Sequence record: MK568540.2
Reading direction: 5' to 3' (one strand)
Length of the DNA: 64,000 bases
In this document: positions 1 through 64,000 of the stretch, in pieces
Layout of the letters: every line of letters begins with the position of its first letter
How positions within the stretch are numbered: the stretch's first letter is position 1
Notes under the pieces: generated by a model
The model's input: only the letters and a program-made list of their open reading frames with translations
What the model was told of the DNA's origin: nothing
The model's database searches: none
Position numbers and translations under genes: made by a program

Positions 1-5
1 AACTT

Positions 6-34
6 CACTAAAACTACTAATACTACTAAGATGA
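6..34. repeat. 9-bp degenerate tandem array, copy 1 (CACTAAAAC-TACTAATAC-TACTAAGAT-GA); may continue beyond window start
   Basis: 7-34 ACTAAAACTACTAATACTACTAAGATGA matches 45071-45098 at 26/28 nt. Confidence 0.8.
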
Positions 35-59
35 TGCCCAATTTTTGGGCCTCAGTTGG

Positions 60-623
60 TTATTTCGCTTCGCTCTTCTTGTTCTTTTTAACCAGATTCC
101 AGAATCGAAAGCCCAATTTCTTGATTTGCTTTAACTGCTCTTCGATTGTCATCTTTCCACCATGTAGACGTTTTGGCATTCTTACTTCTCTTGCATTGAG
201 AAAACCATCTACTTCGATTATACCAGCCCACTCAGGTACATCAGCATGGTCGACAAGACCTTTCGGGAATGCATACCAGAAGTAATTGCTCATTTTACCA
301 TCTTGCAATGCATCACGTTTTGGTGTTTTGGTATACTTGTCACGCCAGTGATCGTAAGACTCATTTTCGATTAGAACAGTTTTCTGCTCGTCAACTCGAT
401 AATCTGCTTTAGATACTTTGATTTCAATCTCATCACATAAACCACTTGGTCGAATACCAAATAAATCAGCTTCATTATCGAACTTGGTGTAACAGTTTGG
501 TATAACCGCTGTGTATCTCTTGTGAATCCATACGCTTTGTACGGCAATTGCGTACTGTACATCTGCTTCTGTAATGTCTTTTGTGTCTTTCTCTTTTTTC
601 ATAAATGCCATGATAAGTCTCAC
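60..623 (-). CDS. MmcB-like / PD-(D/E)XK-fold putative nuclease
   Basis: EADLFGI...EIEIKVSKADYRVD and NYFWYAFP motifs resemble the MmcB family. Confidence 0.55.
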   Translation of the reverse strand: MRLIMAFMKKEKDTKDITEADVQYAIAVQSVWIHKRYTAVIPNCYTKFDNEADLFGIRPSGLCDEIEIKVSKADYRVDEQKTVLIENESYDHWRDKYTKTPKRDALQDGKMSNYFWYAFPKGLVDHADVPEWAGIIEVDGFLNAREVRMPKRLHGGKMTIEEQLKQIKKLGFRFWNLVKKNKKSEAK

Positions 624-663
624 TCATATACTGTTATGAGTACTTATGTCATGTTTCAGATAC

Positions 664-688
664 AAAAAAAGCTCCCGAAGGAGCTTTA
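664..688 (-). terminator. Rho-independent terminator
   Basis: Minus strand AAAGCTCC-TTCG-GGAGCTTT followed by a U-run. Confidence 0.85.
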
Positions 689-811
689 TCTATCGCGATA
701 ATTATCATCGCCGCAGTCAGGACACGACCAGAATATAATGCCACATACACTTGTTTCATTCCTGTTCGTGTGCTTGCAGTATAGTTTACGAAAGTGTTTA
801 AAAAGTACCAT
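686..811 (-). CDS. 41-aa Zn-ribbon-like miniprotein (not in ORF track)
   Basis: Manual translation MVLFKHFRKLYCKHTNRNETSVCGIIFWSCPDCGDDNYRDR; start overlaps rnl2 end, stop runs into the terminator. Confidence 0.6.
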   Translation of the reverse strand: MVLFKHFRKLYCKHTNRNETSVCGIIFWSCPDCGDDNYRDR

Positions 812-1805
812 CAACGATATTCAACCAGTTCTTACGCAAGATCTCGTTGGCTACATTGACTAGAGAACGCTTGATAACATCCCAATCATCACGAGGGATT
901 GCTACTTCGTCTCGTTCGTCACGTTCAAACTCATCTTTCGCGTCTTTGACAAACAAACCACTTACCATACCGAACTGCTTCGCTTCAACTTTGCCGATCT
1001 TACTCAGTACATTGCGCAAGCGGTTTTCAGTTAGATAACAACTAAATGCAGCGTGCAGTTTTTCTTGTTCTTCTGTAAGAACAACTTTAGCTCGCGGCGT
1101 TTTTCCCTGCTTATTCTTTTTCTCTTTGAATTTCTCATTCTTAACCTTCAAGATTGCACGAGAACCGTTGTGTAAGCGTTTCTCCGCTTTCAATTGCTTA
1201 ACTACGAACCCTTCTGCTACGTTTTCACTATCAACGTCAGCGGGCGTGTGAAAGCTTCTGAAGAGGGGATCGATTTTAAGTAGTTCATCAAGTGTACCGC
1301 GTGCGATTTCGTGAGTCGTCTTGACTCCAGCAAACTTACATGCTTTGAGCACAACATCCCAATCTAGAAACTCACCGGTTTCTGGGCATAAGATATCGTA
1401 AGCCCAGAAATCTTTATCACCGTAGTTGACTTCTTTTTGAATGCCTTTACCTGCAAGTTCACCATAGACTATGATCGTTTCATCGTTTTTGATAAAATCA
1501 TTGGCAAATAGCCAATTTGAGATATCTTGCATTTTTTCGATGTGAGCTTCTACAACGCTCGTACAACCGTAGAAGTCGTAATCACCCATAGCATTAGCGC
1601 CAATAGTAGAAGTGCGTTTAGCGGGCGTTACAGACATCTCTCCAGGTACTTCCTCAGTGCTTGGTTTGAATTCGACGATAAAGCTGAAGTTGGCACCGTG
1701 GATCTTCTCAAGAGCTACCCATTCTTTGACGCCAAGCATGTCACATTTGTCTACGAATGCTTGACGGTAGCTGTTTTCTAATGATGTGTATTTCACAAAG
1801 CTCAT
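798..1805 (-). CDS. rnl2: RNA ligase 2 (T4 gp24.1 family)
   Basis: Motif I EKIHGANFS, YGELAG, AEGFVVK, ILKVKNEKFKE; C-terminal Rnl2 domain. Confidence 0.95.
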   Translation of the reverse strand: MSFVKYTSLENSYRQAFVDKCDMLGVKEWVALEKIHGANFSFIVEFKPSTEEVPGEMSVTPAKRTSTIGANAMGDYDFYGCTSVVEAHIEKMQDISNWLFANDFIKNDETIIVYGELAGKGIQKEVNYGDKDFWAYDILCPETGEFLDWDVVLKACKFAGVKTTHEIARGTLDELLKIDPLFRSFHTPADVDSENVAEGFVVKQLKAEKRLHNGSRAILKVKNEKFKEKKNKQGKTPRAKVVLTEEQEKLHAAFSCYLTENRLRNVLSKIGKVEAKQFGMVSGLFVKDAKDEFERDERDEVAIPRDDWDVIKRSLVNVANEILRKNWLNIVDGTF

Positions 1806-1814
1806 AATTTTACC

Positions 1815-2075
1815 TTAAATTCCTAAAAAACGTTCACGATGTGCAAGCTCTTCATGACTTGCGATTTCTTTTTCTATTTCGATCTCATTGTAAGAGATTC
1901 GACCTTTTGAATCTGACAACATGATGATTGTCACTTCTGGGTTGAATTCGATTTCGAACTCTGGCGTGATATAACGCTCTCGACCATCTTCAAAGTATCG
2001 AACTTCGACGACGCTGAATTCACATATCGCAAGAGTTTCGAGTCGTTGTCTTAAATGTCTCAATTTCATTGTCAT
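1815..2075 (-). CDS. hypothetical protein
   Basis: Start reassigned to 2075 (MTMKL) behind an AAGGA SD and the promoter at 2101-2129. Confidence 0.65.
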   Translation of the reverse strand: MTMKLRHLRQRLETLAICEFSVVEVRYFEDGRERYITPEFEIEFNPEVTIIMLSDSKGRISYNEIEIEKEIASHEELAHRERFLGI

Positions 2076-2100
2076 ATTCCTTATATGAATTTGCCTTCTC

Positions 2101-2129
2101 ATTGTACATATAAACAATAGCATAGTCAA
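2101..2129 (-). promoter_or_regulatory. sigma70-type early promoter TTGACT-N17-TACAAT, overlapping a plus-strand late-like TATAAACA (2109-2116) upstream of gp49
   Basis: Direct reading of both strands. Confidence 0.65.
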
Positions 2130-2147
2130 TAACTTTTTGAGAAAAAC

Positions 2148-2654
2148 ATGAGCAAACAACTTAAACAATCAGAACTGACAGAATGCCGTAATGAACTAAT
2201 CATGGATCAATTGGACAGATGTGTGTTGTGCGGTACTAAATTGAGTGAAGAGAAAAGCACGCCACATACTGACCACGACCACAACACGGGGCATATTCGA
2301 GGCGTTCTGTGTCGAGCGTGCAATACTTACGAAGGCGTTGTGATTCATAAGTTTACAAGAAGTGGTTTGAAAGGTCGTGGAATTGATTACATTCAGTGGC
2401 TTAAAAATCTAGTAGAATACCTAGAAGCTGATTACTCAGATAATGATTATCACCCTCAGCACCCAAAAGACCAAACTAAGATCTTCAGTCGATTAAAACT
2501 GCAAGAGCAAAAAGAACATTTAGACAGTCTAGGTATTAAGTACCCAGAGGGTGCGAAGAAAAGCGAATTGGAAAAGATTTACAGAAAGAGTTTCTTGAAT
2601 AACCCGCGTTGTGATTTTGACAACAACAAGTATGGTTATGGAGATGACGAATAG
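2148..2654 (+). CDS. 49: Recombination endonuclease VII (Holliday junction resolvase)
   Basis: CVLC...DHDHNTGHIRGVLCRACNTYEG His-Me finger plus EndoVII C-terminal dimerisation region. Confidence 0.92.
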   Translation: MSKQLKQSELTECRNELIMDQLDRCVLCGTKLSEEKSTPHTDHDHNTGHIRGVLCRACNTYEGVVIHKFTRSGLKGRGIDYIQWLKNLVEYLEADYSDNDYHPQHPKDQTKIFSRLKLQEQKEHLDSLGIKYPEGAKKSELEKIYRKSFLNNPRCDFDNNKYGYGDDE

Positions 2655-2655
2655 C

Positions 2656-2685
2656 AAAAAGGGAGCAATTAGCTCCCTTTTTTTT
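2656..2685. terminator. Bidirectional terminator between convergent genes
   Basis: AAAAAGGGAGC-AATTA-GCTCCCTTTTTTTT; near-identical to 48393-48418. Confidence 0.85.
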
Positions 2686-3073
2686 ATACAATGATAGTTT
2701 CAGTACCGATTGTAATGACTGTTTGTGTCTTGACTTCAATCGTGTTGTTCATGTCTTCGTTCAAGCTGATCATTTCTTCAATGTCATCGCTCTCGAATGC
2801 TTCATGGTCGAACATGATTTCAGTGATTGACCAATCTTCACCTTGAGACTCACTCCAAGCCAGTGCCATGTCGCGCTGTTCTTCATGTATGCAAACTTCC
2901 GCTTCTGTTTCAGAATGCTTACCGTCTAGGTCACTGAAAGAAAAGCTAAATGCGCAAATCGCATCTTCATATTTCTCAACGAACTCAGCCGTAACCCAGC
3001 ACGTGTGTGCTGCGGTCGCGTTGCTGTAGTAGCCAGTTGCTGATACTTCAATTAGTCTAAGATTGTCGTTCAT
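2684..3073 (-). CDS. hypothetical acidic protein
   Basis: Start reassigned to MNDNL (3073), directly after the gp31 stop. Confidence 0.65.
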   Translation of the reverse strand: MNDNLRLIEVSATGYYSNATAAHTCWVTAEFVEKYEDAICAFSFSFSDLDGKHSETEAEVCIHEEQRDMALAWSESQGEDWSITEIMFDHEAFESDDIEEMISLNEDMNNTIEVKTQTVITIGTETIIV

Positions 3074-3075
3074 TG

Positions 3076-3414
3076 TTATGCCTCGTCGTCGCGATATACA
3101 GCCGCGATGTTTTTGTAGTGTGTATGCACCCATAGCGCACGATCTTGATCGTCTGGCTTCATGATACCTTCGATAATGCGTGGGTCAGGTACGTTTTTGA
3201 TATTACCTAGTGGTAATAGAACTTTGTCACCTACTTTGATGACCTTTTGGTCTACGTCTTCGCCGACAGAAATCACAATACCGTGAAGCGGAACTTCGGG
3301 TTGAGTAGCACGCCCGAGAACGATACCACCTTCAGATTTGATTTCTTCACCTTCTTTAACTGCTTTAGTGTCGATGATGATTTGTTCGCCCATTGCGTGT
3401 GCTTTAAGTGTCAT
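3076..3414 (-). CDS. 31: GroES-like co-chaperonin for capsid folding (gp31)
   Basis: AMGEQII...KSEGGIVLG...VISVGEDV...VGDKVLLPLGNIKNVPDP and HYKNIAAVY align with T4 gp31. Confidence 0.92.
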   Translation of the reverse strand: MTLKAHAMGEQIIIDTKAVKEGEEIKSEGGIVLGRATQPEVPLHGIVISVGEDVDQKVIKVGDKVLLPLGNIKNVPDPRIIEGIMKPDDQDRALWVHTHYKNIAAVYRDDEA

Positions 3415-3924
3415 TATTTCTCTCGTCTTTTGTATTTGTTTCGTGTTGCTTCAAATGCTGCAATGCGTTCGTCTGTAGCTTTCTTTCGCTCTTCAAACTC
3501 ACGACATTTCTTGCGCATATTACCATCTTCGATGTCATAATCTCGACTCTCAGGACCACGTTGGTCCCAACCAATCCAGAAGTTATTCACGTCATCGAGT
3601 AATTCTTTTTCTGTAGCCATTATATAGTTCTCACGAAAGTTGATGATTTGATGAGTTAGGGCCCATCACTCCTATTTGTTGATCGCTGTTTTATCAGCGC
3701 ACTGCGACCGTCTCTCAGTGCGGACTATTTAGTTCAAACCCGCGGAAGTCGTCGTATGTTCTTGTGTATACGTCGCCTAGTTCGCTCGTGTAAGTGATAG
3801 CATTGTACCACTTACCGTCGAACTTGAGTTTGCCTTTACTCGTTACTGTATACACATTGCTCGTCTTCTTGTGAATAATACACTGTCCGACGCGCAAGTG
3901 TTCAGCAAACGGGTCTTTAATCAA
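3414..3924 (-). other. Two small hypothetical CDSs (3414-3620, 3715-3924)
   Basis: ORF track; co-oriented and tightly packed. Confidence 0.6.
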
Positions 3925-4192
3925 ACGATTTCACTTCGCGTAAATTAGCTCGTTTAAACGAACGCCAGCCATTAGCTTCAAGATCGAAGTAACCGCATGT
4001 CGCTTTTTGCTTTTCTGTTTTCTCTGGCTTTGTCTCACCTTCAGCTAAAGGCTTTTCTTTCGGGTGAAACTCAGCAGGGATGAAATCGAGATTGCGCGTA
4101 CCAGTTACAGTCTTAATAGAACCATCTGCTTTCTCAAATTCAAATGTGACTTTACCATTTTTCAGCAAGTCGTCGATATTCACTTCAATCAT
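3917..4192 (-). CDS. SH3/Sm-like beta-barrel protein (WYL_2/DUF2693-like)
   Basis: VTFEFEKADGSIKTVTGTRN...YFDLEANGWRSFK pattern. Confidence 0.6.
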   Translation of the reverse strand: MIEVNIDDLLKNGKVTFEFEKADGSIKTVTGTRNLDFIPAEFHPKEKPLAEGETKPEKTEKQKATCGYFDLEANGWRSFKRANLREVKSFD

Positions 4193-4201
4193 GTTTTAAC
4201 C

Positions 4202-4810
4202 TCACATAAAGAAATAGGGATTTTCAAGAGTCTTGAACTCGTTTACGACTGTCATCTTAAACGTCTTAAAGTCGATGTTAAACACTTTATTTGGCTCAAC
4301 ATGCTCTGGAGTTAAAATCGTTCGCGTGCTGCTAAACGATGTACCGTCTTCGCTCATGAACAACGGGCTAATTTCATTGCGAAATACACGCAAATTGCCG
4401 TTAATGAAGTGAAAACAAGCAAACGTACCGTCAAGTTCGTTTAATTTGCCGTAGCAAATCGCTTCAGCAATGTGTGCAGTATCCCATTCTTGAGTCTGAT
4501 TTTTCATGTAATGGTCTTTGAGAATACCATTATGCCACACGTGTGAATCATGCAACTGACCGTTCTCTTCAATTGTTACAATAGCGGGATGTGCTTGAGC
4601 ACTTGTTCCCGTTGGTGCTTGTACATGACAGATATAAAAATCTGCACTATCAGGCACATTAGTTGTATTGAACGCCCCTGTAAACTTGTGAACCGTCACA
4701 TGACCGTTCTTAAACGTACTCACAGAGTGAGTACGCGAACCACGATGAATATTACTCTTTGACAATTCAATAAGCTCTTGCTTGCTTCTAGCAGCAAATA
4801 GTCCACACAT
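4202..4810 (-). CDS. Stand-alone class II (Ntn) glutamine amidotransferase
   Basis: N-terminal MCG nucleophile, HRG, HVQAPT, HP, HNGIL, DT, LDGTFA, R..ISPL; start overlaps the queC stop. Confidence 0.85.
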   Translation of the reverse strand: MCGLFAARSKQELIELSKSNIHRGSRTHSVSTFKNGHVTVHKFTGAFNTTNVPDSADFYICHVQAPTGTSAQAHPAIVTIEENGQLHDSHVWHNGILKDHYMKNQTQEWDTAHIAEAICYGKLNELDGTFACFHFINGNLRVFRNEISPLFMSEDGTSFSSTRTILTPEHVEPNKVFNIDFKTFKMTVVNEFKTLENPYFFM

Positions 4811-5526
4811 TAATGACCTGCCTTAGCAAATACTTGTTCCCATGGGATATCAATCGAGTAAGGTGCTGGGTCTTTAATACCCGCTTTACCGAAGTTCATG
4901 ATGCGTTCAGCACATGACGGACATTTACCACAGCTTTCACCTGCTTCGTTAGGGTCGTAACACGTTAGACTATCTTCAAACGGTACACCGAGCTTAACAC
5001 CAATAGCGATTTCATCTGCCTTTGACATACGAGCGAACGGAGCAAGTAATGCAATCTCGTGTTGACGATTCAGTGCAGATAGATTGTTCATGCCGTCAAG
5101 AAAGTCTTGTGTGCAGTCCCAGTAACCGTATGCGTCATGCACTTGAATGCCAGTAAAAACCGCTGCACAGCCATTTGCTTGCGCGAATGAGAACGCGATT
5201 GTGTTCAATAGCATATTACGATATGGAACTTCAGTTGGCGGTTGAGGGTCGCCTAGAACGTCTTGAATAGTTGGCATAGCAACATCTGAACCAGCGATAT
5301 TTGCACATACAGGTGCTACCACTTCACCTAAGAATGAGATGTCGATTAGACGATGCTCGATACCGAGCTTTTGACAAGTCAATTTAGCTTTTTCTAGCTC
5401 AATTGACTGTTTTTGACCGTAGTAGAACGATAATGCAAACACATTGTCTTTGCCGTATTCATCTACTAGTTTGTACGTAAGGATTGTTGAGTCCAAGCCA
5501 CCGCTTAGAACAGATACTACTTTCAT
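4810..5526 (-). CDS. queC: 7-cyano-7-deazaguanine (preQ0) synthase
   Basis: SGGLDS PP-loop, YGQK, VPYRN, DC, Zn motif TCY...CGKCPSC; start reassigned to 5526 behind a GAGAGG SD. Confidence 0.95.
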   Translation of the reverse strand: MKVVSVLSGGLDSTILTYKLVDEYGKDNVFALSFYYGQKQSIELEKAKLTCQKLGIEHRLIDISFLGEVVAPVCANIAGSDVAMPTIQDVLGDPQPPTEVPYRNMLLNTIAFSFAQANGCAAVFTGIQVHDAYGYWDCTQDFLDGMNNLSALNRQHEIALLAPFARMSKADEIAIGVKLGVPFEDSLTCYDPNEAGESCGKCPSCAERIMNFGKAGIKDPAPYSIDIPWEQVFAKAGH

Positions 5527-5532
5527 TTTTAA

Positions 5533-5570
5533 CCTCTCAAGTATATGAGTGCTCACAATTGAACACTCAT
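5533..5570 (-). promoter_or_regulatory. Stem-loop immediately upstream of the queC SD
   Basis: Minus strand ATGAGTGTTC-AATTGT-GAGCACTCAT followed by ATACTTGAGAGG. Confidence 0.55.
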
Positions 5571-5581
5571 CATAGCTCTTA

Positions 5582-6490
5582 TTACTGACGGAATAAACAA
5601 CTTCCGTTAGTGTGCGAGACAACTTCACTACCAAGTGCTTCTGGTAGTAGTTCTTCATGCGTTGCACGTGCTGGGCAGATATTCCAACCGCCGCGACGTG
5701 TGTATAACGCTGTTACCATAAGCTCTTGTGGGTCGAACTTATCAAGTAACGCTTTGTAAATCATTTCAACACATTCTTCATGGAAATGATTCTCTTTACG
5801 GAATGACACGATGTATTGCATGAGACTGTCAATAGTTGGTGTTTTTTCACCTTTCATGTATACATACAGATCACCGAAATCTGGTTGATGCGTCACGCGA
5901 CAGTTAGAACGTAGATTCGGCGTGAACACTTTCATGCGCTTCACGTGAGATTCTTGCAGTAAATCAGCATCTGCACCGCTTTCTGAGTCGAATACAGTGT
6001 CTTCAGATACGTATTTGTCGAGTTCTGCATACCCTGTCATACCGTGCGGTTGTGTTGATCTGACTGTGAAGAAGCTCACTTGTACTTCAGCACCGATGAC
6101 TTCAGATAGGTCACGCGACGCGATAGCTTCAATTGCACCTTGTACTTCAGCACGAGTCGCAGCGACTTTAGCCATGTTGAAGCTGTTCCAATACAGTTTC
6201 ATTGATTTACTTTCAACGATATTCGGTGAATCGCTTGGGTACACGACTTTCGCCATACCAGATACAGGCAGACCTTGTTCAGTCAGTGCCGATACTTCGA
6301 AGCCATGCCATGTATCAAACCCTGCAAAGTCTTCGTTTGTGATACCGTAATCAGTTCGATTTAGCTCACGCGGGATTGGTACAAGTAAATCTGGTCGAAC
6401 GTCTACGATATTAACGAAATCGCTGTAATCGCCAGCTTTTTTACCTAAATGCTCAGCCGCAATAGCTGATACTTCATCATAATTGCTCAT
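5582..6490 (-). CDS. queF: NADPH-dependent preQ0 reductase, bimodular (Gram-negative type)
   Basis: QueF motif VESKSMKLYWNSF, catalytic SNCRVTHQPD, HFHEECVE, YTRRGG. Confidence 0.93.
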   Translation of the reverse strand: MSNYDEVSAIAAEHLGKKAGDYSDFVNIVDVRPDLLVPIPRELNRTDYGITNEDFAGFDTWHGFEVSALTEQGLPVSGMAKVVYPSDSPNIVESKSMKLYWNSFNMAKVAATRAEVQGAIEAIASRDLSEVIGAEVQVSFFTVRSTQPHGMTGYAELDKYVSEDTVFDSESGADADLLQESHVKRMKVFTPNLRSNCRVTHQPDFGDLYVYMKGEKTPTIDSLMQYIVSFRKENHFHEECVEMIYKALLDKFDPQELMVTALYTRRGGWNICPARATHEELLPEALGSEVVSHTNGSCLFRQ

Positions 6491-6519
6491 GTATACCTCA
6501 TAAAGAGCGCCCGTAGGCG

Positions 6520-7899
6520 CTATTCTTGTTCTTTGAAAGCTGGGAATTCAGCAGTTGTACCGCGACGAATACGCATAGATGGTAGCTTGTCAATATGACT
6601 TGCGTGCCATCGCTGATATGCAGCAACGTCTTTCACATCAAGTAGTTTGTCTAAAACGTCTAGACGACGAATCGCAGACCATTTCTTAAACCCTTCTTGC
6701 GGTTCTTTTTCTTCTACAACCCCGCCGAAGAATGATGATAAGTCAACTGCTTTCGGTGTATTCAAGTCAAGAGTTTCGGAGATGATTGCTTGGAAATTAT
6801 TGACTTGTGATAAGATTATACACATATTACAAGCAACTTCAAACACAATATCTTCGTCTGTCATCGTTTCTTTGTCGAGTTCTTTCAACCACAATCGTGT
6901 TGCGAACTCTTTGAACTCTTCTTTACCCCGAGGTAACACATGACCGAAACGACCCCACACTTCATCTAGCATTTCATCTAGTTCACGCGACGGTAATTTC
7001 TTACCATCTTTAAAGATGCCGTGACCTGAGATCTTACGACGACGACCGAGCTTATCTGTGTATTCACGATTGGTTAAACAACCAGTGTGAGTTGATGAGT
7101 CGTAGCTAATGTGAAAATCATCACCGAAATAACCGCTTCTGATAAGAGCTACAGCAGGCAACAATCGCTTAACCGAACCGACACCTAGCATATGCACAGA
7201 TTTCTTTGCTTTATCTGGGATATTGAGCTTCGGAATGACACTCATCATGTCAATAGACTCACGCACGCCATTACCAATACATGTATCGGCAGCAGCACAC
7301 CCAGCAATGTGATGCTCAACGCCTTCAAGTTGTGACATTATACCATCACTAAATGCCTTAAAGTCATCGTCTGAGTTGCCTTGTAAGATTATGTACGGTT
7401 TACAATCGCTTTCTTTCTCAAGATATGTTTCAATCTGAGCGCGTATGTTCTTACCTGTTTTAACACCGTATTTGTACGCTAGATCATACATGAAGACCTT
7501 GTCTTTCGTGTTGATACGAGCAGAACCACCACCTTGTGCTTCATTGTGCAACGGGATTTCATCGAAACACATGCCAATATCACCAGACTCTGCTTGATTC
7601 TCGTAAACTGCTTTACGAAGTTCTGGTGTATTCTCTAGACCTAAGTTAACAATCTGAAGACCGCCAGAATCGACATGAATCTTGTATACAGAATCACCGA
7701 ACAAGTCTTTAATTTGCTTACCGACTTTCTTTTCAGTGTATGCGTTATACAACATACTGATTTTATGAACACCGTCGAGATCTTGTGCTGTGTCTAGTAT
7801 TTTACGCAAATAGGACGTGTCAACCACGTCCATTAGTTTATGTGCTGCACCAAGACGAGCATGACCCGTCGCAGACATAACGTATTCAATTATCATCAA
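6520..7899 (-). CDS. dpdA: Divergent TGT-fold transglycosylase, probable DNA 7-deazaguanine insertase (DpdA2-like)
   Basis: VDSGGLQ, FDEIP, ILQG, HMLGVG and SYDSST TGT motifs; no Cys-rich Zn motif; embedded in the que operon. Confidence 0.75.
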   Translation of the reverse strand: MMIIEYVMSATGHARLGAAHKLMDVVDTSYLRKILDTAQDLDGVHKISMLYNAYTEKKVGKQIKDLFGDSVYKIHVDSGGLQIVNLGLENTPELRKAVYENQAESGDIGMCFDEIPLHNEAQGGGSARINTKDKVFMYDLAYKYGVKTGKNIRAQIETYLEKESDCKPYIILQGNSDDDFKAFSDGIMSQLEGVEHHIAGCAAADTCIGNGVRESIDMMSVIPKLNIPDKAKKSVHMLGVGSVKRLLPAVALIRSGYFGDDFHISYDSSTHTGCLTNREYTDKLGRRRKISGHGIFKDGKKLPSRELDEMLDEVWGRFGHVLPRGKEEFKEFATRLWLKELDKETMTDEDIVFEVACNMCIILSQVNNFQAIISETLDLNTPKAVDLSSFFGGVVEEKEPQEGFKKWSAIRRLDVLDKLLDVKDVAAYQRWHASHIDKLPSMRIRRGTTAEFPAFKEQE

Positions 7900-17887: not shown

Positions 17888-17905
17888 CCGAATTCGAGAA
17901 AAAAG

Positions 17906-18961
17906 ATGATTATTTTTGAAAACGTTCAATCGCAGCGTGCATTAGAGTACGCATCTAAGTTTATTGTCGATAAGCTTGAGACACAATTAGAAGCAGCTCT
18001 AAGTAGCCGACCATTCGACCCAAACAAACTCGCGCTCAATACCAAGAATCTGAACATCAAAACTGGTGAAACTGAGTTCGATGCGCTTCTTGCGCGTGGT
18101 ATCGTTGCTTATCTTAAACTTGATAACCAAAACCCAACCGAAATGGGTGTTTGGCGCGGTGCTTTACACGACCCAGAAGCAGGTGAAGCAGGGAACTTGC
18201 AAATCACCGTTGATATAACCGGTGTCACTGCGGTGAGTCAGATTATGGCTAAGTTTAGAGTCGAGAAAGAACAGATGTACAGCACTACATTACATGAACT
18301 TCAACATGCTTATGATAACTGGCGTTCTGGTGATATAGAAGACTTCGAGACACGCGACGAAGAGGGTGTATATCAACACTCAGGGCGTAATAGAGCTTAT
18401 ATCGATAAAGAGTTCATTCGACATGCTAAAGCAGGTCACAAAGCGACACACGACGAATATCAGAACTATTCGCACGAGATAAACGCTCGTTATGCACAAG
18501 CGATTGCAGATACTAAAGCAGATTTTAAAAATTCACCAGCCACTGCTCAAGCATGGATTAATCGATTTAAACACAACTTTGATGGGTGGGACAATATACC
18601 AGAAGAGTCTAAGAAACGATTGATTTCGCGTGCAGGGGCTGAACACAGTGAGTCGAGACAACCGTTTAAAGGTAAAGAAAGCAGCTTGATGTATGCATTG
18701 AAAGGGTTTGATGTGAGATACACCAGAGATAAGAAGTTTAGTAAGATTGGTTATTGGTTCAGTCAGTTTAAATACGACGGTCGTAATTCTAGCGAATTGC
18801 TAGATAAACTTGAATTACTAGCACATAAAACTGAAGGTGTAGTTGCACTACCACTTGATGATATACGAGCAAACTCAGCATTATTCGCTGAAATGCGTAA
18901 TCGTATGAATCTAGGTTCATGGGAACGAATGGGTTCTAATCATATGATCTACCGACCATAA
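17906..18961 (+). CDS. HExxH metallopeptidase-like protein, predicted virion cargo
   Basis: TTLHELQHAYD plus downstream HEINAR; MIIFE leader shared with 48422-49303. Confidence 0.55.
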   Translation: MIIFENVQSQRALEYASKFIVDKLETQLEAALSSRPFDPNKLALNTKNLNIKTGETEFDALLARGIVAYLKLDNQNPTEMGVWRGALHDPEAGEAGNLQITVDITGVTAVSQIMAKFRVEKEQMYSTTLHELQHAYDNWRSGDIEDFETRDEEGVYQHSGRNRAYIDKEFIRHAKAGHKATHDEYQNYSHEINARYAQAIADTKADFKNSPATAQAWINRFKHNFDGWDNIPEESKKRLISRAGAEHSESRQPFKGKESSLMYALKGFDVRYTRDKKFSKIGYWFSQFKYDGRNSSELLDKLELLAHKTEGVVALPLDDIRANSALFAEMRNRMNLGSWERMGSNHMIYRP

Positions 18962-18986
18962 AAAGGGGCGAAAGCCCCTTTTTTTT
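18960..18986. terminator. Bidirectional terminator
   Basis: AAAAAGGGGC-GAAA-GCCCCTTTTTTTT. Confidence 0.88.
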
Positions 18987-20937
18987 ATTCTTCATCGCAA
19001 ATTGTATATGCTTCATCTTCGACGACCATGTGATATGTCCATCTGATTTCTCGTTCAGCGTATAGCAAGTTATCCACAAGAAATCCACAGCCATGTGATG
19101 CACGATGCCAGTCGTTGTATGGTTTGTCAGGTCGAACGTCTTCCCAGTAAGATTCTCGCTTGAATACTAACGAGTCATCTCGAAGATCTTCATAACCGAA
19201 TTTCCAATTGTGGTCGCGAAGCGTATCAAGACCTTCAACTTCCCAATCGCGATGATCCCCGAAGTCCCAACCTTCGCGCTTCACACCGTGTGACTCAACA
19301 CACTTACAGAGTGGGATGTCCCCAGTCTTTTTGTTGACGATAGCAACAACTACGCCACGTTCAAAGCACGATACTACGTTTTTGATGATCAGAACGTCGT
19401 GTTCTTCTTTGTATTTCACATACGCTGGCTCGATTGATACATATACATCAGCATCACCATACCAGATTTCTTTATTGTACCCGATTTTCAATTTCACATG
19501 TTCGTAAATTGAAAGAATATTCGGCTTCATTGCTTCATTTACGATGCGAGTGTAAACCTTGTTGTTAATTTGATTCAACTCTCGCAATGTTTGTTCAACG
19601 TTCATGTATTCTCTCTATTAGCTATTGTAAAAGAATAGCCCATCTAGTGTTTTAACTGATTCTTCATTGAAGAACCATGCGATTGCGTCTTCACGACGCT
19701 TAAAGCGTTTCATGTATGATGAATTGTCTGTACCGTAAAGCACAATTAACCACTCATAACCTTTATTGATTCGCTTCTGTTCGCGTTCTTCTTCATCTGA
19801 GCGTGTCGCTTGTTGCTCAGAGTCGAATAAATGGACAGCGCACCAGCGATGGTCACTCTCAGGTACGTACATTCCCCAAGAATCGCTGGGCGCTGTAATC
19901 GGCATGAATCCCAAGAATATCGTACCTTGCACGAATTGAGAACTCATGTAATTAACCATGTTCATAAAACGATTGGTCGAATATTTGTGTAACATAACAT
20001 GTTTACTCTATTATAAGAAAAACACAGCAAATTTAAACATCATTTGCGAAGTTTTTTAATGATTTTGTCGATTTCACCAACGTTTTCTTTCCACGACAGA
20101 ACTCCACGAGCGTAGAATTTTTCTGTGTCAGATGAATCTTCAGTTAGTTCATATGGTGTCGCGTTGACAATGCAATCTCTGAAGTACTCAAGCTGCTCGA
20201 TTGTGTCATCATACTTCGATTTTTCAAAGTCATACATCGGGATGTAGCGACGCTCACCACCCCATGCATACACCTCAAGTCGTGTTAAATCGGGTTGAAT
20301 TTTGTATGCTTCGTCAATGTTGCACAGACGTTCGATTGTTCGCTCGTCTTCTGCCATATGAGATTCTAAACGCTTCTTCAACTTTTCTGTTGCTTCGGGG
20401 TACTCATCACCGATTTCTTTAATCACACGAGCACACCACCCAAGTCTATAATCTGAAGAGTCTTTCACATGTTGAATAATCTCTTCACGCGATAAACGTG
20501 TAGGCTCTTTGACTTGCCGAGTCTCGAAATCCATGATATAACCATCTTTGAGAGTAATCCCATTACCGTTCGTAGCGAAAAGATGATCTAGTACTGAAAA
20601 TCGAGTCGGGAAAATCGTGTGATATTCTTGCATCACGTGTTTAATGTAGTCAGCTAATAACATCTTAATTCTCTCTAATTTCAAATTCAATTTCACCAAT
20701 CTCGTCACCAAACTCACTCTGTAGTTTCTCGATGACGAATTCTTGATACTTTTCTAATTCAAGCGTTTCGTCGTCAAACTTCTCGAAAAAGATGCTCACG
20801 CCTTGTGTAAAGGGCATAAACACACCGTGTACGTCGTCTCGATCAATAGATGCTTCGATTCGATCTAATGTCTCATCAACGTCATAATGCTCGTCGTGAA
20901 TGTTGATGAATATTTCTGTTAAGTCATTAATGTTCAT
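18985..20937 (-). other. Four hypothetical CDSs: 18985-19605, 19618-19995, 20040-20663, 20665-20937
   Basis: ORF track with starts reassigned to SD-supported ATGs; class B promoter GTTTAA-N17-TATAAT at 20010-20038. Confidence 0.65.
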
Positions 20938-20967
20938 ATTATTCTCTTTTTCGTTTTCGATAAAGCT

Positions 20968-21007
20968 ATAATACAAAAAAGGGCTGACATCTGTCAACCC
21001 TTTTTTT
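20968..21007 (-). promoter_or_regulatory. Terminator-promoter cassette: -35 TTGACA inside the terminator stem, N18, TATTAT
   Basis: AAAAAAAGGGTTGACAGATGTCAGCCCTTTTTTGTATTATAGCT. Confidence 0.8.
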
Positions 21008-21011
21008 AATA

Positions 21012-22463
21012 TTATTCTTCGTCTTCGTCGTCTTTGTACTCAGATACATCAACGCCGTTTTCTTCAGCAAGCTCAATAAGTGCTTCATCAAATGACGGAC
21101 CGAAGTTACCATTTATAGCGTATTCAAACACCTCTTCTTGATATGGATCTGAGTTATTCATCAAGAACTCAGCAGCTTCGCGACCATCTAACCCCAGTAC
21201 GTTAAATACCGCACCAATTGCAGATTCGCGCACGTCTTCATCATGGTCTGCTAGAAGTTCCTCAACTCGATAACCTTGTTCGGCTACGTATTGGCGTTCT
21301 TCGTAATCATCTGTATCATCGATCATTCTATCCCAGATATCTTCTGCCATATCGCGACCGAATTCACTTTCGTAGCGTTTCGCATATGTGATACGTGTGT
21401 CTGCATCGTCGTTTGAGAATGACCAATCCCACGCTGTGTCCCGTACATCTTCATCTGAGTCAAGAACAAGATCCCAAATACCAAAACCCATGTCCGCAGC
21501 TTGTTTACGGTGTTGCCAATCGCCAGATGAAGCAAGTTTATCGCCCATTTCGTAATCTGACTCAACTACCGCTGCACGAACGTCTTCGTCATCGTGGAAA
21601 ATCAGCTCTTCGTGCATCAGACCCCAACTAGCAATACGAACTAGAGTTTGCCAATCTGCGTGTTCAATGATTTCATCTTCACGACCTTCATTGATCCATG
21701 CTTCGATTTGATATTGATCTGCTTCATCAACAAAATCTTCAAGAGACGGTCCGCCACCGAATGCTGTATCGTAGCTGCTAGAACGCTCGTTCTCGTTGGT
21801 AAGAGTGAAAGAGACAGAACCACTCATGCTCATCAACGCTTGGTTAACGTCGCTGTCGCTCATTGAAAGAATACTGCGCGTCACGTTCTTACGAACAGAG
21901 CGGAAATCGTTTGCACCACCTGCTAGACGTGCAAGCCAACGGTCGCTAATCTCAGTCGAATAGCCGTATTCTTTACCAAACGTCAACGATAGAGCGTAGT
22001 AAAGCATCGGACGAGAAATCAAGTCTTTCAATAGCTTTTTCTTGCTTTCTTCATCTAAACGAGTCGCTTCGCGTCGATTGTTAACAAGTGCGTAGTACTC
22101 GTGATTCTTTGGTAGTTCATAAGCTGCGCTGAAGTCATATTCATACGGCTTCATGCCCATTTCTTCTTCATACGTCTCGGTGAATTCACGTAGAGTCGTC
22201 AATACACCAGAGAATACCGCAGCCGCAGAGTGTCCTGCTTTACCTGTCTGAGCATAACCACCTGAGTTTTGGAATGTAATAGTGAAATAACCAGGGTTGC
22301 TTTCTTCAACACCAACTTCAAATCGCTCACCAGCAGCGTCGAATCGCGCTGAAGTCTCGCCCGTCCCGTTCTCATGACCCCAATCCCAATCAATGTCGAT
22401 ATTCGCACGATCAGAAATCTCATCAAGGCGAACTTCTTGATAAAATTCGTTAAATTGTTTCAT
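21012..22463 (-). CDS. Predicted internal head protein: paralog-family N-domain plus acidic HEAT-like repeats
   Basis: Leader MKQFNEFYQEVRLDE; repeats LIFHDDEDVR, LVLDSDEDVR, LLADHDEDVR; late-like TCTAAATA at 22492-22499. Confidence 0.6.
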   Translation of the reverse strand: MKQFNEFYQEVRLDEISDRANIDIDWDWGHENGTGETSARFDAAGERFEVGVEESNPGYFTITFQNSGGYAQTGKAGHSAAAVFSGVLTTLREFTETYEEEMGMKPYEYDFSAAYELPKNHEYYALVNNRREATRLDEESKKKLLKDLISRPMLYYALSLTFGKEYGYSTEISDRWLARLAGGANDFRSVRKNVTRSILSMSDSDVNQALMSMSGSVSFTLTNENERSSSYDTAFGGGPSLEDFVDEADQYQIEAWINEGREDEIIEHADWQTLVRIASWGLMHEELIFHDDEDVRAAVVESDYEMGDKLASSGDWQHRKQAADMGFGIWDLVLDSDEDVRDTAWDWSFSNDDADTRITYAKRYESEFGRDMAEDIWDRMIDDTDDYEERQYVAEQGYRVEELLADHDEDVRESAIGAVFNVLGLDGREAAEFLMNNSDPYQEEVFEYAINGNFGPSFDEALIELAEENGVDVSEYKDDEDEE

Positions 22464-22504
22464 TTAATTAACCTTTTAATGTTGTTTCTTCTATTTAGAC
22501 AAAA

Positions 22505-22534
22505 CAAAAAAATCCCGTCTTAACCGACGGGATT
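22505..22534 (-). terminator. Rho-independent terminator
   Basis: AATCCCGTC-GGTTAA-GACGGGATT followed by a U-run. Confidence 0.8.
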
Positions 22535-22537
22535 TAA

Positions 22538-23120
22538 CTAGATTTGATTGTCAATTTCGAATTCTAATTCATCATCATCGAAGAACTCTCGCGCTTTTCG
22601 CTTGTACCATTCAATAAATTCGTATGTGTGTTGAATGAATGCATCATCAAGCTCGATTGTTAGATTCGCAATGTCTTCTTCAGACATACGCGCTTCGAAG
22701 TGGTGACGTTCTTCAGCTACGTTCAATACTAGTAAGTCGCCGTAGAAGTGACCAACATACGGGTGCTCACGTTCTTGTGTTTCAGCTTCAACGATGAAAT
22801 CAATAAAGTTATCAACGTCGTCGCCAGAAATATTATCACTTACAATTTCAATGACCTGAACACCGAAGTTATGACCAGCGATTTCAGTTGACTTGATGAT
22901 ATTTGGGTTGAGTAGTACTACATCTAAATCAAGCATCTGATACCACCTTAATATTTTCAAATCGACGGTCAAACGCAGCTAGACATGCATCAGCATAGTT
23001 TGTTGCAGTTGATGTTTCTTTACAGTCATTTGCGTTCGCAGTATGACACCATGCTTTCAACCACACGTCGCGTCGTTGCATTTCATGTTCAACTTCGTGT
23101 GCGTAAAGTAATTTAGCCAT
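22538..23120 (-). other. Two hypothetical CDSs (22538-22972; 22929-23120, start MAKLLY)
   Basis: ORF track. Confidence 0.55.
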
Positions 23121-23343
23121 TTGTTTTTCCTTTTCCAGAATTTGTGTATAAACCGAATATCGCTGCACCTGCACCGACAATAGTCGATACAAATGCAGAT
23201 TGTGTTGCTGAAGGGTCAGGCAGTGCCATGAACCATATTGCTGTAGTATAAAGCAAGTAGCAATACATTGCAACTAAAATTCGAGGGACAATGCGCCACG
23301 AGTCGAAAGCTTCAGCAAGTTTTTTATTTGTTTCAAAACTCAT
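23113..23343 (-). CDS. Small 2-TM membrane protein, holin-like
   Basis: DSWRIVPRILV...TM...PSATQSAFVSTIVGAGAAIFGLY. Confidence 0.5.
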   Translation of the reverse strand: MSFETNKKLAEAFDSWRIVPRILVAMYCYLLYTTAIWFMALPDPSATQSAFVSTIVGAGAAIFGLYTNSGKGKTNG

Positions 23344-23510
23344 TTAGGTAATCTCTTTCTAGCTCGTTGCCTTATGATCTTATGACGTAGTTTAACACGT
23401 TTTGCCTCACTCTTGTCAAGCATTTTCATAATAAAATATACAAATAATGCAACCAATGACAGGATAAGTAATAAAATCAATGCATTAAACGCAAGTTCTG
23501 AAATGAACAT
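23340..23510 (-). CDS. 56-aa single-TM protein with basic tail (not in track)
   Basis: Manual translation MFISELAFNALILLLILSLVALFVYFIMKMLDKSEAKRVKLRHKIIRQRARKRLPK. Confidence 0.55.
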   Translation of the reverse strand: MFISELAFNALILLLILSLVALFVYFIMKMLDKSEAKRVKLRHKIIRQRARKRLPK

Positions 23511-23513
23511 AAA

Positions 23514-24026
23514 TCACCAGTCGATTAATGTGTCTTTTTCAAAGTGTACGATGACTACTTCTTTATCACCACTTGCCTTGTCGATGATGTGACGAATGAT
23601 TTCCCAGTCACCACCCGCTAGACCTGCACCAATAAGAGGTAAGAAGATTTTGTCGTCATTGCCTTCTAGAAACCGCACAACGCCTTTCACTGCTTCTTTG
23701 ATTGCTGAATATTCAGCATGTCGCTCAGTTGTTCCCATACTGAACTGCGTGTACATGTTGAACACAACAGCTTGAGGGACCGTTCCGTGTTCATCAAACA
23801 ACGCAACCGAGTATTCACCGAGTTTCAGTGGGTCACCTTCACGACCGAAGTCGATATCAGCTTGGTAAACTTCAGGAAAACGTCGCAACTGACCTGCAAT
23901 ACCAGAACCTTGTCTGATAAAGCAATTACAACCTTGTCCCATGATAAAAGTGCGTTGATGATTAGGGTTTTCAATCGCGTGAGCGAGAGTGGCGACTAAA
24001 TCGCCACGAATCTCAGATACAATCAT
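23514..24026 (-). CDS. Macrodomain ADP-ribose hydrolase (T4 Tk.4-like)
   Basis: IRGDL, GCNCFIRQGSGIAG, NMYTQF, PLIGAGLAGGDW. Confidence 0.88.
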   Translation of the reverse strand: MIVSEIRGDLVATLAHAIENPNHQRTFIMGQGCNCFIRQGSGIAGQLRRFPEVYQADIDFGREGDPLKLGEYSVALFDEHGTVPQAVVFNMYTQFSMGTTERHAEYSAIKEAVKGVVRFLEGNDDKIFLPLIGAGLAGGDWEIIRHIIDKASGDKEVVIVHFEKDTLIDW

Positions 24027-24583
24027 TAATCAAAACCCCCGCCTGAACTACTTGAGCTGCTATCACTGCTTGAGTAGCTTGAGCCACTATCGCTCGAACT
24101 TGAGTAGCTTGAGCTGCTATCAGAACTACCACCGAATGAGTAACTACCCGGGCTAGACACGCGCTCTGGTTCGCTGTAACTCGGCTCAGGTGCAGAGTAG
24201 CTTGGTTCAGGGCGTGAGCGTGTTGGCTCGTCTTCAGAATACAGACCTACAGGGTCAGTAATCGGGTTTAGAGGATGCAGCGGATTTGTCACGATGTCAT
24301 CATCTTCACGACGCTTACGAGAAGTACGCGACAGTGATTGAGTTTTTGGTACATTATGACGCACTGAATGAGTCACGCGAGATTTTGCATTGCTTGATGT
24401 ACCATTCAACGAACGAAGTTCTTTTGCATCGCGGTCACGCAGATGGTCGAGAATGTCAGGGTTTGCTTGTTCACGCATCGACTTCGCGTTTTCTGCTTTT
24501 TGCTTGTCTGCCGCACGTTTGTACATGTAAATTACAAACAATACAAACAAGATTGCTGCTACTGTTACTGATAATTCAATCAT
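24026..24583 (-). CDS. N-terminal-TM protein with disordered Ser-rich tail
   Basis: TM at MIELSV...; PEPSYS repeats; SSSSGGGFD end. Confidence 0.65.
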   Translation of the reverse strand: MIELSVTVAAILFVLFVIYMYKRAADKQKAENAKSMREQANPDILDHLRDRDAKELRSLNGTSSNAKSRVTHSVRHNVPKTQSLSRTSRKRREDDDIVTNPLHPLNPITDPVGLYSEDEPTRSRPEPSYSAPEPSYSEPERVSSPGSYSFGGSSDSSSSYSSSSDSGSSYSSSDSSSSSSGGGFD

Positions 24584-24593
24584 ATTTTTACCT

Positions 24594-25511
24594 TTAAAAG
24601 TTACCTGGTTGTACTTGGAACACTTCAACACCTACTTCACGTAGAGTATTGACTACTTGGTCACGGTCATCGAACATCACAATAGGACGACGGAAACCGC
24701 GTTCTGCTAATTCTAGCAGCAATTCGAGTTTGATTACCCAATCTGGGCGAGAATCGCCTTTCTTGCGCATTACCAAATCAAAGCCACTTGAGCGTGTGAA
24801 TGGCATGTGCTTAGATAACCAACGGCGCGTATGCTCTTCACAAATACCATCACGACCGCTCATGAAGATGATTGGGTAATGAATGCTTAGAAGATCAAGC
24901 ATTTCGATTACAGTTTCGCGCGGTGAATCTTCTTCGACACGAAGCCATTCAAACGGGCTACGACGACCTTTCACACCTTTATGCATTTCAGCAACTGTGC
25001 CGTCAATGTCAGACAACACGCACAACTCAGTACCCGATTTCCACAGAGGTTCAAGCAAAGACTTGAAATGCGCGATGATCAAGTCGCGGTTATTCTGGTG
25101 ATAATTCTGGAACATAGTAGTTAGAACTTTACCACCGACTGACATTTCACGAGCTTTATCGCGTGCAAATGCTTCATCAAACGAGATATGAAACAACTTC
25201 TCTTCGTATTCAGCACCTAATTCTTGTGCGATATTGCGCCACACTTCACGACGCTCTGGTACAAGGTTTGTATCAGAGATAACAACACTTTTACCTTGAC
25301 GAAGTGCAAGTAATGCTTTGTCTTTGTTGACTTTCGTCACAAGTTCTTCGTTTTTCTTCGTGAACTTGTATTCGCCCCATTTAAAGGGACCGAATAGTTC
25401 TTGGCGCGTATCGTCGCGATTGACGTTTACTGCTTTCCCGTTTGCACAGAATTTCTCAGCCCACGTAGTTTTACCGGACGCAGGCACACCGACTGTCACA
25501 ATCAATTTCAT
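24594..25511 (-). CDS. pseT: Polynucleotide 5'-kinase/3'-phosphatase
   Basis: Walker A GVPASGKTT, NRDD, HAD motif DIDGTVA, FDDRDQVV. Confidence 0.95.
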   Translation of the reverse strand: MKLIVTVGVPASGKTTWAEKFCANGKAVNVNRDDTRQELFGPFKWGEYKFTKKNEELVTKVNKDKALLALRQGKSVVISDTNLVPERREVWRNIAQELGAEYEEKLFHISFDEAFARDKAREMSVGGKVLTTMFQNYHQNNRDLIIAHFKSLLEPLWKSGTELCVLSDIDGTVAEMHKGVKGRRSPFEWLRVEEDSPRETVIEMLDLLSIHYPIIFMSGRDGICEEHTRRWLSKHMPFTRSSGFDLVMRKKGDSRPDWVIKLELLLELAERGFRRPIVMFDDRDQVVNTLREVGVEVFQVQPGNF

Positions 25512-25936
25512 TACAATGTCTCAACTGTTTTGTATAAATGTTTAGAGTTAACGAGCTTCAATAAATCGCCGTAAACATGCAAGCGAATAAAATACCCGTC
25601 TATTTCTTCGCTTTTGATTACTTCACTTGAAATCGAGCAGTTTGCACACTTTATCGCAAGTTCAGCATATTTCAAAGCTAACGATTCAGACTTGAAATAG
25701 CAAATACCTTCATAATCGTCTGTAAGCGTCTCAGTGAGTTCAATCAGTTCACGAATACGTGAAGCTGGCACAGCCCCGAAAGACCTTAATTCATTGCGCA
25801 TAGACGCAATAAAAGGGGTTGTAGCAAATTTATCACTAACAAAGTCAAGCAAGTCGTCTGTCAAATCAATATCAATGATACCAAACTGTTCAAATTGAAT
25901 TCTTGCTTCTGTTGATGCTTTTTTCAAGTCTTGCAT
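25511..25936 (-). CDS. Early hypothetical protein
   Basis: ORF downstream of the cassette at 26001-26036. Confidence 0.6.
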   Translation of the reverse strand: MQDLKKASTEARIQFEQFGIIDIDLTDDLLDFVSDKFATTPFIASMRNELRSFGAVPASRIRELIELTETLTDDYEGICYFKSESLALKYAELAIKCANCSISSEVIKSEEIDGYFIRLHVYGDLLKLVNSKHLYKTVETL

Positions 25937-26000
25937 AATATACCCCGTTTGTTTTTAAGTAAACATCATTTTCAATCAACGATGTCGTTTCGATGTAGCT

Positions 26001-26036
26001 ATAATACGAAAAAAGGGCTGCCGACGCAACCCTTTT
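26001..26036 (-). promoter_or_regulatory. Terminator-promoter cassette TTGCGT-N17-TATTAT plus AGCTACATCGAAACGA leader
   Basis: Stem GGGTTGC/GCAGCCC contains the -35. Confidence 0.8.
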
Positions 26037-26038
26037 CT

Positions 26039-26368
26039 TTAATTATTTTCAATTTTTTTCTGAATGTTCGGATCTTGCTCTTTATAAAGCTTTATCACTT
26101 CAAGCAAATCAAGGTTATATGCTTTGTAAGAGTGCATCCACTTCGCGAAGTCAAGCCACTGGTCATACTCAAATCCCACATATGCCTTTTGTTTCTCGAT
26201 AGTGTCAGTAGTAATGACCAATATCTTCACACCTGGATTTTGTGGTGGGGTTGGTAGACTAGGGTGAGCAAATTCATTCTTTGGCGGCTCTGGTACAGGT
26301 TCTTTTGATGTACTACCACAACCCATCAACAGAGCAGCTAGAAATATAGCTATAATTTTATTGAGCAT
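26039..26368 (-). CDS. Outer-membrane spanin lipoprotein (o-spanin, pseT.2/Rz1-like)
   Basis: Lipobox LLMGC, Pro-rich linker; follows the i-spanin. Confidence 0.85.
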   Translation of the reverse strand: MLNKIIAIFLAALLMGCGSTSKEPVPEPPKNEFAHPSLPTPPQNPGVKILVITTDTIEKQKAYVGFEYDQWLDFAKWMHSYKAYNLDLLEVIKLYKEQDPNIQKKIENN

Positions 26369-26741
26369 TGCGCACCTCGTCGAAGAATTTATCAAGAGCT
26401 TTTTGCTCTTTGATTTGGACTAGACCCGGTTTTTGAAATACGATATCTTGACGCGATTTGTATGTGTCAATAGTCGCGGTTAATTCGTCTAATTCAGTTT
26501 GAAGTTTTTTGCGATATTGTTCCTGTTCACGGTAAACATTTCGCCATTGATCGATGGTTAAATCTTTGTTCTTGATTGTTGCGTGTAAACGCTCATTATC
26601 ACCCGTTAGTCGCTCAACCTCAGCAGTTTGAGTAACTAAATCTTTCTCAAGACTTACATTCTCATACTTTAAGTAACCAATCGAACCAATGAACACAGCC
26701 GCAATAGCCAAGAGCACGTAAATTTTATATTGTGAAAACAC
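26358..26741 (-). CDS. Inner-membrane spanin (i-spanin, pseT.3/Rz-like)
   Basis: N-terminal TM plus coiled coil, KPGLV; late-like AATAAATA at 26775-26782 and an 11-bp hairpin at 26748-26776 upstream. Confidence 0.85.
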   Translation of the reverse strand: MFSQYKIYVLLAIAAVFIGSIGYLKYENVSLEKDLVTQTAEVERLTGDNERLHATIKNKDLTIDQWRNVYREQEQYRKKLQTELDELTATIDTYKSRQDIVFQKPGLVQIKEQKALDKFFDEVRNAQ

Positions 26742-26780
26742 GATAGGTACTCCCGTATTAGTTGTATACGGGAGTATTTA

Positions 26781-27050
26781 TTAAGAATAGAAGACAGGAG
26801 AGAATGTTTGAACGAAAGGATTGACGTAAAACGTCGATACGACACCATCTTTGTCCATAATTTGAACGTCAATACCTTGAACGGTGTCTGATTTAGAAGG
26901 TCCTACGTATACGATTCGACCCCCGCGTTGCTTAGGGTCTGAGTTCAATCGCTTTTCCAATTCAGGTAAAAACTTTTCTTTAAACTCTTTCATGAATAAA
27001 TTAGGGTCACCGACTTGCATCGGCTCCCCATCTTGAAATACAAAATGCAT
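26781..27050 (-). CDS. hypothetical protein
   Basis: ORF abutting the rnlA stop. Confidence 0.6.
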   Translation of the reverse strand: MHFVFQDGEPMQVGDPNLFMKEFKEKFLPELEKRLNSDPKQRGGRIVYVGPSKSDTVQGIDVQIMDKDGVVSTFYVNPFVQTFSPVFYS

Positions 27051-28196
27051 TTACACCCCGTTTAGATATTTCTCTGGGATTGCTAGTTCTGGTCGCTTCA
27101 GATATGCAGTAACTAAAGATTCATAGACACCTTCGACTGTCTGCTTCTGATACGCGATCATAGCTACCCCGAATTCCCATGGTTTTAATACTTTCTGACC
27201 TGCAATTGCATAGTCTTTACGCGCTAGATGACGATTACGAGCATAGAACTGACGAACTGCATTGAATGAATTCGTAAGAGTCTTCGTCACGTGAGAATCA
27301 AATTCACGAATACGCTCAATCGTCGGTTTGTCATCTGCGAATAGCGCATAGAGATCATCGTGATTGCCGTTCAAGATAGTTGTTACCAACTTCTTCGGAA
27401 CATTCACTGAGTCTTTTTGCGAGTGTAAATCAACATACCATTGAGTTTTGATTTTCACAGATTGACCGTTTGCAAGACGCAAGATCATGCCTTCAATACC
27501 TTTCGTATCTCGCAATTTCTCAACGAAATCTGGTTCATGTGCAGTCGCTGGGTCGTACTCGTCAACAAGCCACTGTTTAACACGCATCAACGCAGATTGT
27601 GGAATGTCGTCGAAACTTACATAATCACCTGTTTCGTTGTCACGAATATTCAAGATAACCAGTTTAGCTTCTGGGTACTCAAGAACGATGCGGTTGTTAG
27701 GCGCACACCATTCCATGTTGACAGTCAAACCCGCTTGAGTACAATCGTCACAGAATTCCCACAAGTCACGATTCTCTGGTTTTTTGATGTAGCGATTAGC
27801 CGCAACAGCTTGCTCCGAAAAGATGCTTGTTTTTGACTTCAGCGCGAAGTTCTCACCTGACAAATACGTGCTAATCAATGAACCATCAGCTTTGTCCATT
27901 AGTTGTACAGTGGTCGTCAAGTCAAGTTCCATCGTAAAGGGATTCTCGTTTAGATTGAAGAATTTCTCCATCGGACGAGATACGATACGAATCATTTCAT
28001 CATTGTCATCTAATTGAAACATGATACCACGCGCTTCAAGAGCACCCGGCAAAAGCCAATCAGAATATGAAGCAATATGATAGCTAAACACGCGAAACTT
28101 TTCACCAAGCGGTGAAAGATGATCAGCAAAGAAGAACTTGCCTTCAGCGTCATCAGCTAGAGACATCAAATTTTTGTATAATTCTTGTACGTTCAT
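27051..28196 (-). CDS. rnlA: RNA ligase 1
   Basis: ARGIMF, RPMEKFFNLNEN, motif I KADGSL, MEW, GIEGMIL, VKIKTQWY. Confidence 0.95.
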   Translation of the reverse strand: MNVQELYKNLMSLADDAEGKFFFADHLSPLGEKFRVFSYHIASYSDWLLPGALEARGIMFQLDDNDEMIRIVSRPMEKFFNLNENPFTMELDLTTTVQLMDKADGSLISTYLSGENFALKSKTSIFSEQAVAANRYIKKPENRDLWEFCDDCTQAGLTVNMEWCAPNNRIVLEYPEAKLVILNIRDNETGDYVSFDDIPQSALMRVKQWLVDEYDPATAHEPDFVEKLRDTKGIEGMILRLANGQSVKIKTQWYVDLHSQKDSVNVPKKLVTTILNGNHDDLYALFADDKPTIERIREFDSHVTKTLTNSFNAVRQFYARNRHLARKDYAIAGQKVLKPWEFGVAMIAYQKQTVEGVYESLVTAYLKRPELAIPEKYLNGV

Positions 28197-28221
28197 GTTA
28201 TTTTCCTCTCAAAATAGTCTT

Positions 28222-28255
28222 TTAACAGTGTACATGAGTTCATGCACACTGTCAA
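28222..28255 (-). promoter_or_regulatory. rnlA promoter TTGACA-N17-TACACT lying within a 15-bp inverted repeat
   Basis: TTAACAGTGTACATG-AGTT-CATGCACACTGTCAA (13/15 matched). Confidence 0.75.
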
Positions 28256-28259
28256 CAAC

Positions 28260-28562
28260 TTATTTCAAGATTTCTGTGATGATTTCTTTAACCTTTGATA
28301 GGTTAAGTTCGACTCGGGGCGGAATGACGATGCCATGAATCGACGGCTCTTCGTTTTTAAACGTCAACGATAATACATTATTATCATGATCAACATACCA
28401 AGATGAAATATCGAGTTGAATGTCACGCTCGTATTTGACGTATCTTATTTCATCAATACCAAGTTCACGGGCAAAATCAGTGCGCATTTCTGCGCTACTG
28501 ATTTCAATTTTATCTACATTAGCCAAAGAAGCTCTCCAATGTGATGGTTTTCTTGTAGTCAA
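28260..28562 (-). CDS. hypothetical protein
   Basis: ORF overlapping the gp43 3' end. Confidence 0.55.
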
Positions 28563-31071
28563 ACTTGATTGCTTCAGAAATCGCAGTCAATGGTTTGATG
28601 AACTTATCTTCGTACAAACGATTGTAATCTACGTGGTCAATCAAGTATGAGATTGATTCAGGTAGTTTACCACCAGATGGGTAAGCAATACGGTCAATGC
28701 CGTGTTTGTTTCGAGTCAAGAACACAACAGCGATTTTATCACCTTCGTTGATCTTGTCGAACCCATGTTGTGCAGCTAGTTTGTTGTAGTACAACGCACC
28801 TTTTACATGACCTGGACAACCTTTACCTGGGTTACCTTGCTCGTCAGAGTATTTGTTCATGTTGTTCGCGCTAGACACAAACGACACTTCTTGATACGGA
28901 GCTACTTTGAACTCTTTCTCATACTCTTTAACGAATTCTTGAAGCTTCTCTTCGCCTTCTTGCAGAATCAAACGAATTGCTTCTTTAAGACCTTTTTGGC
29001 AAAGTGGTGGTGTTGAACTACGTTGAGTTTCAATACCCATGATTTTCAGCTTCGGTTTACGAATGCCTTCGTTATCTTGTACGTCAAGCGCGTAACGCTT
29101 TTTCGCGATAAAGAAGCCAGTACGTGCTAGAACTTCTCGGTCCATGAACATTTGACGCTCATACGTGTTCATGTACTTGTGCAGTGCTTCGTATGACGGG
29201 TTGATAACTTTCGTTTCAACTGTCTCACAGACTTTAGAGAATTTATCTGTGTATTCATCACCTTCAAGTTTGTTAACGCCAGTAAGTTCAAGAAGCGGAT
29301 CAAAGTTAACGTATATTGAGTCGGTATCACCGTAAATCACGTAGTCTTTGTCAGTTGTCTTACAAACTTTGTTCAACCAGATGTTAACGTCACGCGCTAC
29401 CCATTTGATTGCAAGCTGACCGTATGCTGTTACAGCTTCTGCATTACGTAGATCGTAGAAGCGGAAGTATTCGTTACCTAACGCACCATAGAGTGAGTTG
29501 ATCAAGATCTTACGAGCCATTTGCTGTACGTCGTAGATCTTCGCTTCATGTTTCGCGTGCTCGTATGCTTCACGAAGTTCAGGTGTTTCACCTTCTTCGT
29601 CCATCTTTTTCTTGATGTCGATTGCTTGCTGTTCGTATTCGAACGCTTTCTTCTTATTAGCTTTACGCTGGAAGAAGACTTTCTCAATCTCAATCGGGAT
29701 TACACCACGCACGTCTTTGCGATATTGCATACCGTTCGCGCTGTTTGAAATGTCATCAGCAGGGAACGTAATAGCCATGTCAACAATCTTGTCGATACGA
29801 TCTTCAAGTGTACCTTCATAGTCAAGCTGACCAACGATTGTTTCTGGTGAAATGTTACACTCACGAATAATCGACGGGTACAGTGATGTTAAGTCGAAAG
29901 AGCCAATGCCGCGATGATAACCCACTTGAGGTGCCTTTACAAACGCGCCCATGAATCGACCACCTTCGTGCGATGTCATCATTGGTACTACTTTCTTCTC
30001 AGCTTTCAAACTGTTGAAGATGATTGCATCCCACGGTTTAATCGTACCAAGTACTGTCTGATAGTTGATACCCGCATAGTACGCTAGAGAAACAGTCAAA
30101 AGCATCAACTGAAGTTTCTCATCAAGTCGTTTAACCAAGTTAACGTCTTGAATCTGATAGTCAATGAAGTTCTGATAATCTTGCTCATAGAACTCTAAGT
30201 AGTTCGCTTGTGTAAACTCAACTTTTTTCTCATCAAGTTCAACTTCACCGATGTAATCAAGACGATAAGATGGTCGAGTCACGTAAGTGAATTTCTTGTA
30301 AAGCTGAAGATAATCGAGTTCAGATACGCCGACGATATTCACTTTACAGATTTCTTGACCGTAATCGTTAGTCATCGTCGAAATGTGAACTTTACCCCAC
30401 GGTGACAAGCTATTCATCACCTTCTCACCAAACAGATTTTTGTATCGATTGACAATGTATGGCATATCGAACGATTCAATGTTCCAACCTGTTACGATTG
30501 CTGGGGTCTTTTCGCGCCAGAATTGCAGATACTTAACAAGTAACTCTTTTTCAGTTGCACAGCGAATATACACTGTTTTTTCTAGAAGTTCTGGCTTAAC
30601 GATGCTGCTTTCACGCGACCATTCTTCATTTGATGGAATACCGTAAACGTAGAATTTATCGTCGATGTTGTCATAGTGACCGATTGAAGTAATAGGCACT
30701 GGAGCGTGCGCTGCTTCAGGGAACTCAACAGACGGGGTTTCGATATCGATATTTGCAATTCGAATACGATTGATGTCGAAGTTACGTTCTTTGTAAGTAT
30801 CAGAGATATAAGTTACAACGAAGTCGTCCATACCGAGTACTTCATGATGCTGCTTAGTGTCTTTGATGTACTTACTAGCTTCGCCCATTGTGTCAAACAT
30901 CTTTGGGCGACAGTTGCGACCGTAGATGTCGTTGTAACCAGTTTCTTCGTTACAGTGAATGAACAGAGTCGGTTCATATTTGACTTTGCGCATATGCTCA
31001 AACCCGTCATCATCTAAATAACGTTCACAAAGATTAGAGCCGATTCGTTCAATTGATGTGTAGATTGCCAT
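28519..31071 (-). CDS. 43: Family B DNA polymerase
   Basis: Exo [17 protein letters not shown]; Pol [31 protein letters not shown]. Confidence 0.98.
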
Positions 31072-31132
31072 GATATTCCTTCACAAGTTGTTACGTGTTG
31101 CTATGCTATCAGAGAAAAATGAAGTTCTAAAC
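31069..31132 (-). promoter_or_regulatory. gp43 control region: class B promoter GTTTAG-N18-TAGCAT (31103-31132) and candidate autogenous translational operator hairpin (31082-31097)
   Basis: CACG-UAACAACU-UGUG followed by AAGGAAUAUCAUG resembles the T4 gene 43 operator. Confidence 0.6.
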
Positions 31133-31650
31133 TACCATTTCCCTAAAAAGTGTTGTTCTTCGATAAGCCAAGCCTTGAACTCGCCTTTCGGGTTCTTATA
31201 TTCGCGAAACGCATCGATTTTCATATCAATCGGGTTGTCTTTTGAAAAATAAGCCGAGCGTGTTTCTTCGTCGCCAAACACATAGAATATACCATCGAAT
31301 CCCATGTGGCGAACTGCGTCGCGATACTCTTTAACTTTGTATGAGTCGATTACGCCATATAGTTTACCATCTGAGTGGCGATAAAAGCGTTTCTTGCACT
31401 TGATTTCAACACAGAATTGCTTGCCTTTTGTGAAAACAAACACGTCTGGTAGCATGAAGCTTGCGGATGTGTCTTGACAGAACATTAAACGCTGACCACG
31501 ATTATGTTTCTGATCTGTTTTTGATGTAGCTGTATTGATTAGCATTGCTAGCGGGTCTGCATGACAGAACACACGTGCTATCTTAGGCTCAACGGCAGCT
31601 TCGAATTCGCCACCGAATTGTAGTAGTTCTTGAAAACGTTCATCGTTCAT
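31132..31650 (-). CDS. PD-(D/E)XK-superfamily nuclease-like protein
   Basis: GGEFEAAV...LPDVFV...CVEIKCK. Confidence 0.65.
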   Translation of the reverse strand: MNDERFQELLQFGGEFEAAVEPKIARVFCHADPLAMLINTATSKTDQKHNRGQRLMFCQDTSASFMLPDVFVFTKGKQFCVEIKCKKRFYRHSDGKLYGVIDSYKVKEYRDAVRHMGFDGIFYVFGDEETRSAYFSKDNPIDMKIDAFREYKNPKGEFKAWLIEEQHFLGKW

Positions 31651-31709
31651 ATTGTATTCCTCAAAATTAAGAGGCTTGCACCTCTTAATTTTATTAGCAA
31701 GTTGAATAC

Positions 31710-32147
31710 CTACTTAACGTATCCCCACTCAAGGAAATATCCCTCGGTGAAGAGTTGTTTAGCAAGTACAACTTGACTGATCACATGATAACGCTCATCG
31801 TCGTTTGAAATTTCACTTGAATAGTCGCGAGACTCTTGATGCGATTTTGCATAATTCTCGACAATCGTAACCCAATCGCCTGAGTTGATTACGCTGACGT
31901 GCTCGGGACATGCGCGATAGATTTTAACTTTCGCATTCGGGTTTCCGTGACAGCGTTTGATGATTTGATACGCCTCGCGCTCATCGCGATCATTGTGATT
32001 GCCGTACCATCGTAGACCGTTCGCTTCGTATACATCTTCAGGGAATGTTCCCGTCAATGAGATATCGTACAGCGGGCTGTCATCAGGAGGTGACGGCGCT
32101 CGGTGTTGCATGTGATATTCGCTCAAAAATTCAGTGTAAGTTTTCAT
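31710..32147 (-). CDS. Predicted internal head protein with ADP-ribosyltransferase-like domain
   Basis: Leader MKTYTEFLSE (T4 IPII/III leader is MKTYQEFIAE); KIYRA...INSGDWVT...YAKSH...EWGY. Confidence 0.6.
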   Translation of the reverse strand: MKTYTEFLSEYHMQHRAPSPPDDSPLYDISLTGTFPEDVYEANGLRWYGNHNDRDEREAYQIIKRCHGNPNAKVKIYRACPEHVSVINSGDWVTIVENYAKSHQESRDYSSEISNDDERYHVISQVVLAKQLFTEGYFLEWGYVK

Positions 32148-32527
32148 TATGCACCTATCTTATACTTGTATCGTAGATTCCAGTTTTTAGAATCGCGGAA
32201 CGAGATCACGCGAAACTTATTATCGCCAGTAAATTCGTGCGACTCAGGGTGCGCGATTTTACATAGATTCCAGTCTTCAAGTAACTTGGCAATGTTATTA
32301 CGACGTTCAATATCTTCGTCAGTAATTTCTACACATCGACCGTCAAGTGCTAGAAGCTCTTTAAAGTGAACTAGAAAATACACGCCACGTTTCTGAAGAA
32401 TATGGCACGATTGATATAGAGTATTTGTTTTGTTGTTCGCGATGCCGATTCGCGTTAATGTCTCGCGAATCTTTAGAAATGCATCGTCGTCTGGTAATTG
32501 AATTTCAAGTTTGTTAATAATGTCCAT
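32147..32527 (-). CDS. regA: Translational repressor RegA
   Basis: DDAFLKIRETLTRIGIAN...LYQSCHILQKRG...HFKELL. Confidence 0.97.
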   Translation of the reverse strand: MDIINKLEIQLPDDDAFLKIRETLTRIGIANNKTNTLYQSCHILQKRGVYFLVHFKELLALDGRCVEITDEDIERRNNIAKLLEDWNLCKIAHPESHEFTGDNKFRVISFRDSKNWNLRYKYKIGA

Positions 32528-32561
32528 GATTAATCTCAACAGCATAATAAAAATATATTTA

Positions 32562-33056
32562 TTAGCGTGTTAAGCCCCCCGTTCGTGAGTCGTACCATTC
32601 TTGTAATTGATTCAACTCTTCGGGCGTTAGACGATTTGAAATACTAATTGCATGTGATTTATTGACGTTGTATACATCAACAATTAGATCAACATAGTCA
32701 TATTTCGGTTCTTTTGCCCATGAATTGAATCGCTTACCTTTACGAACTGCATGATACAAATAATCATATTGCATTTCATTCGGTAACTTACTACCAACCG
32801 AATCCATGATATACGCATGAAGAACTGTATCGATGCCGTTGCTCAATGCGCGATTCACCATAAATGGTAGATATTGCTCATCAACAACCGCATCTGGTAA
32901 ACGTTTCTTCATGTAGATACTGTCAACGAAATCAAACGGTGAATATTTCTCTGCTTTCTTCGCTTTCTTCAGCTCTTCTTCGTATTCTTTTTCTTCTTCA
33001 GCGATTCTCGCTTCAGTTTCTTCGCCTTTCGCTAGGAATTCAAAGATGTCCATCAA
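32562..33056 (-). CDS. 62: Clamp loader small subunit
   Basis: YLPFMVNRALS...MQYDYLYHAVRKGKRFNSWAK; position in the 45-44-62-regA block. Confidence 0.92.
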   Translation of the reverse strand: MMDIFEFLAKGEETEARIAEEEKEYEEELKKAKKAEKYSPFDFVDSIYMKKRLPDAVVDEQYLPFMVNRALSNGIDTVLHAYIMDSVGSKLPNEMQYDYLYHAVRKGKRFNSWAKEPKYDYVDLIVDVYNVNKSHAISISNRLTPEELNQLQEWYDSRTGGLTR

Positions 33057-33062
33057 ACCCCC

Positions 33063-34013
33063 TTATACGAAAGTACACTCAAGCATGATTTGAACAAGCG
33101 TGTACGCTAGTAGAATTTCAGTATCGACACAAGTTGTAGCGTTGTTGTTTGCTTCGCCTACAATTTGAATGAATGTCGGGATGCTATTACCGTCTAAGTC
33201 AGTATATGCCGCTTTGTAAAGATTATGTAGAAACGACGCAAGATCTCCAGAGTATTTCGGAATTAGACCGCGAATCGTTTTGAAGTCTTTCGATTTCAAA
33301 GCCGCAATCATTTCAGAAATATCATCGTTTGCCGTGATCTCTGAAAGAATACCTTCGTCGATAACACCTTTACGAGAATAATTCTGCAACGCAACAACAG
33401 TTTTACGATTGTCTGGGTAATTGCGTTTTACAAGCTCTTTCAACACCGCTGCATTAGTCACAGAAATGCCTTCTTGCTTACAAATACTCATCGAACGCAG
33501 AATCATTTGCTTGATACACGATAGTCGCTCGTCTTTGTCGTATACAAACTCGAATGTCTGTAGACGTGAACGAATCGGTGTTAAGATTTTCTGAGAATAG
33601 TTACATGTCAGAATAAAGCGAACGTTTTTGCTGTATTGCTCAATCAAACCACGTAGTGCTTTCTGAGCATCTGGTGTTAAGTTGTCTGCCTCATCAAGAA
33701 TGATTGCTTTTGGCTTACCAGAGAATGATACAGTCGAACAGAATGCAGGTAAATCGTTCTGTACAAGCTTGATGCCGCGACTAGATGATGCGTTAATGAA
33801 AAGCACTTCATAACCCATATCTGCAAGCACAGCACGCGCAACAGTCGTTTTACCAGTACCAGGTGAAGAACTTGCTAACAGCATATTTGGGATTTCACCC
33901 GAATCAATCATCGCTTGAAAGTGTTCACGCACGCGCTCGGGTAATACACAGTCGTTGATTGTTTGTGGACGGTAGCGTTGTTCCCATAGAAGTTCTTTCG
34001 GATCAAAATTCAT
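33063..34013 (-). CDS. 44: Clamp loader AAA+ subunit
   Basis: LWEQRYRP, SPGTGKTT, ILDEAD, SRL. Confidence 0.97.
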   Translation of the reverse strand: MNFDPKELLWEQRYRPQTINDCVLPERVREHFQAMIDSGEIPNMLLASSSPGTGKTTVARAVLADMGYEVLFINASSSRGIKLVQNDLPAFCSTVSFSGKPKAIILDEADNLTPDAQKALRGLIEQYSKNVRFILTCNYSQKILTPIRSRLQTFEFVYDKDERLSCIKQMILRSMSICKQEGISVTNAAVLKELVKRNYPDNRKTVVALQNYSRKGVIDEGILSEITANDDISEMIAALKSKDFKTIRGLIPKYSGDLASFLHNLYKAAYTDLDGNSIPTFIQIVGEANNNATTCVDTEILLAYTLVQIMLECTFV

Positions 34014-34040
34014 TTAGTCGTTTCCCATAATAAAATTTTC

Positions 34041-34062
34041 AAAAAAGGGGCTTTGCAGCCCC
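34041..34062 (-). terminator. Terminator between genes 45 and 44
   Basis: GGGGCT-GCAA-AGCCCC followed by TTTTTT. Confidence 0.8.
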
Positions 34063-34079
34063 GATAACTTACAAATAAC

Positions 34080-34745
34080 TTAAAGTGCTTCGGTTGCAAT
34101 GAAGTACTCAAGGGATAGACCCAAGAAGCGAGAAATACCCGCTGGGTGAATCGAAACTTTGTAGTCTTGATCAACGATGTTCAAACGCTCTGCTTTGAAG
34201 AAGAACTTGAATTCAACGTCTGATTCAACTTCACCAACGTTGATTTCAAACGTGTGTTTGCTTGAACCTTGTGCATCAGTAGCTGATAGCGTGATTGCAG
34301 TGCTACCCGCTTCAGTTCGAACACAAATGTCAGAAAGACCTAGTGTCGCAGACGCTTTTTTAACGCGCTGTAGATCTTCACCTTTGAGATCAAACTCAGC
34401 ACCGCCGTCTAGTTCAGTAGGGAAGTTTACTTTTTCAGGTGCTTCAGTTACAAACTCAGCGTTTGCATATTGGAACGTAAGCTTCGTACCACCATCACCA
34501 GTAACGACAACGTATTTTTCTTGGAAATCAAGTTCAGCATTGTCAAGCAAGTTCAACGCGCTTAGAAACTCACCCAGATCGTACACTGCAAACTCTACAG
34601 GGAACGAATCTTCGATGTCAGCGTAAGCGATTTGCTTGTTCAAGTTGTCTTGAGTACGTAGTCGAGAACCTTGATGGATAACCATGCCGTTGTTGATGCC
34701 TGCAAAGTTTTTCAGTACTTCGATTGTAGATTTAGATAGTTTCAT
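34080..34745 (-). CDS. 45: Sliding clamp
   Basis: MKLSKSTIEVLKNFAGINNG...FAVYDLGEFLS. Confidence 0.95.
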   Translation of the reverse strand: MKLSKSTIEVLKNFAGINNGMVIHQGSRLRTQDNLNKQIAYADIEDSFPVEFAVYDLGEFLSALNLLDNAELDFQEKYVVVTGDGGTKLTFQYANAEFVTEAPEKVNFPTELDGGAEFDLKGEDLQRVKKASATLGLSDICVRTEAGSTAITLSATDAQGSSKHTFEINVGEVESDVEFKFFFKAERLNIVDQDYKVSIHPAGISRFLGLSLEYFIATEAL

Positions 34746-34779
34746 TCTTTTACCTTCAAGATTATGATATTTTATTCAA

Positions 34780-35510
34780 TTAAAGTTTAAAGCCACGTTC
34801 AGTATATTCAAAGTTATACTCGTAAGCAGTAAAGTAGTCGTCTAGACCAGATGTGATTTTCAACCAACGCTCTTTACCGAACGCTTCTAGTAGTTGAGCC
34901 TCAGGGATGATTTTTTCTTCGCCAGTGAATGCATCAATGATAACCCAATGTTTTATCTCTGGCATAGATTGATAATTGTCTAAGTTCATTTGCATTTCCT
35001 CAATAGCTGCGCTTATATTAGCACGGCTATTTACCGGTCTAAACACTATTGAATGAAGAAAAACGCAGTTTTCTTGTTAAACTCACGATGCAAAATATGC
35101 ATCAATTCATCTACTTTCGTAGATACACCGCGAATGCGTTGTTCAGCAAACGAATATGTGTCAAACAAGATGATGTCTGGCATATTTGCATTGCCACGAC
35201 CTACGAATGCGTTGTGATAAACCCCATCACGAACGATCTTGTCATAAGTCGTTGCCATGTCATGATTACAACCACGGCGATTCATCGAACGATTTAATTC
35301 GTTGTAATAGACTTCAAGCACATTGAAACCTTCGCGTCGTAGACGCTCTGCGGCTTTTACCATCGAAGTTGTATGACCAGTCGCACGACCGAGCATAAAG
35401 CGCCCGATCTTCGTTTCTGGACATTCTGTGTGTGTGTCGTTAAGTAAAAGATACTTACACATCGTGTAAATATCTTCACTGTAATCGACCGTCATCGGTA
35501 CGAGTTTCAT
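34780..35510 (-). other. Two hypothetical CDSs (34780-35046; 35046-35510 with a degenerate Walker-A-like GRATGHTT)
   Basis: ORF track; located at the T4 rpbA/45.2 position but not recognised as those proteins. Confidence 0.6.
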
Positions 35511-37744
35511 TTGACCTCTCTTGTGAAATTACCTTTCTTGGCAAATTTAATATGCTTATCGAACATGCTTTGTTCATGCTTCTCACTGTGTGAGATAATA
35601 AACACGTTATCTTGAATACTGCTCAAGATTTGGTTGATAGAATCAACACCATCAGTATCAGCAGCCGAATCAAATACTTCATCGAGTACTAATAGGTTGG
35701 TCATTGAGCCTGTACGAGCACTTACTAAGTCACGAAACGCGAATAGCAATGCCAAGTCAATACGACAACGTTCGCCTTGAGAGAATGACGTGTAACTAAA
35801 GTCGTCACGACCACGAGATTTAATCGTCTCGTTGAATTCTTCATCAAGAACAAAGTTGTAGTTTGCATTCATGGTCTTCAAGTAGTCATTGATATACTTG
35901 TTGATCATCGGAATGTACTGGCGAACGATCATCGACTTCACGCCGTCATCTTTCAATAATGTACCAACGATGGTACGACAGTGCTTAGTCTGCAAATCAT
36001 TTTGCAAGCCTGCCTTCACTTCACGAACTTCAGCAGTCAGTTTCTTGATCAGCGCCGAGCGGTCTTCCGTTGCAGCTTTCGCTTTTACGTCTTCAATGTC
36101 TGCATTGATAGTCGCAATCTTGGACGTCAAGTTCTGCTCGTTAGTTATTGCTTTCGCTAATTCAGCTTTGTCTTTAGCGATGTTATTCGCTAATTCTTCG
36201 CGTTCACTCGCACCCTTATCGGTCAATGACGCTTTGATGTCAGCAAACTGCGCAACTGATTCTGCACGAGCTTTAGATTGTTCTTCACGTAACAACGTCA
36301 GTGTATCGTTGAAAATACTGGTTTTCTTCGACATTTCTTCACGCTGCGCTTCGATTACTTCAGCACGCTTCTCTGATTGCTTTTTAACAAGCACAGAACG
36401 CTCTGTACGCTGTTTCTCATCTAAAGCTGAACGTTCACTCGCACGAGTGCTAATATACTCACTACGAGCTTTAGACTGCGCTTGAGCAGCACGAATTCTT
36501 TCAGCAAGTGCTTTGCTTTCTTCAGTAAGAGTTGCGATCTGCGAATCAGCCATATCAATGACACTTTGCGCGAAATCAGACGAAATTGTTTGCTTACACG
36601 TCGAACATTCACAGTCACCGTTCTTCTCGAAGAATTCTTTATTCTCTTTGAGCTTCGCGATTTCTTTCTTGTTGCTCAACACCGTCGAAGTATCAGCAGC
36701 AATAGCATCAGCATCGGGTGCTTCTGGTGTGTTTTTCTCGGTCTCTTTATCGAAATCAATCAATTCTTGTGAGTGTTCTTTGTCGAGGTCGAGAACTTCT
36801 TGTTCATTCAGCTCGTCGATTACGTTCTGTTCGCTTGTTTGCTTAGCCTTGAGTTCATCAAGTTCTTCTTTCTGTTTAGATTCGATCTCGTTGATATTGG
36901 CACGATGCTCAGAATCTAACGCAGCAAGTTCAGTTTCGTGCTCTTCTTCTGCCGCTGACAGTTCAAAGTCAAGCTTCTGTTTCAGATCACGTAGAATCTT
37001 GCTATCGCCGCTGATTTGATTTTCAAGCTCTGCGATTGCAATACCAATAGGTACAAGCTCTGCTTCAGCTTCTTTCTTACGCGCTTCAAGTTGAGCAAGA
37101 TCACCATCACGGTTATCTTGCTGTTCTTTCTGAAACTGAATGTGTAGTTTAAGCTCACCCATTCGACGTTCGATTTCAGCTTCGGTATCTTTGATCTTCT
37201 CATTGAGTTGTTTCAGCGCAACTTTGTTCAACGCTGCCATATCACTGAAGATACCGATATCAAGCAAGTCTTCTACAATCTCACGACGTTTACCAGCAGG
37301 TAAAAGCATAAATGGTGTATAACCCGCTGTGCCTAGCACCGCAATCTGTTTAAACGTGCTTAGACTCATTTTCAAGATGTTCTTTTCGAGCATGTCTTGA
37401 TAATCAGCAACAGCAGCTTCTTGCGGGATTAGTTCATCGTCTTTGTAGATTTCGAACTTGTTTGGTTTAATACCGCGAATGATTTTATAAACATGCTTAT
37501 TGTCTTGAAATGTAATTTCAACCAATAGCTTTTTCTTATTCACGGCGTTGACTATCTGAGTCTTTTTGATATTACGGAATGGTTTACCGTACAACGCGAA
37601 ACAAACTGCTTCGATAAACGTCGATTTACCAGCACCGTTTGTACCAGTAATCAATGTCTTATTAAACTCAGATAAATCTACTGTAATAGGCGTGTTGCCT
37701 ACTGACATGATATTACTATATGTTACGTCTTTAAACTTAATCAT
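35507..37744 (-). CDS. 46: Recombination endonuclease ATPase subunit (Rad50/SbcC-like) with long coiled coil
   Basis: GTNGAGKST, Q-loop FKQIAVL, Zn hook CSTC, FSQGE signature, LVLDE, ISH. Confidence 0.96.
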   Translation of the reverse strand: MIKFKDVTYSNIMSVGNTPITVDLSEFNKTLITGTNGAGKSTFIEAVCFALYGKPFRNIKKTQIVNAVNKKKLLVEITFQDNKHVYKIIRGIKPNKFEIYKDDELIPQEAAVADYQDMLEKNILKMSLSTFKQIAVLGTAGYTPFMLLPAGKRREIVEDLLDIGIFSDMAALNKVALKQLNEKIKDTEAEIERRMGELKLHIQFQKEQQDNRDGDLAQLEARKKEAEAELVPIGIAIAELENQISGDSKILRDLKQKLDFELSAAEEEHETELAALDSEHRANINEIESKQKEELDELKAKQTSEQNVIDELNEQEVLDLDKEHSQELIDFDKETEKNTPEAPDADAIAADTSTVLSNKKEIAKLKENKEFFEKNGDCECSTCKQTISSDFAQSVIDMADSQIATLTEESKALAERIRAAQAQSKARSEYISTRASERSALDEKQRTERSVLVKKQSEKRAEVIEAQREEMSKKTSIFNDTLTLLREEQSKARAESVAQFADIKASLTDKGASEREELANNIAKDKAELAKAITNEQNLTSKIATINADIEDVKAKAATEDRSALIKKLTAEVREVKAGLQNDLQTKHCRTIVGTLLKDDGVKSMIVRQYIPMINKYINDYLKTMNANYNFVLDEEFNETIKSRGRDDFSYTSFSQGERCRIDLALLFAFRDLVSARTGSMTNLLVLDEVFDSAADTDGVDSINQILSSIQDNVFIISHSEKHEQSMFDKHIKFAKKGNFTREVK

Positions 37745-37961
37745 TGGCTATTTCATCCCATCGGTCAACTGCTTCTTCTTTAGTAGAACCATAGACGACT
37801 AGACTATGCTCAACGAAAGGAGGAGTGCGCTGATCATCATCGTCGTTGTCACATTCAACAATCCACGCTGTGAAACTACACCCATTTGCCATTACTGGCG
37901 CCTTATGAATAAACGGAAGTTTGCCGCAGATTTTACAAGGACTTACTAGTTCACGTTCCAT
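37737..37961 (-). CDS. Lar-like (restriction alleviation) Zn-finger protein
   Basis: SPCKICG...WIVEC...STKEEAVDRWD pattern. Confidence 0.5.
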   Translation of the reverse strand: MERELVSPCKICGKLPFIHKAPVMANGCSFTAWIVECDNDDDDQRTPPFVEHSLVVYGSTKEEAVDRWDEIAND

Positions 37962-39004
37962 TATGCATTCTCCAAAGCTTCAGCACGAAGCGCCGAGAAG
38001 ATAGATTTAACTTTCGTCTTAACATCAGTCGATTCGTCAAGCGTATCTGCATACTCAGCAACATAGTCGTCAATGTCTTTGATCGATTTGATGTCTTCGG
38101 CAACATCTTTCTTGATATCCAATTCATCAAGCGTTTGACACGCATGTGCGATTTGTGCAATACGGTCTTCGACGACATCAAACGAGATTTCTCGCTTGTC
38201 GCTTGAACGACGTTCAACGATAATCTTGACGTTACGGTTTTCATAGCTCGGGATTGTTTTCGGGTCAAACGTCTCGGCATCAAAGTAAAGCTTTGTATGC
38301 CAACAGTTAGGGTTCTCGATAAACTCCATTTCATGAGTTTCAGTATCGAACAACCAAAAACCACGCTTGTCGTCAGCATCTGCAAGTGTCAATGTATACG
38401 GAGTACCAAGATACTTGATGTTGCCTGCTTCAGACTGAGTGTGAAAGTGACCAGACCATACTTGCTTGTACTTCTTCAAGAAGCCAGCATCAAGACAGCC
38501 CGTTGCTTTCTGACCGCGATGAAATTCAAAACCATTTAGTTCGAAGTGACCGACACAGTATTCAGATGTCGATTTTTTGATGAATTCATCGATTTCAACC
38601 GCATTTTCTTTACAAATCCACGGAATAATGTCGATTTTCACGCCATCAAACTCAACCGTTGTCGGTTTTTCATAGATAGTCACATCAGGGACAATGCTCA
38701 GTACTTCATACGGTGTATTAGGTACAATGCATTCACGCAAGTGCATGTCATGGTTACCCACTAGAACGTGAGTGTCATATCCCTTCAGCATGCCATTTAG
38801 ATACGTTCGCTGAAACATCAATGTTTCTTGAGTCGCACCGCGTCGAACATCAAACCAGTCGCCTAGCTGAATGATCTGTTTTACACCGCGCTCTTCAAGT
38901 TCAGCAAACATAAAATCGAAGAATTCTCGTTGGTAGTTTTGAACCCACAAGTCGTCATCTTTAATGCCGATATGTAAGTCACCAACCAGTGCTATTTTGC
39001 TCAT
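37961..39004 (-). CDS. 47: Recombination endonuclease nuclease subunit (Mre11/SbcD-like)
   Basis: GDLHIG, LGDWFD, GNHD, GHFE, SGHFH. Confidence 0.96.
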   Translation of the reverse strand: MSKIALVGDLHIGIKDDDLWVQNYQREFFDFMFAELEERGVKQIIQLGDWFDVRRGATQETLMFQRTYLNGMLKGYDTHVLVGNHDMHLRECIVPNTPYEVLSIVPDVTIYEKPTTVEFDGVKIDIIPWICKENAVEIDEFIKKSTSEYCVGHFELNGFEFHRGQKATGCLDAGFLKKYKQVWSGHFHTQSEAGNIKYLGTPYTLTLADADDKRGFWLFDTETHEMEFIENPNCWHTKLYFDAETFDPKTIPSYENRNVKIIVERRSSDKREISFDVVEDRIAQIAHACQTLDELDIKKDVAEDIKSIKDIDDYVAEYADTLDESTDVKTKVKSIFSALRAEALENA

Positions 39005-39510
39005 TTTTTCTCACTCGTAAGGTAAGTCACAACCGAAGCCCAATCAGGGAATTCGTCTGTGCCAAAGTGAATGTGTTCGCCCATAAACTCACCTGCACCG
39101 TTTTTAGTGCGGTCGTCGATGAGATAATGACCGAAGTTTAACTGCTTATTGTGTGACAAGATCAGTCGTTTGTAAGCGCCTTTACCTAAGTAACGCTCAA
39201 CCCACAATCGTTTATCTTGCCATGCACCGGGATTATCCCACGGTGCGGTAGATAGTATATAGCAATCGAAGTGTTTGTTCAACATTTCAAATGCAGAAAC
39301 TGCACCGTTGAGTGGTTTCATGTGAGCGAAAATACCCGGGCATTCATCGTAGCGACCTTCATATTGATTGCGCTCCCATATTGAAAGAGCATCAATACCG
39401 CTTTTGAAGTCAACAAGCACATTGTCCATGTCAATGTAAACAATCGGCTTTGCTTTCTTAGCGCGAGTGATCGCACGAATCATCAATTTAACTACGTTCA
39501 TAAGCTTCAT
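39001..39510 (-). CDS. 5'(3')-deoxyribonucleotidase (NT5C-type HAD)
   Basis: YIDMDNVLVDF, ILSTAPW, KRLWV, LIDDR. Confidence 0.88.
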   Translation of the reverse strand: MKLMNVVKLMIRAITRAKKAKPIVYIDMDNVLVDFKSGIDALSIWERNQYEGRYDECPGIFAHMKPLNGAVSAFEMLNKHFDCYILSTAPWDNPGAWQDKRLWVERYLGKGAYKRLILSHNKQLNFGHYLIDDRTKNGAGEFMGEHIHFGTDEFPDWASVVTYLTSEKK

Positions 39511-39952
39511 TCTGCAAATGTTCCCGAATCTCTGTCAATCGGCTACAGAATTCTTGTACAGTTAAAACCGTCTCTGCCTGCTTCTTACGCCCGATTGAAT
39601 GAGTAAGGGTAGCTTTACCAGTAGCAAGCAGTGCCTTTTGAAATTTGACGTTCTGAGCCAACGCAGCGTACGCATCATCGAGTAACGATTGATAACCAAC
39701 CGAACCTCTCTGAATCGGCTCACCTTGCCAATAAAGTGTCTGAGTGCGCTGCCAGTTCTTCTTTGCACCGCGTGCTTTAGCAACTTTACCTACAAGCTTG
39801 CAGACTTCACGTTGCATATCAGGGTTTTTAAACTTCAGTGACTGAAGAAACCCTTCCATTGAAGCACATTCAACGCCACGCACAGTGAATGCGTGTGGCG
39901 CAAAGTTCGACAGCGCACTGGCTGGGTAACCAGCGCCTGATTTGATGTCCAT
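39488..39952 (-). CDS. 30.3: NADAR-superfamily protein (T4 gp30.3-like)
   Basis: ALSNFAPHAF...SMEGFLQSLKF...LYWQG...KALLATG...LTHSIG; start reassigned to MDIKSG. Confidence 0.85.
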   Translation of the reverse strand: MDIKSGAGYPASALSNFAPHAFTVRGVECASMEGFLQSLKFKNPDMQREVCKLVGKVAKARGAKKNWQRTQTLYWQGEPIQRGSVGYQSLLDDAYAALAQNVKFQKALLATGKATLTHSIGRKKQAETVLTVQEFCSRLTEIREHLQNEAYERS

Positions 39953-40302
39953 TACTGACCCGCTTTCGCTTCTGCGAAAGAGCGTACGATAGTCAATACT
40001 TGTTCGCGACTTGTTTCCCAAAGCGTCTCAAGCACATCGTCACCGACAGTTTGACCAGTAATAGAACGCAGCTTACGAATTGCGTAGATATAACCCGCTT
40101 TGTTCTCTTCAATTAAACACTTTTCAGCGTGCTTACGCAGACGTTTAATCTCACGCGAGTTCTTTTTGATGCGTCGTTTAGCTTCTTTCTCAATCAAAGC
40201 ACGGCGTTGAGCGTTAATCTGTTCGAGATATTCTTGTACCTCTTGATCATCGACTACATCAACAATTTCGTCGTCTTTAAGTAAATCTGGCTTTTCTTGC
40301 AT
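39952..40302 (-). CDS. T4 a-gt.4-like conserved protein
   Basis: REIKRLRKHAEKCL...YIYAIRKLR...LWETSREQV. Confidence 0.7.
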   Translation of the reverse strand: MQEKPDLLKDDEIVDVVDDQEVQEYLEQINAQRRALIEKEAKRRIKKNSREIKRLRKHAEKCLIEENKAGYIYAIRKLRSITGQTVGDDVLETLWETSREQVLTIVRSFAEAKAGQ

Positions 40303-41077
40303 TACTGCTCCTTAGTATCGACCTGAATCTTTAAATGGTCGATGATGAATTGAAATTGTGTATGTGTTGAAAATGGAAGAATCTTACCATCTTTCTGAGC
40401 GTGAAGCTTCAGTTCATGACGATCTTCAGCAATCAATAGTGTATCGCGAGTATGCTCGACTTCTTGAAAGTCAGTGTACATTACATCAACGTTTAATTGC
40501 TTACCGAGCGTATCAAACCAAGCGCGTTGTTGTTCAGCAATAACCGAAACTTTGCTCAAAACGGCAATGAATGAAATCTTTTGATTTAAGAGAAAATCAA
40601 GGACAGCAGTTGACGGTAGACGCTCATAAAGCTTGACTTCAATTGCTTTATTGAGTACGTTGTCACGCTCTTTTTTCTCAAGCTGGTCGATTTGAGGCGC
40701 ACCTGCAATTGCAAACCCAAGAGTGTCATCAGATAGAATGTTGCTCGTTTCAATATAAATCATAATGTTTCCTTCAATGTTTGAGTATTATATCTAACAA
40801 ATACGAGCAGTTAAACTATTCGTTTTGCTCGTTTTGCTCGTTCTGTAAGTGCATCTGAGAATTCCGCTTCTAATGTTTCTAATGTATCGTCTAATGTTAC
40901 AGTAACAACACACATAGAGTCAAGAAGAATAAATGTCACTTTTTCTTCGTCTGTCTTGATTGTTAAATCTTCGTCAGGCATAATCATGAATTCTCGCGAC
41001 CAGAATGCGAAAGACGTAGCAGGGCAGTCTAGCATATCACGTACAGTAGTAAGGCGAATTGATTCAGTAATCATCAT
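40302..41077 (-). other. Two hypothetical CDSs (40302-40763; 40811-41077) with a class B promoter GTTTAA-N18-TATAAT at 40787-40816
   Basis: ORF track and direct promoter reading. Confidence 0.65.
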
Positions 41078-41118
41078 AATGTACTCTCTTTGTTTTCGTA
41101 TCTCGTTTCGATAGAGCT

Positions 41119-41154
41119 ATAATACGCAAAAAGGGTTGCCGAAGCAACCCTTTT
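41119..41154 (-). promoter_or_regulatory. Terminator-promoter cassette TTGCTT-N17-TATTAT
   Basis: Perfect GGGTTGC-TTCG-GCAACCC hairpin plus U-run, then AGCTCTATCGAAACGA. Confidence 0.85.
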
Positions 41155-41171
41155 ATTCAAATAATTTCAAA

Positions 41172-41819
41172 TTATTTTGTCCAAACTACCGAAGCACCTG
41201 AACCAGATTTCTTGTAACCGTACTTTGAAAGGTCTGGAATACGTTGAAAGCTGTCTTTCGCTGTAACTACACCGCGAGTAGCAATTTCTTTAGCCACGTC
41301 TCTTGTTGCATTACCTGCTTCAATCTGCATAGACAGATCTGGATATTCTTGAGCAATGAATTGCATCATGATATCGTTTTTGCTTTTACCACTGATCACG
41401 TTCAACACAGTTTGAGTAATGTCAGTACCGCGAGTGATATGGAAAACTTTACCACGAGCACGAGACTCAACATCACGAATAATCTCTGCTTCGACTTCTT
41501 CAGGTACAACGTTCAGTACGTAAGAAGTAAACGCCGTATCGAATGATTCCCCATTTGGGATAGTCAGACTGACATCAGTCCAACCATCAGCAGATGTACC
41601 ATTGAATTTGTCATATGCATACGTTTTGATGCCTTCAGAGCGTAAAAATTCAGCGTTACGACCGTATTTACCAGCACCATAGTCAAGAGCAGTACCACCC
41701 GGTGTAAACATACCTTTCTTGTATAGTTTAACCAGTGCTGCTACTTCTTTACCACGTATCGACGTTGCTGCGGAACTGTACTTTTGTACTTCAGTTAAAA
41801 ATTCACCAAATTTCTTCAT
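41172..41819 (-). CDS. Class I SAM-dependent methyltransferase with capsid-targeting-like leader
   Basis: MKKFGEFLTE; motif I ALDYGAG, AYDKF, DTAFTSYVLNVV. Confidence 0.7.
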   Translation of the reverse strand: MKKFGEFLTEVQKYSSAATSIRGKEVAALVKLYKKGMFTPGGTALDYGAGKYGRNAEFLRSEGIKTYAYDKFNGTSADGWTDVSLTIPNGESFDTAFTSYVLNVVPEEVEAEIIRDVESRARGKVFHITRGTDITQTVLNVISGKSKNDIMMQFIAQEYPDLSMQIEAGNATRDVAKEIATRGVVTAKDSFQRIPDLSKYGYKKSGSGASVVWTK

Positions 41820-41826
41820 TGTGCAC

Positions 41827-43272
41827 CTACTTAATATCAATATCAATCAGATAGTTCGTTGCGTTAACGCTGAACTCAATCAAAGTACCGTCAACCGAAA
41901 CGTCAACGCCGTTTTCAACGATGTTTTCCATCATCGAGTAAAGTGTTTCTTGATCAAGCATCGCTTCAGAGAAAGATTGACCAACCTTGAATGAACTGAA
42001 CTGATCATTTGCAAGAGCACGAATCAGTGAATCAACATCATCAACCATTTCAGTCACTGGACGTAGACTAGACATGATATTCGGGTGGAATACACGATTC
42101 GACTCAGCCATTGTTGAAAATGCAGTCACTGTTTGACGCTCAGGGGTAACACAACCATCGAACGATAGCATAGCTTCAGCAAATGCTTTACAGTCAAAAC
42201 GTTTCACGCCTTTACGTTCCATCATCGCAATCATATCAAGAAGCGGGTAACCTGCTTCAGATAATTCAACGCGATATTCTTCACACACACGACCTGCACG
42301 CATAGCATGTTCCGCGTTTGTTAGAACAATACTTGTGTTGTTGTGTTTCAGCTTCCAACCGTTGTCAAAATACGCTTCTTTCACATCAACAAGATTTTGC
42401 CATGCAGTCGATGTCAGTGGCGCAGTCGCGATTTCTTTCGTGAAAACGTTCTGAGCATGTTCAATCATGGTGATGTTCTGTTTCAGATCGTATGCTTTGA
42501 ATCCTTCTAGCATCGGCAAGCCAGTATCGTCTTTACGTTCACGAGCGTATGATACGTCTTTCGCTTCTTTTACAATGAACAAGTCCATGATTTTACGGTT
42601 CAGTGCAGCCAATGTCAGTGCATTTTTACCAGACTTGATTTTCATCTCAGTGATGTCAGACAGTTCAGCTTTTGAGTCAACCGATTCAACAGTCACATAA
42701 ACGTCACCAAGCTCGATGTTTTCAGCCATTGACAGTACTTCGGAGGCTGAATTGTCGTCGATTGATAGCGATTCAATTACAAGCTTATCAGAATCAGCAA
42801 GATTAATTTTCATTTCACGCATAGGGAAAACAACGTGAATGTCATTTTTCTTATAACCAAGCTTAGTCGCTTCAGCAACAACTTGATCTAAGTAACCGCC
42901 TTTAATCACGATGCTAGGAAGACGCGCTTCAGTACACATGATCATAGACTTAACTTGCTGTAGCTCATGTGCTGGCAATGATAAGAATTCGTTTTCCATA
43001 AGCAAGTTGATTGTGCTTACGTTCTCGCTCAGATTGATATCGAAGTTTTTCTCATCGACGTTTTTATCTTCAGCAAGTTTAGTACTCATGATAGATTTAA
43101 GCTCATTTGCCTTTTCCATCATGCCGATAGTTGTTTCAACGCCTTTGCCTTTGCTGAACTCAGTAGATGCAGTGCCTAGCTCAACAATAACTTGACCAAA
43201 CTTAGGGTAGATTTTACCACCCTGAGTTTGACGGCGATTTTCACTCAGAAATGAGTCAAAGTTACCTAACAT
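41827..43272 (-). CDS. Large hypothetical protein, predicted internal head protein
   Basis: Leader MLGNFDSFLSE; GGKIYPKFGQVIV segment. Confidence 0.5.
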   Translation of the reverse strand: MLGNFDSFLSENRRQTQGGKIYPKFGQVIVELGTASTEFSKGKGVETTIGMMEKANELKSIMSTKLAEDKNVDEKNFDINLSENVSTINLLMENEFLSLPAHELQQVKSMIMCTEARLPSIVIKGGYLDQVVAEATKLGYKKNDIHVVFPMREMKINLADSDKLVIESLSIDDNSASEVLSMAENIELGDVYVTVESVDSKAELSDITEMKIKSGKNALTLAALNRKIMDLFIVKEAKDVSYARERKDDTGLPMLEGFKAYDLKQNITMIEHAQNVFTKEIATAPLTSTAWQNLVDVKEAYFDNGWKLKHNNTSIVLTNAEHAMRAGRVCEEYRVELSEAGYPLLDMIAMMERKGVKRFDCKAFAEAMLSFDGCVTPERQTVTAFSTMAESNRVFHPNIMSSLRPVTEMVDDVDSLIRALANDQFSSFKVGQSFSEAMLDQETLYSMMENIVENGVDVSVDGTLIEFSVNATNYLIDIDIK

Positions 43273-43281
43273 GTTAATTCC

Positions 43282-43794
43282 TTAATCGTAAAATTTCTGT
43301 AAGTTAAGTGGTTCTTTCTGTTCATCTGGTTGAGCTTTAGCAGTCTTGCCAGATTCGTAAGAATTGACACGTTCTAACATCTGTTGAAGAAAATCGAAAT
43401 CAGTTTCTTCACCATCAATCGAGTAGTTAGACGAATCACATAAGAATACTTTATATTTAATCGCTGTATCTTTTCTTTCTTTCTTAATACGTTGTACAAA
43501 CGCATTGAAGCAAATACGAGTGATATAAGCGTGTGGGTTGTTATACTTGTCAGTGTCGAAGTTCTTGATATAGCGCAAGCAATGTTCAATCGCGTCACCG
43601 ATCATCTCTTCTTTCCATGTTGCAGTATACCCACTAAAATTGTAACGGCGAGATAAATTCTCGCTGATCTTCATGATGCTGATTGCTACCACGTCAGGGA
43701 CGGGAATTGCAGCATCAGGGTGTTTCTTCATTTCGTTTTTCCATTCGCACAAAGATGCGTACAGAGCTTTATTATCTACATAATGATTTTTCAT
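43282..43794 (-). CDS. 55: Late-transcription sigma factor
   Basis: HYVDNKALY, IMKISENLS, NFSGYT..WKEEMIGDA, NPHAYITRICFNAFVQRIKKE. Confidence 0.97.
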   Translation of the reverse strand: MKNHYVDNKALYASLCEWKNEMKKHPDAAIPVPDVVAISIMKISENLSRRYNFSGYTATWKEEMIGDAIEHCLRYIKNFDTDKYNNPHAYITRICFNAFVQRIKKERKDTAIKYKVFLCDSSNYSIDGEETDFDFLQQMLERVNSYESGKTAKAQPDEQKEPLNLQKFYD

Positions 43795-43802
43795 GTCACA
43801 CC

Positions 43803-44702
43803 TTATACCGTTACTGCGTGAGTGTATGACAGCTTAGAACTGTTCGCAAGAACACCAAGATTATCCCAGTCGATTTCAACTGCACCCGTTTGATTGTCTT
43901 CTAATGGGGCTACGGTCAATGCGTATCGAGCAATCACACCGTAAATTGGGTGGAATGATTTTGAGTCTTGTGTTTTATATTGATATGCAATACCAGCGTC
44001 TGTTGCTTTGTCAAAGTTGTATGGGCTGAATACTAAACTTGAGATTTCATAATCACCAAGTTCTTTCTTAACACCAATTGTTACGTAGTCAGTCGTTGCA
44101 TACTTGTCATGAACTAGATATAACCCAGAGTCACATTTATACATGCTAGTATCACCAATCTGTGTAGCCATACCAGTGCCCGTCAATAGACCAAATGCTT
44201 CACCACCTGCTACGATATATGTACCTGTACAACCCGTTGACTTTTCAATCTCAGCAGCAGATGCATGGACGAACGAGTATAATTCTCGACCTTTATCAAA
44301 ACGGTTAGTAATAGCAGATAGCGTAATTGCACTACCAACAGTTGAAATACTGTTTAGTGCATCGATGATATTAGTGTTGATGTCATCTGCGATTTGATCA
44401 GCAATAGAATCTGTGATAATCGATTCATTGACACCAAGTGCTTGCATGTCTTGAATTGTTTCAAGTGAGATTTCAGTTTTTAGCTTTGATGATTGAACTT
44501 GTGCATACCAGCGATCAAGTCTAAAACCATGTGGCAGCCACCCACTCGCGTCATCAGCTTCAGCTACAGATTTGAAACCGAACGCAGTCGCAACCGGTTG
44601 AGTTGTTGGCTGTTCTGAAACGATTTGCGTAAATATTAACGGGTATAGTCGTTTTTGAACAGAAACAATGTCTGGTAAACCGTTACTATTAGATACAGTC
44701 AT
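43803..44702 (-). CDS. 24: gp23/gp24-family capsid (head vertex-like) protein
   Basis: IVSEQPTTQP, SSKLKTEISLETIQDMQA, IADDINTNII, LVFSPY, ARYAL; perfect TATAAATA at 44759-44766. Confidence 0.75.
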   Translation of the reverse strand: MTVSNSNGLPDIVSVQKRLYPLIFTQIVSEQPTTQPVATAFGFKSVAEADDASGWLPHGFRLDRWYAQVQSSKLKTEISLETIQDMQALGVNESIITDSIADQIADDINTNIIDALNSISTVGSAITLSAITNRFDKGRELYSFVHASAAEIEKSTGCTGTYIVAGGEAFGLLTGTGMATQIGDTSMYKCDSGLYLVHDKYATTDYVTIGVKKELGDYEISSLVFSPYNFDKATDAGIAYQYKTQDSKSFHPIYGVIARYALTVAPLEDNQTGAVEIDWDNLGVLANSSKLSYTHAVTV

Positions 44703-44757
44703 TGTATGATTCCTTTAATTTATTGCCGCATTTCAGCGGAGAGAATGTTATTTTCTT

Positions 44758-44997
44758 TTATTTATATGTCTGGTTATCAACCCATTGCTTGAGTTCTGGA
44801 AGATGACCTATGTATGTATCACCATGCATAGCAAGAGGCACGCGAATGTTGCGCACCCCACCAAGTTTCTCATGCAATTTATCGATATCAGATTGAGACT
44901 GTAACTCTATTACAGTGTACGGGACGTTTTTGAACTTACAGAGGGAAATTGCGTGACGACAGCCGTCACAGTTGGGAATTGTGTATATCGTTATCAT
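44758..44997 (-). CDS. Glutaredoxin
   Basis: IYTIPNCDGC, VP, YIG; class B promoter GTTTAA-N18-TATAAT at 45016-45045. Confidence 0.85.
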   Translation of the reverse strand: MITIYTIPNCDGCRHAISLCKFKNVPYTVIELQSQSDIDKLHEKLGGVRNIRVPLAMHGDTYIGHLPELKQWVDNQTYK

Positions 44998-45051
44998 TTC
45001 TTCACCTCGACCTATATTATACGTCTGCCAAGGTGGTTATTAAACAAATCT

Positions 45052-45098
45052 TACTAATACTTCTAATATTACTAAAAGCACTAATACTACTAAGATGA
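45052..45098. repeat. Five tandem degenerate 9-mers (TACTAATAC TTCTAATAT TACTAAAAG CACTAATAC TACTAAGAT), iteron-like
   Basis: Direct reading; second copy at 6-34. Confidence 0.8.
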
Positions 45099-45121
45099 GA
45101 CGGAATTTTTCCGCTCAAACC

Positions 45122-45143
45122 AAAAAAAGCCCCTTTCGGGGCT
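45122..45143 (-). terminator. Rho-independent terminator
   Basis: AGCCCC-GAAA-GGGGCT followed by TTTTTT. Confidence 0.85.
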
Positions 45144-45161
45144 ATAAAGAGAACAACAATG

Positions 45162-45989
45162 TTATAAACCGTGAGATTTTTTGAAAGTGTCTAGACGCTT
45201 TTCGATTGTGTGAGCTTCTAGTTCAATAATGATGTACCAATCTTTGTATTTACCACGCTGTTCAAATGACACTGACTTACAACCTTTGTGAGTAGTATTC
45301 ATTACGATTTCTGCGATTGCGTCACGAGCAGCTTGACCACGTGCGTTTACTTTCTTAGCAGGCTTAGGCGCTTCAGCTTTCTTTTCAGCTTTCGGTGCAG
45401 GTGCTGCTACAGGTTCAACTGCTTTAGTATTTTCAGCTTTCTTAGCTTCGTGATCTGCTTTGATAGCGTTGAATGTTGATGTTGCAACGCAACGAAGTTG
45501 ACCTTCAGTTTCAGCTTTACGACCTTTCAAGTATAGAGCCTTGATGTGTACTGGTTGAAAACGCTTAGTCAAACGATCCATTTTCTGAACTACTTCAAGT
45601 TCACCTTGAGCGTTTTCGAAGAAAACAACGTACTTGCTATCTACAGCATCAGGGTTAGATACAGTTGAGCAACGCTTTGCATCGCCACCTAGTTGACGGT
45701 GTACACGCTTCCAGATAGCACCGTGACCACGTTCGTTGTAATCAGTGTAAGCAATCGCATGAGCCATTTCGTGAGTGATTGTGTTGATTTGCTCTTCTTT
45801 AGTACGAGCGTTCAAGAATTCTTCAGAAATACGTAGCGTTTTAGTACGGTAGTTACAATCACCTAGTGCAGCTTTACGTTTTGAAAATTCAAATGACCAA
45901 CCTTCTGCAATTAGATCGCGCTTCATCAAGTTGTTACCAGACATAAGGTCGATTGCGATAGCTTTCATTTCTGCTTTAGTGATTGTCAT
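45162..45989 (-). CDS. SprT-like zinc metalloprotease
   Basis: ALGDCNY, TITHEMAHA, HGAIWKR. Confidence 0.85.
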   Translation of the reverse strand: MTITKAEMKAIAIDLMSGNNLMKRDLIAEGWSFEFSKRKAALGDCNYRTKTLRISEEFLNARTKEEQINTITHEMAHAIAYTDYNERGHGAIWKRVHRQLGGDAKRCSTVSNPDAVDSKYVVFFENAQGELEVVQKMDRLTKRFQPVHIKALYLKGRKAETEGQLRCVATSTFNAIKADHEAKKAENTKAVEPVAAPAPKAEKKAEAPKPAKKVNARGQAARDAIAEIVMNTTHKGCKSVSFEQRGKYKDWYIIIELEAHTIEKRLDTFKKSHGL

Positions 45990-46033
45990 AATGTTCTCTC
46001 TTTAAGTAGTTCGTATCTCGTCTTGATGTGTTT

Positions 46034-46067
46034 ATTATCAGGGATTGACGTGTTATTGTCAATCCCT
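46034..46067 (-). promoter_or_regulatory. Early promoter TTGACA-N17-GATAAT overlapping a perfect 10-bp IR
   Basis: AGGGATTGAC (46040-46049) / GTCAATCCCT (46058-46067); leader ACATCAAGACGA. Confidence 0.75.
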
Positions 46068-46097
46068 AAAACTACTTTTTTCGTGAATTATTTCAAA

Positions 46098-46601
46098 TTA
46101 TTCACTAATTGACTTCACTTTTTCGATAATTTCAACGATTTCTTTCGCTGAACGATTCGAAAATATGATTGTCGATTTTTTGCGTCGCTGTACTTCTTTA
46201 TGCTTTGCTGGGTTTAGATGTCCAAGTTCGCGATCAAGTTCCTTATTTGATAATACACTAGAACGAATCATTACGCGATGACTATCAGGCAGTCCAGTAG
46301 TCACGTATACATTTAGACCGTGCTCTTCAGAGTCCATACCAGGCTGAGATTCTCGAATCTCCCAAAAATCTGAAGACTCGCTTTGTAGTTCTGCAAGTAG
46401 TTCTTCAGCAGTTGCTTTAGGCTGTGCTTCAGCGCGTACTTTACGTGCTTTCTTCGTCTTAGCAGCTTTCATTGCTTTCTGACGAAGGTCTGTTAAATAA
46501 TGACGACGACCTTTCTCATCAACAGCTTGAAAACCGTTTGAGTCTACTGTCATGTTGAAGTAAGCAGCAAGTTGTTCGTTAGTCAGTGATTGTACATTCA
46601 T
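46098..46601 (-). CDS. Early basic hypothetical protein
   Basis: Downstream of class A promoter TTGCAC-N17-TAATAT (46641-46669). Confidence 0.7.
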   Translation of the reverse strand: MNVQSLTNEQLAAYFNMTVDSNGFQAVDEKGRRHYLTDLRQKAMKAAKTKKARKVRAEAQPKATAEELLAELQSESSDFWEIRESQPGMDSEEHGLNVYVTTGLPDSHRVMIRSSVLSNKELDRELGHLNPAKHKEVQRRKKSTIIFSNRSAKEIVEIIEKVKSISE

Positions 46602-46760
46602 AATTATTCTCTCTGTTCGTTAATTCGTTTCGATGAAGCTATATTAGGTCTATATTGTTTTTCGTGCAACCTTTTTCTGACAAAAAAGTTTAAAATAATT
46701 TCAACGGGTGTTATGAGCAATCATAAATACACATATATTTCTAAAGGGTGAGTCTATAAA

Positions 46761-48389
46761 ATGATTGGATTTCAACAATTAAATGAAAACATGAGCGCAA
46801 CGTACGACTATTATCCGGCTCGCTCGACCAAAGAAAACAAATTCTTTGTGATCGACATGAAAGGCGAAGCCAGAGACATCGTTGTTTCGTTCACAACTAA
46901 AACAAAATCAGATATCGGAAATCGCGGTAAACGTTCTTGGTTCTGTACTGTATCAGCAATGCGCGGCAAAAAAGGCGGTGTTACTATTCGTGAAATGGGA
47001 GATGAACAAAAGCTTCAACAAACTATTGTTAAAGTGGTTCAAGATTTCATGATCAAACGTCGTGCGAATGTCGTTTCAATGCGTGTGCAGAAACTAGGTA
47101 CGGGTAAGATGTTCGACTTGCGCGTTAAAACGTTGTTTAAAAAGCTACGTTACGGCTGTGATACAACTAAGATTATTGGCGTGGGTGGTGAAGAAATTTC
47201 GCAAGATTACAGCTTCTTTATTGTAACCAAACCAGGGTATAATGCCGATAAGCTATTCGAAGCATCTGAAGAAACAATTAACGATATTGCGTTAAAAATG
47301 TCACTCGAAACTGATATTTCAAGCAAGAAAACGATTATCGTAACTGCCGATGCTGCGTATGACGACTATGAAGATGACGTACTAGGTAAATGGGTAGAAG
47401 AAAACCCCGCTGCACGTGTTCCAAATGATGTTCTTCAAATGCCTCAATATGAAGCGCGTGTAAGTTCGTCTGTTCGTTCTCAATTGAATGAAAGCAATGA
47501 ACATGTTCTTGCTAATGCTGCGAAAGGTTTAATTGATATGAGTTTGAATCTTGAAACTGTGGCAGTTTCATTGAATTCATATATCGCCGAATCGAAGAAG
47601 CCTCAAAGCGTTCTGAATAGTATCATGGAATCTCGCTCACGTGCTCATGCAAGTCAGTATGAACGTCTTTCTTTGCAACTTATGCAGGAAGATTCATTTG
47701 CGGGTCTATCGTCACTTACACAAGCGGCTATTGCTAGATACTCCGCGACTCGTTTTTCATGGAAGGTGAATGAAGAGTTATTACACGGAACTGGTGTTGA
47801 TAAAGAATCACAGATTGTCTCACGCATCGACCAAGCGTTTTCTGAAGCTGGTATGATTGCTGGTGGAATGACGTTATATCGTGGCTGTGAAATGTCAAGT
47901 AAACATGTGCGCTCTATTCTTGAATCTGGCTCGTTTGTTTCGACTGCGTTTATCTCAACGTCAATCGACCCTCTTGTTGCTTGTAAGTTCGTTGAATCAA
48001 GCTCTAAGAACATCATTGATTCAACTGCTAAGAATAGTAAATCAGATATGCGTTCTCTGCTTGAGTCAGATAAGAAAATGAATGTTGTATTCATCATAGA
48101 AGCGAGCGGCTTGCCTGTTTTAGCTTCAGGTAAACACGGTATGAAAGACTCAAAAGAGATTATCATCAACCGTAATACGATGTTTGAAGCTGACGTTGTT
48201 CAAATGTCTGAATACGACGCTGTAATTCGATTGAAAATCAAAGAAGATACGAAGCAAGGTGTATTGTCTGCTTTCAAAAAGCAAGACCGTTTACACGAGC
48301 TTTCAGAAGTAGCTAATTTCATGCGTTCTGTTGATGTAGATGTCGATGCAGATAGACTAACAAAAGAGCGTAGTCCTCTAACACCATGA
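46761..48389 (+). CDS. alt: Alt-like NAD:protein ADP-ribosyltransferase (R-S-E/VIP2 clade)
   Basis: TLYRG, FVSTAFISTS, SKEIII; leader MIGFQQLNE; late-like CATAAATA at 46722-46729. Confidence 0.75.
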   Translation: MIGFQQLNENMSATYDYYPARSTKENKFFVIDMKGEARDIVVSFTTKTKSDIGNRGKRSWFCTVSAMRGKKGGVTIREMGDEQKLQQTIVKVVQDFMIKRRANVVSMRVQKLGTGKMFDLRVKTLFKKLRYGCDTTKIIGVGGEEISQDYSFFIVTKPGYNADKLFEASEETINDIALKMSLETDISSKKTIIVTADAAYDDYEDDVLGKWVEENPAARVPNDVLQMPQYEARVSSSVRSQLNESNEHVLANAAKGLIDMSLNLETVAVSLNSYIAESKKPQSVLNSIMESRSRAHASQYERLSLQLMQEDSFAGLSSLTQAAIARYSATRFSWKVNEELLHGTGVDKESQIVSRIDQAFSEAGMIAGGMTLYRGCEMSSKHVRSILESGSFVSTAFISTSIDPLVACKFVESSSKNIIDSTAKNSKSDMRSLLESDKKMNVVFIIEASGLPVLASGKHGMKDSKEIIINRNTMFEADVVQMSEYDAVIRLKIKEDTKQGVLSAFKKQDRLHELSEVANFMRSVDVDVDADRLTKERSPLTP

Positions 48390-48392
48390 TCG

Positions 48393-48418
48393 AAAAAGGG
48401 AGCAAATTGCTCCCTTTT
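48393..48418. terminator. Bidirectional terminator
   Basis: AAAAAGGGAGC-AAATT-GCTCCCTTTT. Confidence 0.85.
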
Positions 48419-48421
48419 CTT

Positions 48422-49303
48422 TTATCGAATATCTTCTAGTTCATAACCCCAGATATTACTAAAATCTTCTTCTGATTCGACGTAATACAATGTATCTTGC
48501 TCACATAAAATCATATCACCTGCATCAAGCGCCGCACCTTTTTCACTAATATCAAATGTACGACCTGTTTTAGTGCGAACTGTAATATCACCTAGCATTG
48601 ACAGCCAAATGTCAGCCGAATCTAAGTTATTGAACTTACCACGCGGAGTTGTTGCTTCAATGTGAATAACATCACTCGATTTTCGCTCTATGTAAACTCG
48701 ACCGTGTGGCAATCCAAATCGAATGAAATCTCCGTCGTTGTCTAACCAGAATAACTTAGCCCAAGTGAATGCGTTAGTATTTGGGAAAATAACGTACGTT
48801 AGTTCTTCTTCTTTGTGAATCCCGTCGTTATGCAGTCTGCGAACTTTCGGTGGGTTATTGTTCTTCAATGTGAAGCTATTTCCCATGACGTGAACCGTAT
48901 AGTCCATCTTGTTCGCGTATCGCTCAGCCATACGTTTGTACAGTCGGAAACGTTTGTCTGCATCATTGCGATCTTCATCTGAGTACGCACTAAACGCAAT
49001 CTCATCAGGGTTAATCTCAGACGCTTTTTCAAACGTAGCAGCTAGAATCGTACTTAATACTGTCATGGCATCTTTAGGCGATCCTTTTGCAAGCGTGTGC
49101 GTCCAATTGCCTGTTTCACGATCTTTTCGTTGGAAAGCTACATATATGCTTACACCGCGTGGCGTTTCGCGATCTTGAATCGTTGCTAGGTATTGGGTCC
49201 CGCCTACTGTGAAACTAGCTTCATTGTGCATAGCATCCCATCTATATGGCACTGGTCGGTCGAACGCTTCAATTAACGTTTCTCCATGTTCAAAAATGAT
49301 CAT
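48422..49303 (-). CDS. Predicted internal head protein, paralog family member
   Basis: Leader MIIFEHGETLIE; VLSTIL...IAFSAYSDEDRNDADKRFRLYKRM; perfect late promoter TATAAATA at 49328-49335. Confidence 0.65.
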   Translation of the reverse strand: MIIFEHGETLIEAFDRPVPYRWDAMHNEASFTVGGTQYLATIQDRETPRGVSIYVAFQRKDRETGNWTHTLAKGSPKDAMTVLSTILAATFEKASEINPDEIAFSAYSDEDRNDADKRFRLYKRMAERYANKMDYTVHVMGNSFTLKNNNPPKVRRLHNDGIHKEEELTYVIFPNTNAFTWAKLFWLDNDGDFIRFGLPHGRVYIERKSSDVIHIEATTPRGKFNNLDSADIWLSMLGDITVRTKTGRTFDISEKGAALDAGDMILCEQDTLYYVESEEDFSNIWGYELEDIR

Positions 49304-49327
49304 TTTCGTTATCTCTCTAAATGAAAG

Positions 49328-49361
49328 TATTTATACGCAAAAAGGGGCATAAGCCCCTTTT
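49328..49361 (-). promoter_or_regulatory. Terminator (GGGGC-TTAT-GCCCC plus U-run) followed by gp55 late promoter TATAAATA
   Basis: Direct reading. Confidence 0.8.
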
Positions 49362-49362
49362 A

Positions 49363-50700
49363 TTAACCTTTGAATCCGCTCATTTCTTCAAGCGTATTAG
49401 CAACGTCTTTATCATCACGGAATTGCACGAAAATAGGCAAGAAACAAGACCATGTTTCTTTATTACGTGCGCGTGTGATTGCGTTGTAGTTGATTTCAAC
49501 AATCATACCGATTACTTCATCACGACGTTCCCAGATGTCTGCACGCTGTTTATCACTGAAGCCACTACCGACTTTAGTAATCAACATACCGCAAGCTGAA
49601 CGAAGAAGAAGAGCACCCATTTTGCCTTTGTTCTTCTTGTCGCCTTCGATTACTTCAATGATCTCTAAATCACCATCGTGAACTTCTTTGTATTTCACAA
49701 GTGATTTACTTCGCTTGTTTTCCCAAAGTGCATCTGGGTCTTTCAAGATGATACCTTCTAGACCTTGAGCAACGTACTGATTGTAGATTTCAGACGCTTG
49801 TTCTTTTGTAGAAACAGTCTGCCACGGAATCGGTTCGATGATACCACGTGCTTTAATAGCAACATCTGCAAGAATCTGTTTACGTTTACTGTACGGCATG
49901 TTCAATTCATTCGACTTACCGAAATAAACGTCTTCAGGGATGATATCCCACACTTGAAATACAATGTCAGCCTGTTCTTTCGGTGTGATTGTACCTTTGC
50001 TTGCTTTGTTGACAATGCCATTACCAGTCGAACGGTCTTCAACCTCATGTAAACCGTTTGGCGCGTACACAAGCTCACCGTCGATAACAAAGCCGTTTAC
50101 ACCCATTTCAGTCAAGCCTTTCTCAACTTTGACTAGACCTTGATAGCGTTTACCGTTACGCGATGTAAGAGTAATGTTACCATCTAAGTCAACATGAGCG
50201 AAACAACGAGCACCATCAGCTTTCAATTCAGCGTATGCGATTTTAGTTAGAATCGCGTCGATTAGTTTGTCGTTCTTCGGGCTTGCAAGCATTTGAGGTT
50301 GTTCTGGAATCAGTTTCTTCCAAACTTTGTTTGCAGTACCACCCGTACAACCAGTTCGAAGGTCTTTCAATATAACACGACGAATCACTTCCGCGTCGTC
50401 TTCAGAAACTGAAGCGAGTATACGAGCAACAAAATCTTGTGCAGAATGACCGCGCACTTGATTCACAACCAACGCACTAAACACTTGCTCTAGTGCATCT
50501 TCTAGTTCGGTATATTCATGCACATATGCTTCACCTGCATTCACTTCAGGCAGTTTCTTCATATTAAACTGATACGTAGGTGTGTATGCAAGCTCAAATA
50601 CACGCTTTAGCAATTCATTGTCTTTTTCAGACTTCAGGATTGCTTCTTTTTCAGTGCGTTTAGTCGTTGCTGCTAGTTTATTCAGGATTGGTAGAATCAT
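49363..50700 (-). CDS. 30: ATP-dependent DNA ligase
   Basis: AELKADGAR, IDGELV, LEGIILK, KYKEVHDGDL, GSGFSD, FLPIF. Confidence 0.97.
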   Translation of the reverse strand: MILPILNKLAATTKRTEKEAILKSEKDNELLKRVFELAYTPTYQFNMKKLPEVNAGEAYVHEYTELEDALEQVFSALVVNQVRGHSAQDFVARILASVSEDDAEVIRRVILKDLRTGCTGGTANKVWKKLIPEQPQMLASPKNDKLIDAILTKIAYAELKADGARCFAHVDLDGNITLTSRNGKRYQGLVKVEKGLTEMGVNGFVIDGELVYAPNGLHEVEDRSTGNGIVNKASKGTITPKEQADIVFQVWDIIPEDVYFGKSNELNMPYSKRKQILADVAIKARGIIEPIPWQTVSTKEQASEIYNQYVAQGLEGIILKDPDALWENKRSKSLVKYKEVHDGDLEIIEVIEGDKKNKGKMGALLLRSACGMLITKVGSGFSDKQRADIWERRDEVIGMIVEINYNAITRARNKETWSCFLPIFVQFRDDKDVANTLEEMSGFKG

Positions 50701-51131
50701 CTGGACCCTCTATATAAATTTCAGGACGAACACGTGCAACAAAGCACTGCTCGTGTAAATCATTTTTGTACAACACTTTAAGTGCATCTTGCTCTTTCAG
50801 GTACAATGCAGGCATTGTAACATCACCGAGATCAATAATCGCCACTTCTTGGTTGCTTTTCATTAGTATAGCAAACATCATTTTCCTCAAAATATACGTT
50901 GCCGTTGTTGATTGTTACTAAGAATGGCTTACCTGCGATATGATCACCGTAAATGTGAACAATATAATCACAAGCTTCTTTGTTCCATTCTTGCCAATCG
51001 GTTTGCAATTCAGCTTCCCATTCTTCTCGATTCGAAAAGAACGGCTTGCCTTTTGCCTCTCGCTTATCTAACGCAACAGCACGTTTTGCAAGTGCGCTAT
51101 CAGCATGAATAATATAAGCTCGTTTAATCAT
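50678..51131 (-). other. Two hypothetical CDSs (50678-50890; 50832-51131) with a class B promoter GTTTAA-N18-TATAAT at 51164-51193
   Basis: ORF track and direct promoter reading. Confidence 0.6.
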
Positions 51132-51194
51132 AATTAACCCAAAAAAGCCCCGACAGGAGCTTTATTATATGATGAATGTAAGACGTGTTAAACT

Positions 51195-51788
51195 TTATTC
51201 GTGAATAAAATCTAATAGCTTTGACATATGATGAACGTCTGCTCGTTCGTCATATCGATTGAGGTGTACCACTTTAAGGTCGTGAAAACACTTCTTGATT
51301 TGCTCAGTATTTTCTAACTGATCATCAATGAAACCGATCACGTCGTGATCTGATACTAGCTGAGAGACATAACCGACTTTGCTCTCATCACCGCGAATAG
51401 TAATCAATTCGCTGAAACAACCCGGGAAGAATGTTTCTAAGTTGAACTTGCGCACAAGCCAGTGATCAGTTGAATCACCGAATTTAGTCAGCGCAACAAG
51501 ATTGTATTCTTTCGCGATTTTGTGAACGTTCTCTACCGCATCAGGGAACGCAGTCATGTACTTACCGTGCTCAAGATTATACTTCTCAAGTAAGTCAAAT
51601 GCTATTGAACGCTGCTCGACACCGAATAAATCACGTACGTCAACATGCTCTTTAGCAGTGAAGTGTTTTAATGCAAGAACGGGGTCGATACCACATCGCT
51701 TGCAGAATAGCGGTAGCTGGCTTGCCCAATCAATAAGCACACCATCTACGTCGAAAATTAGAGTAGGTTTTTGTTTCTTGTCTGTCAT
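51195..51788 (-). CDS. 30.2: HAD-family phosphatase (T4 gp30.2-like)
   Basis: LIFDVDGVLIDW, FIDDQLEN; start reassigned to MTDKK. Confidence 0.8.
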   Translation of the reverse strand: MTDKKQKPTLIFDVDGVLIDWASQLPLFCKRCGIDPVLALKHFTAKEHVDVRDLFGVEQRSIAFDLLEKYNLEHGKYMTAFPDAVENVHKIAKEYNLVALTKFGDSTDHWLVRKFNLETFFPGCFSELITIRGDESKVGYVSQLVSDHDVIGFIDDQLENTEQIKKCFHDLKVVHLNRYDERADVHHMSKLLDFIHE

Positions 51789-51801
51789 AATATATTTCTC
51801 G

Positions 51802-53107
51802 TTACATATATTCAGCGCCCGTGAAGACAATGAACATAAAAGTAAAACAAAACACAGCAACAGCTACTAACAATGCAGTTACACTAGCTATCATTGAATC
51901 GAATTCGTCTTCAATAATCTTATTGACTACATATACTAATGGCGTTGCTGATACGAATACTAGAATAACACCTAGTGTTGCTAATAAAATTTGAATCATA
52001 TTGTGCTCCTTTATTTGAAGCATCTATGATAATGAAAAGGGCTGCAAATTGCAACCCTTTTGTTTATTTCATCCACTGTTTGCGCTTTTTAGAGCGTTTC
52101 CACCCGCGCTGTGGAGATTTGTAAGACGATAGACCATCCCAATCTAGAAGACAGCGAACTGTATGAGCACGTTTTTTGCGAACTACTTTACCGTATTCGG
52201 CTTCAATCTCGTCTTCACAGAACTTGTTATGATGCATTTCAGACATCAAACCGTTACCGCGTCGAGCATGAATCCAGTTCTTGTAGCAACCAGTATGTGG
52301 CACTGGCGTGTAACGAAACACGTAGTTACCTTTGTAACGTGCTAGACATTCACCATTTCGAATTAGGTCAATCATACGTCTTGCGCTAGTTGACATGTAA
52401 AACCCAACACGTTCTGGGCTCCAGAAGCTCTGATAACGAACGTATGTTCTAGCCCACTCAGGTACCCATTCACCATCCCATAATTCGAAAACATGATGAG
52501 GTCCCATTTCGCGTGAGTTGTATAGTGGTAGATCTTTTTCTTTTACGCCTTTGTATTTTTTGACTTCAGTCATCGTTGTTTCTCCAAGTTAAATTACTTA
52601 GTGAAACAACTCCTTACGATGAAATTTCTTCATTATTCAATTACCTCATACGCTTCGTTAAGGAAGTCATCAACATCATCTACGTTGATTTTGTCTTCAT
52701 CTATTGCTAGTAAATCACATAGCAATTCTAAAATATCATGTTTACGAATTGTCCCATGACTGAATACAGTCTGACCAATCCATTCGGCTACCGACCAGTA
52801 ATAGTCTTCAAAATCACCATCGCATTCGTAATTTGCTAGGTTGTACTGCTCTAGAAGCATATTCAAATCGTGCGTCATTGTATTACCTTTTATTGTTTTA
52901 TTTGACGCACGTATTTAATCATTTAATTTTGAACAATTTCATCACGATTAGAGCAATCATTAGTACTGGCGTGATGACTGTCGATAATAAATTCACCACG
53001 GTTTTACTCGCTTGACCACCGTTTTGGCGGTACGTTTCGTGTAATGTATCTTGAATCGCAACTGTCAAAAGTGCACCAATCAATAAGTAAACAAAAATAA
53101 AAGTCAT
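51802..53107 (-). other. Hypothetical CDSs: 51802-51999 (2-TM), 52064-52573, 52633-52878, 52919-53107 (membrane)
   Basis: ORF track; terminator-promoter cassette TTGCAA-N17-TATCAT at 52026-52061. Confidence 0.6.
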
Positions 53108-53832
53108 ATGTCGAAAATCCTAAGCCCATATTCTGGGTTTTCTGAGCCGTATGCACGTGGGTTACACAGTACATTACAGCCATTTACGTGATAGTCAAAT
53201 TCTTGATGAACATGACCGTGAATTGCAAAACTGAACCCTTCAAGTAAATGGTCAAGGTCAGTGCAATAAAAACTATTCGTACTTGAATACGCATAGTAAG
53301 ATGAAATGCTCTTCAGAGAAGGGGCGTGATGTGTGATTAACACTTTCTTACCTTCAATCTCGCGACATTTCTCAATAAATTTGACTGATTTACAATGAAG
53401 TGCATGTACATCTTCACCGTACAAAGGTCGCCATTGCGGACCGCGAATCTTACGACGGTCATTCATATTGTCTTTCCAACGTTGACCCTCAAACCAGTCA
53501 TTGACTTCGTGCCACAGCGTAGTTCCGCAGAATGTCACGTCGTCAATCTGAACTGTATTTTCAAGCAAGACGTGAACATTGTCAACCGAAGTTTCAAATT
53601 TATGTCGCTCGTGAATCGCGAGACCCCACCAATCGTGATTTCCCGGCACTGCGATAACAGCGCGCCAACGGTCGGCTACAGCTTCTAAATCGCGCACTGT
53701 GCGCCCTTTGCTGTTAATGTCACCCGCTACTACCAATACAGCGTCTTTGTCGCCTGTAATCGATTCTAGCGCGTTCTCTGCGTGATAGTCGTTGTGAATA
53801 TCACTACAGTAATAAACTTTTAAATTTGCCAT
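53104..53832 (-). CDS. Calcineurin-like metallophosphoesterase
   Basis: SDIH, AGDI, GNHD, THH, HGHVH. Confidence 0.9.
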   Translation of the reverse strand: MANLKVYYCSDIHNDYHAENALESITGDKDAVLVVAGDINSKGRTVRDLEAVADRWRAVIAVPGNHDWWGLAIHERHKFETSVDNVHVLLENTVQIDDVTFCGTTLWHEVNDWFEGQRWKDNMNDRRKIRGPQWRPLYGEDVHALHCKSVKFIEKCREIEGKKVLITHHAPSLKSISSYYAYSSTNSFYCTDLDHLLEGFSFAIHGHVHQEFDYHVNGCNVLCNPRAYGSENPEYGLRIFDI

Positions 53833-55231
53833 CGAATCTCCAAAATATTATCGACATAAAATGCGTTGTAGTTGTGTAAACGCAGATATTCAATCAATAG
53901 GCGTTTCATACTATGACTTTCAATACCTGGCAATTCGTCTTGCATTCTGATATTAATACCAAAGCGCATTTCATCAGTTGCTTGCGCAATGCGCTCATCT
54001 AGATGTTCTAGATCATCAACGGGAAACTTCTCTTCCATTACTTTGATGCTGCGTGCGCGTGCTTCTTCTGCTTTCATAATCATGCTCATGACTTTCGTCT
54101 CCAATCAATTATAGTCAATATCATGCGTTCAGAACCGTGTTCCATCAACATACGATTCACATAAGCAAGTGCTAAACTGTGAGTCTCGTATTGCAAGTAG
54201 CCAATTTCGGACGGCTCGTAAGGGTTGATTCGATTTTTAATATCGAATGTATTCTTCACTGCTCTGATATTATAACCTAATTTCTCGAACTCTGCAACCG
54301 CTGATTCATAAAATTCAGCTTTTATACCGACTTTTATCTCAAGCTCTGTATCAGCTATTTTATCAATTGATTTCAAAGTGTTATACAGAAAATCTTGAAA
54401 TTCTTCGATTTTCTTTAACTGACGGTCGGACGGTTGCTTCGGCTTATAGCGTGACCGCATACTAGCAGCATCAAACATAATATTTTCTCTCAGAAGTAGT
54501 CAGCGTACCTATCTAAGATTCGCTTCGGGATTTTTAAGTTTACAAATCTCTTACCTTTCAAACCACCATCATATGCGATTTCTGCAATCAGATCTTCGTA
54601 CATGTCTGGTTCAAGTTCGTCGATAATGTCCTTGTACTCTTGTGGAAGCTGTCTCTTCAGCTTCTTAACGAGCGCGTGAATCTCATTTATCGTGAGATCA
54701 CGCAACTCTTGGTATGTCATTTCGTTTAGGGATATTTCAATAAAAGACTTTAGCATAATGCCACCTCCGTCTCTTATTTAATCCCTAGTAGCTTACCAAT
54801 TACGGTCATTGGTAGATAAAAAATGACATAAAACAAAATGTAAATCGCAATCTGTACGCCGAAACCTAGTGATAGCATAGCGACGTAAAGCTGCACGAGG
54901 TAATAATCTACCTCGGCTGTCGCTGCTTCGTTCAGTTCGCCGCGAAACTCGCGACACATATCTTCTAGAATTCGAATGAAATTGCTCATTACCACATCAC
55001 CTCAAGTTTCTCACCTGTAATGAACGCATCATAGCCGAGACTAATCAAAATACTACGAATAGTATCGCGCTCACTTTCAGTCAATTTTTCTGTTTTGAAG
55101 TCAACTCGCGACTTCGTGGGAGAAGCGACTTGAATTGCAAAATCTAGCTCTTCAAGTGACTTCTCAACAGCAGGCGAAAGTTTCTTCCGCTTTGCTCTTG
55201 CCTCTTTTGCTGTAATCATTGGGTCATCCAA
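53820..55231 (-). other. Hypothetical CDSs: 53820-54104, 54086-54478, 54490-54756 (leader MLKSFIEISLNE; late-like ATTAAATA at 54775-54782), 54774-54995, 54989-55231
   Basis: ORF track. Confidence 0.6.
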
Positions 55232-57021
55232 TCCTTACGTTTATCAGTGTCATTACCGAACAATAGTTCAAAACAATTTGGGTCATCGATTACAATATCA
55301 TCAAAAACTGGCTCGTTAATAACTTTTTTGTATTCTTTTTCAGTCAGTGAACCCAAACCCTTAATGTAACGAATCTTCCACGTTTTACTCAGTTTCGCCT
55401 TGCGATACTCTTCAATAGAATAAAACCATTTCGTTTCTTTATTCTTCGATGCAATGACTACTGGTGTACGAACGAACTTGATTCGCTTCTGCTTGTAAAG
55501 CTCTGGCCAGTTGTAGAAAAACGCAAGCAACAACGGGAAAATCGAACCTTTACCATCAACGTCCGCATCAACTAAGATACCAATGTCTTTATAGTACATG
55601 TCTCGAATGTCGTCATTACCGAGCTGAATGTTCAGCACTGACATGATATCGCATAGCTCTTTGTTTTTCATGATCTCGGCAGGGCGTTTACCCCATGTGC
55701 TCAGTACTTTACCGCGCAACGGAATACCACCATGCTTTTTACTGTCACGAACTTTAATCAAGTAACCAATCGCTGACTTACCCTCAGTCAAGAACAGCGT
55801 ACCACCTGGCTGCGAAGCCTTGATATGCTCTGCAACTTTCGCTTGTTGAGCTTTCTTCTGCTTGCGTGCTAGTTCTCGCGCTTCGGCTGCTTGTTGTTTA
55901 GCAAGTAACGCTTCAATAATCGGCATGATGATATCATCTTCTGCCAGAATCTTCTTAGCGATTTTGTCATATGCTAAGTCTTTCAAGTATGGTGACACTT
56001 CACCTTGAGAACTAGTTAGACGTTCTTTTGTCTGACTGTCAAACTTAGGGTCTGTGAAGTTACGAATGAACAACCCGAGTGTCAAACCATTCTTTAATTG
56101 TGGTTTTGGTACATTGATTTTATGCTTGCGCTTAATCATCGGGATTAATTCATCTGAAAGTTTATTGATGAAGTAATCTACGTGGGTACCACCATTAGAT
56201 GTATTTACACCATTGATGAAGCTGTTATGTCTGAATTCATCAGACGGCGCGACAAACAGCGCAACGTTGTCAAATTCAAACGCAACTTCTGTGTTAAACA
56301 TCTTTGCGTATTGCTTCAGCGTAGGGGCGTGTTTCTTCCCGTTGTACTTGAACGTAATCTCAGGGAATGCGACTGACAACGACGCGAGACGGTCTTTGAT
56401 GATCTCTTCGTCTTGAGGGGAGATACCAAATACACCAAAGCGGTTAAAATCAGGGATGAATTCAACTGAAGTCCCTTTCGTACCGCCTTTCGAAGTTCTA
56501 ACGAAAATACGATCTGCATTGTTAGAACAGCTTACTGTTACTGTGTTTTTACCGTCACACGTCTTACCAATGAATTGATGACTGAAGTAGTTGGTCAGTG
56601 CAGCGCCAACACCGTTCATACCAACAGTTGTTCGGTCATCTTCGAAGTTACTACCTGCTTTAGTACGTGTCCATGCAGCTTCAGGTCGAAGAAGCTCTTT
56701 ACCATCTGGGTCTAGAACTTTGTCTTGCGGAATACCGCGACCGTTATCTGAGATAGTGATTCGATTACCTTCGATTTTCACTTCAATAACATTGGCAAAT
56801 TTGAACTTAGTTCGAATCGCTTCATCAAGAGAGTTATCAATAACTTCGTTGATGATCTTCACAAGACCCGGTACGTACTCGATTTTCTTGAAATCACCTA
56901 AGACAAAACGCTCATGTTCTTCTCGATCAACTGACCCGATGTACATACCCGGTCGTTTAAGAACGTGTTGTTTGTCTGATAAAATTTGAAAGTTGTCTTT
57001 TTTAGACATCATGTTCCTCAC
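55216..57021 (-). CDS. 39: DNA topoisomerase II large subunit (equivalent to fused T4 gp39+gp60)
   Basis: HVLKRPGMYIGS, EVIDNSLDE, DNGRGIP, FLTEGKSA, PLRGK, DADVDG, IKGLGSL. Confidence 0.97.
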   Translation of the reverse strand: MRNMMSKKDNFQILSDKQHVLKRPGMYIGSVDREEHERFVLGDFKKIEYVPGLVKIINEVIDNSLDEAIRTKFKFANVIEVKIEGNRITISDNGRGIPQDKVLDPDGKELLRPEAAWTRTKAGSNFEDDRTTVGMNGVGAALTNYFSHQFIGKTCDGKNTVTVSCSNNADRIFVRTSKGGTKGTSVEFIPDFNRFGVFGISPQDEEIIKDRLASLSVAFPEITFKYNGKKHAPTLKQYAKMFNTEVAFEFDNVALFVAPSDEFRHNSFINGVNTSNGGTHVDYFINKLSDELIPMIKRKHKINVPKPQLKNGLTLGLFIRNFTDPKFDSQTKERLTSSQGEVSPYLKDLAYDKIAKKILAEDDIIMPIIEALLAKQQAAEARELARKQKKAQQAKVAEHIKASQPGGTLFLTEGKSAIGYLIKVRDSKKHGGIPLRGKVLSTWGKRPAEIMKNKELCDIMSVLNIQLGNDDIRDMYYKDIGILVDADVDGKGSIFPLLLAFFYNWPELYKQKRIKFVRTPVVIASKNKETKWFYSIEEYRKAKLSKTWKIRYIKGLGSLTEKEYKKVINEPVFDDIVIDDPNCFELLFGNDTDKRKDWMTQ

Positions 57022-57271
57022 TCAATTTCACATAGCAGTACGTTAACAATGCACCTAGTATAGACGCACAGCCTGCTAAAATATACAACTTATCTAGAAT
57101 GAGTAAAAAAGCTGCTATGAATGACATAACAGCCCCACTTCCACTAACGATTAACGCTATTCCCTCGATAGTCAAGTAGACCATTAGGAAAATTGCGTGA
57201 AATATGCTCTTCAATGTGCTTATCAATTTCATCGAATGCCTCAGTGGCTGGCTTATTGATGAATACGTCAC
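57002..57271 (-). CDS. Small multi-TM membrane protein (true start uncertain)
   Basis: Hydrophobic ORF between sir2 and gene 39. Confidence 0.5.
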   Translation of the reverse strand: MTYSSISQPLRHSMKLISTLKSIFHAIFLMVYLTIEGIALIVSGSGAVMSFIAAFLLILDKLYILAGCASILGALLTYCYVKLSEEHDV

Positions 57272-57905
57272 ACATACGAATCGCTTCGTTTAGTGCAGAA
57301 TGCTTTTCAGTGTCAATGCCAGTCGGGTTAATAAGAATGAATTTACAGCCCGTCGCAGACAAATCCCAATGAATCGGGTTAATCTCAAGCGTCGAACCAA
57401 CAACAATTGCAATGTCAGTCGGCAATAGAGTGTCAATATCACCCCAGAAGTGAGTGTATAATGGTGCGCCTTCATTGAAGAACACAACACCCGGTTTATC
57501 ACGACGACCTGTACGCAACTCGTATTCATTGTACCCGATGTCAATAACTGTACTGTCTTTTGACGTGTAATCTTGCACGATCTTTGTCAACTCACCGTGA
57601 ATATGCTTAACGTCTTTACAACCTGCACGCTCAAGTAAATCTGATACGTTCGCAGTGTAGTTGTCAACGTCGTATTTTTCACACAGTTCAGCAATTTTGT
57701 AGTGTGCTGAATTCGGGTGAACTTCAGCTAATTGTTTACGACGCTCATTGTAGAAACGATGTGTCACTTCATAATTGTTTGCAAATGTGTTGATGTTACA
57801 CACTTCCATAATGTCGTGGTTTTCCCACAGACCGTTTGCGTCTCGAAACGTGCTGATACCTGATTCTGCATCAAGACCTGCACCGCTAAAAATAAAAATT
57901 CTCAA
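57144..57905 (-). CDS. Sir2/CobB-family NAD-dependent deacylase
   Basis: SGAGLDAESGISTFRD..GLW, TANV..LLERAG, HIHGEL, KPGVVFFNE, VGSTLE, INP. Confidence 0.93.
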   Translation of the reverse strand: MRIFIFSGAGLDAESGISTFRDANGLWENHDIMEVCNINTFANNYEVTHRFYNERRKQLAEVHPNSAHYKIAELCEKYDVDNYTANVSDLLERAGCKDVKHIHGELTKIVQDYTSKDSTVIDIGYNEYELRTGRRDKPGVVFFNEGAPLYTHFWGDIDTLLPTDIAIVVGSTLEINPIHWDLSATGCKFILINPTGIDTEKHSALNEAIRMCDVFINKPATEAFDEIDKHIEEHISRNFPNGLLDYRGNSVNR

Positions 57906-58527
57906 AATGATTCCTTAATTGTCGCTGAGGGACCTTGTTGCCACTCAGAGTATTGTTGCTTAACTAACTCGTCAGGAATATCATAACGCACGAAAAACGT
58001 GTTATAAACTTTTCCGTTTACAGTATTTGATTCACCGAACCACGTTTCAACTTCTTGAACTTTAAACCATTCTTTGGCTTCGGCTAACGTCATGCCAGTA
58101 TAGCGGCGAATCTCATTATATACACCATACAATGCTTCTTTGATGTATATCGAATCCATTTCGCCGTCTTCATGAACAGGAATGGCAAAAATATCACAGT
58201 GTAATTCAGGGTCATACACGTCTGAACTGCGATATTCATCTGCGAGTCGTTCCATTAAATCATCACTCATGAGCATACCTCGATTAAAGTTTCGACTGCT
58301 TGTTTCGTTGGGTTTGCAATGGTTGCTAAATGCCACTCTTCACCGTAAAGCTCATAACACGACCATGTCTGGTCTTCTTCGTTGAAGTAAGGACGATCAG
58401 TCCATCCCGTGACGTAACCGTTCCCGTCAACAGTCACATACTCAGTTTCGTGGTCTACAACTAACGGTATACCGCTCACGTTTACGACAGTTGAACAACC
58501 TTTGTTCATTGATAGTAAATAGCTCAT
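57902..58527 (-). other. Two hypothetical CDSs (57902-58276; 58267-58527)
   Basis: ORF track; start of the first reassigned. Confidence 0.6.
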
Positions 58528-58528
58528 G

Positions 58529-59236
58529 TTATGCTCCTATTGTTTTCATCATTGCTCGTTTTTGAGCGGGTGTCATGTCCAATTCTTCAATTGAAGTCAT
58601 GATTTCATCGATTTGACGCGAAGTTACTTGAATGTTGTCACACGTAATAGGCTTAGAATCGTCTATAACGCGCACTACGCGCTGTTTCATGTTCGGCAGT
58701 AGTACTTTACTAACCTGACAGCGTTTACGCGATACAGTACGTTTGAAGTCGCCTATCGTGATTTCAAAGTGTTTACCTTGGCGCTGTGCTTCAGTCGCGT
58801 ACTTCACGTATAGCTTAGTGATCTCAAGATCAGTCATCGGTGTTTCAATAACTTCACCTTTGTAGCGATCAAGATATGACTGAATAATGCTTTTGACTTT
58901 CGTCTCATCTGCAAGAAGACGTTGAATCTGCTTCAGTGTATGAGCTTCTTCAGCATTTGCTTTACTCACGGGCTGATTCTGCTCGATGTAGTTACACTTT
59001 ACGTTGTTTGCAAGCTGAGTCACAAGAACACAGTTCTTTGGTTCATACGGCATAGACTCGTCAATACGCTCAACAGTCGCACGCATTTTCTTGCTGCTTT
59101 GATTAAACGGGTGGTTTGTGTATGCACAACGACCACCGTTCTTCATGCTTTGTAATGTTTTCCATTGTTCTTCAGTGAAGTTGAATGCAATACCGCGTTT
59201 TTCACACTCTGCTTTCTTTGTGTTGTAGCTGCTCAT
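58529..59236 (-). CDS. srd: Srd-like protein with internally duplicated domain
   Basis: KRGIAFNFT...CAYTNHPF...ATVERIDESMPYEPKNCVLV, repeated as RQGKHFEIT...CQVSKV...VRVIDDSKPITCDNIQV. Confidence 0.55.
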   Translation of the reverse strand: MSSYNTKKAECEKRGIAFNFTEEQWKTLQSMKNGGRCAYTNHPFNQSSKKMRATVERIDESMPYEPKNCVLVTQLANNVKCNYIEQNQPVSKANAEEAHTLKQIQRLLADETKVKSIIQSYLDRYKGEVIETPMTDLEITKLYVKYATEAQRQGKHFEITIGDFKRTVSRKRCQVSKVLLPNMKQRVVRVIDDSKPITCDNIQVTSRQIDEIMTSIEELDMTPAQKRAMMKTIGA

Positions 59237-59239
59237 AAT

Positions 59240-59973
59240 TTATTCCTCAATCATACCTTGGCTTACTAGTGAACCTTTGAAACGTTTAAGAACGCCTTCC
59301 CATGCTTCGTCTGTGTAAGCATCAATATTGAACACTGCGCGAATCTTGTCAAAAAGTTCTCGACGCTGTTCGAGTGGCATTTCTTTGCAGAATATCATGA
59401 TTGCACCTTGATATTCACGTGCTGTCTCATGCAAACCTTTGTACATAAGATGATGTAGATCTAGACCTTTATGGTCAATTTCATGTGAAATCTCGCGTGA
59501 TAGATGCTCACGCTTCATTTCAGTTTTGAAAATATACTTGCCTTCATCACCAGCAGCAAGTTGACCCATGTCGTAGATTTTCTTGTGCATCTCTTCAAGA
59601 CGCCCGATTTTCTTTTCCCACATTTGATAAAATTCTGACATGATTAACCCTCAAATGATTCGATAAGACGAAAGTTTTCGTAGTCTGCTTCTGAAGCAGC
59701 ACGCCAATGTTTAAGTGAAACTTTACCCGCTGCTTTGATTTTGTCAATAAGCTGTGCTGACTCATAACCTGGCCATGCACATTTCTTTTCAACTGTAGTG
59801 CTCCACAGTTTGCGACTTTCACAATATGAACCTTTCGAATCCATGAAAAGCACTTCATGCAGCATGATTGTACCATCTTCAAGGCGCATTGCTACTTTTT
59901 GGTGTTCTGCACGCATAGAATAAACGACTTTGATTTCAGCAAATTTGATGTCGAATTTAGTTTGGTCAGTCAT
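59240..59973 (-). other. Two early hypothetical CDSs (59240-59641; 59644-59973)
   Basis: Downstream of the cassette at 60018-60054. Confidence 0.65.
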
Positions 59974-60017
59974 AATGTTCTCTCTTTGTTTTAGGTCAAC
60001 ATCGTGTTGATGTAGCT

Positions 60018-60054
60018 ATAATACACAAAAGGGCTGACCGCAGTCAACCCTTTT
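60018..60054 (-). promoter_or_regulatory. Terminator-promoter cassette TTGACT-N18-TATTAT plus AGCTACATCAACACGA leader
   Basis: Stem GGGTTGAC/GTCAGCCC. Confidence 0.8.
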
Positions 60055-60805
60055 CTTCAAGAATATTCAAATTATATTTCGGCTTCATGTAATGACTCAT
60101 GTTTGCACAAATGAAATCACATGCCCAATTCTTAGTAAGCCGTGTAATTGTCTTCTTCAACGCATGATTCCACGCATTCAACGGCATCATTCCGTGAACA
60201 ATGTATCGTTCAATTGCGATTACCGAAATTTCTTCGTGGAATAAATTGATCTTGTCTTCGAACGACAATTGTTCGAACTTCTCTTTACTGACTAAAACAT
60301 CACAGCCGTCTTTGAGAATTTTCTCATACAACGGGCGGTTAGGTGCTGCGACCATTCGATGAAGCTCATCATGTTCATACACGTATCGAACTTTGTCATT
60401 AAAGAAGTCGTCTGCGTCTTTGTTCAAACACAGATAATCTTTATTGCCAAGCTCTTTTCGCCAATGATTTGTCAACGCTGCGTATAGCTCAGGCTTGATT
60501 TTGCAGAATCGCGATAGCGCCATAACATCACGCTTGTGCTTGTCCCACAATGTCGAACCACCAAACTGACTGTACCCGACTTTATGCTCATCCCAACCAA
60601 GATGACTGCATTTTATCGTGTAGATTTCGTCAGCAGTTGCTATATCACCGTCGAACATCTGCAATATATCGACGGGCATGACAATAAAATCATCCCCGTC
60701 GTTAGCCGAGTCGGGCGAGTCTACGAATACATCTAGATCTTTAATGGTCTTACGCAGTCGAATACCATTATGATGTAACGCAGTTGACCCGACAACAATA
60801 CGCAT
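60044..60805 (-). CDS. Pol-beta-like nucleotidyltransferase-motif protein
   Basis: VVGSTAL...KDLDVFV (GS-x-DhD). Confidence 0.45.
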   Translation of the reverse strand: MRIVVGSTALHHNGIRLRKTIKDLDVFVDSPDSANDGDDFIVMPVDILQMFDGDIATADEIYTIKCSHLGWDEHKVGYSQFGGSTLWDKHKRDVMALSRFCKIKPELYAALTNHWRKELGNKDYLCLNKDADDFFNDKVRYVYEHDELHRMVAAPNRPLYEKILKDGCDVLVSKEKFEQLSFEDKINLFHEEISVIAIERYIVHGMMPLNAWNHALKKTITRLTKNWACDFICANMSHYMKPKYNLNILEEKG

Positions 60806-61101
60806 TACTGAGGAGTGCTCACGTATTGGGTGATTGTAACTTGCTTTGGGTAAACTTCAACGAAGTGGTCCCCGTAGTTGTCGTAACCGTGGTAGCTGTA
60901 GTAGCTGTATTCAGTCTTGAAGTAACGACCGTCTTTTTCAAGAATCGTGTAGCAGTACTCAGAACCACCTTCACCACCGCCGTCTTGGTCGATGAACTTC
61001 ACACCAGGGAAGTCACCATAACCATCTAGTAGAAAGTCAAGATAGTCTTTGTCGTCGTAGTCTTCACCAAGAATTTCTTCAAATGTATAACGATTTGTCA
61101 T
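60805..61101 (-). CDS. Acidic Tyr/Gly-rich hypothetical protein
   Basis: ORF track. Confidence 0.6.
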   Translation of the reverse strand: MTNRYTFEEILGEDYDDKDYLDFLLDGYGDFPGVKFIDQDGGGEGGSEYCYTILEKDGRYFKTEYSYYSYHGYDNYGDHFVEVYPKQVTITQYVSTPQ

Positions 61102-61107
61102 TTATTT

Positions 61108-61425
61108 TCACCATTTTTTTTCAGTTTTTGCTTTGTGTTCGTTTTCCTTTCGCTCCCATTTAGCGAGCTTGTTGCGAACAACGTTCATGATTTCAGCTTC
61201 AGTGATGTTCGGGTTATCGACGTAAATTAGGTCAATTAGACACAGAATACCATCAACCGATTCACCTAGAATCCCGTCAACGTCAGCGTTTTTGTACGAC
61301 GTACCGTACTTGACGCGAACTTCAGTTGCTAGTTCGCCTACTTCTTCAACAACGCTCATGTGAACGTCTTTTACTGTTCGACCGTTGTCGATTCGCTTAC
61401 TTGAAGCTAGAATTTCATTGATCAT
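61108..61425 (-). CDS. mazG: MazG-like nucleotide pyrophosphohydrolase
   Basis: VVEEVGELATEV...ILGESVD (EExxE...ExxD). Confidence 0.8.
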   Translation of the reverse strand: MINEILASSKRIDNGRTVKDVHMSVVEEVGELATEVRVKYGTSYKNADVDGILGESVDGILCLIDLIYVDNPNITEAEIMNVVRNKLAKWERKENEHKAKTEKKW

Positions 61426-62114
61426 AGAGTATTCAACACATCAACAATTTGAATTTTTTCAACAGTGTGAAATCCGTATTCACAGTAAGGCATTTGTTCA
61501 GAAATGAACTGAATATCATCTTCACTGAACTCAGGGTATACTTCTGAGTTCGGACGCTCTTGACATTCGCCTTCTGTCCAACTCGCCAGAGAATCACCAG
61601 AAAGATGTACGAGCGTTTCAAATCGCTCAACTTCTTCACTCGATGCCGGTTTCAAATCGCCAACGTAATCACCATCATTGGTGTCAACTTCTACGTAAAT
61701 ATGTAACGCCATTACAAATTCCTCATTATTGTGCCTATTAAAGCGAAAACAATCGCCGAGATGAACAATACAACCCACCCAGCGACTGTATGACCCGAAA
61801 TGATGAGCCATGCACCGAAGATAAGCCCGCCAACTGACAATCCGAGAATAACCAACATTGCGACGATACCGAACGCAATCAATGTCAACAACCCCGTTAC
61901 GAACTCACCTAAGTTCATGTTACTCACCAATTTCAAAGTCAAAAAGATAGTGAATCTTGCCGTCAGTTAGCGAATCGCCGATGAGCGGGTCGTTAGCTGC
62001 AACAACTTTGCTGTACGGAAGTTTGATAAGCTCACCGTCGATTGTGTCAATTCGCTCAATTACAATGATCGGCGTACCTGTTTTCAGTTCAAAATAATCT
62101 GTTTTACTAATCAC
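61422..62114 (-). other. Three hypothetical CDSs (61422-61712; 61712-61918 membrane; 61920-62114)
   Basis: ORF track with reassigned starts. Confidence 0.6.
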
Positions 62115-63013
62115 GACATTTTACCTTTTAGGGTTGGGTATGGGTCATAGTCATATACGCGAAAATCACTTGCGCGTTTAGTTAACAACTGTGACAACGT
62201 TTCAAATTCAGGAAGTTCAATCTGAGGTAGCGCACGCGGCGTACGTCTCATTTGCTTCATTACTTGTATTAGATGATCTTCATAAATGTGAACATCACCA
62301 CCAGAGAAAATCAATTCACCGACACCTAAGCCAGTCAATTTAGCTAGTATATGCACTAGCAAAGCATACGATGCGATATTGAACGGTAGACCTAAGAATG
62401 TGTCAACTGAACGCTGATTCCATTTCAAGCTGATCTTACCATTACGCACGAACACTTGAAAGCCGTAATGACATGGCGGTAGAGCTACGTCAACTGAGTT
62501 ACTTTCAGTATGGAAGTACGGGTCCCATGCTTCAACAAGCATACGACGTTGCGCACTTTGCGTCGGGTCTTCATTAACCGCTGCAATATCGCACAGCAAT
62601 TGATGAATCTGGTCAAACTCAACAATTTCTCGCTCTGCATTTACAGATAGACGTTTACGCCACACTTTGCCATAGACATAACCAAGGTCGTCTTCATTGC
62701 GAACAATACCTGCTTCTTTCGCACGCTCGTTCAGCTCGTCGAGATTTTGTTGCCAGATACAGAAATCTTCGTCTGATAATTCAGTGTATTTTCTCAGTTC
62801 AGAAATCGAACCTGAACCGCTCAAGAACCATAGCAACTCACCGAAAATAGCTCTTGTCGCCATTTTCTTAGTCGTTAGCAACGGGAAACCTTTTTCTAAG
62901 TCCCATCGAAGCTCACGCGAAACAACACTAACAGTATTCGTGCCTGTTCTATTCTCAAGAAAATCACCATTTTCTAGAATATCTTTACAAAGTTCCAAGT
63001 AGTTTTTCATCAA
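62111..63013 (-). CDS. td: Thymidylate synthase (ThyA), uninterrupted
   Basis: NRTG, FPLLTTKK, ELLWFL, LPPCHYGFQ, QRSVD.FLGLPFNIASY, GDVHIY. Confidence 0.98.
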   Translation of the reverse strand: MMKNYLELCKDILENGDFLENRTGTNTVSVVSRELRWDLEKGFPLLTTKKMATRAIFGELLWFLSGSGSISELRKYTELSDEDFCIWQQNLDELNERAKEAGIVRNEDDLGYVYGKVWRKRLSVNAEREIVEFDQIHQLLCDIAAVNEDPTQSAQRRMLVEAWDPYFHTESNSVDVALPPCHYGFQVFVRNGKISLKWNQRSVDTFLGLPFNIASYALLVHILAKLTGLGVGELIFSGGDVHIYEDHLIQVMKQMRRTPRALPQIELPEFETLSQLLTKRASDFRVYDYDPYPTLKGKMS

Positions 63014-63019
63014 TTACCT

Positions 63020-63223
63020 TTAAAAATCATCGTCCCATACTGCTTGCACGGGAGTACATTGCATCAACTGACCGTCAATTTCATAAGTCTCTGATTGCGG
63101 TTGAGTACTGTAAGATGTAGGTTGTTCAGCCCCAAACAACGTACCAGCAGCTACCGACGCTAGAATCCCTAGAATCGCAATCAAAACAATCAATTCGATC
63201 AGAGTAAAACCTTTAGATTTCAT
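63020..63223 (-). CDS. Prepilin-type N-terminal methylation motif miniprotein (pilin mimic)
   Basis: MKSKG|FTLIELIVLIAILGILAS: class III signal peptide with E at +5. Confidence 0.85.
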   Translation of the reverse strand: MKSKGFTLIELIVLIAILGILASVAAGTLFGAEQPTSYSTQPQSETYEIDGQLMQCTPVQAVWDDDF

Positions 63224-63259
63224 AATATTACACTCACAAAGTTAGTTAATAAACAGTTT

Positions 63260-63490
63260 TTACGGCAGTTTGCTCGTTTTGCGTGCTTGCTTTGCCGTTT
63301 CAGGTAGTTTCACTTCAAAGTGCTCTGCTTGTGAAACGTACAATACGCGCTCTGCAAGTAATTCACCGTTCTCGTAAACAGTCGTAATGAATTCAGGACC
63401 AGAAGAGCTATTTTTAACATCAACACCTGGTTTTGTCATTAGCTCTTCAAAGCGAGTCGCAGTAGTCAATTTAAGATTTAAGTTATCCAT
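63260..63490 (-). CDS. hypothetical protein
   Basis: ORF track. Confidence 0.55.
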   Translation of the reverse strand: MDNLNLKLTTATRFEELMTKPGVDVKNSSSGPEFITTVYENGELLAERVLYVSQAEHFEVKLPETAKQARKTSKLP

Positions 63491-63926
63491 GATGAGAATG
63501 AAACCCCTCTAAGTATTTTGCAAGTTCATATGTTCGACCGTATTTGTAGAACATATCTGAATCAAAGTCGCGACGCTTTAGACCTTCGCCGATCTTACGC
63601 AGTTCACGCCATTCTTTCATTTCGGCTTGAACTTGCATTAGCGTGTCGTCGCCAATGAATGCTACACCTGTTAGTGAGTGATGTAAACCTTCTTCTTGAA
63701 AAAATGTAATGTCTTCAACAACACCCATTTCACGAATTGTCTCTTCGATTTCTTCAAGATGGTCATGACTAGCCGCTGACAGAACACAAATCGTCTCGTG
63801 ATCATTCAGCCACTTATTGAAAACTGGGTTATCTGCTTTACGCGCAAGACGTAGAAGCGCATGTGCACCTTGAATACCAGCTTGAATACCTTTACAATAG
63901 CGATTTACAAATACGTAACCTTTCAA
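63483..63926 (-). CDS. Peptidyl-tRNA hydrolase 2 (PTH2)-like protein
   Basis: YVFVN...GIQAGIQGAHA...W...TICVL...LEEI...E.GL...LTGVAF. Confidence 0.5.
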   Translation of the reverse strand: MKGYVFVNRYCKGIQAGIQGAHALLRLARKADNPVFNKWLNDHETICVLSAASHDHLEEIEETIREMGVVEDITFFQEEGLHHSLTGVAFIGDDTLMQVQAEMKEWRELRKIGEGLKRRDFDSDMFYKYGRTYELAKYLEGFHSHHG

Positions 63927-64000
63927 ATCTTTTCCTCACAATACATAAAGCCATGAGCGTTTCTAGTTAATTCACTCACAACTGTGCCATTAATCATGTC

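Follow-up and report, generated by a model that had tools for sequence, protein, structure and literature searches.

The internal proteins of phage T4 are the classic case of proteins injected together with phage DNA. Among the few with known roles, IPI* defeats host defences and Alt reprogrammes the host. The targeting signal is short: the first ten residues of T4 IPIII are enough for head targeting (PMC9026906, review). Within the IPIII leader, targeting depends mostly on residues 4 and 7 and processing on residues 8 and 10, and the prohead protease gp21 cleaves after L/I-x-E (PMC9026906). IPII and IPIII share the N-terminus MKTYQEFIAE, and IPI starts with MKTFKEF, as read from NC_000866.

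A comparable leader precedes a predicted enzyme in a Vibrio phage. The window, a stretch of 64,000 nucleotides, represents bases 1–64000 of Vibrio phage Va3 (MK568540.2, 100% identity), a KVP40-type phage (Schizotequatrovirus) of the T4 family. Its gene Va3_068 probably codes for a small class I SAM-dependent methyltransferase that is carried in the phage head, ejected with the DNA and methylates a component of the host.

The Va3_068 gene

Positions 41172–41819 are exactly the annotated CDS Va3_068, including the stop codon. It is located on the minus strand, which was left unstated in the original prediction, and is annotated as a hypothetical protein in MK568540.2. The strings quoted in that prediction, MKKFGEFLTE, LDYGAG, YD and SYVLNV, are all present in the translation, the latter three within ALDYGAGKYG (residues 44–53), YAYDK (67–71) and TSYVLNVVP (98–106). 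Orthologues are KVP40.0066 and, in the sister phage 6E35.1a, VP6E351A_0103; the group is PHROG 14016 (unknown function). The ATG at 41819 is the true start, because AGGTG is located 5–9 nt upstream and all orthologues have the same start. A longer ORF, starting with TTG at 41846, overlaps the gene upstream of Va3_068.

41172..41819, minus strand: Va3_068 CDS, 215 aa, leader and predicted class I SAM methyltransferase (ORF and annotation, predicted model, fold matches)
41824..41828, minus strand: Shine–Dalgarno sequence AGGTG, part of TAGGTGCA, which is common to the leader-bearing Va3_053

Predicted methyltransferase domain

The AlphaFold model of Va3_068 has a pLDDT of 90.6 and a pTM of 0.86 and presents a Rossmann-like seven-strand fold, as in class I methyltransferases. 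A Foldseek search with this model yielded 247 PDB matches at E ≤ 0.001, all of them class I methyltransferases. The best 50 structural neighbours are small-molecule methyltransferases in a flat list with no stand-out. A sequence search for a close solved relative found none. Va3_068 alone has 15.5 bits (E 0.014) against Pfam Methyltransf_23, below the gathering threshold of 27. Among the 55 aligned sequences, 48 match Methyltransf_23 (E ≤ 0.01) and 8 match TehB, and some relatives are above the Pfam cut-off (e.g., P0246 at 35.7 bits). Sequence motifs were placed by alignment.

41757..41765, minus strand: invariant block T19-S20-I21, a family signature just past the predicted cleavage site (alignment)
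41661..41690, minus strand: motif I ALDYGAGKYG, putative SAM-binding glycine loop with invariant D46, G48, A49 and G50, aligned with motif I of TehB
41607..41621, minus strand: YAYDK with invariant D70 at the end of strand 2, the motif II acidic residue (alignment and model)
41502..41516, minus strand: LNVVP at the motif IV position, with invariant L102, N103 and V104, not of the DPPY type (alignment)

Invariance was counted over 55 sequences with identities to Va3_068 down to 34%. Family-specific invariants are T19-S20-I21, R54, L102-N103-V104, H127, R130 and Q192-R193. The SAM-dependent enzyme of the original prediction is supported by the modelled fold, the family-level Methyltransf_23 matches and the invariant SAM-binding residues D46, G48, A49, G50 and D70, which together place Va3_068 among the class I methyltransferases.

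The same residues bear on a different role. A packaged Va3_068 might mainly be a structural or charge-balancing internal head protein, with a methyltransferase fold that has no catalytic role after injection. T4 IPII and IPIII are abundant and basic proteins without a known enzymatic role, and mature Va3_068 is also basic. Against this stands the invariance of D46, G48, A49, G50 and D70 together with T19, S20, I21, N103, H127, R130, Q192 and R193 in all 55 sequences. The pattern is typical of an active enzyme and makes a purely structural role most improbable.

The family is large. A word search detected 233 relatives with lengths close to that of Va3_068, all of them from phage records or metagenomes, and an exhaustive profile search found 131 clusters at E ≤ 1e-30, mostly of 200–240 aa. 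ESM Atlas and BFVD look-alikes are only unnamed viral methyltransferase clusters, and a plasmid search gave one weak partial match. The family was found only on viral DNA and is common in marine metagenomes. A few clusters are fused to GNAT, DUF5661 or long unknown regions. In the metagenomic relatives P0123 and P0140, an N-terminal GNAT acetyltransferase domain is fused to the methyltransferase. One 1110-aa relative (among P0123, P0140 and P0146) begins with the methyltransferase and continues for about 890 residues without known function. Distant relatives are located on large phage contigs with T4 hallmarks (SegE, T4 RNase H, Rnl1/Rnl2). No conserved neighbour gene was found across these contigs, so the gene context offers no clue to the substrate.

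DNA as a candidate substrate

A resemblance to the DNA-phosphorothioation-associated methyltransferases had been suggested for the motif pattern. The HMM search does not bear this out. Against TIGR04096 (dnd_rel_methyl), Va3_068 obtained 11.1 bits at a cut-off of 150 (E 0.12). The match is limited to residues 29–71, that is, 43 residues around motif I, and the model has 478 positions in comparison to the 215 aa of Va3_068. Membership in this family was rejected. A dnd neighbourhood is also missing: the neighbours of Va3_068 are gp24, gp55 and phage ORFs, and the contexts of the relatives are phage contigs.

The original prediction further suggested methylation of the incoming DNA. A packaged DNA methyltransferase could enter with the genome or act in the head and shield the phage DNA from restriction. 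The protein is virion-associated (shown for the orthologue) and mildly basic (pI 8.9), and it has the invariant arginines R54, R130 and R193. There is also a precedent in P1 DarB and the polyvalent proteins, packaged methylase-helicases that are predicted to modify injected DNA. With such systems already known or predicted, the claim that pre-packaged anti-restriction methylation is a novel strategy was overstated. The protein itself argues against a DNA methyltransferase. Va3_068 has LNVVP at the motif IV position and neither a (D/N/S)PP(Y/F/W) motif nor the C5 motifs (PC/ENV). The predicted mature protein of 205 residues has no target-recognition domain and no extra domain. DNA methyltransferases are absent from the best 50 solved structural neighbours. 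The identification of Va3_068 as a DNA methyltransferase was rejected on these three grounds.

[quoted passage not shown] DpdM (DUF3109) of VH7D, together with DpdA2, also formed this base in E. coli, and DpdM has a distinct fold (PMC10516641). Va3_068 has no DUF3109 match in Pfam, and its modelled fold is that of a class I methyltransferase. For DNA of phage nt-1, only dPreQ0 and dG+ were reported, and the DpdA2 of nt-1 did not insert preQ1; the Va3_068 gene shows the same degree of conservation in nt-1 and in KVP40. LC-MS of 6E35.1a DNA revealed dPreQ1 only. A role as dPreQ1-to-mdPreQ1 methylase was rejected: DpdM already accounts for the base, and the distribution of the gene does not track preQ1. 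Taken as a whole, a packaged DNA methyltransferase is quite unlikely.

The N-terminal leader

41790..41819, minus strand: capsid-targeting-like leader MKKFGEFLTE, codons 1–10, with a predicted gp21 cut after E10 (L8-T9-E10 / V11)

The leader of Va3_068 has M1, K2, an aromatic residue at position 4, E6, F7, L/I at position 8 and E10 in common with T4 IPII and IPIII. All four key positions of the IPIII leader are kept: F4, F7, L8 and E10. In nine Schizotequatrovirus orthologues, positions 2 (K), 4 (F/L), 7 (F/Y), 8 (L) and 10 (E) are constrained, with L8 and E10 invariant, and positions 3, 5, 6 and 9 vary freely. This conservation pattern agrees with the mutational map of T4.

A strict pattern, M-K-x-[FY]-x-E-F-[LIVMF]-x-E, was searched on both strands of the 247,567-bp Va3 genome, with the reversed pattern as control. 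Three matches were obtained versus none for the control. Each of them coincides with the initial ATG of an annotated ORF that has a ribosome-binding site, on a background of 1,842 ATGs with at least 60 codons downstream. The leader of Va3_068 thus exceeds chance expectation. The strict-leader ORFs are Va3_068 and two others:

31710..32147, minus strand: Va3_053, 145 aa, MKTYTEFLSE, the second strict-leader ORF in the window, unrelated to the methyltransferase
Genome 148272–148514, outside the window, plus strand: Va3_203, 80 aa, MKTFDEFITE, with a weak match to the PHROG 'internal head protein'

The leader of Va3_053 is the nearest match in the Va3 genome to the IPII/IPIII leader of T4. The body of this acidic protein (pI 5.3) matches phrog_2579 'ParB C-terminal domain', and 6E35.1a has no orthologue.

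Va3 also encodes a candidate processing enzyme.

Genome 102481–103020: gp21-type protease, Peptidase_S77 (328 bits, E 2.2e-99)

The genes for gp22, gp23 and gp68 adjoin the protease gene, and their products have N-termini with L-x-E. The N-termini of Va3 gp23, gp22 and gp21 read ...LLE, ...LLE and ...LIE. The kept IPIII key positions, a strict pattern that is rare in the genome and the gp21-type protease gene support the leader as the capsid-targeting signal of the original prediction, and as one of the T4 type. After cleavage, the predicted mature protein would start at V11 with VQKYSSAATSIR.

The leader appears to be a module apart from the methyltransferase fold. In the model, residues 1–8 have a pLDDT below 50 and residues 1–20 average 43–53, with values above 88 for the remainder; low confidence is confined to the leader region. 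The linker from the leader to the TSI block varies from about 8 to about 35 residues among relatives. In the fusion proteins P0122, P0123 and P0125, the leader is located at the extreme N-terminus, and the methyltransferase domain begins 140–220 residues later. On the metagenomic contig L041, the methyltransferase starts with MILRTLIQE and an unrelated gene directly upstream with MKLRDLLVE. These four observations together suggest a separable leader. By a loose rule, 84 of the 143 short family members (~59%) have a leader versus 49 of 381 background Va3 ORFs (13%). Within 20 kb around the gene in distant relatives, the same leader was found on other ORFs only in the L041 neighbour.

Detection in phage particles

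The particles of 6E35.1a were PEG-precipitated and analysed by tandem MS, which gave 94 proteins (PMC12028318, Table S4). The orthologue of Va3_068 in this phage is QZI87378.1 (VP6E351A_0103), with 79.9% identical amino acids. It was detected with 31 and 79 counts (PMC12028318, Table S4) and is given as a hypothetical protein in the particle proteome (PMC12028318). Its mean count ranks 22nd among the 94 proteins. By count per kDa it is 16th, behind 15 proteins that are all either structural or the Alt-like enzyme. Table S4 contains counts only, and the phage of the orthologue is a relative of Va3 (PMC12028318).

The other strong-leader ORFs of 6E35.1a are VP6E351A_0394 (MKTLQEFLAE), VP6E351A_0391 (MKTLAEFLGE) and VP6E351A_0357 (MKKLNTFMEE), and all are in the particles. 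This amounts to 4 of 4 strong-leader ORFs in comparison to 94 of 442 proteins overall (hypergeometric p = 0.002). 6E35.1a orthologues of Va3_203 and of a further leader-bearing Va3 ORF were detected in the particles:

Genome 172214–173323, outside the window, minus strand: 369-aa acidic protein, MKNLKSFMEE, phrog_11974

Two genes near Va3_068 also code for proteins with an L-x-E end in the N-terminus and with orthologues in the particles.

46761–48389, plus strand: Va3_075, Alt-like ADP-ribosyltransferase, MIGFQQLNE, 5 kb from Va3_068; orthologue with 122 and 233 counts
48422–49303, minus strand: Va3_076, neighbour of Va3_075, start MIIFEHGETLIE; orthologue with 16 and 61 counts

Detection may have a trivial cause. 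An ordinary cytoplasmic methyltransferase of the phage, with an amphipathic helix as N-terminus, could have been carried over from the lysate. The particles were precipitated without gradient purification, and the list includes some cytoplasmic enzymes. In addition, the loose leader rule also fits 13% of the background ORFs. Yet the recognisable carry-over (ssDNA-binding protein, dUTPase, thymidylate synthase, NAMPT and FolE) has at most 23 counts in Table S4, fewer than the 31 and 79 of VP6E351A_0103. The rank per kDa directly behind structural proteins and Alt, the detection of every strong-leader ORF and the agreement of leader conservation with the T4 map also argue against carry-over. Further points against it are that the leader does not pack on the fold in the model and that it stays N-terminal in fusion proteins. 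Carry-over is improbable as the explanation.

Packaging of Va3_068 is supported through its 80%-identical orthologue, found at the level of structural proteins in PEG-precipitated particles of a relative. The original prediction of a head protein gains from this detection.

A leader-like N-terminus is no guarantee of packaging. Va3_069, the gene next to Va3_068, starts with MLGNFDSFLSE, which is leader-like with one extra residue. It was considered as a second packaged protein and rejected: its orthologue VP6E351A_0102 is absent from the 94-protein particle list, a point that also speaks for carry-over of VP6E351A_0103. Va3_069 is marked 'Defense?' in the published gene table.

Gene string and probable late transcription

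Va3_068 is the last of four genes, gp24, gp55, Va3_069 and Va3_068, on one strand with gaps of 7–9 nt.

44759..44766, minus strand: late promoter box TATAAATA of the T4 type, located 57 nt before the ATG of gp24
43803..44702, minus strand: gp24, head vertex protein, first gene of the string; orthologue with 90 and 145 counts in particles
43282..43794, minus strand: gp55, late sigma factor, in the same tightly spaced string
41827..43272, minus strand: Va3_069, 481 aa, unknown function, ends 7 nt before Va3_068

By their spacing, Va3_069 and Va3_068 are probably co-transcribed. No terminator was found between the TATAAATA box and Va3_068. The box upstream of gp24 is likely the source of late transcripts that reach Va3_068. 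The genome-wide number of TATAAATA boxes is no higher than composition predicts, so the argument for a late promoter is one of position only. The methyltransferase gene on L041 is preceded by a TATAAATA box of its own, located 38 nt from the ATG and downstream of a terminator hairpin.

Some further features were observed around these genes. A strong intrinsic-terminator-like hairpin, AGCCCC-GAAA-GGGGCT with a T run, is located at 45128–45143 (minus strand) between Va3_073 and the glutaredoxin gene, upstream of the gp24 late promoter box. On L041 (7100–8001), a terminator hairpin and late-promoter-like boxes precede the methyltransferase and likewise its leader-bearing neighbour; upstream of the latter, ATAAATA boxes are repeated in a row. 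By orthologues, gp24, Va3_068, Va3_075 and Va3_076 are four particle proteins within 8 kb.

Proposed function

Transcription of Va3_068 would be late and most likely start at the TATAAATA box in front of gp24, with read-through of gp55 and Va3_069. Like the IPIII leader in T4, the leader MKKFGEFLTE may attach the protein to the scaffolding core while the prohead assembles. A gp21-type protease would cut after L8-T9-E10 and yield a 205-residue, 22.4-kDa enzyme with a pI of 8.9, which would be kept in the head with the DNA. At infection, the enzyme would be ejected together with the DNA and use host SAM to methylate a host component before phage genes are expressed.

The methylated component may be a host protein or RNA, a tentative assignment. 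A small molecule or nucleotide is a possibility held slightly more tentatively. DNA is an unlikely substrate, and very unlikely is the absence of any catalytic role. A more specific reading sees Va3_068 as a pre-loaded effector for counter-defence or takeover. It would enter with the DNA and, immediately and ahead of all phage gene expression, methylate a host target other than DNA, for example an RNA, a protein of a defence system or a nucleotide used in immune signalling. This reading is doubtful. If true, no injected methyltransferase effector would have been known before from a T4-type phage, and Va3_068 would define a family of enzymes, virus-only and with about 130 clusters at 50% identity, in such an effector role. 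KVP40-type phages have unusually broad host ranges, and pre-loaded enzymes are plausible contributors. Foreign proteins can be packaged with the T4 leader, and the ten-residue leader of Va3_068 might serve the same purpose for the heads of Vibrio phages.

Comparison with known systems

Among small-molecule class I methyltransferases, TehB, Rv0560c of Mtb (heterocyclic-toxin methyltransferase), UbiG and similar enzymes share 12–19% identical amino acids with Va3_068. They have no counterpart of the invariant blocks TSI, HITR and FQR of the Va3_068 family.

P1 DarB and the polyvalent methylase-helicase dyad resemble Va3_068 as virion proteins with a methyltransferase fold and an N-terminal loading signal, which are thought to act at DNA entry. 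DarB is a 250-kDa protein, in which a DNA adenine methylase similar to EcoKI and TaqI is fused to an SF2 helicase and LPD36. In contrast, Va3_068 is a single TehB-like domain of 215 aa without DNA-methylase motifs, and the packaging signals are unrelated.

T4 Alt is a host-modifying ADP-ribosyltransferase, which is packaged in the head, is processed by gp21 and reaches the host at infection. Va3_068 may take the same route. The chemistry differs: Alt transfers ADP-ribose from NAD, whereas Va3_068 would transfer a methyl group from SAM. The folds are unrelated, and the targets of Alt are known.

The T4 internal proteins share with Va3_068 the ten-residue leader (MKTYQEFIAE versus MKKFGEFLTE), the L/I-x-E site for gp21, the T4-type phage and, through the orthologue, the presence in particles. 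Cleavage and ejection of Va3_068 are predicted, and its body has no homology to any T4 internal protein. With its 205-residue enzyme fold, the cargo differs from small basic proteins and from restriction inhibitors like IPI*. SAM-dependent methylation would add a new chemistry to the cargo of this route. What is new is the type of cargo, a methyltransferase, on a delivery route already known from the T4 internal proteins.

Follow-up and report, generated by a model that had tools for sequence, protein, structure and literature searches.

Vibrio phage Va3, a lytic, T4-like Schizotequatrovirus (Straboviridae) of the KVP40 type with a 247,567-bp genome that infects Vibrio alginolyticus, encodes a 67-amino-acid protein, Va3_105, which, judged from its sequence, is a mini-pilin: a prepilin cut down to the class III signal and the hydrophobic helix α1N, plus a 40-residue tail. 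We estimate a probability of roughly 0.5 that this mini-pilin enters the host prepilin pathway and interferes with at least one type IV filament machine. The gene lies in positions 1-64000 of the Va3 genome (MK568540.2), the 64,000-nucleotide stretch that we analysed and hereafter call the window; it matches the record with 100% identity at identical coordinates.

The public Va3 record annotates Va3_105 as hypothetical. Records of related phages are more specific. Namely, the KVP40 GenBank record notes a PF00114 match for KVP40.0030, UniRef names the KVP40 orthologue a prepilin-type cleavage/methylation protein, and the records of phages 6E35.1a and QD01 call the mini-pilin PilE-like. A weak PilE match reported for phage ValKK3 (PMC13142089) probably concerns the Va3_105 orthologue.

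A class III signal and hydrophobic helix without a pilin head

The mini-pilin gene and its parts are as follows.

63020-63223, minus strand: mini-pilin gene Va3_105, orthologue of KVP40.0030; 67 codons plus stop; PF07963, TIGR02532 and PHROG 13280; purifying selection
63209-63223, minus strand: leader peptide MKSKG (residues 1-5), read from the sequence; prepilin-peptidase cut predicted after Gly5
63143-63208, minus strand: α1N-like hydrophobic helix, mature residues F1-G22 (protein residues 6-27), including E5 and G14; from AlphaFold2, hydropathy and alignment to the N termini of pilins in the PDB
63086-63142, minus strand: variable Ser/Thr/Gln/Pro-rich linker (residues 28-46); 33% mean amino acid identity among orthologues; pLDDT 50-57
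63050-63085, minus strand: conserved tail motif YEIDGQLMQCTP (residues 47-58), a predicted β-hairpin; 79% mean identity with synonymous changes; AlphaFold2 strands 45-49 and 52-56
63023-63049, minus strand: variable C-terminal tail (residues 59-67); 26% identity

The open reading frame starts with ATG and translates to MKSKGFTLIELIVLIAILGILASVAAGTLFGAEQPTSYSTQPQSETYEIDGQLMQCTPVQAVWDDDF. Its N terminus, MKSKG followed by FTLIELIVLIAILGILASVAAG, comprises a five-residue basic leader, Gly at -1, Phe at +1, Glu at +5 and ~22 hydrophobic residues, the classic make-up of a type IVa class III signal. A preliminary description of this DNA had read a class III signal here, and curated domain models agree: PF07963 (N_methyl), whose gathering cut-off is 21.2 bits, reaches 30.3, and TIGR02532, with a cut-off of 16.3, reaches 26.6 for Va3_105 and 23.5-36.6 for its orthologues. 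Mean Kyte-Doolittle hydropathy is 2.46 for residues 6-27 and -0.66 for the 40-residue tail.

Beyond the helix there is no pilin head, in keeping with the same description. In two AlphaFold2 runs (4 and 9 aligned sequences), the protein was modelled at low confidence (mean pLDDT 66) as one helix spanning residues 8-29 or 8-30 and a short β-hairpin at residues 45-49/52-56. Around mature residue 24 the helix comes to an end, and P22 and α1C are missing. All full-length pilin and pseudopilin models scored far below their cut-offs and matched residues 2-49 at most; the best of them, the GspG model TIGR01710, reached 27.8 bits against a cut-off of 88.85 over residues 4-36 only. When the model was compared with the PDB by Foldseek, no structure matched at E ≤ 0.001 (best E 6.7); for such a comparison the model is too short and too uncertain. 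In the ESM Atlas, the search yielded generic short clusters of the N_methyl type only, every score being below 0.9.

Comparison with known pilins and pseudopilins

We compared Va3_105 with each established class of pilin-like protein. As the major pseudopilin GspG of the type II secretion system (T2SS), it fails the equivalog cut-off; GspG moreover has a C-terminal domain with a calcium-binding loop, and neither the Va3_105 tail nor the tail profile finds a GspG among PDB sequences. As a canonical type IVa major or minor pilin (PilA, MshA or FimU), it lacks α1C and the globular α-β head with its four-stranded sheet, and it has a single Cys, where such pilins usually have a disulfide-bounded D-region. 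Flp/Tad (type IVc) pilins carry a G/XXXXEY processing motif and a longer leader; Va3_105 has a leader of five residues and a mature FTLIEL without EY, and we rejected this assignment as well.

The best PDB sequence match was Geobacter PilA-N, geopilin domain 1 (9egp, 7tgg and 2m7g), over residues 3-46 only. PilA-N is likewise a truncated type IVa pilin, with ~61 mature residues and the same class III signal and α1N. In Geobacter, PilA-N forms a continuous α1N plus α1C helix of more than 50 residues, and its partner PilA-C is separately encoded. The Va3_105 helix, in contrast, has ~22 residues, and the neighbours of its gene are a 76-amino-acid open reading frame and, downstream, the thymidylate synthase gene td, which led us to reject a split pilin of the Geobacter type (PilA-N/PilA-C).

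N-terminal similarity also fails to single out a host target. Against PDB N termini, Va3_105 scored 23 bits with PilA, 23 with MshA and 19.5 with GspG, and the KVP40 orthologue scored 23 with MshA, 18 with PilA and 17 with GspG. The NCBIfam models slightly favour GspG, and the nearest cellular N termini found are of MSHA type by reading of the sequences, in a search restricted to genes starting MKSKGFTL. With GspG, GspH, PilA and MshA within a few bits of one another, and in a different order for Va3 and KVP40, we set aside target assignment on this basis.

Conservation of the mini-pilin across vibriophages

The mini-pilin is present in all 28 KVP40/nt-1-like records: tblastn recovered it at 66-100% identity in these 28 KVP40-, ValKK3- and nt-1-like genomes. 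It also found 18 further records of 6E35-like oyster vibriophages, in which the hydrophobic N terminus was masked by the low-complexity filter. Beyond the KVP40/nt-1-like and 6E35-like phages, the gene occurs in phage F86 and in metagenomic T4-like phages. Family members nt-1, QD01 and CZ01 infect the non-pathogenic V. natriegens. Among 1.84 billion representatives, a profile search also found the family in metagenomes, including a contig with the same order of dexA, 76-amino-acid open reading frame and mini-pilin (P0011) and a T4-like contig carrying dut, dexA, a 75-amino-acid open reading frame, the mini-pilin, an intron-split td and gp39 (P0033). One more protein, P0032, may belong to the family; its phage contig carries a T7-type RNA polymerase.

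In most comparisons whose dS was usable, pairwise dN/dS lay at 0.06-0.23; the most divergent orthologues, those of F86 and 6E35.1a, gave values of 0.27-0.50. Two islands are constrained, the leader plus GFTLIE (93% mean identity) and the tail motif (79%). Met1, Lys4 and Gly5 of the leader are invariant across orthologues, while its positions 2-3 differ (KS, KRN, KKS), and G-1, F+1, E+5 and G14 never vary, although synonymous divergence is saturated. Since GFTLIE is kept in all orthologues while the third positions of its Gly, Leu and Ile codons vary, and since dN/dS is low, the class III motif is not a product of chance. The reading frame is intact in every genome examined, covering at least two named genera and unclassified Straboviridae phages. 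By these measures of conservation, Va3_105 is a real gene under selection.

A second conserved motif in the tail

Two points refine the preliminary description. The gene lies on the minus strand, and the tail, given there as ~35 polar residues, is a polar stretch of 40 residues that is not featureless: it contains a conserved 12-residue motif with an invariant Cys, which that description had missed. Three residues of the tail, G51, C56 and T57, are invariant in the orthologues and the metagenomic members, and C56 is the single Cys of Va3_105. An acidic WDDDF end occurs in some clades only and is missing from nt-1, VS1 and F86.

Neither the tail alone nor a tail profile matched a PDB sequence (one chance match, E 1.6) or a Pfam family, which also left a remnant of a GspG or pilin C terminus without PDB sequence or Pfam support as an origin of the tail. 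A scan for the tail pattern in one genome per species across 185,579 bacterial species, which required an MKSKGFTL start, found no bacterial copy; the 80 matches kept were ordinary pilins with only the MKSKGFTL N terminus in common. As far as these searches reach, the tail of the Vibrio-phage mini-pilins is phage-specific and without known relative. The tail presumably lies in the periplasm, and its conserved motif points to an additional specific interaction there.

Genomic neighbourhood and predicted time of expression

In every locus that we inspected for synteny (KVP40, nt-1, CZ01, VS1, QD01, phi-Grn1, PG216, 6E35.1a, K566 and F86), the mini-pilin gene lies directly upstream of td and directly downstream of a 76-amino-acid open reading frame and a PTH2-like hydrolase gene. 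In Va3, its immediate neighbours are the following.

62111-63010, minus strand: thymidylate synthase (td); PF00303 at 3.4e-79; start 10 nt past the mini-pilin stop
63260-63490, minus strand: 76-amino-acid open reading frame Va3_106; PHROG 14360; no Pfam match; cytoplasmic-looking

Va3_106 is co-conserved with the mini-pilin. Its homologues in 6E35.1a, F86 and two metagenomic relatives (L093 and L095) are 49-57% identical and occupy the same position; a homologue adjoins the mini-pilin upstream in every Vibrio-phage locus whose flank we examined, and in L093 and L095 it overlaps the mini-pilin start. Va3_106 may be a functional partner of the mini-pilin.

The surrounding genes on the same strand are homologous to prereplicative genes of T4 (61, dut, dexA, td and 39). 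No (A/T)ATAAATA late-promoter motif was found on the coding strand between 57 and 68 kb, and scans for σ70-type promoters and for terminators gave no enrichment over shuffled background. Because of its prereplicative neighbours and the missing late-promoter motif, the mini-pilin is probably made before the late phase, together with the nucleotide-metabolism genes around it.

Several other features of this region deserve mention. Va3_107 (63483-63926, minus strand) gave a weak match to PTH2 peptidyl-tRNA hydrolase (26.1 bits against a cut-off of 23) and is called 'hydrolase' in other records; such a function is unusual for a phage early gene. A GC-containing hairpin, TCCCGTGC...GTATGGGA followed by a T-run, occupies the last mini-pilin codons just before the td ribosome-binding site (63033-63053, minus strand). 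The VS1 and nt-1 orthologues end in a corresponding hairpin of the form ACTCC-loop-GGAGT, and none is evident in 6E35.1a or F86. The hairpin might act as an attenuator or affect the stability or translation of td.

The td gene itself is split in two by a GIY-YIG/I-TevI-like homing endonuclease gene on the metagenomic T4-like contig L095 (SRR23999944, 5222-7099), an arrangement comparable to the T4 td intron. The ValKK3 counterpart of window positions 61000-64000 comes in two pieces; together they span a region ~700 bp longer than that of Va3, with an annotated homing endonuclease in it. Outside the window, ~9 kb of the Va3 genome (143,322-152,381; 29322-38381 of locus L178) hold few, short annotated coding sequences with gaps of ~1 kb, and this stretch may be an RNA-gene or repeat region.

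We also asked what else in Va3 resembles a pilus component. In a six-frame scan of the 247,567-bp genome, Va3_105 was the only credible open reading frame with a class III signal; other strict matches fell only in frames of 24 and 47 codons without a hydrophobic helix. A crude regular-expression search of the genome for the second catalytic motif of prepilin peptidases (A24) gave no match, and the Va3 record contains no annotated pilus or secretion gene; the bacterial loci that we examined contained no PilD gene to serve as a query, and it is by this crude motif scan and the record annotation that we consider a phage prepilin peptidase absent. With a lone class III open reading frame, no peptidase motif and no pilus gene, the mini-pilin would therefore rely on host PilD and host machinery. 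In aggregate, the domain models, the invariant G-1, F+1 and E+5, the missing head, the lytic T4-like context and the absence of any other pilus gene uphold the earlier view that this is a truncated type IV pilin encoded by a phage.

Mini-pilins and pilus inhibitors of other phages

Mini-pilins of 28-84 amino acids recur in other large lytic phages. The smallest, Aeh1p044 of Aeromonas phage Aeh1 (28 amino acids; MKG followed by FTLIELIVVVAILGILFSVVAPAIF), consists of the membrane helix only, without a tail. Aeromonas phage Ah1 (NC_055733.1; approximately 1500-1586 of locus L098) has an equivalent 28-amino-acid class III open reading frame, MKGFTLIELIVVVAILGILFGVVAPAIF, which differs from Aeh1p044 by one substitution and is unannotated in the Ah1 record. 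The version of phage PX29 has 31 amino acids, and in Aeh1, Ah1 and PX29 alike the gene sits between nrdB and nrdD. Xanthomonas phage BUDD encodes an 82-amino-acid version with a two-Cys, β-rich tail, and IMG/VR contigs of 20-343 kb encode versions of 54-84 amino acids with unrelated tails. A tblastn search of the phage collection with another mini-pilin (P0004) found no match, probably because the low-complexity filter masks the hydrophobic N terminus. Common to all these phage mini-pilins are the class III signal and α1N only, so α1N is probably their active part.

A phage-like Logan contig (ERR12320337; 7092-8145 of locus L012) encodes a 58-amino-acid mini-pilin whose tail has two Cys and whose gene lies immediately downstream of a Band-7/SPFH gene. 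This parallels the neighbouring N_methyl and SPFH open reading frames 097c and 098c of Aeromonas phage 44RR (PMC1524935) and suggests a second conserved mini-pilin module.

Open reading frames with an N-methylation motif have been tabulated before in T4-like phages as Pfam matches only (44RRORF097c, Aeh1ORF040c and RB49ORF046c; Nolan et al. 2006, PMC1524935). Similar to Va3_105, these, Aeh1p044 among them, are small class III open reading frames among early and nucleotide-metabolism genes in T4-like phages of aquatic gammaproteobacteria; unlike it, they lie at other genome positions and their tails are different or absent.

The closest precedent comes from Pseudomonas. Sztanko et al. 2026 (Cell Rep, PMC12952977) showed experimentally that prophage-encoded FimU-like minor pilins (P-FimU) enter host pili and block tip-binding phages, and noted by bioinformatics truncated PilA-like proteins of ~60 residues in six lytic Pseudomonas phages, proposing that these incorporate without phage-binding sites or inhibit assembly of type IV pili (T4P). 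P-FimU is the only experimentally shown case of protection by a phage pilin. Like Va3_105, P-FimU is a phage-encoded protein of the type IV pilin family; it uses host machinery, as Va3_105 would, and protects against other pilus-binding phages. It differs in being full-length, folded, encoded by temperate phages and located at the pilus tip, where it leaves pilus function undisturbed. The truncated PilA proteins, which we compared by description only, share with Va3_105 a virulent phage, an N-terminal part of ~60 residues, the missing head and the proposed roles. As a 67-amino-acid protein that keeps only the N-terminal part of a pilin, is encoded by a virulent phage and occurs in at least 28 related genomes, Va3_105 belongs with the truncated phage pilins described there (PMC12952977). 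The Pseudomonas proteins are N-terminal PilA fragments from another host genus and phage type, whereas the Vibrio family joins α1N to an unrelated tail with a hairpin and a Cys.

Phages also inhibit type IV pili with proteins of other kinds. Tip, Aqs1, PfsE, Zip and PlzR are non-pilin phage proteins that shut down host T4P against superinfection, PlzR acting via PilZ, and to that extent they resemble the role proposed here. To our knowledge, none of the five is a pilin or carries a class III signal.

Discussion

The reading of Va3_105 as a dominant-negative pilin or PilD decoy, put forward in the preliminary description, is plausible on the sequence comparisons presented here. We favour interference with host filament machines, which could proceed as follows. 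Va3_105 would insert into the inner membrane with its N terminus inside and its C terminus outside and would be cleaved and N-methylated by the host prepilin peptidase PilD. Via α1N (F1 and E5) it would join the subunit pool or assembly platform of the MSHA pilus, the PilA/ChiRP pilus or the T2SS pseudopilus, where the headless protein would compete with or cap real subunits, so that pili, secretion or both would be lost or altered. The hairpin and its Cys would probably dock on, or form a disulfide with, a periplasmic partner, giving the Vibrio family its specificity. The likely benefit would be exclusion of pilus-dependent competitor phages, or altered adhesion or secretion of infected cells.

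Lacking a head, the mini-pilin would not serve as a normal building block, so that interference would be the most likely outcome of its entry into the pathway. The helix that ends near mature residue 24, without P22 or α1C, makes stable incorporation into a filament doubtful. For adsorption, KVP40 uses OmpK (Inoue 1995, cited in PMC13609209); exclusion would therefore act on other phages, as the preliminary description proposed, and self-exclusion is unlikely.

The conserved tail motif leaves room for a different target, which could be something other than a pilus component. The class III signal and α1N would then do no more than insert and anchor, or release, a periplasmic hairpin whose Cys acts on an outer-membrane receptor such as OmpK, a cell-wall or lysis-timing factor, or a periplasmic defence component. 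We regard this as unlikely overall, if the best of the alternatives. It would account for a tail motif nearly as constrained as the signal (79% versus 93%), for an invariant Cys in an oxidising compartment and for a tail without cellular homologue in the 185,579-species scan, the PDB and Pfam; moreover, T4-type phages use small bitopic membrane proteins (Imm, Sp and RI) for exclusion and lysis control. Yet a simple anchor would pay a price for the buried Glu at +5, which is nevertheless invariant, independent phage lineages combine this same unusual signal type with differing tails, and the Aeromonas forms keep the full class III motif without any tail, which argues against such a role for the class as a whole.

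Another possibility is that the mini-pilin joins host pili or pseudopili silently, as a minor subunit in the manner of P-FimU, with assembly continuing and the surface or tip changed for other phages. E5 and F1, which register subunits against one another in filaments, are conserved as this would demand. We nonetheless consider it improbable: with no α1C, no head and a helix of ~22 residues, nothing is left for the outer layer of a filament, and the 28-amino-acid Aeromonas forms could present no surface at all.

Rather than acting on assembly, the protein might be nothing but an abundant competitive substrate that saturates prepilin peptidase and starves all PilD-dependent systems. A minimal substrate would be enough for this, which fits the forms of 28-31 amino acids, and G-1 and the leader residues Met1 and Lys4 are invariant. 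In mutagenesis of P. aeruginosa PilA, however, E+5 is reportedly dispensable for cleavage and needed for methylation and assembly; its invariance in the phage proteins thus suggests engagement beyond the peptidase and makes a pure decoy less likely. It is also difficult to titrate an enzyme by means of a substrate that it processes catalytically, and the conserved tail motif would be left unexplained, so that we give this account a low probability.

That Va3_105 is a functionless, decaying remnant of a captured host pilin gene, as its shortness and its hypothetical status in public records might suggest, is effectively refuted by the conservation data, namely low dN/dS, an intact frame everywhere examined, kept synteny and a second constrained motif.

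Extending interference with host filament machines to the class as a whole is more tentative than our reading of Va3_105 itself. Headless mini-pilins made of α1N only might be widespread, repeatedly evolved phage weapons against T4P, MSHA pili and T2SS, processed by PilD and acting as chain terminators or platform blockers early in infection, with the hairpin Cys of the Vibrio forms covalently trapping a host partner; we offer this picture as a speculation that is more likely wrong than right.

Interference by truncated pilins has already been proposed for Pseudomonas phages (PMC12952977), and the reading of Va3_105 is not new in kind. What is new here is the delimitation of a family in Vibrio phages that has, besides the class III motif, a conserved tail motif containing an invariant Cys, its fixed synteny with td and a co-conserved 76-amino-acid open reading frame, its solitary status in the Va3 genome, and a continuum of sizes down to bare α1N in Aeromonas phages. 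The hypothesis is sharply defined, can be tested at little cost and may apply generally, and it will not greatly surprise a specialist. From 84 down to 28 amino acids across Vibrio, Aeromonas, Xanthomonas and Pseudomonas phages, the mini-pilins form a natural deletion series from which the smallest pilin fragment with activity could be defined.

If the picture for the whole class holds, 25 residues would suffice for a peptide that turns off pili or secretion. Should the Vibrio mini-pilin block or rewire PilD-dependent machines, phages that are already in use in aquaculture phage therapy would make a minimal, genetically encoded inhibitor that acts in Vibrio on type IV pili and possibly on type II secretion. 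It would also mean that a lytic phage with no use for pili of its own, such as KVP40 with its OmpK receptor, manipulates the pili of its host to exclude competitors or to change adhesion.
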